DNA of 50,923 nucleotides, filler included, from Sphacelaria rigidula (GCA_964200075.2; 3 parts of 3 records of this genome joined end to end with filler, not necessarily neighbours in it); one strand, 5' to 3'; numbered from the whole stretch's first letter, positions 1 through 50,923 are shown. Notes: generated by a model not told the origin, from the letters alone. Program-made: numbers and translations.

Positions 1-13
1 CACTCGCTCACTC

Positions 14-87
14 GCTCCGTCTCGAAAGGGATGCGTGGTCAATGGTCAAACGACTAAGGCAAGCAACAAATGAGTACCCCCCCCCCC
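14..87 (+). repeat. Family A ~65-bp dispersed repeat plus poly-C tract
   Basis: GCTCCGTCTCGAAAGGGATGCGTGGTCAATGGTCAAACGACTAAGGCAAGCAACAAATGAGTAC-C(n). Seven copies are visible in the window. Confidence 0.93.
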
Positions 88-352
88 AAGTTCAGTTTTC
101 GGCCCCCCACCTTCAAGGCGGCATGGTCCCCAACCATATGTTGAACCTCTCGGAGGGCTATCAGACTTGAAGTGGATCCGGGCAAACTGTACCTACCGGC
201 CGCGGGGGTGATGTTGCAAGCCTATTTCCACCGACCTTGAAGTGGACGTCCTCGAAGGGGGGTAGGCAACTGTTTTTGCCATGATGGTGGTTTCCCTCTG
301 AAGTCAGTAATGTCCTCTGACGGCCCCACAAATGGCCCCGGAAGAAACTCCT

Positions 353-427
353 GTGTGACCCCGGCTGGTGCGCCCACATAGACCGGAAGGTGTAGGCCGG
401 CGTCCAGAATAGATGGGACGACAACAC
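353..427 (+). mobile_element. Isolated 3' tail of SINE family 1
   Basis: GTGTGACCCCGGCTGGTGCGCCCACATAGACCGGAAGGTGTAGGCC...GATGGGACGACAACAC matches 17018-17072, 18028-18113 and 18699-18780. Confidence 0.75.
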
Positions 428-539
428 GGCCCCCCTCGGAGCGAGGTTTTGATCTTTTGGTTACGCTACGGTTGATGGTGAGGGGTCATCATGAATGAGC
501 CTTGACGTGAGCGATATCTTGCGATACGTCCTCCATGTT

Positions 540-1050
540 TTGGTAATAGTGTGCAATGACGGTTATCGGTGCGGACTAGATAAAGAGGTATGTTTGTGTA
601 CCTTCACTGATGTACATCCGGGAAGGGTGTCTCGCGACGCACATGAATGATGCCTTGATGCGTATGTGCGATTCCTGGGCGTGAACTGACCGACCTTTTG
701 GACGTTACGTGAAACAGGCGGACTGCGGAAGAGAGTCAGGAGAGGGTGGAGCACATGGCGAGGGAGAGGGATGCTGCAACCAAGGACCAGGGTGTGTCTA
801 GTGACGCTCTGGCGCGCATGGCTATCCGTAACGCTCAGTTGAAGGCAAGACACTTGACGATTATTTCATTTTCCTGTTGGAGCGTTCTGTGGGTGTTACT
901 TTTATTGTTTTTTTGTAGTGTTTAGTTTTAGTTTTAGTTTTTGTCATCGTTATTGCTACTATTATTATGATTTTTATTTCATCATTAATATTTTCATTTT
1001 TAGGGTAGTTTTATAATAATAATAATAATTATTATTATTATTATTATATT
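540..1050 (+). mobile_element. Possible highly decayed 3' end of a non-LTR retrotransposon
   Basis: Frameshifted fragments loosely resembling an RTE C-terminus (EGCLA...RETGGLRKRV), followed by a T-rich stretch and an (ATA/ATT)n tail. Weak. Confidence 0.3.
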
Positions 1051-1731
1051 ATTGAAAATTTCTGTACATTAGCCCGATCTATCGAACCTGTGGTCACAGA
1101 CCTAGGCTTGCCCTCGCAGTACCATCACTATTAATATAACTCCTCACAATGTCAACGGTAAATTTTCGCCTTTGTGTTGAGCCTTGAAATGGGAATGTGG
1201 TGTAGATCATGTCCAAAGCTACATGTGAACGTTGCGATGGAGGGGTGTTACTCATGCTTTTACAGTATGCACACCTACATCATGTCGTAGAACAGCAACC
1301 GCAGGTTTGTGTACCTTTTCACCTTGTGATGAATATCCGTTTTTCTAATTCTCCTTTTTTTTTTCGTTTCTCGTGGTTTTGAAGCACACGCCGAAACGAG
1401 AATAAGGCGCAACCGTATCGATGATCGTGTCCTCCTCTACCGAGCGTTTTCATGTCGGGTACAGTCGAGGAATACTCATTCACGAGGGTCGTGAGATATT
1501 GACCGCCGAGAAGCTCGCTCACGGCTGTGGCATTAGGTGATGGAAGTCAGACCTTGACTGTGCTGGAAAACAGATTGCGTATAATTGAATTGTACACGTG
1601 TAGTGAAAATATCTGTATCCTTGTCATGGTTGTCTTCGCCTCCATCGCTTGCTGATTGAACATTTCTTACAGTATATATATATATATACATATATTCGTC
1701 TGTATATGTTATTTGCTGTTATTTGCTGCAG

Positions 1732-1851
1732 GAAGAAGTGACGGAGCTTCACAGCAAAGTGGACGAGCTGGAGGGGTTCTGCACGGAAGCTCTCGACGAG
1801 CTGGACGGAGCTAGGGCCGAAATTTCGAAGCTCAAAAGAGGCAGTGCTTGA
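1732..1851 (+). CDS. Terminal exon of a coiled-coil protein (rest of gene not identified in window)
   Basis: T-rich tract and TGCAG acceptor at 1727-1731, then EEVTELHSKVDELEGFCTEALDELDGARAEISKLKRGSA-TGA with a heptad pattern and coding-like composition. Confidence 0.75.
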   Translation, partial: EEVTELHSKVDELEGFCTEALDELDGARAEISKLKRGSA

Positions 1852-2066
1852 TCGTTTGACTCGATGATCGATCAACTGTTCGGAGGGATAAAGGATTGAC
1901 GACTGTATTTTTTCGGGGGTTGATCAACAGCGAACACCTTTTTGGTCGCAATGATTCAAGTGGGCCGGAACCTCCTCAGATCCGTGTATCCAGTAGAATT
2001 CCTGTAGGGTTGCCGCCTAAGAAACGATGAAAAGAGAGATCGACGGCGGTTTCTGCTGTGCCCCCA

Positions 2067-2068
<2 letters not shown>

Positions 2069-2099
<31 letters not shown>

Positions 2100-2106
2100 T
2101 GTGTGT
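2069..2106. repeat. (GT)n microsatellite
   Basis: Seen directly. Confidence 0.95.
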
Positions 2107-2520
2107 CGAACACCACCCCCCGAGAGTTCCGCAGTGCTGTCATTGATGCTTCTTTCTCAAGTCATGATGATTGCGATAGTTTGTTTGGCCGAGACTAAGT
2201 GGAACTTAATCTACGAGCCATCGTCGTAGCACCGCTCCCAGCTGTCGGAGTGATGATGATCAACAACTGTGGAGTGTGATGGCCGATAACTACACGCTGC
2301 ACCACCCTAGGCTGCAGCAAACCGTGCAAGATCCGGCGTCGACAACCGTGTCGGATGTGATGCTTTTGAGCTTTCCCTCGAGATTACGAACGTTCCATCA
2401 GTCGTATTTCTGGGAATATATGCGTTTGAATGCCATCGCAACCGTCACCTCGCCTTTGGACATCGCTCCCATTCTTGCGGCGGAATTTGCCGACTTTGAG
2501 GTAGGAGTCGTGCTACGATA

Positions 2521-2559
2521 GGGGGGCGTACTCATTTGTTGCTTGCCTTAGTCATTTGA
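2521..2559 (-). repeat. Family A repeat, partial copy
   Basis: GGGGGGCGTACTCATTTGTTGCTTGCCTTAGTCATTTGA is the reverse complement of the 3' half of family A. Confidence 0.9.
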
Positions 2560-3970
2560 TTCCGCGAAAAATGGGCTCCTAGGTGCTTCAGACGACATGA
2601 CACACTCGCGATGTGCTTGTATTTGGGTAAAAGCGGTGTCAATCAGTATGAATGAGCGTTATATATCGGAAGGAAGCGCGTTCGAACAACTGCTGCTGCT
2701 ATCAATGCCGATTGCAAGTAGAATTTCACGAAAGGAAACGGCCCAAATTACCCCCCGAAACGGCTCAAAATACCCTCCTCCCCTATCGTAGTATGACTCG
2801 TAGGTAGTACGGTGTAAAGCAGTTATTGTTGTTCCATTACCGGGGGGCGGGTTAGGAGTTCAGTGGGCGTGGTGAGAGGTGTTGGGGGGGAAAGGAGGGC
2901 GGACTCATCATGACGGTGTATTCTGGGCTGGGCTGGGCTGGGCTTCGGGGACTGTAGTGAGGTCGCAGGCATCACTTCAAGAGGGGAAACATAAAAACGC
3001 GGTTTTCTGAGTTGAAGGGTCGCGGGCGATGTATGTTCGTGTGTAGTGGGGCAAATTGCCATGTGATGTCGTTCTTTCTGTTTTCTTGATCTGTTCAACA
3101 CTAATTTTTCTTCGGTAGGAGGGGGAGGGGGGAGGGGGGGGGGGGGGGGAAGAAAAGTCTACACTTGACTGCAAGATTTGGGCGTGTGTTTTTTTTTCGG
3201 GTTGTAGGATAAAGTGTAGCGTGGCTGTCGCGTAGTAGGAAGTTTTTTCTTTGTTTTCTCTCTTGTGGAGAGCGCCGCTTGGAGCTGTGCTTGTTCCTCC
3301 ATAGAATGGAATCTCGCGTAACCCATATACCGTTCATACAAATCCGCGTGCGCAGCATTCACTGATCGGTATTGTGTGGATGTCTCGCAGCAGTGCAGCT
3401 GTTCGTGGGAATGGGGGAGGAAGGGAGGGAGGTGGGTGGGGGGGGATCCAAACGTACAGGCACGTACGAATTATACCATTATTACTCTTCGTGGGTTTGT
3501 ATGTCACACCAGGAATACAGCGTGAATTCGAGCCGTGCGCGGTGTACCGTTACGCAGCAGATATACAGTATATTACACATCCGCATCCGATTTTTGTTTT
3601 TTAAATGGCAAGTAGGATGGGTGGAGATTCGATGTTGTCGTCGTTGTTCTTGTTCACTTTTTTTTGTTGCAAACGCCATATTTTCTACTCGTAGGTGCCG
3701 GCTCTTTATTTGCCTCTTGGCGTCCTGATGAGTTGCGGGTCATTCCTGTATGGACACTGCTATATGGACGAGGGTGGTGGCGTGGGGGGTGTTCTGCCAG
3801 CGCTTTTAACGGGGTTGTATTTGTAGTCGTGCTTCCCGCATCATGGCATGTCTATACAACATTCAATAATACGTTACAAGTAGACTGCCACAATACATGA
3901 TTGTGGTGTGCTTTTGGCCCTTGTCGGCCTTCACTGTGTGCTTCGATTTAACTCCTACCTCGAAGTACCC

Positions 3971-4229
3971 GAGACTAGTGCCGCGGTAGTCCTCGGGCAG
4001 AAAAGTAGCCCGTTTGAGGAGGTGAAATCTACGTGTCGAATCAAAATGACGAAGCCAATGACAGCGAGCAGCTGAGAACTCCCGCGCGTGCGATCATTTT
4101 TGCCAATGTCGCCCATGTGCGGCGCTCAATGCCGTCTGAAACCCGCTGTCATGCGCTGCATGTCCATTTTGTTCGTGATATTTATGGGGCTGGTGTGTGG
4201 GAGGGGGGGGGTATCGCGGCATTACTCAT
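3971..4229 (-). mobile_element. MITE family 1, diverged copy with variant TIR
   Basis: Body (CAGCTGAGAACTCCC...GCCAATGTCGCCCAT) is the reverse complement of 9095-9343; ends GAGACTAGTGCCGCGGTAG / GTATCGCGGCATTACTC are imperfect inverted repeats. Confidence 0.75.
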
Positions 4230-5640
4230 GAACGTATATGGTTATCAGTTTTGCGGTGGAAGCTTCAACAGCTGCGTGGTCAAGGGGAAGGGCGACCCGG
4301 TACCTTGTGACCTTGTGAAAGGTTGCTGGCTAAGCCATCTCGTTTTGGCAACGTCGGACGCGGCAACCGGAAACGGTCAACACATAATAAGCTTGAAGTA
4401 TCATGATGTCTTTCGTTTCATCGCATGACGGGTTATGGCATGAAATATTCACCCATGAAACGAATACTTTTCTCCGAAGCCGAAGATTTCCCACGTTGGT
4501 CTCGTACTCCATGAGCGTGAAATACTATATACGTCTCAGTGCATTATCGCATAACCTGACAAATGTGATGCCGAAGATGGTGGAGAACGCATCACCTCGG
4601 GGCGTTCCTCCGTGGAAATGCTACATGCTGCGCACAGATGGATTGTTCAAACCCTATCTCACGCGAATAATCGCGGTACGGAGTCATCTCAGCTGCCTGT
4701 ATAGGTACCCTTTTTTTCAGGCATTGTTAACGGCCATAATAATCCCGCCGTCTCATCACGTGGTCTGAAGCGATCTAGATCACTCTTTCGGTGATCTGAG
4801 GGCTCCACATCAGGTCGCGCGCGCTATTATCTTGATTTTAGACTGGTACACTCTAGCCACGTGATTAAGGGCTTTATACTAAGATCAATCATCAGACACT
4901 TTTATTTGGACATTTTGCAAGCCCTTTGTTTACCCACAAGAGTCATTCCACGGTAGGGGCGGACCAACAAATTCTTGAGCTCGAAGTGTTGCGAGCCTTT
5001 CAACCCATCTAGAAACGACTTGCGAAGTATGTGAGACGCGACAATGACCATTAGAATTCCCGTGGGGTTCGGTTGTCTCGAATGGACATGAAAACGGTAA
5101 TGTCTTTCACCCATATTCTTGTGTAGCTTCTAGCTTTTGGAGCCGCTCAGTGAGAAATATCTACGCCCAAATGTGCCTAAATAGTGAGCGAGCAGTTCGC
5201 TAAGTTGCGAGAAGACGACATCGAGTCAGGAAGTGGGCGGTAGACGCCTGCTTGAGTGTTTGTATCGGAGGGGAGGGCTCATATTCCTGAGAGTCTAAGC
5301 CAGCTTGTTAGCGAAGATAACGGCGCATGTACAGTAGTGTGTGAAGTTTCTACTTCGCCTCCACCTAGTCCGACAAAACCCGGTTCTGAAGCATTTCCTA
5401 GCTTACTGTGTATGCGGCGGGTATCCTTACTACATCCATCTGGAGATAATCATTTGTTGTTGTACGTGATACCTGGGTCCCTCTGTGGGGCGGAGGCGGT
5501 GCCCGGCTGGAGTGCCTGTTCTTGCGCAGATGGCCCGCCTCCTGTGTTGGCCACGGATCCCGGTATGGTTGACGGTTGCGACCCCTGGGGGTGCTGGGTA
5601 ACAGCTTGTGAACGTGGGCGCGGCGGGGACGGTGGTGGCA

Positions 5641-7000
5641 CTACATTTCCTCGGGGTGGGCGGGGTACTCCATGTGCTGGTTGTCGCTGGGGTTGGGATT
5701 AGGGGGGGGGGGGGGCCCAGGTTGTCCTACGGGGGCCATGTACCAGCCACCACCGGCGGGGGGGGGGGGGCTGAGCGGCCGAGGCCGGTAGTTGGACCGG
5801 TTGGATCTTGGGGGGGCATGCTGGTAGGCTGCCCCCACTTGTCCAATAGCTGCGGCATGATCGTACATGTCTATGCTGACCTGCAGAGAGTGGCGTGGGG
5901 TCATGAGTATGGTTCTCTCGTACATGCGTGTGTAGTCTCATCATGCTCTGTAGAGTTGTTACCAGAATCGACATCGACGGTGGTTACAATGAATAGGGAA
6001 AAGTTGAACAGCACGACATAGTAGACGACGACGTATAAAAAAAGAATGGACAAAAAAGTCGACAAAAGCAAAGGACAGAAAGAAATGGCCGATCTAAACA
6101 AAAAAGAAAAGAGGGGAAAAAAAAGAGGAAAAAATAGAAATGTGAAAAAAAAATGACAGGAAAAAGCCCGAGCGATTCAGGGCAGCAGAGCAGATACAGA
6201 CACATACCAGCGGGCATCGCAGAGCCACGGACTAAGGACATGATCAACAACCGATATTAGTGGACAGGCAGGAAATGAGTATTCCACGCCACCCTGCACA
6301 TGTGACAGACAGTACGTTGAAAGGAAGGATTGTTTGTTTTCTCGCATTGCTAGGGTAAGACTGACGAGACGTGTTATTGGTCCGTACCTGCGTCACCGTT
6401 CCTCGTTCGGGACTGTACCTGCACTGGGTGATATTACCTGTGTTGCTGGGTGGGTTCGTCGGGCGCCGCGCTGCGTGTATCGTGTCATGTTCAACGTCGT
6501 ATGTATGATCGTTTCATGATGCAGAAGTGGTGAGTGTTTGATAACTGCTCGCGTCACAATCATTGTACAGTACACGCCGAGTAACACTTCAACTCATCAT
6601 GTCGGTGCTAACTCAGTAGGCGATGAAGCAGAGTCGGAGTCGGGCGTGCATCAAGTTACCTGACTACGTGGTACACACAAAAAATGAGAGAAAAATAATG
6701 AATGAGGATAAGAAGATGAAAAATGAGTGATGGGTGAGGGTTGCTTGCGGGCAAACGAACCTGAATGCCGAGTTTTTTTGTGCGGGAATGAGCCCTTCCT
6801 CTTTTTTTTCGGCGCAGGTGTCTGTAGTCTGATGGCCGCGTTGCTGTCGCAGAACTTTGTCATGTTCGTAAGCTGTGCACATGGATTAGCATTTCATGAC
6901 TCTCCGGGAGTCGATGAGAAAACGATTCGCTTCTTCTGCTTGTTTATCCAATGTTTCAGGGTGGGAAACGTCCAAAATGGGCCAATAATCAACCTTGCCT
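5641..7000 (-). pseudogene. Minus-strand gene remnant: Pro/Gln-rich exon 5880-5641, candidate exons 6470-6388 and ~6999-6761
   Basis: CTCTCTGCAG acceptor then VSIDMYDHAAAIGQVGAAYQHAPP...EEM*. The upstream exon-like stretch KVDYWPILDVSHPETLDKQAEEANRFLIDSRRVMKC*SMC... has an in-frame stop. Confidence 0.4.
5985..6302 (-). mobile_element. Solo 3'-UTR fragment of the RTE LINE family
   Basis: Reverse complement aligns with 16530-16890 (TTTAGATCGGCCATTTCTTTCTGTCCTTTGCTT, CTATGTCGTGCTGTTC, TACTCATTTCCTG). Confidence 0.75.
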
Positions 7001-7184
7001 ACGTCGAAAGTAAGCGTCAAAACTGGTCACATTGCTGATGCGCAACACCTCCGCGTTCAATCGATCCGAGATACAGGCAATGTGTGTCCTCGTCACTTAG
7101 GTGTCCCACACAACCAGCCCCTCGATTTCCTCGGGCCAAATCCCGACAGCTCAGCCTCCATCGATGGATGACCGAGTGCCCTCT

Positions 7185-7440
7185 GTGACTGATGCCGGGG
7201 TGACACCCCCCCCAGAAAATTTGCTGATTGGGGAGGCAAAATCTACACCCAAATTAAAATGACAAATTCAGAGCACACCAAGCAGCTGGGAACTGCCACG
7301 CTTGGGGTTGCCTTCGCCAATGTCGCCCATATGAGGCACTTAATTCAGCTGAAACCAGCAAGAATCATGCGCTCTTTGGCTAGTTTTTGGCGACAGCAAT
7401 GGCTTTGCTTCGGGCGGGGAGCTATCGCGGCACCACTCTC
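7185..7440 (-). mobile_element. MITE family 1, diverged copy with variant TIR
   Basis: Body GGGGAGGCAAAATCT...CAGCTGGGAACT...CGCCAATGTCGCCCATATGAGG matches the family; right end GCTATCGCGGCACCACTCTC. Confidence 0.75.
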
Positions 7441-9094
7441 GTACGCATTGGCTCAGCACCCGGTAAGCTCAATAATCTTGTAGATCTCGATCATCAGGTG
7501 CTTGAATATATGAATGCGCTGAGGGTTTGTTCTATGACCACATCACGGTTCGCAAAGTGTGGCGGAAGAGTGATGCCACGGTAGGGGTGTACCAATATTG
7601 TTTGAGGTTGGAATTGTTAGGAGCCATTTATCTAAGCCAAAACTCGACTTATGAAAATTTGTGAGAGTACGCCAGAATTACTATTCTAATGTGCTCCGGA
7701 TATCCCGAATGAATTTGCAAACGGGGACGCCCTGACCCATATTTTTGTGCGTCTAGAATCGTTAGGAACCTATGAACCACACCAGCTTTTGCGCAAAAGG
7801 TGCACTCCTACAGTAGCATTGCTCGCAACCACTTTTGTACTGGATTTAGAATGCTATGGAACCCCCCGAAATCTGAGTCCTGGAGTCCAACACGCCCGAC
7901 CTACAGCAGCAGCACGAGACAATGGAGCGATGGCCGAAGATACTGCAGATGAAGCATGAGGAGTACATAACCTAACAGCCCGTTGACAGACTTGGTCCAC
8001 AACAAAAGCTATCGAGGATGTCACCAAGGCAGACGGCGAAGCAGCGGTCATCCACACGGCAGCTGGGTTGTTAAGTCACTGCTGTTGCGCACGTTTGCGG
8101 CTTCGTGAAAACGACCCTAAGGATTAAATGATCCATCATGTGGGTGTCTTAGGAGCGTACTAGGGTGTTCGGTTTCGGAGAGAGGGTGCGTAGTCACGTT
8201 TTTCGGGCTTCAAAGTGCTTCTGTAGGGTCCCGGTATAAACCCTCGCACACACCCAAACACACGTAGGGGGGGCGGCACATGTCTATCTGAGGCCAATCA
8301 AAGCATGTTATCAACTGAAACATTGGTCGTGACTACGTACGTACGTTGAGCCTGTACTCCAACGAGTGTCAGGGAAAGAAGAAACTGTTGCTTCCCCAGG
8401 ACCGCCCCGAAAATAAGATTTCTAATAATACCTGCGTTTTTTTACCCCATGACGTCAGTATCGCGCGTATGGCCTCGCGACAAGAAGGCGGCTTGGAATA
8501 TAGCCTGTCGCACGATGCCTTTGGGTCGTTTTCCCTTCACAGCTTGAGAGTTACGCCACTTCCCGCAGGCGGTATTGCGCGTGTTTATGCCGCGTTTGCT
8601 TGTGGTATGGCATGAGGGGCCTCCTCTACAACGTTACGGCTGGTCCCAACAGTACCACCTGCAGCTGAGCGGGGACGTCTGAGCCACAGCAGTTGTCCAC
8701 AGAGCAGTCTTCTCAAGGTTGTTCGACCTCAAATCTCACCCTCTTGTAGTAGCACGGGGGTGCTGAGTGGAGTCCACTGCAACCTGCTTTTATTCTGTGT
8801 GTGTGTTTTGGCCTTACCCCCCCCCCCCCCCCCCCGGAATAACGCCTCGGTTTGCCTCTGGTCAACCAAATAAATTTTCCCCGTCCAGANNNNNNNNNNG
8901 GGTGCTGCGTGGAGTCCACTGCCCCCTGCTTTTATTCTGTGTGTGTGTTTTGGCCTTACCCCCCCCCCCCCCCCCCGGAATAACGCGTCGATTTGACGGT
9001 GTCAAACAAAATAAATGTTCCCGTTCAGCAACCGCTTTCCCCCGCCCCCTGGAGCAGACCCCAATCATTTCATTTCGTACTCCAATACATATCT

Positions 9095-9343
9095 GACACT
9101 TTCTACGATAGCCTCCCCGTAAAACCAGCCCAAGAGTGTCACGGGGAAAATGACCATACAGCGCCTGATGTTTGGGTTCAGGCTACATGAAGCGCTTCAT
9201 GTGGGCGACATTGGCGAGAACGAACCCAGCCGTGGGAATTCCCAGCTGCTCGTTTTGCTCAGCCTTTTCCATTTCAATTTACGTGAAAAATTTGCCTCCC
9301 CGAACCAGGCACTTTTTTGGGGGGGGCTATCGTAGAAAGTGTC
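9095..9343 (+). mobile_element. MITE family 1, full-length 249-bp copy
   Basis: Perfect 19-bp TIR GACACTTTCTACGATAGCC / GGCTATCGTAGAAAGTGTC; homologous copies at 19075-19313 and 45535-45786. Confidence 0.92.
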
Positions 9344-9545
9344 TACCATACACTCTCCGCATTTACGGTACGCCCCTTGAAACACCGAGCTACCACCGCT
9401 GTGGTGTTGTGGATATTGTGTCCAACTAGTCGATGACTTCAATGTGATGGTCAATTCGTTGTCCAAAGCAGCGACTCTGTGCGAGATATTGTGTACGTAC
9501 ACCAACGTTTTGTGGACGTTGCATCTGTTATGTCTTCGCAACCAG

Positions 9546-12500
9546 GCTCACTTGAGGACGGTTAAGATCAAGATCGCGGAGCTGGAACGGGCGATCGGTA
9601 CGTTCCGCCCAATGAGTGCCGCAGGAAAGTCCGGCCCTGAAAGCAGAGCGTACTGCCTCGCCGAGAAGTGGGCCAAACCAGCTGCAGAGAGGCAAGCGGA
9701 TTGATGATGAATGCTAAGCTGTAAAGAGCAAGGCGCACTTGTAGTCTTAGTGTCATCTAGGTTTCATACGAAAGTAGTGCGTGCAATTACCGTGCGGTGC
9801 TTCTCTGCGGTGCAAGTCGTTCGGCATGCATTCCCGTTATCTCCCTGCATTCCACAAGAATAATGTTTCCGTCGCGGTTACGTTGTTCGCTTTCAATCCG
9901 GTTCACCGGGGTATTGACTAAGTTTTAGGCGCCAACATATGGCCGAGTATCTGGCATACCCACGACACGAGACCCCGCTGCAACCTTGTTTCATCACTGC
10001 GAAAACAATTCCCCGATCCCCAGGGCGAGACGACGCCTCGGCACATTGGGAGCTTGTCGCGCTCCGGCGGCCACCCCGTATGAGAAGCAGGGAAAGTATA
10101 GTGATGCCGGTCCTGCCTGCGACGCTGGACCCGGGGGGGCAATCCTGGAATGGGATCGAAAAAACGGTACGGCTGTGGGTGGGTGGAGGAACACCACCGA
10201 CGATAAAAACGACTACATGGGCAATTCGACATCCAAGCAATGTGCTGGAGATGGTGCGTGGCAGACAACCGCGCGACTCGGGGTAGAGGTGAGACATTCA
10301 TCGCACCTTTATTTTTTGTCGGGACCGCTGAAGTCTACACTCTTTTTCAGTACCATACCCCTCTTTGCCTTTTCAGTGTCCTCATCTCCCTCCTCGCTTA
10401 CGTCCTGAATAATCCATGCAGGGACCAGGATCCGAGAGTCCTGCTACGGAATTTGAAGGCGCGAAAGCCGTGCATCGAGCCGCCGACCTGCTACGGCGTC
10501 ACGACTACCTCCTGGCTGCCCGCTCCTGCATCACCAGCCTCGATAAAGACGTTCGAAACCCAGCGGCTTTACGGGTAGATTGGATGTACCAAGAGTACAG
10601 TCGACGGTAGCTGAAATATAGCTTGTCAGAACGAGTCAAAACAACATCTGTTGCGGTTCGAATCCGGGCGCAAATGCGGGAAATAGTCATAGATGACTCC
10701 CCGTTTCAGCTCGCACCGCAAAGTACGTGTGCTTGAGAATGTAAAACAAGGTTCGCAGAACTCTCCTGCCTCTACTCGGTTTGCCCGGCCACCCTGTCTA
10801 TCCTTCGTAATTGCTGAACGTCTACGCTAGAGTGGGTGAGATCTGTGGTGCGGAAAGTGCTTACTTTGCTCAAGAGCAGTGGTGGCTCATGGAAACACCC
10901 ACAAGCTTGTGCCACCCCACATCACCTTGCTTTCTCCCTTTTAGGGCTGGCGTCGGTTGTCAAAAACGCTGTGAAACACGCCACTCACTGCGTAAATAAG
11001 GCAACCAGGTTAACGTTTATGTTTTCGCGCTGACGTTATTTTGTGGTAAACATGATGGGGGTCGAGTTCGATCATATTGTGCGGGACCAGAGAACCTCAA
11101 CTCTACGCAAAGGGGATGCTCGTGCTACCTAGTGTTTAAATGGTGAAATACCCATGAGGCAGTGTGGAATCTGCTGCTATCTCTGGACTTGATATACCAG
11201 AAAATAAGTAACCCATCCGAGGCTGTCATCCATATGCAAGCTAATTAGGACGTTTCGGGCCAGACAATCTCAGCTCCTAGCTTTGTAGGGATGCGAGGTC
11301 AACGGTTCTTATGACTACGGCATGCAAGATCACAAGTACACCCCCACGTCAACTTGCCGCAATACTTGTCAGGTCCTTCAGGAATCTTGCCGGCAGCTGA
11401 GCGCCTTCCCAAAGCAGCAGGACTTCCGCGCGGTGGTGGAGGTGTCCCTGGGTCCGGCGGCTACAGGTGTGCTCGGCGAGACGTTCACCGTACACTACTC
11501 GTAAGTATAAGCGAGAACCCGAGACAGGATTTTTGTGTGCCCTGCTGCTCATGCTATGTTGCCCACTTCTCGACACCGCATCCATCGCACCGCTGAAGTG
11601 CCTGATATCCACACCGGGCACATCCAACAAGAAGACTCCTCTCAGCGAGTGGAACACATTTGATTGGTTACGTGCCCTTCTTCCCCGCGGCAATGTTAGG
11701 TACCGACACCGTGATAATCCCGACAAAGCGCACCCGGAGAAGGACTGGGTTGGACTGTTCCTCTTGGACACAGCAGATATTCCCTTGCCTACGTCAGCCC
11801 ACCCTTCCGCAGCATCCACCCTTCTGAGCAGCGATTCGTCGGCCCAACTCATGGGTACCGCAGACGCAGGGCCGAAAATTCCTGAAAATAGCACTCCTCA
11901 GGATGTCGAAGCGCCGGGACCGCGAGGGATACCGGGCGGGTGCAACCCAGACGGTGGCGCATCTCCGGGTTTAGCGAGGACAAGAGAAATGACGGCACTT
12001 GCTTCTGGCGAAAGGCTGGTCGGGTGGAGAATCCTCCCCGGGGAAAACGAGGCGAGATGTGCTGCGTTCTCGGATTTCCCAGAACCGGTTCTCACTGCTG
12101 GAAAACATGGGAAAAGTCGGATTGTATGGGAGTCGCGCAGACACTCTTTTTCATGCTAGGTCGACACCTGAATAGCGGCAGCAAGCTCTATTACGTTTGT
12201 TGCGGGACCCATTGCACGTATTTTCCTTCAAGTACCCGCTTTCTGTAGAATGAGCGTGCGATCTGAACACCTTGCTTCCGGCCGCCGAATTCCACGTAGC
12301 TGCACATTGGATGTACTACAACGTGCTTTGGATTTGCAGCCGCGCTCACCGCATCGTGCTGGGTGCTGTTCAATTTGGCAGACGGTTGTTGTCGTGGACG
12401 AAGGTGTTATAGCAGTGCCTGGAGTGTATCTGGTCAAGTACTTCATTGGGGGTAGCGGCTGCGCCGTTGCCGAGAGCCAACGATTCAAGGTGAATTGGAA

Positions 12501-14168
12501 AGATTACGGTGGGATGAAACAGACAAGAAGCGGCGGCGGCGTTACGGATGAAACAAGCTAGCCGCTGGAAAGAGAGAGAGTTGTTGTCAATCGGTCGTTT
12601 CCATATTTCAATTTCGGGATTTCATCCCGAAATTGCTAGCCTTCCACCAGGCCGCTCGATATTGCTTCCGCGACCTCTCGCCGACTGTCTTGTTAGCCAT
12701 CTGGGAACACTACTCCTACATTAGCGATAACCGTCGCATGCAATACCCGAGGGAACAGTAGTCGATGGAGGAATCGTAGACGCGGCAAAATCGGATAGAT
12801 AGTGCCAGCAAGCTACCCGAAAATTCTGGCTTTAACCAGACGTTAACCTGGTAGTGCGGCACGTCGTGTATTTTTTCAACGCTCGTCGCAGAACCCTTGC
12901 CGTAAACGCCGAGCGCGGCCGGCGCAGGATTTTGCTCGAAATTGCTCAAACGAGCTGAACAATGACGATGGCAACTGCCTGCAGAACATGCACACATTAG
13001 TCAACGTTCTCCACGTAACAATTTTCCATCCTGCCGGTAGATCGACATGGCGCGTGTGGAACTTAAGCTATCGACCACTCCGGCCCCATCGGGACCCACG
13101 GTGCAGTGCAGCGGTGGTGGTTTGGGTCGAAATGGCCGGCAGCCTGACCTCATTCAGCTGGAGTGTGGGTCGCCCCTCATGGTGCGTGCCAACCTCAGCC
13201 CGACGTTTCCACCACACGTGGGCATTTCTACTCTGACACCAGGTGTGGGTGTCCTAACAAAAATGAACGTCGCTAAAATTAAGGGTTCATGTTGTGCAAA
13301 GAAACTAATTACAAGGTCTACAATCAAGAGTATGCTTCCGTTTCTCAATGAAGTTCGGGATGTAGCGCGAAGTGGGTATTTGGCATTTTGCAGCAGGTAG
13401 ATTCATGAACCCTGCACTTACGATGGCGTTGTCGGTGTCTCGCTGAGATGGCGAACCCTCGCGCAGGTCAACTACTGGTTCAACTACGACACGGCGATAC
13501 CCAGAGGAGATTGGTTGGGAGTTGTTCCATGGGGAGTCGAGCCGACAGCCGACGCCTGCGTGCTGAAGAAACTCTTACCTGAAACCAACTGCGGACAGGT
13601 AGTCACGCGTGGTCGGGTGATGAATGGATTTGTTGACCATACTGCTTTTGCTTCCGTACGATGCGGAGATCACTGACGGGAACAGTACGCGGGCAGAATC
13701 CACCGTGTAAAGAAAAAAAGACAATGGCGAATATAACCGGCGTGTACCAACAAGCGTCAAGATAGAAGCAGCACGGTCAGTTAACCTGCACGTATTAAGA
13801 TGTAGCTGATGATATGATATTGCAATCCTGCCCCACACCAAAATTGACGGTGAAGCGTTCATGACACCCACTCCGTCCACTACCGACCTGCCCAACCACG
13901 TTTCCTGGTAAGCCCCGCGCAACGGTGTCTGCTGTCTCCCAGCAAGTTTTGCGCATCCACGCTCACATACGTGCATGTCTCGGACATCCCGCCACTATTC
14001 ATGCTGTGGATGAAACATCGGCTAGGTACGATTCGAGGAGGGCCCGTCCCTACCTGGCAAGTACGCAGTGCATGCGTTTCTCAAAGATTATGGAGACGCA
14101 GTGGCAGGATCCACAAATCTGTTCGAGTGTCTCATGAATTTTGATGGCAAGCGGTTAGGGCGCAGCAG
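9546..14168 (+). CDS. Multi-exon gene (partial, ~564 codons modelled), protein with two SKICH-like/Ig-like beta-sandwich repeats
   Basis: Phase-compatible exons 9546-9691 (GC donor), 10024-10288, 10422-10574, 11373-11500, 11646-12123, 12382-12489, 13041-13181, 13467-13598, 14026-14168. Motifs GETFTVHY...HPEKDWVGLF...PGVYLVKYF...AVAESQRFK and GSPLMVNY...RGDWLGVVP...GQVRF...PGKYAVHAF...VAGSTNLFE. Start and stop not found. Confidence 0.8.
10945..11085 (+). repeat. Dispersed repeat shared with 47505-47630 (intronic)
   Basis: GGCGTCGGTTG...ACGCTGTG(A/G)AACACGCCACTCACTGCGT...GGCAAC(C/T)AGGTTA...GTCGAGTT(C/G)GATCA in both places. Confidence 0.8.
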
Positions 14169-14292
14169 GTATGTTGCTACGATATCACAGCCGTTGAAGG
14201 GCCAGGCAAAGGGCGGTGTACTCATGGTTCTGCATGCCGAAGTCAAAAGACCGTCGACCTCGCAAGACAGACAAAGGGCGCGCGTGCCCGCC

Positions 14293-14367
14293 GGGGGGGA
14301 GGGGGTATTCATCTGTGCTTGCCTTAGTCGTTTGACGAATGACCACGCAGCCCTTTCGAGACGGAAC
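14293..14367 (-). repeat. Family A repeat, diverged copy
   Basis: Reverse complement of the family A consensus with a G-tract. Confidence 0.9.
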
Positions 14368-14559
14368 ATAGAGCAGGGGGAGGGCGAGGGCGACCGAGAC
14401 GTATCCCTGTGAGTGTTCTTGCACAAGAGGAGGGAGCTTTGCACCACAGAGTATTTGAAACGCAGTGAATCTAATCATAAACGAATAACAGGCCGCTAAA
14501 AGGTAGTATCGAGGCTTTCGTTTCAATTATGTTGTCGTCTGTGACGCCGCGCGAGCTTA

Positions 14560-16900
14560 CACGGCGGATATTTATTGCACGGGAAAGTCAGAATGGCGGA
14601 ATACTGATTGAATGAGTAGGGGTGGAGTGTCTATCGTCGACTAGCCGACGGTGGGGATCGGTTCGCGCCCCTCTAGTTCCTTGAATACAGGGTCTGCATG
14701 ATGTACAGTAGCGACAGGAGCTACTTGAGTACCTGTGAGCAATGCCCCTGCCAAGAGCTGTGTCGACCATATACTGGATGAGACGGAGAACACGTTGAGA
14801 GCCACAGCTGCCGGTGGACCGATGGAACTGCCTATTGAAGTATTTCAACTTGGATTGTTCGGCGAGCATTCGGAGATGCCATGGCACCCCCACGGCGCTG
14901 TCGTTGCTGTGTGGATGTGCGGTGAGGATTCTCGGGAGTAGAAGGACGCTCTCACCAAAGCGCCATACAAGGAGGATAAAACCGGGTGTGGTAACTCTAG
15001 GGACCTCTCTCTCTCTTGTGGCACATACTATTGAAGTGCTTATCAATTCCGTAGCCAACGGTCTCGAGGGCTTTTGCAAGGAGGCGGGGATTATCCCGAA
15101 AGAGTAATGCGGACGCCGATGTTCGACCCCTGACACCATGCCCGCCGTATGGCGACGGATGGGTGAGCAATCCCCCAGTGGGTATGTGCTTGATGGACTT
15201 ACAGAAGGCGTATAATTTCGTCTACCGCACGCTCTGGTTCGAAGTGCTTGCCCACTGAGGGACCTCACCGCGGATGATAACGGTCACTGACATGAGAGCT
15301 TGGGGTTCAGCTGGATGACGGTGATCTATCGAAGTGGTTCAACGTCTAGAATGACCTCGGGCTGGGATGCGTTTTGTTCCCGCTACTTTCCAACATCTTT
15401 TTTGCAGCGGTGATTGACGTGGTTTTTTTTTAACTTATTCGCGACAGATGATGTGCTTAAAAATGACGACCGAGAACACCAAAATAGGTCGTCGCTGGAG
15501 AGGGCGGAACGCACGGGTTGAGGAGAACGGGGGCCTATTGGTGGATTGTGTAACCATGCGCGCTCGTGAGGATGATTGCCGTGGTGGTTGTGACATGCCA
15601 GGAGCTAGGGCTTGCAGTCCTAGAGACGAAAACAGGGACAAAACATTTGCGTTCAGTAACCAGCTCTACAGGAGCTACGCTGAAAATCGCTGCGCGGCAG
15701 GTCAGCAGTACTGACAGATGACCGACTTGTATATCTTGGGGGTACTATAAGTGAAAACGCAGATCTTTCCATTACTCTTACGCGCTGCATCAGTCCTACA
15801 TGGGCAAGGCTTAGAACTCCTCAACTCTACGATCTACCCAATGCCCACCTGTCGCTCAAAATCTGGCTATTTGAGGCGGACAGGTAAGCGGTATTATACG
15901 GGTGTGCCACGCGAACTCTGCACCCACAGCTTTTCGAGGATCTGGGCACTATTCACCAGAAGTTCCTACTGTGAATAGTTGATCTCAGGAAGAGTTGTAC
16001 TTGGCACAGGACCCCTTTTTTTCAAGGCTGCATTCGGAATAACTAAATTCGAACCTATCGAGAGGACCATGCGCAAGCACCAACTCTGGCCGGTAGAATG
16101 ACACGCCTCCTAGAGCGCAGCATGTTCTGACGGGTATCTACACAAGGAAACCGGACTTCCTCCAAAGCACTGAGGACACCTCTTGAAGGAGCTCGTGCGC
16201 GCTCCCGGGTCTATTTCGTGTGAGGGAGAACGTGGGGGATGGCTCGTTTGCAATGCTGAGGTCAAAACCCCAAAGGATCACGTCGCCGCCACTGATAATG
16301 CGTGTCAACGGCACCGGGGGATCGAGAAGGGGGCGGGGGAGTTCGACAAAGCATGGCGACGCGGGGATCTCCGCCGATTCGACCTCCGTCACAAGCAAGA
16401 GGAAGCTGCGCGGCGAGCTACCGAACGGAGGGCGGCTACCGCTGGCAGCGATAGCCCGCGAGAAAAGCGAACATAAACAGCCAAGAGAGTGGCTCGCTTT
16501 GTCCCTGACTAGCGATCAGGGAAAGTAGGATGTGCGGACATTGATACTCGTTTCCTGTCTCGCCCTGTCCTGTTAGTTGTTGCCCTTTCCTCTCTGACTT
16601 GTATCTCTGGTTCTGCTTTTTTTGTTTTTTTCTCGCTTGTTTGTTTCTTTTATATTCTTCTGCATTCCCTCTTATGCGTTGCACAAGTGCTTTTCCTCAT
16701 TTACTCAGATTCAGTGTTTTTTTCCCCATCGTCTCATTGTTTTTTACTTTATTTGCTTTGTACTTTCCTCTTCTTTTCCTTTTTCCTTGTTTTAGGTCGG
16801 CCATTTCTTTCTGTACTTTGCTTGTGTTGACTTTTTAATTACTTATTTTTTTTGTCACCACTTAGTCTGCTATGTCGTTCTGTTCGACCCCTCTTTTTTT
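14560..16900 (+). mobile_element. Decayed, 5'-truncated RTE-clade LINE (reverse transcriptase remnant plus 3' UTR)
   Basis: Frameshifted RT motifs: GPMELPIEVFQLGL, SLVAHTIEVLINSVANGLEGFCKEAGIIPKE*CG, VQLDDGDLSKWFNV..LGLGCVLFPLLSNIFFAAVIDVV, VYLGG, LYGCAT, IERTMRKHQLW, HRGIEKGAGEFDKAWRRGDLR. T-rich 3' UTR runs to the scaffold end. Confidence 0.9.
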
Positions 16901-16917
16901 TTCTTTCTGTTTTTTTT

Positions 16918-17017
16918 NNNNNNNNNNNNNNNNNNNNNNNNNNNNNNNNNNNNNNNNNNNNTTAATTAATTAANNNNNNNNNNNNNNNNNNNNNNNNNNN
17001 NNNNNNNNNNNNNNNNN
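16918..17017. other. Artificial scaffold linker (N44-TTAATTAATTAA-N44)
   Basis: Exactly 100 nt; the central 12-mer puts stops in all six frames; identical to the linker at 33923-34022. Confidence 0.97.
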
Positions 17018-17237
17018 CGAAAGATGTAGACTGGTGCCCAGAATAAATGGGACGACAACACAACACACACACCTCTGGTAATGCCCGAATATCAGCTGGT
17101 ATACCCTAGAGAACAAAACCAACAACGTTTTCGTGAGATTGAGAGTACGAGAGCGCTGATTGAGAGTGGTTTTGATCATTCGCCCTGACTTGGCCAATTT
17201 TTTTCAGTGTGTGCTTTTCTATGCCTCCATCATCGGC

Positions 17238-17318
17238 GTGTGCTTATAGCTACACGTCGATATCCTACTCTGGGATATCAAGGACCTTAGTGGCGAGCTT
17301 CTACAGAAAGCATATCTG
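17238..17318 (+). repeat. Dispersed repeat shared with 47178-47256
   Basis: TGTGCT...TACACGTCGATATCCTACTC(T/A)GGGAT...AGTGGC(G/A)AGCT(T/C)CTACAGAA in both places. Confidence 0.8.
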
Positions 17319-17743
17319 GCCTCGCGGAGGAGCATTTCGTTACCGAAACGATTCATTTATTTACTTTTTGACCGTTTTTCACTCTAAATCGTATCCTCTA
17401 CTCTCAATCTCACGAAAACTTTGTTGTCCTTGGAATTTTGTGCATGCAAGATTGCACGGGTGATGGATCATCTTTTGGATCTGTACCCCATACCCCACAC
17501 CAGAGGAGACGACAACGGGACGTTGTGTCTACAGTACAGTATCTATCCGCTAGCTACGAAATGAACTGATCAGCTACTACTCTCACAGGCCATGTTGATG
17601 TATATGTATCTAATGTATTGAAGGTATCTGTGTAATACAGAACGCGACAGATAGATGTAAAGAATCAAAGAATTCCCCTATTTGGGGCGCGACTCTCGCG
17701 TCCTACTTCTCTCCGATTCCAGCAGAATTTTGAAAAGTAAATT

Positions 17744-18113
17744 CGAGCCGGTCGCCCCGGTGGCTCAGTTGGTGGCCTTGGAACCTCCTGACGGTTGGGT
17801 CGTGGGTTCGAATCTCCCGGCGATCTGGGATTTCTCTCACACAGTGCCCAACTGTGGAGAGCGATCATGTCGAGGGTATACGACATTCGACTCAACCGTC
17901 GACGAGAGGAAGTGAGTAATGGACGCCTCTCACGATCAAACATGAAAAGCAATCACCGCCGAAGAACGGTGTACAACGAGAACAATCAAAAAAGGAAATT
18001 CTACTGTTGTGTTGGCCTTCCTCCTACGTGACCGCGACTGGTGCGCCCACATATACCAAAAGGTGTAGACCGCCGTCCAGAAGAAATGCAACGACACCAC
18101 ACAGCACACAATA
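17744..18113 (+). mobile_element. tRNA-derived SINE family 1, full-length copy
   Basis: Pol III A box TGGCTCAGTTGG and B box GGTTCGAATC with no pairing acceptor stem; central block GTGGAGAGCGA...GTCGACGAG; shared 3' tail ending in AC-rich repeats. Confidence 0.8.
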
Positions 18114-18504
18114 TACACAAACCCTTGTCCGAAGAGGTAAAAACATCAAGTTGTTGAAAATAAAATTCTCATTTTGCAAGTGCCTTCAATACGATGTATC
18201 ATCTTGTCAAAAGCGCGCAAGCGAAGGTACTCCGATCACATTCTCCTCTGCTGCAATAGTGTGCAGGTCAGCGTGTGCGCGTATGCCCTAGCGTAGATTT
18301 TGGGCCTAAACCACGCGCAGTGCAGAATTTTTCAAGGGCGACCTGCGGCTCGTCACGAAGAACAAAAATGGGCCGCATACTTTCCGCCGTAAAGAGAAAC
18401 ACATTGGGGCTGTTCGTTACATGCATTGTTGTAGTGCTCTGCCCGGCAGGCATCAGGCAGGGAAGCATTTGAACGTTTGTATAACGAAAAACGATCATTT
18501 GAAC

Positions 18505-18780
18505 CCATACAGTAACCCCAACAGTGGAGAGCGACTATGTCGTGGGTACGCAAAATTCGACTTGACGATCGACGAGGGGAAGGGGGTGCTGAACCCCCCT
18601 CGCGATAAAAAACAAAAGGCAAGCACCGCAGAAGGAAGGTGGGAGTACTAGAAACAAACAAAAAATAATGAACTCCTTTGTTGACCTCCCTCTTGTTTGT
18701 GTGACCCCGGCTCGTGCGCCCACATATACCGAAAGGTGTAGACCGACATCCAGGATGATGGAACGACAACACACACAGTA
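18505..18780 (+). mobile_element. SINE family 1, headless copy
   Basis: Central block and 3' tail align with 17840-18113. Confidence 0.75.
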
Positions 18781-19074
18781 TTTTGATCAGTTGTTTTCGG
18801 CGTTCCTTGACGGGAAAGTCCATGTGTTTCATCGTAGACAACATGATGATACTGTACAAAACTCGAATCAGACGGCTAAACATGAAGTATTCCTACGACG
18901 CACATTTTGATCTATTTTGGCCCATATTGGCGAAAAAAACACGTGTTTCGCTCCGTCGGCCCCTATGCGGGGGGCTTTCTCCGGGTGCGGCGGAGGGGAG
19001 TGCATATCGCCTGCGGCTCCCGGGTGAGCCATCTCATACGGTGACTAGGAATTTCCTTCAGCCGTGCTGCAGTT

Positions 19075-19313
19075 GACGCTTTCCACGATAGCCCAAGACT
19101 GTCACAAAGAGGATGATCATACGTCGCCTGATGTTCGGTTTCAGGCTGCATGAAGCACCTCATATGGGCGACGTTGGCGAAGACGAAGGGAAGCGCGGGA
19201 ATTCCCAGCTACTCGTTGTGCTAGACTTTTCTCACTTCAATTTACGTCCAGATTTTGCCTCCCCGAACCAGCCACTATTTAGGGGGGGGGGGAGAGCTAT
19301 CGTAAAAAGCGTC
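19075..19313 (+). mobile_element. MITE family 1 copy
   Basis: TIR GACGCTTTCCACGATAGC / GCTATCGTAAAAAGCGTC; flanks AGTT / AGGT (near 4-bp TSD). Confidence 0.88.
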
Positions 19314-20078
19314 AGGTACTCCACCAGCAAGCAATACATGAAGCTTTCGCCAAAACATCAGAGCAAAATCTGACCTCATTTCACCCCGTTGCGCGCTGCT
19401 GCAACGCGCAACACCAAGTTGAGCCGACATGGGCTTGTTGACTGTGGTTCACATGACATGTGGCCGAAGTTTCGGTTCGTTGCGCCGACAGCTCGCGTAC
19501 GGCCGTGCCTCCCGAACTGGACACCGCTACAGGCGATATGGAAATGAGTTACGGTAGGTTGCCAGTATCCACAGGGTTTCCCAGAAGGGATCGATGTTGG
19601 TCATCGGTGTAGAGTAGAGGCAGCTTGGTCGGGGGCCTGATGTGGCCTTGGAAGTTTTCTCCATCCGTGCGTGTTTACGGATCGAGTTTTATTACAGTAA
19701 CTACTTATAGGGTGAAAATTCCTTCGAGGACGTTTTTCCATACCAAAGCTGGAACCGATGCGGAGATTTGCCGAGTTAGCCCGCTTCTTATGGTCCCAAA
19801 AAGTACATGTCTCGAAAAATTGCTAATTTGACCCTTTGAGCGAAGTCGTTAGCCCGAAGAAAGAGCTAGGCGGATCCTGCCCCCTAGGAATGATGAGGTC
19901 TACTGTTCCAGGGGATGCCGAAACTCTTGTGCGTTTCTCGGCGCAAGGAGTCTGATCTCGGGTCGGCTTGAGGATATTCCGCGCTGATTCTCAACAAACA
20001 CCGTCTGCGCGGAAACGTAGAAAAAGAAACGACGTTTTCTGAGCGTTGGCCGTATGTCCGAGAAATTGCAAAAGTCTG

Positions 20079-20130
<52 letters not shown>
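20079..20130. repeat. (CAA)n microsatellite
   Basis: About 17 perfect units. Confidence 0.97.
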
Positions 20131-20336
20131 AAGGTCACCAAAAAACGCGAAGATGCCCTGGAAATGCTTTGAAAAAGTACAGTAAGTCGTTCTGAGGTGT
20201 CAATTTTCGCCCTCAGTAGCTCTCATTTCCAGTAGTGTTTTATACCAGCGTTGGGCTGAAATATGTTCATGTTTGATATTACTTGATTCGAGTGCGAACA
20301 ACAAGAGTCGCATCTCTAGTACAGCAGAGCTGACAG

Positions 20337-20525
20337 GTCCCGCGTGCTCCTTGCGTGCGCAGAACGCGTTTTCGTTGAAACAGGCCCCGATTTGGGGTCT
20401 ACCAAGGCTGCACTTTGCCTAGGGAACACCATGGACCTCTCTTGCCCGAGGGTTCTCGGTATGCTTTGGGGTCAAGGTTAGCGGTAGCGATACTTTCAAA
20501 GTGTGTCAACCACCGCCCATGGTTT
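20337..20525 (+). repeat. Dispersed repeat with telomere-like GGTTAG core, shared with 36050-36255
   Basis: GTCCCGC(G/A)TGCTC...GCGTGCGCAGAACG...CACTTTGCCT(A/G)GGGAAC...GGTTCTCGGTATGC...GGTTAG in both places. Confidence 0.82.
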
Positions 20526-20613
20526 CAGGCGTATAGCACCGCAGAAGGGTGAAAAAAATAAACAGCTTCCCCGATATACATTTTTTCGGACGATCAGAAG
20601 CGGCTTTAGGCCA

Positions 20614-21075
20614 ACTCTAATGGGAGCCGTTCAAAATTCCTGGTTAAAACTGCCTCTTGGGCCCTTCTCCATCGATTTACGCCCGAAAAGACGGCTAGGC
20701 GGATGTTGACGCCTTGGAATGGCTTGCTGTACGCGTTGAGGCCGTTCTAGGGCAACTTTGCATTTCCCGCCGGCCGCACTTTTGTTTCTGACCAAATGAG
20801 GCCAAACACGGATTTTCAGTAAAAAACGGTCAGGTGATCAAAATTTCCCGCTGTTTTTCGATTGCTTGACCGTTTTTTGTTGAAAACCCGCGTTCGGCCA
20901 AAGATGAAAGTGCGGCCAGCTGGAAATGCAAAGTTGCCCTGAAACGGCCTCAATGAGTAGAGCAAGAAATTTCAAGGCGTCAACATCCGCCTAGCCCTCT
21001 TTTCAGGCGCAAAATGACGAAGGAGGGCGAAAAAGGCAGTTTTAACCAGGAATTTTGAACGGCTCCCATTAGAGT
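20614..21075. repeat. 462-bp imperfect palindrome (foldback)
   Basis: Arms 20614-20843 and 20855-21075 are reverse complements (outer 42 bp identical), with a loop of about 11 nt. Confidence 0.95.
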
Positions 21076-22130
21076 CGATCTCAGTGCGTGCCGTAAGACT
21101 TTTTTTTTCCGGTCGAAAACGTGCGGTCGAATTTGTTTTTGCCAATCTGATAGGCCCATCGCACTTATATATCTAGAAGGCTTCAACTAGAATTATAATT
21201 AGTGGGGCGCGGAGAAACAACTATTTTAGACAGAAAATAATCATTTTCGATTGAAAACATGCGGTCGAAAGGCATGAAGCGGCACTTGACTCTTATCTTA
21301 CAGACCACCGCTCCAGATAACAAGTGTTTACAGGACCCTGCAAACTTCATCCAACTCATCCTCAGGTACCACCGCAACCCTGCAGCATAGAGCACGAGTT
21401 GAGCCCAGGGAGGGATACACTGCAGTAGTTGGGTATGCTTTGTTGATATTTTGTTGGCGCAAACGTGCGCATATGTTTTCATGGTAGAGGTCAGCGACAA
21501 AACTGCGTGGTACGGTGGGCAACCGAGTTGCGTGCACGGTCACGGACAATGTAGGCAGTACAAAGCTGCACGTTGCTGATGTCCTCTTCACGTCGCATTA
21601 TAACCAGAAATGACTGATAGTCCTAGGCTGTCTGCATTGCACATTGCCCGTTTCTCTTTTATGTCCTCCTTCACGAAACACGCACACACGCACTCAAGAC
21701 ACTGCTTGCAAGCAGTGCAGACAGTACAAACTATCTGTACTGTACACAAGTGACCATGTACCGTTTCACGAATTTCACGGTATTTTTTCGATCGAAAGCT
21801 TGAAAATTCCCTTGGACCTAACTCGAGAAAAATGAGCGAACTTCGCGCAAATCGATTCCATCGCCCCATTTTTTCGATCGAAAAAAACGTTCCAAGACAC
21901 GCCCTTGGACCATTTCTCACGATTTTTTTATTTTATTTTCATGGATTTATTAGTTATGGTGCACTTATACCCAATTTGGGGTCCCTTAACGGAAAATGTC
22001 GTCATCAGATGTCTTGGACACTTTGCATCACCCCGACGAGAAGAGTCAAGCCCACTATTGCGATTCGCTCGGCTCCGAGGTTTCGAGAATGGTCTCTGAG
22101 AGAGTATCTTAGGGTGTGTCTTAGCGCAGT

Positions 22131-22400
22131 ATTTTTCGAACGAAAATGTGCGGTGGGAACGGAAAATTCCAATCTGAAAAGTCGTGACTTCAACCATCGT
22201 GGCTTATTTTGAAGATGGTTGAAATCACGTTTTATCCGATCGGAATATTTGTTTTCCACCATCGAAAAAGTGCGGGGAAAAACAAATATTCTCATCTGAT
22301 AGGCCGTCATTTCCCATTGTCAACACAAACTACGATGGTTGAAATCTCGACCTATCATGTCGGAGCTTTCCTTTTCCACCGCACATTTTGGATCGAAATA
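22131..22400. repeat. Four ~60-bp units in alternating orientation (A-A'-A-A')
   Basis: GTGCGG(T/G)G...ATCTGA...CCAT(C/T)GT alternates with its reverse complement GATGGTTGAAATC...TCGGA...TTTTCCACC. Confidence 0.8.
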
Positions 22401-23181
22401 TCATGTGCTGAAGAAGACACGCCCCTTAACAAAAACCTGCTGCACATGAAATAATGTGAGCACGACGTCGATAAATGAGAAAAAAAAAAAAACACGACAC
22501 ATGGGTGCAGACACCGCATTTTTTTCGAATCCAGCTGGATTTTTGTCCGAACGTCGTTTTCGAAAACTCGGAGCCCAGCGAATCAGAAAAGTGGGCTAAA
22601 GCCCTGTCGATGGGGTCGTACAAAGTGTCCAAAAAGTGAAGTGTGATGACGACATGCCTTGGTTGGGGACCAAAAACTGGTTCAGATGTCCCCAAACTAA
22701 AAAACCCTACAACAATAACAGCAAAACTCGGCTTCCGGTATCCTGGTTTGTTTTGTTCTGTTTTTTTTAAGCGAAAGTGATGGCGATTCATCAGATGATG
22801 AAACCCCTTCACCGCCAGGTCAGGTTCTCCTATGAATCGCGATCACTTTCACTTGAAAAAACAGTACCCAACTCAGAGCTAGCGAATAAACCACGATACC
22901 GGGAACCGAGTATGAGATACCTCTATTATTTTGGCCGTGTTATTTCGGGACGAAAAAAAATGACTCGCGAAAGAAACCTTTCGAAAGGAGCATGGTAATT
23001 TGTCGCCGCGACCCCCTCCCCTCCCTCGACATACACACAAAGGAATGCACAGAGCGGCGGGCTTTTTTGCGCTTGCCAACCTGTTTTCCAGAAACTGTTC
23101 ATGGATCATCAAAATGAGGGCATTTTAGCGAACATCCCAAAACAGTTGTTGCGAAGTACACAAAGCTGAAACGTCATCGTA

Positions 23182-23216
23182 CAACCCTGACCCTAGCCCT
23201 AGCCCTAACCTCAACC
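23182..23216 (-). repeat. Degenerate interstitial telomere-like (CCCTAA)n
   Basis: AACCCTGACCCTAGCCCTAGCCCTAACCTCAACC. Confidence 0.6.
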
Positions 23217-23926
23217 GCGTATGGCGTGATGACATTTTGGGCAGGTCTCGGCGCCAATAGCGTGCACGTATCTTGAGTTCAACAATGTACCTCCTGGACA
23301 CTGGATCATCGTAGGCCTCGCATTATCGAGACAGGAAATACTACGGTGGACTGAAATTCTGTGTGAGAGAGAATGAGACTGGCGGTGTTACGTATTTCAT
23401 ATTTCTGATCGATCGAGGGCGGAAGCCCTGCTGTCATCGCCCTCGAAATCATTCCGATGGAAATATTCATCTTTTCCATAAGTTTTTGTGAGGACGGGGA
23501 AACATTTTTGATGAAATTGAGTAAGGGAACGTGAAATAGTTGGCACGCGTGGGCTGTTGGGCTCATGATCACTCACAGGACCCTACACCCGAGGTGCGGG
23601 GGAGAAAAAAGAGACGCCCACAACTACATCTCCCAGCACTTCTACGAGGGAGCAAACATGGACCGACATATCAGGGGGTAGTACGGGCAGGGACTATCGG
23701 CATGGCGGCAATCACGCGCAAGGTGTAACGGCACCAACTGATTCAGCCCCACCCCCTTCCGCGTTAGACAGTAGGGAGAAAACAATGGCTATACTAGGAG
23801 ATAGATGGTGGCCAAAGACGGCGAATCAGGACGGGGATGAAATATGTAAAATGTTTTTGTGTCACGTATGGAAGAAACGTAATGAGCGCCGGAATGTTGG
23901 AGTTGTCTCTAGTAGGAGTAGAAACG

Positions 23927-24102
23927 GTGCTCCGTCTCGCTAGAGTTGCGTGGTCAATGGTCAAACGACTAAGGCAAGCAACAAATGAGTACCGCTCCCC
24001 TCCCCCCCCCCCCCCCCTACCGTGCTCCGTCTCGAAAGGGATGCGTGGTCAATGGTCAAATGACTAAGGCAAGCAACAAATGAGTACGCCCCCCCCTCCC
24101 CC
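23927..24102 (+). repeat. Family A repeat, tandem pair separated by a C-tract
   Basis: Copies at 23927-24017 and 24022-24102; both C-tracts end in CCCCTACCGT. Confidence 0.93.
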
Positions 24103-25218
24103 TACCGTACACGGCTAGTGGTGATGCAGCAGCAGCAGCAGCAGCAGCTTTCCCTTGTGCGATAAGCGGTTTGCGTTCCGACCGTGCGATAATGCCAACG
24201 CGTTTTGCGCATTGACTGTCGTCCTGCTGTGAATCCCTGGTGTGTTCGCATATAGTCGCGTCATGACGTCCTCATTATCACCTTCCTCAGGAAAGCCGGG
24301 TGATTTCTCGTGATTGTGAGCCTCACAGTGATCCGTCGTAGTCATTCACCGCAACCCCGCGAGCATAATTTCAAGGCTGCAACGACACCCACACCCACAC
24401 CACGAGCCTTTTGCCGGCCAATCGCCGCTATGACGACCTCTCGATAGCGGAGTGTGCGCAGATCCTGCAGATGATGAAGCAGCGGGTCATCTTGCATGTA
24501 CAAAATTAATTAGTTCAACCGCCCCCTGAGGGCTGGTCGTCCGAAACTCACTGTTCATCAAGTCGGTGAGGTGTGTCGCCTACATGTACTGTACAGAATC
24601 AAATGAAACACGAAGAGTTCGAAGCCCTACGATAACACGAAGTATTTTGCAGTTCCACAGCTCTGCAGCACATGACATATGCAGATCCAACACTTTTTGC
24701 GAGTCAACTTGCGAGAAAACTTTCAGATGCAGATCGTGGTCGTTTTCCAGATTAGGGCCCATCGGTCGACCATCGATGATAGAGTGGCTCATGGATTGGA
24801 GCAAATCTAGTTCATCTACCCGCGTATCCCCTTTATGCTTTTAGCATCCGCGGCCGACCGTTCCTAGAATCCGGCCTCTGATGGTACAGTCGTGCGAGGT
24901 TTTGGAGGATGGCGATAGCGTAAATATAAGTAGCTGCTAGTAGAGCAAGTGAGCCCTAAAATGGGTTATCCAAACTTGAGCTGTGACCAAAAGGATTGCA
25001 GTCGCCAAAAATGGTTGAGCGGGCGGAACTGAGAAGCAATCCCGAAGGGTTTCCATAGGACCGGTGTTATTCGTGCCTTTTTCGCATAGCCATGTTCCAG
25101 AAACGGTTCATGGGCGACCACGTAAGGCTTCTGCACGGTTCAGAGATGCCCATATGTGAGCTTACCCTGCACGTGAAAAGTTGGGGCAGTTTGTTGCCGA
25201 AGGCTTTCTTATTATCGA

Positions 25219-25468
25219 CGCTGGTTTTTCAGAGATCTCGGAAATATTCGGACTTTTTCGGACTCTGCGTTCGGACTTATCCCGAAAACTAGGGGGCTTG
25301 AATTTTTCCCCGAAGCTTCATTTCTGGAGACGTCCGATGAAAGTGGGACTCCAACGTAGCACCTTCGGAGAGCTTCCCTATGTGTGTGCCGTCACGGTCG
25401 TAGTCGTTCGAGAGTCATCAGGTACTTTGCCAGTCCCGAAAATTTCGGAGATCTCCGAAAAAACAGTG
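25219..25468. mobile_element. 250-bp MITE with C(A/G)CTG...CAGTG ends, possibly CMC/Chapaev-like
   Basis: TIR CGCTGGTTTTTCAGAGATCTCGGAAATATTCGGACT versus reverse complement CACTGTTTTTTCGGAGATCTCCGAAATTTTCGGGACT; TCGA on both flanks. Confidence 0.75.
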
Positions 25469-25928
25469 TCGATGATGATGGGCTCAAGTGTTCCAGACCC
25501 ACAACCGGACGAAGGTTCACCCCCCTGTGCCCAAGGCCCACCCTTCTGTGCCTTGGGCAGCGAGGGATAGTATGGGGGAAACACTCACCGCTGCGGGTCA
25601 GTGTGTGTTCTCTTGTGTGTACATGTGCCAGTTTGTGCTCCTCCTGCCCAGTTGGCTGTGAGGAGTTGAGGGGAGATTCTTCGCAAGCCTGAGGCATGAA
25701 ATGGAAGCACCAATCAACCATGCTAGTAAGCGCCGCCTGCGGCACGTTTAGTTCCCGTCAAATACGCCACCACCCCCTCAGCTGTTTCACAACAGCTGTG
25801 TACATTGGCGCGATGGTAATATTGTTCAGAGACGACGAAGCGCCACTGATTGTGAGTTATGCGGGGATAACTATGACACGCGGTATATGCGTGGCAACGA
25901 CCTCATCTGTGTCGGCGGTGCTTTTCAC

Positions 25929-26092
25929 ACCTTGAACAATATACAGTCAATAGTTGCAATAGACAAGAAACGTACTCCATAAAGTATAGGCGTATTACGA
26001 CTGTTGTCGGCCGGCAATAGTCACAATAGGCCTATACTTCATGCAGTACACTTCTCGTCTATTGCATCTATTGACCATATATTGTCCAGGGT
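25929..26092. mobile_element. 164-bp loop-less palindromic element (hairpin MITE)
   Basis: Two 82-bp arms, reverse-complementary without gaps about the centre CGG|CCG at 26010/26011; about 15 mismatches. Confidence 0.85.
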
Positions 26093-26444
26093 ATGGTGTT
26101 TTTCCACCGAAAACAACGATTCTGAACCCCCCTCATTTTGCTGCACGTTGAGCGCTAAACCAAAGAACAGCTCCTCTTAGCCACGAGCACCCGTTGCTCC
26201 ATCATCATGTGCACACGGAGAGATCAACATGTTTGCCGTTTTTTTGGCGGGCTTGGCCGAACCTCCAGACACTCACTTGTCCGTTTCATTCAATCCTCAA
26301 AAGCTGTTTGATTCCTCTGACAGCCGTTCTCTAGATGGTTGAGGTTCCAAAATGTCGAACGACCGGCCTCGGCCGATTCATTTCAATCCCGGCCAATTTT
26401 CGTATTAATGTGGTGACTTTGTTTTATCCGGTTGGTTCAATCCG

Positions 26445-26985
26445 CGGCGCCGCAGTGGCCTCATGGTAAAACCTGAACCACTAGGTCAGGAAATACGGGT
26501 TCGGTTGTCGGCGGGTTCATGAGTTTGTATATATTTTTTTTTCTGTAAAGGATATAATTTTCATGACTTCTGTTCTGTAAGATATACCGGCCGGAAGGTA
26601 GGCTATTTCACCTGTAAATGTTCTTCCCGATCAAACCGCAGTGTTCGGAGCGGGGATCTACAGCTTACGGAACCATACCTAGATATTTGATACGCCTTTA
26701 GTACGGTTTAGTGTGCTTGCAACAATTCTCCCATTTCCGGGTACGAATGTCCCGATATCCTACAGAACACACCGTCTTGCTGATTTACGTCGTTGGAAAC
26801 GTGAGAACGGGAGTGACCCAAAGAGATTATATTACTAGAGCCGCCTCGGTGCGGTAGTACTGATCCAATGTGCGAGGCGGGCACCGAGAGAGAGATGAGG
26901 TGATCCTTTGAGACCACGAACTCTTTCCCCAGATACATGTCGGGAAAGGGGAATGGTAAAAAATGACACGAGAAGAAACAAAAGG
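26445..26985 (+). mobile_element. tRNA-derived SINE family 2, diverged copy
   Basis: A-box-like TGGCCTCATGG and B-box-like GGGTTCGGTT; body AACGTGAGAACG...TTGAGACCACGAACTC matches the reverse complement of 40897-41208. Confidence 0.55.
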
Positions 26986-27879
26986 AAAGCACTCAAGACT
27001 TCATGATTAGCCGAGTCCATATTGTATCCTACGCATGATGAGATGAAATGTGATGAAGTATTGTATGTGGAGATTGCGCTCGTGATTACCCCGGGGATGG
27101 GAAGTAGCCGTCCCCGGTGGTCTACCCATCTCCTTCGCCTCCTGGAATCGGATTGCGATGCCCGTAGACATGGAATGTGAGTTAGACGGGTTCGCACTAC
27201 CTCTCATGTACTCAGGGCATTCAATCGCCCTCACGCGAGGAATGCGGGGAACAACATCCTCGCAAGCATTGTGTGAAGGGGATACAAAATCGCAGCCCCA
27301 CGGGCGCGAAGGGTCATGAGTCAAATAGCGCAGGATGCGGACGTTTGGTTGATACCTTTCACATCTTGCACGGGTATCGCTATTGGTTTGTAGTAGAGTC
27401 GATAGCACCCCCTCCCTGGGGCAGAGTAGCATTTTTCGGGGGGCAAACTAAGGTTTCCCAACTTGTGGGGGGGAGGGAGGGGTTGGGGGGCATGCTCTCG
27501 TGCTATTCCTGTTTTTCCCAACTCTCCGCGATTCGAGTATTTCAATACTGGAGCCTGTACAGTCAGAGTAAGTTGCCGTTAGTCTTCACCAGGTCACAAC
27601 GCCAGGTATTATCCCCAGGCATTATAGGGTGGGTACATTCGTTGAGGACGCCTTTTTGCCTTCCCCTGCCTACACATGCACTCGCCCCGCCCGAATCCTA
27701 TTGGTCATTGTTTTCTTGTATGCACTTGAAGGTATCATGCTCCGGATTTGCGACTCTACTCGAGTTGTGGGGTATTTCTACCTGAACAAAAAGAAAGCAG
27801 CGTACGTGGTTGAGGATCTACCCGTTGTCATTGCAAGGGTGACACAGCATCTGTAACTCTGGCACCCGTCGGATGCATG

Positions 27880-28360
27880 ATTTTTTTGGAGGCCAGGTCA
27901 TACAGGTGTGGGCGGGTGAACACATTTGTGTACAGGATTCGAATGACACAGCTCGACTGGTTACGGAACGATCCTCGTGTTCCGGGTATCATCGATCACG
28001 GGGGAGGTATCTTGTACAAGTTATGAGAATTCACAGGTTGTTGTTGACGTTTCGACTACACCTGATTCGGATTACGTAGGTGTTCCCAAGGAAGTGATGT
28101 ACGGATGAACAGAGTGTACAAATTACCCATGGCAGGCTTGCACGAATACTCGGGTCATACAGATCACCTTCAGGCAGACTTGTACGAATCACGCGGGTCA
28201 TACAGATCATACATCACGCCATGTGTGCAGAGCAACGGGGTTCCACAGGTCACCAAACGGGAAATGTGCATAGTTTGAACGGGTCATACGGACACAGATC
28301 AATCGCAGGTCACAAAGGTCATACGGCTGATCGTCGGGCAGGCTTGCGGGAGGTACCTGT
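27880..28360 (+). repeat. Degenerate tandem repeat with GGGTCATACAGATC core
   Basis: Core recurs near 27894, 28151, 28194, 28280 and 28316. Confidence 0.65.
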
Positions 28361-28592
28361 GCTTTATCAACGCTGGCAACGTACACGTCGATGACTCTCT
28401 TCAGGATTTTTCCGTCAGACGCTTGCCGAACAACGTCATGATGGGTCGATTGGACGTAGCTGTATTTTTTTTTTCCTTTTCCCGCCGCGCATGAGTGTGC
28501 AGCCTGAACGAGGAAACGGAAACAGTCGCCCGTACTGCCGCTGGCACAACAGAACATACGTGTCATCTACGCAAATCACGACCACTATTCCT

Positions 28593-28637
<45 letters not shown>

Positions 28638-28977
28638 CAAGGTTAGAAAAACTCCGCAGGCGGGAGCCGAGAGGCCCCCCCCGGCCGCGTAGGCCCCCCC
28701 CGGAGGGACTCTGCGGAGCGATTTATTGGGGGGTTTTCCTTTCAAAAAGACGCCTAGATTTTGTCAAAATGGGACCATTTTGACGGTATGAGCCCCGGGG
28801 TGACCACCCCCCCCCCCTACAAGAAAAAAAACAAATTCGCCTCCTGCGAAAAAAGTGCGGCCCAACTTTTTTTTCTTGCGGCAAGCCGCAGAGAGAAACT
28901 CCAAACAGCTGCGCATTGGCCACTTTTCCCTAATAATCTGCGCCAGCGCAGGCCCGCGTGGAGTTTTTCTAACCCTG
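28638..28977. mobile_element. 340-bp TIR element (hAT-like MITE) embedded in (CTA)n microsatellite
   Basis: TIR CAAGGTTAGAAAAACTCC / GGAGTTTTTCTAACCCTG; (CTA)n arrays at 28593-28637 and 28979-29019. Confidence 0.85.
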
Positions 28978-28978
28978 T

Positions 28979-29009
<31 letters not shown>

Positions 29010-29370
29010 AACTACTACTGCTGCCTCCGGAGTGCAAGAGTCCAGCTACGAGGACGATGGGCTGGCGTCCTACTGTTCCTGACTTTGTTGCGCAAAAAAG
29101 TGCCTGACGGTGGCCAATGCTGATGCTCAGAGGCCGCTGCTGTCGTTACTATTTGTGTGTGAACTAAGTGGGTGTTGCAATCAGCAAAACGGTGGGCGTG
29201 TTGCGAGATGGCCTCGCCCGTTAGGTTCATGACACGTCTCGTTTCGTCCACACAGATGTGAACGAACTGTGTTGAGCACCCGAGCAGATCAAAGTTTCCT
29301 GTGGGTGCATAGCTTCGGAAAAAAAATGGGCGCATGGAACCGCTCGGACTAAATTCGAAAGTGTGTGTAT

Positions 29371-29530
29371 GAAGCGGGTCCTGTAGATCGTTGGTCGGAA
29401 AATATGTACGGATCAAGCGGGCCCTACAGATCGTCGGTCGGCAAATATTCACGGGCCAAGCGGGTGCTACAGATCCCCACCGGACAAACGTGCACGGGTG
29501 ACAGCACACCGCGGACAGATCACCAGCTAT
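29371..29530 (+). repeat. ~43-bp degenerate minisatellite (3-4 units)
   Basis: AAGCGGG(T/C)CCT(G/A)(T/C)AGATCGT(T/C)GGTCGG(A/C)AAATAT...ACGG repeated head to tail. Confidence 0.8.
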
Positions 29531-29713
29531 GCCCCAAAGAAGTTGACCCGGATCTGTCACGAGCTGATCTGTCCGACGTGTGAACTCTGGCTATGTTTCG
29601 CTACCGTTGATCGCACGCACAGTGCAATATAAGGTACTATTTACCCCCCGAGGATGAAGTTTTGACGCCCTGGCGGGTGTTCAAGAGTCTTATTTGTTTT
29701 TACTTGTTTTCAG

Positions 29714-30615
29714 GAAGGAGGAAACCTGACCCAACACTTACTCCACAAGCGGGTTTGTGTGCCGCTCACCCAAGGGCTCGGCCACACTGCCTCGCTGCAG
29801 TCATGTGGGGTAGGCACCTCGAACGTTCGCAAGCTTTGCTTAAGGTAGTGTGGGGGTCGCACCCACTAAAAGCCCCAATCAACTTGGCGCAGTACACGCG
29901 CCACCATGCTCGTATGAGCTTCGGACCTAGTGTTTGACGTTTTGAGAGGTTGTTACATGATGTATCCCGATACAGGAGTGTACCATGGATAGGGAGATGG
30001 TACCAAGAATGGCTGGAAACCTAGCATTGAGGGTGCCATACAGAATATCGCTGGTATATCGACTCCCGGTGTTATACTGTCTAACCGACGGTATGTAGCG
30101 GGTGCAAGACGAACACTGCGGCTTGGATTTAGCCCTCCCCCATTCCAAGATAGACACGACGGGCGGGATTTTCCGTCCCCATCCTACCCTCGTGGCCGCT
30201 CCTTTTGCCCTATGTGTATGGTGAACTTCATCCCAGGCTTTGGCCATGGTGAAGTACTCGTATATTGGGGTGTTTTTCCGGCTGTAAAGGCACTACATGT
30301 GACCAAATGTGCGGAACCGGGTAAAAACAAATCTTTCGCCCTAAGCTCCCCACGAAGATCCATTGGGGACATGTGTAGCCACCATGGCTCGACAAACGCT
30401 CGAAAAATAGATGCCACTCGCCTCATAGTCGGGCGGGAACAAGAGCTCCAGGCCCCGCTTTCCCAGAATAGCTTGAGCCAGTTATCGTCAACTAGGTACC
30501 CCGGAGAGTTTTCTGGAACTGCACCTTTTCTGGAGTACCGTCATATCTCGGCAGGGCTATTAGTCGACCGCCGTCGTACCTTGTACACCCAGAGCGCATC
30601 GCTACGCAGCACGCA
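29714..30615 (+). CDS. Candidate upstream exons (29714-29752, 30237-30320, 30429-30615) of the acidic-protein gene
   Basis: AG/GT boundaries with mutually compatible phase 1 junctions; no recognisable domain. Confidence 0.35.
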
Positions 30616-31263
30616 GTGAGCGTGATTGCGGGATGCGCAGAGGAGATTGTTTGCCGGCTAGTTTTACTTCCACGAACGCAAGGATAAGCTATGCGCCTTT
30701 TTCTCGGAGAAATATTTCCGAGTTTTTCTGCACTCGGCGGCAGAACGTATTTATAGTGTTGGCACACAACTTGTCGGTGTTTTCGGGAGAACCTTGTGGT
30801 GCGTTGTGGTCCCGTCTATCGCCTATGGCCGTCGGGGTATCATGGATAGTGCAGCATGCATCACTGGATAGCTATGTAGCTCAAACGTGCGTACGGCACC
30901 GACGGTTCATCTATTTACCATCTAAAGCGATCATGTGCCAAGTGCACTTTGAGCACAGGGCATGTGCCTTCCTCCTGGAAGGTCTTGGGTGCGCCCCCGG
31001 GCTTCAGAAAAAAAAAGTGGCGTTTGTTCGTTAACATGCACCCATACAGCCATGCGCCCATGAAGCCACGTCTGAAAATCGTAATATTTCTTCTCGTGCA
31101 CCTTGTCATCTCGGGCGAACGGACCGTTATGGCTTGAGAGTCGAGAGCTTTCAATGTATTTTTTGCAGGTGAAAGGGACGCTGATTCAACAAGTCGACCG
31201 ACCGTCTTGGCAGGCAAAGCGTTGACTTGATCGTTTCGTTCCATGTCATTTTCTGCTGTGCAG

Positions 31264-33805
31264 ACTCAAACCGAGACCGAATTCATGGCACAAGCGGACG
31301 CAGCGGTTGTTGTGACGCCTGTGGACAATGACGACAGCAGGGGGTTCGAGGAGGCGGTCGGTGGCATCGCCGGCGGGTCAAGCGAGGTTACACCACCGCC
31401 GACGGTAACGATCGTAACACCGACCGCAACTGACGATTTGACTGATGACGGGTTCACCGACGGCGTTCCTTCGGAAGATATGGACACAGCGCGAAATGCG
31501 GAGATGGTGCGAAGTACGGGGATCGCACCACATGCACAGATCGCGCGAATAGAGGGGATTCACGGCGACGATGACAGCACCGTCAAATGTGAGGCGGATC
31601 CAACCGGTGCGGAGGGGGATAATGTATTATCAGGTGTCAAAGCTCTCGACGGCGGTCGTGACATTGTCAATAATGAGTGTAATCGTCATGAAGTTACAGT
31701 TGGCTCTAAAAACGGGTACGAAGGGTTTAATAGCGCATACAGTGATGACGCCATCGCTGGCTCTGCTCCGGAGAGCTCTTGTCCTGTTGGGTACGAGCGT
31801 GGCGCCGCCGATGGCAAATGCCCCTCTGGTGTTGGCGGTGACGATGATGCCACCTTCGGTGATGAGTCAACCGTCCCAGTAGATGGTGGTACTTTCGACG
31901 GCAGCGAGAGAGAAGACGAGGGAGAGACAGCTACAAGAGCAACCACAACACCGTCAGACGTGATGGTGGATGGGGGTCGCGCTGCCAAGCAGGAACGAGA
32001 AAAAGGATCAGACGACGAGCGACCCGGCCGTGACACTGGCAGCCGCGGTGCGCTCATGGATGATGCAGTGCGAGATGAGCCTAGGCAAGGGGGGGGGAAC
32101 GGCGATGGTAGCCATGTTACTCAAGTGACGCTTGTTGACTCAACAACATCGTTTGATGGCGAAGGGAAAGGGTTCATAATGCCGTTGGACGTCGCGAACA
32201 CCAAAGACGACGAAGACGATGATAGCCATGGCGATTGGCCCATCTGCATCGAAAGCGATCAAGTCCGGGAAGAAGCCGCAGAGTTCGTGGTGCCGGTGGC
32301 AGAACCTCCGGCGCCAGCAGCACAACAGGCCGATCTTGGCACGAAGGGAAGGCTGAACCTGATGCATGCGAGCAGTGGCAATCTTCTGTCACTGTTGAGT
32401 GGGGGGATGAAGCCGGGGGGCGGGGGCGGAATAGTGCACGGTGAGTTGTTCGCTCGTGAGCATGGAAGGGGAAGTAAAGTGAGGAACGGGTGCAGGTGAA
32501 GCACCAACCGTTGCTGGGCAGAAAGTGGGAGAGCAACACAAGTGCTCTTAAGGGACGTTCGATGGTGGAAGGTAGATGAGGGATAGACAGGGGCTTCGCA
32601 CTTGATCAATCATGAGTAACGGAATCTCTCCGATAAGGGAGATGGATTTCTAACTTTGTGCTCCTTTCATTATGCAACACCATACACTGCGTGACGCGAT
32701 GGTATTTATTTCATGGTGATTACATTTTCTGTGTTCCTTCATTTCTTCTGCGGTGATATGTTCTTCACACCCGGGCAGTCAGTCCACGGTATAAGTAATA
32801 GCGATGTATCCCCCGCGTCATCAGGAGGACCATGTATCGCCTATTCCCGAGATGCTCCACGGACTGCTGCGACCAACGATCGTTTCAGGTACAGAACCAT
32901 CTGTTGTGCCCTCGGCAGCAGGTGTCGCGGAAACCCTTACAGTGCCGGAGCAAGCACGACGAGCAACAGCAGGTTCCGGATCGTCAAGAGCGTCTCCCGA
33001 TCAAATGTCGTTGCCATCATTGCACGAAGAGACTGCCGTCCTTCCAGATCCGGGAGGAAACGTGAAACAACGACGGCGTTCAATTATTTCTGAGGGCGCC
33101 CCCTTCGTGATGGATAACAACAGCAACACTAACAATGGGGCCACCGATGTCGATGACGGTTTCAGAAACGGGCGAGAAGCCAGCGACGGACAGCCAACAA
33201 CATCATCAGCGCCGAGCACAACGGAAGAGTACCGATCTGTTCCGTTGGAGGCAGCGGGAACCGCGCCGAAGACCGTTTTCGATGCCGTCCCGGGAAACGC
33301 TCGATTACGCGGTCAGGTGTGTGACCCCGATAAACGAGGTGTGGTCGGCGATACTGAGTGACGGGCGTGTACAGTATTGGAAAAAAACAATACTTGATGT
33401 TGAGTGCGTCCGACATTCGTGTTTCCTTGTCTGCTTCCTGTCCTCGTCATTTTTTCATGCTCCCCTCATCCAGGACGATCCAAGTAGCACTTCCAGGAAC
33501 GACATCCCGCAGAATGGATCAAATACTGTTGCGGAAGTGGGTTCAGAGCACGCTCCAGGATCATTACCGAGCTTGCCTACCTCCCACCCTGGTGGTGGCG
33601 ATCATGTCGGCGGCGCGAACAATGACAAGTGCGAGGTCGGTATGCCTAGGACCGCCACGGATGTGCTGTTGCAGTTAGCTGGGGACTGTGAGGATGATGA
33701 CCTGGATATGTATGGGGACGAATCCGCCCATCCATCGGATTTTGGTACTTCGGAGACTGTTCGACAGGACTTTCGGGTTCCGGCATCCGCAGGGTCAAGT
33801 CGATT
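31264..33805 (+). CDS. Multi-exon gene (partial), long acidic Asp/Gly/Ser/Thr-rich, probably disordered protein
   Basis: Exons 31264-32440 (TGCAG / GTGAGT), 32889-33316 (TTTCAG / GTGTGT), 33474-33805 (TCCAG / GTAAGC, or stop at 33807-33809) join in frame; matches the 418-, 185- and 224-aa ORFs. Confidence 0.8.
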
Positions 33806-33851
33806 GTAAGCGCCTTTTTTTTGCCCCCCCCCCTCCCCTCCCTCTTCTTGC

Positions 33852-33922
33852 AAGGGATGCGTGGTCAATGGTCAAACGACTAAGGCAAGCAACAAATGAG
33901 TACGCCCCCCCCCCCCCCCCCC
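33852..33922 (+). repeat. Family A repeat at scaffold end
   Basis: AAGGGATGCGTGGTC...ATGAGTACG-C(n) running into the gap. Confidence 0.92.
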
Positions 33923-34022
33923 NNNNNNNNNNNNNNNNNNNNNNNNNNNNNNNNNNNNNNNNNNNNTTAATTAATTAANNNNNNNNNNNNNNNNNNNNNN
34001 NNNNNNNNNNNNNNNNNNNNNN
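33923..34022. other. Artificial scaffold linker (N44-TTAATTAATTAA-N44)
   Basis: Same 100-nt structure as 16918-17017. Confidence 0.97.
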
Positions 34023-34113
34023 CATGATAACGCATGTTTTAGCTATTATAGCATTTACCTCGTAACTCTACAAAGCCGGGACGGAGCACGCCGGGTTTTC
34101 GCCGGACCAGGCT
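34023..34113 (-). repeat. Family B repeat at scaffold start
   Basis: GGTTTTCGCCGGACCAGGCT is matched in reverse complement by the last 20 bp of the window; contains GACGGAGCACG, the reverse complement of the 5' end of family A. Confidence 0.6.
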
Positions 34114-34750
34114 CGCACTCACTCACTCGGGGGGAGTGGGGAGGGTCATTTTTTCCTACAAAAAATAATACCTCTCAAAAAAGAGAGAGAGCGGGAACAC
34201 GGGCACAGCACCGGTGTGTTTGCGGGAAAAGCCACTGACGTTGTCAGGTAGCTCTGAAAACGAAGGAACGACCGATTTCTTTCAAGTGCAAACGACAGAG
34301 CGGCGGTAGAGAAAGCTGGTGGGTAGGGTTCCAAAAGATTAAACTGTTGGCTCCATGTTTAAGGCAGCTGTGCTGCACGTTCAAGTGACGGTTCCACAAT
34401 AAACAACAGAAGAAAAAAGAAGTACGTCTTGAACAAATTACACGTGCCGCTCGAGGAAAGCGACGCTGAGATCGCGTCAAATTGCGTAACAGTGGCCAAG
34501 AGAAGAGCTGAAAGACGCGGGTGGACACCATCGGCCGCGTGCGAAAGCAGCGACCCGATCAATATATGTTACCCCAACGGTGAACGATAAACTTACCTTG
34601 AACCGGGCTTACACCCTTCCCTGGGATGATGATGATCACATTCAATATCTTCTGATGAGAAAATACGGGGAGCCTCCAGTAGGCACCGTGTACGGGGGGC
34701 ATCTAGTCTATGTGCATCTCTTTTACGGACATCTATTATACTATATATAC

Positions 34751-37700
34751 CTTATCGTACCAACGTTCCAAGCTTTTGCTGTGAGTGAAAGCATCAATGC
34801 CGGGGATAATGATGGTGGCCACCGCCAGCGCCGTGGAACTAAGCGTTGGGCTCCATCCCAACGCCTGCTCCCCAATGGCACTCGTACCGATTCCCCAAAA
34901 AAACATAGCCGGTGCTCCAAGCGCTAAGCTTATGATGGATCGCCTGGCAGAAGGGAAAAGAGAGTAAAAGTGTTGACACCATGTCGCCGCTCAAAACATG
35001 CCACAGTAAGGTTGAAATGCGTCAAGGGTGAAGTCGCATGAATTGCGATCGGAGTATACCGACTGCGGCAAGAGATACTTAGCGATGCGATCAACGACTG
35101 GCACGGCATCAGCCGATGCATCAACGGCAACATCACGAGGGCAAGTGTCGGTGTGTATGAGGCTTACTACTGAGGCGCGCACCGTGGATGGACCTAGCTG
35201 AGGACAAGGGCAACGATGGCACACTCTACCGCAAGGGGCTCCAGTCTAATGACACACTTTGCCTCTGGAGAACTTCTTGATTCCGGGTTTTCTAGTTTCT
35301 CCAAGCGAGCCGCCCAAGAAAGCACCGGCGCGACAACGCATAGCGCGATGAGCATCCAAAACGCGTGCCAGGCGTTGTCCATTTCCGGCAGGAGCAGCTG
35401 AAATATCTGCGAAGTAGTCAAACGTAGCGCCTGGGTGGACATACGGCTGATGACTCCCCCCGCGCCTCGGTCTGCTTTGTTCAAGCTACGACCGAGGATG
35501 TATATAAAGGGGTAGTATGGTCAAGATTTGACACCACAACCGTATCGTTTGAGCAGGAGTTAAAAACAACACTTCTGCGGTGTGTGTACTGTGTAGTAAT
35601 CTCGGCATTGTGGTGTCATTTCCGTGCGGTTGTGTGGGTGTGCCTGATACGACTGTAGAGATCCATCTCTAGCCCAAATTGATATGCAGTACCGGCCCGA
35701 CACGCAGAACACGCACGATAACATTTCTAACCCAACCCGGACCGCAAACAAAGCGGAAGAAGTCACATGCAGAGGAGATGGCACACGCTTCACACAACGG
35801 TCGAGGCTGCGCCTTTCCAATCGCCACTATAACTGGATGGTCCAAATTATCATCAAATATCAGCACCTGCGCGCTGCGTGTGACACCGTATCCCTGTGAT
35901 CGGCTGAGCATGCGACAGTTATATGAACAACCATTTGCGGCGGGCTAGGGACAGTAGATATAACCGGCGTTGGGCTACGATATGTCCATGGATGAAATTT
36001 TTTCATTTGAGTGAGAACAACGAGATTCGGATCTTTAGTGTGGCTGCCAGTCCCGCATGCTCGCGTGCGCAGAACGTGTTTTCGTCGAAATCGGCGCCAT
36101 AGGCACTGATTTGAGATCTATCAACGCCACACTTTGCCTGGGGAACGCTATGCATCTCCCTTGCCCGACGGTTCTCGGTATGCCTTATGTTGGGCTTGGA
36201 TTAGGGTTAGGGGTAGCAATAGTTGTGAAATGCGTCTACCATGGACATAGTGTGGCCCCAACGACGGTTAACCCACTTCGTTGAGGGGGCAACTCACCAC
36301 GACAAGCTTCCCCGGAATAAATGCTTGGATCTTGGCCTCGATCGTTTGTGACTTTGCCGCAAGGGCGACGTCTTTCTGCGATCGGAGACAGGCGGCCATC
36401 AAAGTACGGTGAGGGTTTTGCACGTCGGGCCTATGCATGACACTTGGCTTGCCTGCTGGTGAATAAGACATGTATACCTATGGATGCGTAGCACAAGCGC
36501 CTGGACATGGGCGTTTTGAGAGTTCTGGACCTGAAGTATGCCGGATATTGCGCGCCCAGCGTGACCGGTGATGATTCAAACCAGCAAAAAGCGCCTTCAT
36601 CCTTACTTGTCAGGGTGGGTCACCTGGGGCTTTTGAGTTCCAAGTAGAAAGGTGTCGCCTAAACAACGGACCCAATATAGCGCAGCGGATGACGCCAGTT
36701 AGGGATACAATCGATTGAACTCGCAAAACCTCAAATGTGAAGCAGCGACACACCTAATCGACTTTCAAGCGCCTGATTCAGCGAAAGCCATGCAATATCA
36801 AAAGTAAGAGCAGATATATGTGAGAAGGACAAAGTGTTGTTATATGTAGAGTCATTTCAGGCTGGGATAGGCGACAATTATTGCGAGAAAGTCGTTCCTT
36901 TGGGCGACAATTCGGTAACCACTAATCCCGACCCACACCATGGGATGGTTCTCTGCGACTACGTTCGCATGCTGTCTCTTTGGATCGGCAGCAGAAGCAC
37001 ACCATGCTGCCTGCAGCGATGCCCCGGAGTTGCGCAGGAGGCATATCGATCAAATTGTCAGTAATGACGTTTCCTCTACGCCAATCTACGATCATATGTA
37101 CCAATACAAGTCGCACGACCAACAGCCACTGACCCCACGCGCGGAAAACGACGTCGACGCCATTCTGGCGAGCCGTTCGGTGAAAATGAACCCCCGTACG
37201 CACGATACTCTCCTTCTTAAGGTGAAGCGAGACCTGGCCTAGGGAACACGCCGTTACTATTTCCTAGGATTCCAACTATTTTCTGCTACAGTCTCGTACG
37301 ACGCCGGCGGAATATATTGGTGGGATCGTCTACCGAATCCGTGGCTAGTGCAGGATGGAGGGGATCGTGTTCGACCCTTGAGCTCACAGCGCTCACCCGC
37401 TGCCTAGGGCAAGCCCCCACCCATTTTGATTGTACCCCGACCCTCGAGCTGATGATCATCGATTCACCATAGCACACTGACTCATGACACAATGAGGGAA
37501 TCCGGCCTTGCTGACGAAATAGACCGACTCAAGTACCATGAATGAAAACACTTGTGAACGCAATTAAAGGGGCGAGCACCAAGGAGAGGGCATATCCACG
37601 CACTTAGCCACGCACAAGACGACTGGTCATACGAGTTGACCTTGTGCACGCACGGAAAAAATGGCATTTTCGGCCTATGTCTGTGCCGGTTTGTCGATGC

Positions 37701-40700
37701 AAAATCAAAAGCACCCGAAATTCTACGGCAAATGGTACGTAGTCGAAGACACCGGCAAAAACACTTTTCGGCAACCATTCAGCGGGCATAGCACCATCAC
37801 TACGAGTATGACTGCATCTCGTTGGTGCCGCCGACCATTGGCATCGCTCGGTGGTAAATTCCCGGTATTCCACGCAAACGCAGCAATCAAGAGAGAGAGA
37901 GGGTCGCCTCAATTTTACATGACAAAACTATGGTTTTCGTACAGCCAACGGGCAGCTCGCGTTTGATGCTTCGCACCTTTAGCTGAGCGAGCCTTCGACC
38001 AACTTGGGTTTCCATTTCCCGGGACGTCGTCATGAGCGCCGTCTTCATGGGGCTTTCCCTCGTGTCATCGTCCAGTCCAAGCAGAGCATCCACCTGACCA
38101 TCAAGTATGATAGAAAACAATTATTCAGCACAGCGCAACGTATCGAAGGTGGAAAAAAACTTCCACGAAGGTGAAGATGACCAGTGATGCAGAACCGCAT
38201 CAAAATGGCTGGTGGCCGGGGTAAGATATGTAATACACGGGCCAAATCGTGAGACGTATGGAAATATGGCTTATAGTTCTGCTTGGCTGTTTGCGCAGGT
38301 TGAATAAACCATGAAGCAGGCAACGAGTGACGGTCAAGACGTTGATGCGACCCTGACATTCCGCCACTTGCCACTGCCGCAAGTAGAAGCACCCGGTTGC
38401 CCATGAATACATCATCCCAAAATAATCCACGCACCACTCGACAAAGGAACACGAGCACAATGCCCGAGCGCGGTATGTGCAGAGAGGAAAAGGGCCACCT
38501 GCTCCGCTTCAATTTGCACCTGAAACAGTCCGACTTTGTCAGCATTTCACTTTGCTTGCAGTGAATACACTGGAGCCTTCCTCTCACCTCGTCATCCCGT
38601 ATCTCCTCCCTGAGAGCGTTGATTACCGCGTCGAACACTTGAGGACGTCCGGACAACACCGCGTGGGCGACTGCCGTTCTTCCCCACGAATCCTTCGCTG
38701 CCATGTGCTCTCGGACCTAGGCATTCGAACAAATTCCATTTACACGTGGGCCAAGATTCCGAAAAAGTGGTGAAGTCAGGGTGATCGCCATTTCGATTTT
38801 GATTGAAAGCGCACGGGGGCACCGTTATTTTTCGAATGAAAACTTGTCGGCAATACCCTGCCTCAGACTGCAAAACGCCATCTCCGAGAGGAATCTCCGG
38901 AAGTAGCACCGACGACGAACCATTCGCGGCCGGCTGCACCTCGAAGCTGGCGGCTTGCATCTGCTCAACACCCACACCCCGACAGATATTCGAACATATG
39001 AACAGTATCATGAATGCTACCCGAGCGCAGTCCGCCCTGCTGCGTACAACCTCAGAGAGGGTTGTGCGCCACTGCTCGTGGCATCAGGATAAAACGATGC
39101 GAAACACCTACACGGCCACTACTGATTACCGTGTAAAACACGTTCATCGGGCAATCCACCAGAACCAAACCTCACCCGTGCCTGTGGTACATCCCAGCGA
39201 ATGGACTCGTCAAAGATCTCCCAATCAGCAAAACTTCAACACGCACGAAATTCGCGGCGACCTGGCGAACACCAAGCCAGGAACCTCCACCATAACATCG
39301 CAACTAATCATAACTAGTCGAAGTGATCCACTACAAAATCCGTAAAATCGTTTTTGATACCCGAAGCGCACGTGATGATTGGCTGTTTGGCAACCATCTG
39401 ACATGTTCGTGCTTCAGATATATACGTACGTCTTCTTTCCAAAGACTTTCGCGCAGGAACTGGATAGCAGCGAGAACGACGGGCACGTGATGATCTATCC
39501 TGTTCATTTCTATACCTGTCCAGACAGCACGGTACAGCGAGGAAAAAACGAAGCACGACTAAGTAAAACGACTCAAAGCAAACCGAACAAAAAGCGAACA
39601 AAAAACGCTACCCTTGGCGTACCCCGCGGAATGAAACCCTGATAGCGTCATCGATTGGTAAACGATAGGCGGCAACGTTGCTACTAGCTAAAGTCAAGAG
39701 GTACACCTAGACCAGGCGGGGTTCCCGACGGCTGAACAACCCCGTGCCATATGCTGGGCTTACGTGCACGGTATGGTGTCCGCTCTTGACCTACCGTGCT
39801 CGGGCTGACGTTCTATTTGCGGCAAGCCCAGCGAGAACGAAGCTGCGTAGTCTGAAAAGTCCCGCCTGGTGCTGGCAGCTTGCGTTCTTCGCAGAGTTCG
39901 GGCTCGGGGAGTTGAAGTAACTGTCGAGGTTTCTCCCCCTCTTTCCTGTCCTTGCCCGTCTGCGAGGGCCGATGAGATTAGGCCGCCGTCAGTAGTGGTG
40001 TCTGGGCTCGACCCTGACGCTCGGCTTGTGCCGCCTGGAAGGGATAGCCAAAGAGAAAATCGGTCGAGGATAAGAGCGCCGATTAAATGCGTCGGCGAAA
40101 TTCTCTCCAGCTCCACGGTAGCGAAAAACGTGGTTTAGATGTCAACAGTCACAATTCGGATCTTTGCAGGGCACAGTCTGGTGTGCTCAGCACGTATTCT
40201 TCGCACAAATCTGCTCCGTAGGCGCCGATTCGAGAACCACCAACGCACATGTCGCCTGGGGCACCGCATGGATCCTCGTTGTTCGAGGATGGTAGTTCTG
40301 CCTCGAGCTGGGGTTTGGGATAGGGGTAGATCCCGCACTTGACATGAAGTATGTTCAACCATGGATTTGGGAAGCCGAGTGAGGATAAGTCTCCAATCAG
40401 GTGGATGTACTTTCTCGGGGATCGAGACACTATACTTTACCATCCCCCTCTGAAGTCACAACGCCGGACCTTCTTGGCATCGCGGCGCTACGGGTTAGAA
40501 AGGTACCGTGAGCCGAGAGTAATCATGCTCCTTGGCGGCAAGAGATGAGACCTCGTCTGCGATTTGGACCAGAGCAAGAATCGCCGTCATCGTTGAATGA
40601 GTCGAGCGAACGGCACGGCGAAATCCGGACGCGCTTTACACTCAATTGTTTCTTGTCCGGAGAGTATATCTGTCGTGGAGTCCCATTCCCGTGGTCGCGC

Positions 40701-43700
40701 GGTTACATTCAGCCCATGGCACACGCTTTGGCTCGCTCTCAATCCATTTTCAACGCGGGGCATGAACACATGATCAGAGGCGACTCACAATTTTGCAGTT
40801 CTCACGTCGACGATGAGCAAGATCGAAAAAGCTCATGTTCATGGATGCCAGGGTTTACCGCAGTGAACCCCATCATTCAACATGTGTCGTAAACACAGTG
40901 TTTTTATTCATTTATTTGTCGCACTTTGAACCCCTCACTTTCTCGGAACGAGTCCGTGGTCTCAAGGGCTCAACCCTTCACTCCCCGGTATACGCCTTGC
41001 AACTTGGTCTCGCGAGTGGGTCAGCACTCCCACACCGCGTCAACTCACGTCGAACAAACTCAGTCGACTATTTTGTTTACTCACGTTCTCACGCTTTCCA
41101 CGGTAGAAATCAGACATTACGAAGAAAAAACCCAACGCATCGAGAACCGAACCCTCGTTTTCTCCACCCTAACGGCGACAGTCGGACCATTACACCACCG
41201 GGGTTCGGCAGCAATATGCTGTGACTCTACTCGGCCATACCTTGGGAATTAGCAGCATGCATGTAGAATGTCAGCCCGTCTGCATCCCTTTGGCTGATGA
41301 GCTCCCTCAACTGGCCACGACCGGAATCCAAAACGTACTTTCGTCAGTATATACTGCGAACAAAGCCTGCATGTCAAAATGAGCTGATCCACATCCCCTT
41401 CCACCGTGGTCGATGTAGCCGAGTCGTTGATTCGTTCAGCGAGAATTCGACCGAAGGCTTTCCGGCCAAAGAATTGATCAACGCATGAATCCATGGTGAC
41501 TCTCAAGTGCCACAGGGATTGAATAGGGTTTTTTGTAGAAAACTTCTTGAGTCGTATGTGGCAGTATCTCCAATCCTAGGAGTACCTCTGTAAACTGGGG
41601 GGTGTTGCACTCTGCTCCCACAAAAGGTGAGAGATAAATCGAACAACCTTGCTGATTGGAACCAAGGGCACTGCCGAGGCATGCATTCCGCGAATGAGCA
41701 TATCATGAGTTGTCAACGCAGGAGAAGCGAGCATGTCAATAGCGCGCCTTGCCTGCACGGGGGTCATGAGACGATTCAACCACTTGACGACGGCCTTGAA
41801 CGTCATCTTGTCTCCAGATCGCGCGGCGTACATGAGGAGCGTCATATCGTTGGCCGATTCCGCGATGAGCTGATCAAATACCTGTGCAGCCAGCACAAAA
41901 TCATTTGGGCGCAGCGGCGGGTGAAAACACGGGGAGCGGAACGCGAACTGACTCAGGCAGCTGGTTTCAGGTATTCATCATTTACCGTGGTGGAGTTTGT
42001 AGCGAGGAAGGAATAGAGCAGATCTGAGAATTCGCAAGGAGGCGTATCCTCCACGCGCGGAAAACCCCAGTGTCAAAACAAACACCAACTCACCGTGCGT
42101 TTCACCCGTTGTCGTCTCGGCGCTGCGAACTGTAATGTGCTACATAGGATGACTCTGGTCGCAAACGTCATACTGCAACATTACTCCCCCTATTGCATCA
42201 CAAACGTCACATGAACTATAGACACAGCCTCCTGACCACATCCACGCATGCCGAAACCGAGGCCTTGTCCTTTCATTTGTCCAAGATCATGCTCGTGGAC
42301 GACAGTGGGGAAGTGTGTCACTGCCCGCGTATGTCCACAAAATACAACAGATACAGTAGCGGAGCCGTAGTGTGGTGCCATGTAACACCGCAAGATGAGC
42401 GGGTTTTTATGGCTAGTCTTGAATTTTCCCTCAAAAGCTTGAATGACGGCAATCCGCTGAAAGGTAAGGCAGGGTCAGCAACTCGGCGGTGGGCGTTTTG
42501 TCTGCTCACTATACCGCTTCTTTGCGCCACTGCTGCGCAACCAAACGCAATAACGTCTAACAGTACGCGTATACATATCACCGTGTCGACTCTGTCCTTC
42601 TTTTTCCCATGCTGGCCTTGACCAAATGCAGTCCGGAGAGCTCGGATAACCTCATCCACCACGGGAGCCCTTCCCGAGCCTGCTGCATGGTGGAGTAGCG
42701 TTTTCCTCTTGTGATCCTTCACCAGTAGGGCATGAGGCATCTACGGGGTAAACAGCGAAGCACACACGTGTTTTACACTCCAACGTGAATTGCGCCGGAT
42801 GTACAAGTCCATGGAATGTTTTCTGCAGTTGTGCAGAAAGTAGATGCCATTGCAATCGTCCGCTGGGGGGAATATTCAACGCAAGTGTCCACCGTTCCTT
42901 ACCGTTACAAATAATCGACACAGAACATCCCACGGCTGACACACTTTCGGCGTAGACCCAACCCTTTAATTCCTCGCAGATTGACTCGTAAGCCACCCGT
43001 GGGAACTGCAGCCAGAGTGCGCGGAACCTCGGCAATGCCGTGTTTCTCACGACAGCGTCCATCATGTACATAGAAACCAACACATGGAGATATGCTGTAA
43101 GTCTACCATCATAATGAGCATACGTTTAGATTGAATATTCAATAGGGGGCGCACCTTTTGTTTGAATATCTCCTCCGCGACTGCCCCCAACAATGCCACG
43201 TCCCCACCTCTTGCCGCGTGGATAGCAACGGTGTGGCCTAAGTTGTCCTGGATCTTGAGCTGCGTGCGCATGTCTTCGTCTCGGATCTGCTGAGAGTAAA
43301 CAAACATTGTCCAGCGTGAGGTCGGCGCCTCCCATCGATATCCTGATCTCATTGAACTGAATTGAATTACTATTCACACAGCCACCCACCACTTCACTTG
43401 AAACTCGAGCTAATTTGTGACGGAATCACTTCACACAGGATGCCAAATACGCCCAACTACCGCTGCACGAGTGTTTTCTAGGCCGCGGCCTCCGCAAAAC
43501 GGCTTCTCGACAACCGTCAGACGACAGGACCATTAACCGCAACATACACCAACGGGACGGGAAAAGTACCGTCAGGTATATATCTTACGCATTCAACCCT
43601 CACACAAAAACACATCTCACCGCATCTTCACCGTCAGAGTAGAGGTTGTCGAACTCGTTGAGAACCGTCGTGAACACCTCGAACACGCCGGTCGCAGCCG

Positions 43701-44108
43701 CCGCCATCAACGGTGTTTGCAAGGGGGACTTAGGGTCACTGCTGGGCGAACACAGCACGGCCTTCAAGGTGTCATCACCATGCACACTAGACATGACCTG
43801 TCTCATCTTGTCGGTGTCGCATTCATTTATCGCGCAGATGAGCTGGCTGGAACATTTCGCCACGCTCGAGGAACTGTGAACTTGCCGTCGCAAGATTGAC
43901 AGACGCTGAGATCCTGACGAACGTAACTGTAAAATCTCCAAAGGATGTAGGGTGGGGTTTGCCAGAACGCGCGGCATGTGAGCGGAAAGGGTGAAAAGGG
44001 GGAATGTAAAAATAAGCCTAATGTCACTGGTGGCCGTCTCCGTGTGTATGTACTCTTCATGGCACAGCAATCGCTCGGTCAAAATGCTCAACTCCAGCTA
44101 CCTGACAT
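34751..44108 (-). CDS. Multi-exon gene: ankyrin-repeat protein with C-terminal four-helix membrane domain (DUF679/DMP-like by eye)
   Basis: Well-supported exons 43913-43621, 43286-43155, 42740-42582, 42129-42094, 41881-41753, 38716-38588, 38093-37977, 36375-36298, 35406-35258, 34943-34751. Less certain exons 44108-44102 (ATG), 41647-41586, 41501-41339, 40034-39764 and others between 38800 and 40700. ANK motifs TPLMAAAATG, GHTVAIHAARGG, KTLLHHAAGSG, MTLLMYAARSG, GRTAVAHAVLSG. Confidence 0.82.
36050..36255 (+). repeat. Dispersed repeat with TTAGGGTTAGGG core (intronic), shared with 20337-20525
   Basis: Direct alignment by eye. Confidence 0.82.
36530..37245 (+). mobile_element. Possible highly decayed Ty1/copia RT-RNase H remnant in an intron
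   Basis: GWFSATTFACCLFGSAAEAHHAA and QPLTPRAENDVD loosely resemble copia SWFSRTQ-CVTLSSTEAEYVA and NP--TPRTKHID. Weak. Confidence 0.3.
40897..41208 (-). mobile_element. tRNA-derived SINE family 2 (intronic)
   Basis: Reverse complement has A box TGGTGTAATGG, B box GGTTCGGTTC, a body shared with 26795-26985 and an A-rich end. Confidence 0.7.
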
Positions 44109-44813
44109 ATTTGCAGGTATGCGTGAAACGGTTCCACAGGGTCGTACTCGAGCCTTCAGGAACCGGAAGTAAGGTCCATTTCTCGACGGCGGCGGGGGCA
44201 CGGGAATATTGGGAGGCGAAAACGCTTCGTGAACCACTTCATCTTATGCTGCGCGATTCAACATTGCTTGCACAATGTCCGCATAATGAGGATTGGTCAC
44301 CGAAAGGCTTTCGCACTCGCAGGCAGGGCGGACTGGTTGCGTGTGCTCTGTGTTTCCGTGGAATGCGAAACAACGGTAATGTGACCGGATATTCCAACGC
44401 TATGCTGAATTCAAGTCAAAACAGACATTTTTCGTGTTCCCCGTTGCCGCCTAGCATCACCTCAACAACTACCAAAATATATATTTTGGTAACATTCCAC
44501 TCCCACGCACGCACCACCTTCATACTGTTCCCAGAGCCTGCTGCTCTTGGGCTTCGTTCACATTCTACGTCATTGAGGTGGTGTTCATCATCTTGGGGCC
44601 ATCAGCGTTCTATCCCAAAGAGTTTGGCGGATTTACACACACCTCATCCACTGAGCACCTTGGTTGAATGCCGATTGGGTGTCCAAACAATTAAAAAAAG
44701 AATCGCGTTTGATATGCATTTGGGAGAAACGATGCTCCGGTGTCTACTTTGTGGTCACCACTACGCTGACATCGAATGAAGGAATCTCTTGCACTTCATC
44801 TCACAGGATACCC

Positions 44814-44838
44814 TATATATATATATATATATATATAT
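44814..44838. repeat. (TA)n microsatellite
   Basis: Seen directly. Confidence 0.95.
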
Positions 44839-45534
44839 GTAATATACCGATCATGGGCAGTCTTTTGATCGCCAAAGGCTTGCCGGGATTACCCCCACGC
44901 CGAAAATACAGCGACGCGACAGGAGCTACATAAGTTTACAAATCATATGGCGCCGGATTGTACTTGTCCCAGTATTTGTATACAGTCGGTATCCAACACT
45001 GACGATACAATGTTGTACATACTTCGACAGAACGCAATGTCCACACAATCATGCACATGACGTGATGACTGTCTCGCATGCATATCCACCAACGTACAAA
45101 TTAAATGAAGTGTAGGACGAGCGGTGAAGAGCTAGGATTCGGCGGCAAAGGCTAGAGGCCATGTCCAGCGAAACCGCCGTGGGTATGGTGTTGCTTCTAA
45201 TAAACGTTTGGATCGCATCTCCCATGCTCAGACTCTTACTCGTAGCACAAAGTTGACGATACGTCTACCCGCACAGAGCACAATGAGACAAATTCACTTG
45301 CTACGGACAGCAAAGGCGCACATCCGCCGGCGCGCAGAGCCTTAGTGTGATACACCGCCGTTGCAAAGCAAAAGGCCGGGCGTAAAGAAGAGACCACGAA
45401 CAGAACATTTTACAGTGTGATGTGGGATTTGGAGCACTACCTTGTCTTTTAACGAGCAAACCCTATTTGTGTTCAATCACAGCATGCATTGGGTAGCACA
45501 TGGTGGATTACGTGTGGGGTACGATCCAATGGAT

Positions 45535-45786
45535 GACACTTTCTACGATAGCCCCCCAAAGAAAACCAGCTAACAGTGTCACGAAAAAATTGCCATACAG
45601 CGCCTGATGTTCGGATTCAGGCTGCATGAAGCGCCTCATCTTGGCGACATTGGCTAAAACGAACCTAAGCGTGGGAATTCCCAGCTTCTCGCTGTGCTCG
45701 GTTTTTCCCATTTCGATTTACGTGAAGATTTTGCTTCCCAAAACCATGCACTTTTTTTTTGGGGGGGGGCTGTCGTAGAAAGTGTC
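45535..45786 (+). mobile_element. MITE family 1 copy with 4-bp target-site duplication
   Basis: GGAT|GACACTTTCTACGATAGCCCCCC ... GGGGGGCTGTCGTAGAAAGTGTC|GGAT. Confidence 0.92.
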
Positions 45787-47649
45787 GGATGGGGTTTTAT
45801 ACACGAAAAATTACCATATTTGAAGAGAAAATGCCCGCCCCCCCTGGCCAACGAGGTGCCTGAGCGAGCGTAATGTATGCGAAATAATCCTCTCACCAAA
45901 CATAAAGAAAGGCGAAGTGCTCGTGACCAATCATCGGGCCACCCACTCGGCGTTGACTGAGTGGTCTAGTGTGTAATACCTCCCAAGGATCCAAAGAAGG
46001 ACCGTTGAGCTCGAACGTTTCCCGCTCCCGGTCGTGAAGCATGTTGCCCCTCACCAGCGCTACTAACGTAATCCCCGGCCTGACCCCTCTGATATCCGTC
46101 AATTTCTCACAGGAAGAAGTATCACGAACCCACCCGGAATCGAACTCAGTACTTCTTTTCTTCGTTAGGGGGACGTACTTATCACACCACTAGATGCTGA
46201 CAGAGTGGTCCAGTTGGCGGTCCTTCCGATGCCACAACTTGACACCCACGGCGAGTGACACAGAGTCGTTGGAGTTCATGTAAAGCGCTGAGCGAGAGGA
46301 CATGTACTGCACCTGGGCATGAGTCTTCATATCGAAGGCGACGTGCGCCCTTTTTGGGCCATCTGTAGCAGATACTGAGGCGCACCACCTCTCATTCTTC
46401 AAGTATCATTTTCGTTCCCTGAGGTAACAGAATAAATAATATTCTCAAATCGGTGAAACTCCGTCATGACCGCAAATAGTTATACCCCTTATGTCGGCTT
46501 CATGGAACCACTACTCCGCTTCATAAGTTGGTCACGTGGGGTCAGATGTAGAGTGCAACTAATGGTTGCGCTAAAATCGTCGACACTACCGAGCCTACAT
46601 AGCCACCGTCAAACAGACGAATTCGAACCCAAGGTCGAATGTCAGATCAGGTACAGGTCGTTCGTCACGCGGGCAGGAAACGACATATCTGTACAACAAA
46701 ACGACCCGTCCGACCAGGTACGTAAACGTACAAGTTGTCAGGAAAGCAAGACGAAATGCTTCGACAAACGTTGCGTTTCGGAAGGGAGAAGTGTAACAGA
46801 AGAGGAGCAGCGCGTCGGCGCTTTATATAGTTTTGCTGCTGCTGCACTAACGTTACAGTACTAGCCCCCGCAGTTGCTTCAATAATGTTTTCGCTGGATT
46901 GAGTGTCTAAGGTTCGATTGAGAGTGAGCTCTACGCTTTGCTCTTACCTGGACAATATTCCATCTTGTGTGATTTCTGTTCTGTTTTTTTTTTCTCAGTC
47001 TACTCTGTTGTTATGTGCTACCTTTTCTGTTTTCTCCTTTCTTCAACGAGTGCCCCACTTTTGTTTGTCCTGGGTACGTCTATCATGTGACAACGGCAGG
47101 ATCCCCGGGGGTTATACTCAAGTGCGACAATCGATCAACAAGATACAAAGGTGGATTTGCTGCCCTGTAACAAATTCGTGTGCTCGCAGTTACACGTCGA
47201 TATCCTACTCAGGGATGCCAGAGGGTTCAGTGGCAAGCTCCTACAGAATGCGTACAAGGCTTCGTAGAAGGCCTGGAAAGGCATTTTGGCGGTAACACTC
47301 TTCCGAGCATTCATCCACCATATCTGGAAATATCGAGTTCCAGATTTCTGCTGATTGACGAGGCCAATGCAGTGAAAATATACCTTGGGCTAATCCCACG
47401 GCTACGAGCTTTCACTCTAGCCGCTCCTGGACTGGTTCCAGGCTTTGTAGGGATACGAGATCATGGGTACACACTCCCCCCCCCTCAATATTGCCCCTGA
47501 GGGTTGGCGTCGGTTGGCAACGACGCTGTGGAACACGCCACTCACTGCGTCAGTCAGGCAACTAGGTTACCGCTTTTACGCCTTCGTTTTTCGCGTTAAC
47601 CATGACGGTAGTCGAGTTGGATCACATTGAGTGGAGTACAATTTTCCTG

Positions 47650-50040
47650 ATGGCGAGCGGTGTGTGTGCGTGTCGAGGTCCTTCAGTTTCGATCATTTCC
47701 TTTTGTTGAGCGAGCGTGGGCCGAATGGCCCACCGTTGTTAGATGCAAAAACAAAACCTCGGCCTGGAAGACACGTTCACAACTGCCCGGGTGGGTGATT
47801 GATACTGACTCCCTCTCTATTTCGCTTTCAGAGGCAGAAAATCAACAAGTTACAAAAGCTGCTACTGCAGTGGCCTCGGGAACGCAAGTGGGCATGAGAG
47901 AGAAGGAGACATTTCGTCGTGCGCTGGTTTTCTTCTGCACGTCTCCATTGCTTCACGTCTCCATTGCTTCACGTCCGAGGAAGCCTTTTGCTCACCGCAT
48001 GCTGGCATCGACTGCGGTGCGGCATCCCTTCTCGTCCCGTGTTGTGACTGGAGATGATTTGCGAAAGAGGGCGGCGACGAATTCGCGGATGGTGGCACTG
48101 GGCCCGGAGTTTCACGATGATTTCGACGTGTGGCATTGGCTGGTTTGCGATGAACTCTCGCGGTGGGGAGCTTCCGGATGCGTCGGGCGTGGTCATCGGG
48201 GGTTAATGTCTGCAATCCGCCATATGGTGGCGATACGACTTGGCTGCTGAGGAACGATCCCGTTTGAACCGGCGCCACTGCGCACTCGGAGGATGGTATT
48301 TCGATTCAGTACCGGAACTGTCGGGTATGGTAATGTCGGCGTGGGTAATGTTTGTTCCCTACGGGCGACGTCCACGGTAACAAGTCGAATGTGTGCTGTT
48401 GCACGGCACGGAGACAACTCATCCGCCGTGACGTGGGTACATAAGCGCAGAGGGGGTGAGGAGCCGCGTTCGGGCGTTTCGATGCGCATGCTTGGTGGGT
48501 TGGGAATGGCCTCGGGTTGGGTGTTTGAGGCGAAGCATGTGCCGGAAATTCCAAGTGATGTGGCTCATGGAATTTCGCGGTGGCCAATGGATTGTATTTC
48601 CGCTGGCCTCTTGCCTCGCCGCTTCGATATTCGATGTCATATGCAGGACATCGGGGCAGAGGGGATGCATCGGCATCCCTACGTTTCGGTCTTGAGCTCG
48701 TCCGAAATGCCATTGCGCTGTCGTCTGCAAGAACGTATGAGGGGTATTTTGGGTCGCGGGTTCAGTTCCCGTGGGAGATGAACCAACGAGTGAAAGTAGC
48801 TACAATGATGCAGTACGAAATGTTTTGGCCGTAATCGAGTACATGGGCTGTGAGTGTGCAAATAGTTGCGGTCGAACATCGTGGCAAGTCACTCAGCAGC
48901 AGTTGCGTATTTTCATCGTACTGCGTGGTCCAAATGGTCGCCTGCAGCACCGGAAACTCATGGGTTCAGCAGTAGTACTGCTCTTGTCATTGTATCTACT
49001 GTATCGCGTCTGTGTGAATTTTTTTAGGCCTTATTTCATTTTATTTTATTTTGTTTTGTTTCATTTTATTTCCTCATACCATTTCTTCGTTAATTAGCCT
49101 GTGAACATGGAAGGCAACCGCACCAGCTGATGCCCTTTACGGAGTTCCGCGTAGATATCGGAACGGTTTTTGACATGAAGACAAAAACAGCACAACCGAG
49201 AGAGACGTCGAACTCGACACTCAACATTCGGTAATTAAAGGTGTCTTGATTGATTTGGAGCGTAGCCATGCTGTGATGGGGACATCACAACGCCTTGGGC
49301 GGCTGGTGTAGTGTCGGTGCTTTGTGGATTGGGAACAGTTGTCACTTGGGTGGGGTCCGGTGGTCACGTGTTATAGTTGGGTTCATGTGGCTCCTTTCTC
49401 TTTCTGGCGAAATTATGAGAGATATTTGCTGATTTTGCTCATTCTCATCACCCAGTTTCCTGTTACGTAGAAGTGATGAGGCATTTTATTGGGGGAGGAC
49501 ACAGGTTGCGTTAACATGATTGGGGTACGGCAGATTGGGTGTAAGGGCATTCCCGCGGGTGCACACGGGATCATGTACGAATCGGAGTGGTCGTGACGTG
49601 TGTTCGCTCGGGATTTACGTTGACATTCCGAGACGTGGGCGGAGCGGTCGCGTTAATGCTCGACCTCATTTAAGTTGATGAATCGTCCCCTGTGGATGCC
49701 CTGCTGATGACTTACGGTATGCGGGACAACGGGGTATTATTGGTATAGAACTGGTGCGATGCGGTGGCTGCGTTATGGCAGATAGTGGCATTGACTGGGC
49801 TAACGCCTGGAGAGTTTGCGTTGCACTCTCTGCGGATTGTGGCGCCCCGCGCACTTGTCCGCACCTGGAGTGCCCTCGGCGGTGTTGCAGAAGGAGGGTA
49901 GATGGAAATCGGACGCGTACGAAACATACGGCCGGGCTTTCGATGCTAATTGCGATTCAGTGTCGAACGTTATCGCCGACAGGGGGAGAAGCAGTGGTCG
50001 GCAGCCCGGTCAGGGCACCGAGTGGAGGGTGAGTAAGTGA
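47650..50040 (+). mobile_element. Decayed tyrosine-recombinase retrotransposon (Ngaro/DIRS group): RT C-terminus, RNase H, YR
   Basis: PGWVIDTDSLSISL, VALGPEFHDDFDVWHW, GDNSSAVTWVHKRRGGEEPRSG...GWVFEAKHV...DVAHGISRW (DIRS-type RNase H), then GGAVALMLDL, EFALHSLRI, QKEGRWKSDAYETY (YR catalytic H-x-x-R, W and Y). All on one strand, with frameshifts. Confidence 0.9.
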
Positions 50041-50426
50041 AGATGTAAAATAAATTAGTTACATCAGACATATTGATGAAAGGGATACACTACGTACGGT
50101 AGATGGATGAATAAGTCAAGAGACGTATAGTCATGTGTCGATGACGAAGAGGATTGTTTACCGAAATAGGTGAAAGCTGAGATGGAGTGGTCGATCACAT
50201 ATGCACGGACGGGTCTTGCCCTTTAAGGGATGGATTGCATTGGTGGGGCGAAGAAAAGCGTGTGAGAGCTATGTTGTCTCCTCAAGTCTGCTTTACTTCT
50301 TGTGGAGGCTGGTGCGACTGCGCTTAGCAGCATCTCCAGATGGAAGACAACGGTCGGATATGTGAGGAGTTACTATTTTGAATGGGTGAATGAGGAGCTC
50401 GCCTCCACCCCCCCTTCAAGCTCCAA

Positions 50427-50509
50427 GTGCTCCGTCTCGAAAGGGATGCGTGGTGAATGGCCATACGACTAAGGCAAGCAACTAATGAGTACGCCCCCAT
50501 CCCTCCTCC
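50427..50509 (+). repeat. Family A repeat copy
   Basis: GTGCTCCGTCTCGAAAGGGATGCGTGG...ATGAGTACGCCCCC. Confidence 0.92.
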
Positions 50510-50923
50510 AAGCTGAGTGGGGGGCGTGCGAGCACAACGCGATAGAAAGTCGAAAGCAACGGGAAAGAAAGGTTCGATTCTGTCTTCGGCAAAAATCGAT
50601 GTTTGTTCAGGAGCTGGAAATTGTTTCCCAGATGTTGATGGCGGTTGAAGTTTTCTAGAAGCCATTTCAGAACACATTGGCCTGAACGATTGCCTGTGTG
50701 ATGAGTCAGGTGGGACGGTCCAGTGTGGTGGATGCAGGAAGGCACAAGGGCAAGTGCATCTATGGTTGAGGGACAGTACCGGTGTGTGGATTCAGGACGA
50801 GGTTTGTGAGATTCGGGAGACGGGTGTGGCGCGACTATCGGGTGATGACAGCATCTCGAATCGTTGTTGTCTGCGTTTTCCCCGCCCCCCCCCCCTCCTT
50901 ATTAGCCTGGTCCGGCGAGAACC

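What the first reader, a model, noticed from the sequence alone, without database searches (positions are those of the whole stretch)
34751..36375. Ankyrin array fused to a DUF679/DMP-like four-helix membrane domain
Seen: splicing exons 36375-36298, 35406-35258 and 34943-34751 gives IEAKIQAFIPGKLVVIFQLLLPEMDNAWHAFWMLIALCVVAPVLSW...RSIISLALGAPAMFFWGIGTSAIGEQALGWSPTLSSTALAVATIIIPGIDAF. This has four hydrophobic segments and is in phase with the upstream ankyrin exons; it is invisible as a single ORF. Known: plant DMP (DUF679) proteins start their membrane region with an L-P-x-x-x-V-x-x-F-Q-x-L-x-P pattern followed by an L-x-x-L-C helix, and DMP8/9 assist gamete fusion. Plant ANK-TM proteins such as ACD6 use a different (PGG) membrane domain. 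Inference: this may be an undescribed sensor-plus-membrane-effector architecture in a stramenopile, relevant to membrane remodelling, fusion or immunity. The resemblance is from memory of motifs only.
Basis: partly seen in the sequence, partly recalled or inferred. Interest (0 to 1): 0.78.

Follow-up and report, generated by a model that had tools for sequence, protein, structure and literature searches.

The report
Ankyrin protein with novel membrane domain
An expressed brown-alga gene joins ankyrin repeats to a conserved four-helix membrane domain that belongs to no described protein family and shows no detectable likeness to the plant DMP proteins it was compared with.

Summary
The 12 exons give one open frame of 597 codons with 10 GT-AG introns and 1 GC-AG intron. 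The transcript runs on about 1260 nt past 34751, so the C-terminus is not yet placed.

The protein belongs to a multigene family. All 25 named eukaryotic members come from brown algae, in 9 genera and 4 orders. Relatives have an ankyrin solenoid (Pfam Ank_2 in 15 of 22; Foldseek), a linker helix, and then a four-helix membrane domain. The membrane domain is the most conserved part (48.5% against about 37% mean identity).

The DMP/DUF679 reading is not supported. PF05078 and PGG (PF13962) each matched 0 of 22 members at E<=10. An exhaustive HMMER search found no DMP. Profile-profile and structure comparisons with DMPs could not be run.

The domain matches no Pfam family, PDB sequence or solved fold. 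My best reading is an ankyrin-regulated membrane module, analogous to plant ANK-TM proteins. Family members already sit in public proteomes as unnamed or misnamed proteins.

The parts
43621..43929 (-). First exon placed (aa 1-103 of the placed frame). It holds the N-terminal region and the first ankyrin-like repeat ('TPLMAAAATG'). The true 5' edge is 43926 or 43929, because 'ttttacag' ends at 43927. About 126-129 nt of transcript lie further upstream and are unplaced; they probably hold the ATG.
   Evidence: RNA contig pieces and the 43286|43621 joint; frame; sequence; tblastn of family proteins
43155..43286 (-). Exon, aa 104-147, ankyrin-like repeat ('GHTVAIHAARGG')
   Evidence: joints 42740|43155 and 43286|43621
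42582..42740 (-). Exon, aa 148-200, ankyrin-like repeat ('KTLLHHAAGSG')
   Evidence: joints
41753..41881 (-). Exon, aa 201-243, ankyrin-like repeat ('MTLLMYAARSG'). It is followed by the one GC-AG intron.
   Evidence: joints 41310|41753 (CT..GC) and 41879|42580
41241..41310 (-). Exon, aa 244-267, start of a further ankyrin-like repeat ('GLTFYMHAAN')
   Evidence: joints
39795..40034 (-). Exon, aa 267-347, low-complexity Ser/Thr/Gly/Arg-rich insert. The matching part of the relative P0048 is disordered in the AF2 model (residues 222-261, pLDDT under 50).
   Evidence: RNA contig piece 39792-40033
39430..39515 (-). Exon, aa 347-375, helix that resumes the solenoid ('VPVVLAAIQFLRESLWKEDV')
   Evidence: joints
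38588..38716 (-). Exon, aa 376-418, ankyrin-like repeat ('WGRTAVAHAVLSG')
   Evidence: RNA contig piece; tblastn 45-54% identity to six family proteins
37977..38093 (-). Exon, aa 419-457, last helical repeat and start of the long linker helix
   Evidence: RNA contig piece and joint 36375|37977; (linker helix 357-381 in P0048)
36298..36375 (-). It holds the linker helix and the first half of membrane helix 1 ('AKIQAFIPGKLVV'); helix 1 begins at about 36324.
35258..35406 (-). It holds the end of helix 1 (35386-35406, 'IFQLLLP'), a short acidic outer loop, helix 2 (35305-35367) and a basic inner loop.
34751..34943 (-). It holds helix 3 (34874-34936, 'PAMFFWGIGTS'), an outer loop, helix 4 (34784-34843, 'ATIIIPGID') and the start of the C-terminal tail. 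It ends at a GT donor (34750) in phase 0.

Best explanation
This is an expressed gene of at least 12 exons in a brown alga. It encodes a member of a brown-alga multigene family. The parts, in order, are a cytosolic ankyrin-repeat solenoid broken by a disordered insert, a long linker helix, a conserved four-helix membrane domain with both ends in the cytosol, and a basic tail.

Shown: the transcript structure, family membership, the ankyrin fold in relatives, the four predicted helices, and the lack of any match to known families.

Inferred: the ankyrin solenoid binds cytosolic partners, and the membrane domain is the working part rather than a mere anchor. It is the most conserved region. It keeps polar, Pro and Gly residues inside its helices: Q in helix 1, 'WG.GTS' in helix 3, and 'IP..D' in helix 4. 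I read it as an ankyrin-regulated membrane transducer, most likely a self-associating channel-like module. That would make it a functional analogue of plant ANK-TM proteins such as ACD6 and of TRP channels, but built on an unrelated, undescribed membrane domain. It is not a detectable DUF679/DMP member.
For: Transcript: spliced contigs in 2 of 2 RNA-like runs laid carry all 11 joints; the DNA run X5 carries none. The frame is open over 597 codons and 11 of 11 introns are canonical.

Membership: the window's spliced protein scores 177.5 bits over all 139 aligned positions of a family membrane-domain HMM. Family proteins map colinearly onto the exons.

Family range: 75 hits at E<=1e-3, about 20 of them long spliced proteins. 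All 25 named eukaryotic members are Phaeophyceae.

Ankyrin: Ank_2 matched 15 of 22 members at E<=10 and reached the curated cut-off in 7 of 9 long members. The AF2 model of P0048 has pLDDT above 90 over the solenoid, and Foldseek gave 346 or more PDB matches at E<=1e-3, the top ones all ankyrin proteins.

Membrane domain: four hydrophobic segments. The AF2 model of P0023 has block-mean pLDDT mostly 80-93 in the helices (64 in the inner loop). K+R counts of 4/0/4/0/3 along pre-H1/loop1/loop2/loop3/tail fit an N-in, C-in topology. Mean pairwise identity is 48.5% for the membrane domain, against 36.7% and 37.1% for the ankyrin parts and 28.4% for the insert. There are 19 invariant columns in 13 sequences, including P, Q-adjacent L, W, G, T, S and D.

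Analogy: ACD6 is a multipass protein with cytosolic ankyrin repeats linked to calcium influx (passages of bioRxiv 10.1101/2021.01.25.428077).
Confidence: 0.55

Rival explanations
1. The membrane domain is only a tether. The protein would be a membrane-anchored ankyrin scaffold that recruits cytosolic partners to a membrane, and the four helices would have no activity of their own.
For: Ankyrin repeats are protein-binding modules (established knowledge). No fold or family match suggests any activity for the membrane part. The basic, Cys-bearing tail seen in relatives ('WSCQK.RF') would fit a surface-associated anchor.
Against: The membrane domain is more conserved than the ankyrin parts (48.5% against about 37%). 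It has invariant Pro, Gly, Trp, Thr, Ser and Asp inside or at the ends of helices. That is more constraint than a simple anchor usually carries. Four helices are also more than tethering needs.
Confidence: 0.25
2. One reading: the membrane domain is a remote homologue of plant DMP (DUF679) proteins fused to ankyrin repeats, and it acts in membrane remodelling or gamete fusion.
For: There are four helices with both ends predicted in the cytosol. DMPs are described the same way (passages of PMC11477165).
Against: PF05078 matched 0 of 22 members at E<=10 and none of the exon pieces. Exhaustive phmmer (75 hits) and a domain profile search (36 hits) returned no DMP and no protein with a Pfam domain on this region. 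DMPs are reported as confined to green plants (PMC11477165 abstract and passages). A short hydrophobic motif match chosen after the fact is weak.
Confidence: 0.07
3. The membrane domain descends from a small stand-alone bacterial four-helix protein, like the 134-aa Chloroflexota protein P0091 and its 186-203-aa alphaproteobacterial relatives, and was fused to ankyrin repeats in an ancestor of brown algae. This concerns origin and is compatible with either functional reading.
For: P0091 was the weakest of the 75 hits (E 8.6e-4 against 1.84 billion proteins). It scores 31.6 bits against the family HMM across positions 16-129, with colinear 'VPGE', 'WAVGTS' and 'LLPGID'. Ten related loci exist in bacterial MAGs.
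Against: hhalign of the algal profile against the bacterial alignment gives only 26% probability (E 7e-4, 95 columns), and helices 3-4 align poorly with the alphaproteobacterial members. Membrane-protein composition inflates such scores. The bacterial genes sit in a conserved GST / lyase / racemase / MFS neighbourhood that gives no link.
Confidence: 0.1
4. The ankyrin and membrane exons belong to two genes, and the joined contig is an assembly chimera.
For: Contigs, not reads, were laid. Both runs come from one study.
Against: The chain of 11 canonical splice joints keeps one frame open for 597 codons. Gene models from nine other brown-alga genera have the same ankyrin-plus-membrane order, and they map colinearly onto the window.
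Confidence: 0.02

Closest known systems
Unnamed brown-alga ANK plus four-helix family, e.g. Ectocarpus siliculosus CBJ32210.1 / D7FWX2 ('Ankyrin repeat protein', 'expressed unknown protein'), CBJ30072.1 / D7FN08 ('Kinase, NEK'), and Undaria pinnatifida P0048
   Same: Same domain order and same membrane domain. The window is 61% identical to P0048 over the membrane domain and scores 177.5 bits against the family HMM. The exon pattern is colinear.
   Different: The window's species is not among the annotated ones; the nearest exon-3 relative is an unnamed Logan ORF at 81%. The tail motif 'WSCQK.RF' that follows the domain in most relatives was not found in the window.
Plant ANK-TM proteins (ACD6, Lr14a and similar) with the PGG membrane domain, PF13962
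   Same: N-terminal cytosolic ankyrin repeats followed by a multipass membrane region. ACD6 is linked to calcium influx and is regulated through its ankyrin repeats (passages). This is the closest functional analogy.
   Different: PF13962 matched 0 of 22 members. ACD6 is reported with five membrane helices, against four here. There is no sequence kinship in the membrane part.
Plant DMP / DUF679 proteins (PF05078)
   Same: About four membrane helices with cytosolic ends (for DMPs; here).
   Different: No HMM match. DMPs are small stand-alone proteins reported only from green plants, whereas this domain is fused to ankyrin repeats in brown algae.
TRP channels
   Same: Cytosolic ankyrin repeats ahead of a membrane domain.
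   Different: TRP channels have six helices with a pore between helices 5 and 6 (as stated). Only four helices are present here, and no TRP structure appears among the fold matches listed.

Membership tests
DUF679 / DMP (PF05078) | Match to the Pfam PF05078 model at its cut-off (25 bits) | tested here: not met
   0 of 22 family members matched at E<=10, including P0023 with the whole spliced domain. 0 of 9 long members matched at E<=1. 0 of 4 window pieces that cover the membrane exons (7 pieces scanned) matched. HMMER filters drop most matches above E of about 0.1.
DUF679 / DMP (PF05078) | Four (to five) membrane helices with cytosolic N and C termini (PMC11477165 passages) | tested here: met
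   Four hydrophobic segments, four helices in the AF2 model, and a K+R distribution of 4/0/4/0/3. This is at prediction level only.
DUF679 / DMP (PF05078) | Profile-profile or fold similarity to DMP members | not testable with these tools
   No DMP sequence or model could be fetched. The AlphaFold DB is not on hand. The PF05078 search of a bacterial genome and 14 control genomes gave nothing over the cut-off.
   The family consensus fits it at P, F, Q, L and P, but the motif is recalled and no DMP alignment was available to check it.
PGG-domain ANK-TM (PF13962) | Match to PF13962 | tested here: not met
   0 of 22 at E<=10.
Ankyrin repeat proteins (PF12796, PF00023 and related) | Pfam ankyrin match and ankyrin solenoid fold | tested here: met
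   This holds for relatives. Ank_2 matched 15 of 22 at E<=10 and was over the cut-off in 7 of 9. The P0048 model matches ankyrin structures. For the window itself there was no Ank match on 3 single-exon ORF pieces; its ankyrin call rests on colinear homology at 27-41% identity.
Brown-alga ANK plus four-helix family (no name) | Full-length match to the family's membrane-domain profile, placed after ankyrin repeats | tested here: met
   177.5 bits, HMM positions 1-139 of 141, aa 457-597.
CALHM / other four-helix channels | Shared fold well above background | tested here: inconclusive

The most novel reading that the evidence does not exclude
The conserved four-helix domain is a new, brown-alga-specific class of ankyrin-gated membrane channel or signal transducer. 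It would have arisen independently of plant ACD6-type and animal TRP proteins, perhaps from a small bacterial four-helix protein. That would be a third independent marriage of ankyrin repeats with a conducting membrane domain in a multicellular lineage.
Probability: 0.2. Interest if true: 0.7.

Novelty: new variant of a known kind. Interest (0 to 1): 0.42.

Why it matters
Brown algae evolved complex multicellularity on their own, and very few of their lineage-specific membrane proteins have any assigned role. This is a conserved, multi-copy family present in at least four orders. It pairs a protein-binding solenoid with an uncharacterised membrane domain, so it is a concrete candidate for signalling, ion flux or defence. 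It can be tested directly in Ectocarpus, where gene knockouts are possible.

The work also corrects database labels. At least one member is named 'Kinase, NEK', yet no kinase domain was found on it. It also removes an attractive but unsupported link to the plant gamete-fusion DMP proteins.

Tried and rejected
- **Genome:** no whole genome is held for the window.
- **Run search:** The look-up of sequencing runs listed no RNA holder on record. X1 and X3 were labelled only as guessed RNA.
- **The 3' remainder of the transcript:** it could not be placed.
  - tblastn of 22 family proteins found nothing 3' of 34751 at E<=0.1.
  - Motif scans for the relatives' tail found nothing convincing.
  - A loose tblastn of tails gave only noise-level candidates. 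One is 'IGLLCCWRRRF' from 32334, which has an AG acceptor in phase but lies antisense to a 422-codon plus-strand ORF. The other is 'QRRFPRAARV' at 34468-34421, behind an in-phase 'tctttcag' acceptor at 34508.
  - The bin 34373-34722 had no cover in X1. I therefore did not adopt the second candidate.
  - The joint table was cut at 15 rows, so a joint into 34023-34372 cannot be ruled out.
- **Pfam on single exon pieces:** nothing relevant.
- **NCBIfam on P0023 and P0016:** nothing.
- **ESM Atlas:** best score 0.80, which is noise level, and no named cluster.
- **PDB by sequence:** 0 hits for P0051, and two chance hits at E above 1 for the domain profile.
- **Complex prediction with four copies of residues 44-203 of P0023:** no answer, score 0.00, controls not run.
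- **Attempt to reach DUF679 sequences** through a PF05078 genome search: only prokaryote controls, nothing over the cut-off.
- **Rfam on the window:** no match.
- **Literature:** searches for a description of the family found none relevant by title or abstract start. These were 'Ectocarpus / ankyrin repeat / transmembrane' (19 papers), 'brown algae / ankyrin / gene family expansion' (6), 'Phaeophyceae / ankyrin / transmembrane domain / unknown function' (0) and 'Phaeoexplorer / ankyrin' (3). Those papers were not read.
- **Supplements:** supplementary tables were closed, for example expression atlases and the DMP helix tables. They may hold data on family members.

Full report
**What is in the sequence.** They are in phase with each other and with an upstream exon that ends at 37977.

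I searched public runs with window 34500-44200 and laid four of them. Two runs of one study (X1, X3) each hold one contig that skips eleven stretches of the window. The skips have the ends CT..AC on the plus strand, and one has CT..GC. This chains twelve exons from 43929 down to 34751. The DNA run X5 has none of these joints, and its contigs run through the introns. The joined form is therefore RNA and not a retrocopy.

With the tool's cut shifts applied, the introns are 10 GT-AG and 1 GC-AG. The twelve exons give one open frame of 597 codons.

Two corrections are needed. First, exon 3 does not end the protein: 34750 is a donor, and both contigs carry about 1260 nt more. Second, about 129 nt lie upstream of 43929. 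I could place neither part.

**What the protein is.** The exon-3 peptide first found only unspliced ORFs on anonymous contigs. A profile search then reached two annotated brown-alga proteins, P0016 from Ascophyllum and P0023 from Undaria. P0023 carries the whole spliced membrane domain, including 'KIQSFIPGNLIVIFQLLLPE' across what is the exon 1/2 junction in the window.

An exhaustive phmmer search of P0023 against 1.84 billion representatives gave 75 hits at E<=1e-3. About twenty are long proteins (311-1002 aa) with the domain near the C-terminus. All 25 eukaryotic hits that carry a name are Phaeophyceae. The genera are Ectocarpus, Pylaiella, Scytosiphon, Hapterophycus, Cladosiphon, Nemacystus, Undaria, Ascophyllum and Sphacelaria. 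These include Sphacelariales, Fucales and Laminariales; the other six genera I place in Ectocarpales from recall. The remaining hits are unnamed fragments. Several genomes hold three or four paralogues.

A local HMM of the membrane domain scores the window's spliced protein at 177.5 bits end to end. Family proteins also map colinearly onto the window's exons. The window gene is therefore a member, and the window is from a brown alga.

**The ankyrin part.** Pfam found no ankyrin match on the window's single-exon ORF pieces. In relatives, Ank_2 matches 15 of 22 at E<=10 and is over the curated cut-off in 7 of 9 long members. The seven without a match include the four fragments that hold only the membrane domain (P0016, P0023, P0051, P0055).

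The AF2 model of P0048 is the closest named relative and has mean pLDDT 74.4. It shows a helical-repeat solenoid at pLDDT above 90, a disordered insert, more repeats, a 25-residue linker helix, and then the membrane helices. Foldseek matched that model to ankyrin proteins at 346 or more hits with E<=1e-3.

**The membrane domain.** A hydropathy scan finds four segments. The AF2 model of P0023 has mean pLDDT 75.4, with block means mostly 80-93 in the helices (64 in the inner loop). It gives these elements:
- a kinked first helix (56-63 plus 66-78, around the 'IPG')
- a long second helix
- a third helix broken at 'WG.GTS'
- a fourth helix
- a C-terminal amphipathic helix

Basic residues cluster before helix 1, between helices 2 and 3, and after helix 4, with K+R counts of 4/0/4/0/3. 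This fits both ends in the cytosol, on the same side as the ankyrin repeats.

The domain is the best conserved part of the protein. Its mean pairwise identity is 48.5%, against 36.7% and 37.1% for the ankyrin parts and 28.4% for the insert. In 13 sequences, 19 columns are invariant, several of them Pro, Gly, Trp, Thr, Ser or Asp within or at the ends of helices.

**Is it DMP-like?** By every test I could run, no.
- PF05078 matched 0 of 22 members at E<=10, and so did the PGG domain PF13962.
- The exhaustive search and a domain-profile search (36 hits at E<=10) returned no DMP and no protein with any Pfam family on this region.
- DMPs are described as small four- to five-helix proteins confined to green plants (PMC11477165, abstract and passages).

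The pattern is recalled, I could not verify it, and it was picked after the fact. I could obtain no DMP sequence or model, so profile-profile and fold comparisons remain undone. I put remote kinship at about 7%.

The weakest hit of the exhaustive search is P0091, a 134-aa Chloroflexota protein. It aligns over all four helices with colinear 'VPGE', 'WAVGTS' and 'LLPGID' (31.6 bits). It has relatives in alphaproteobacterial MAGs. However, hhalign gives only 26% probability, so this is a lead on origin and nothing more.

**How it most likely works.** The steps shown are one transcript, family membership, the ankyrin fold in relatives, four predicted membrane helices with cytosolic ends, and stronger constraint on the membrane domain than on the repeats.

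The inferred steps are as follows. The solenoid binds cytosolic partners. The membrane domain is the effector, probably self-associating and channel-like, and it is controlled through the linker helix. The nearest working analogy is plant ACD6, a multipass protein with cytosolic ankyrin repeats tied to calcium influx and regulated by ligands of the repeats (passages). The membrane domains of the two are unrelated.

I give this reading 0.55. A plain membrane-tethered scaffold gets 0.25, and the other rivals get less.

**Novelty and verdict.** Ankyrin repeats ahead of a multipass membrane region is a known kind of architecture. The membrane domain here is undescribed, as far as Pfam, the PDB and my four literature searches show (listings only). 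It appears confined to brown algae.

Members are already deposited as unnamed proteins, 'Ankyrin repeat protein' or, for CBJ30072.1, 'Kinase, NEK'. No kinase family appears among the Pfam families listed for the 22 members scanned.

This is a real and moderately interesting family. It is a new variant of a known kind, and it is not a DMP fusion.

Noticed in passing
window 16918-17017 and 33923-34022: There are two identical patterns of 44 N, 12 bases, 44 N. They look like masked copies of one element rather than assembly gaps. The stretch beside the second one (34023-34372) had a summed contig depth about 40,000 times the single-copy level in the DNA run X5.
   Followed up: partly
window 23924-24007 and 24019-24102; similar translated stretches near 33798-33974 and 50327-50791: A dispersed repeat of about 84-95 nt ending in a C-run is present, with two tandem copies at 87% identity. 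Its translation ('...VACLSRLTIDHASL...') recurs in several places in the window. Rfam found no match.
   Followed up: partly
window 40673-41372 (inside the intron between exons 41241-41310 and 39795-40034): This is another highly repeated stretch. Summed depth in X5 reached 346,556, against about 70 for its neighbours.
   Followed up: no
window 31231-32499 (+), with further plus-strand ORFs at 32795-33361 and 33111-33809: A 422-codon open frame encodes an acidic, low-complexity protein on the opposite strand, just downstream of the ankyrin gene. It is probably a convergent neighbouring gene. It was not searched.
   Followed up: no
window 34421-34507 (-): Behind an in-phase 'tctttcag' acceptor lies an open frame reading 'LFSWPLLRNLTRSQRRFPRAARV...'. 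It faintly resembles the basic tail that follows the domain in relatives. It may be a decayed or alternative tail exon. See Tried and rejected for why it was not adopted.
   Followed up: partly
P0050 (Ectocarpus siliculosus CBJ30072.1 / D7FN08): This family member is named 'Kinase, NEK' in the public record. No kinase family appears among the Pfam families listed for the 22 members scanned. The name looks wrong.
   Followed up: partly
P0052 and P0056 (Nemacystus decipiens), C-terminal 300-400 residues: Two family members carry a long extra C-terminal region with a shared conserved block ('...VRLEVQ...LLLDFLL...YLRAHI.HF...'). Pfam did not name it at E<=1.
   Followed up: no
L001 3905-4510 and L008 3896-4453, and neighbours: The bacterial P0091-like four-helix genes sit in a conserved neighbourhood in two alphaproteobacterial MAGs: glutathione S-transferase, fumarate-lyase-family enzyme, the small membrane protein, Asp/Glu racemase-family enzyme, then an MFS transporter.
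   Followed up: partly
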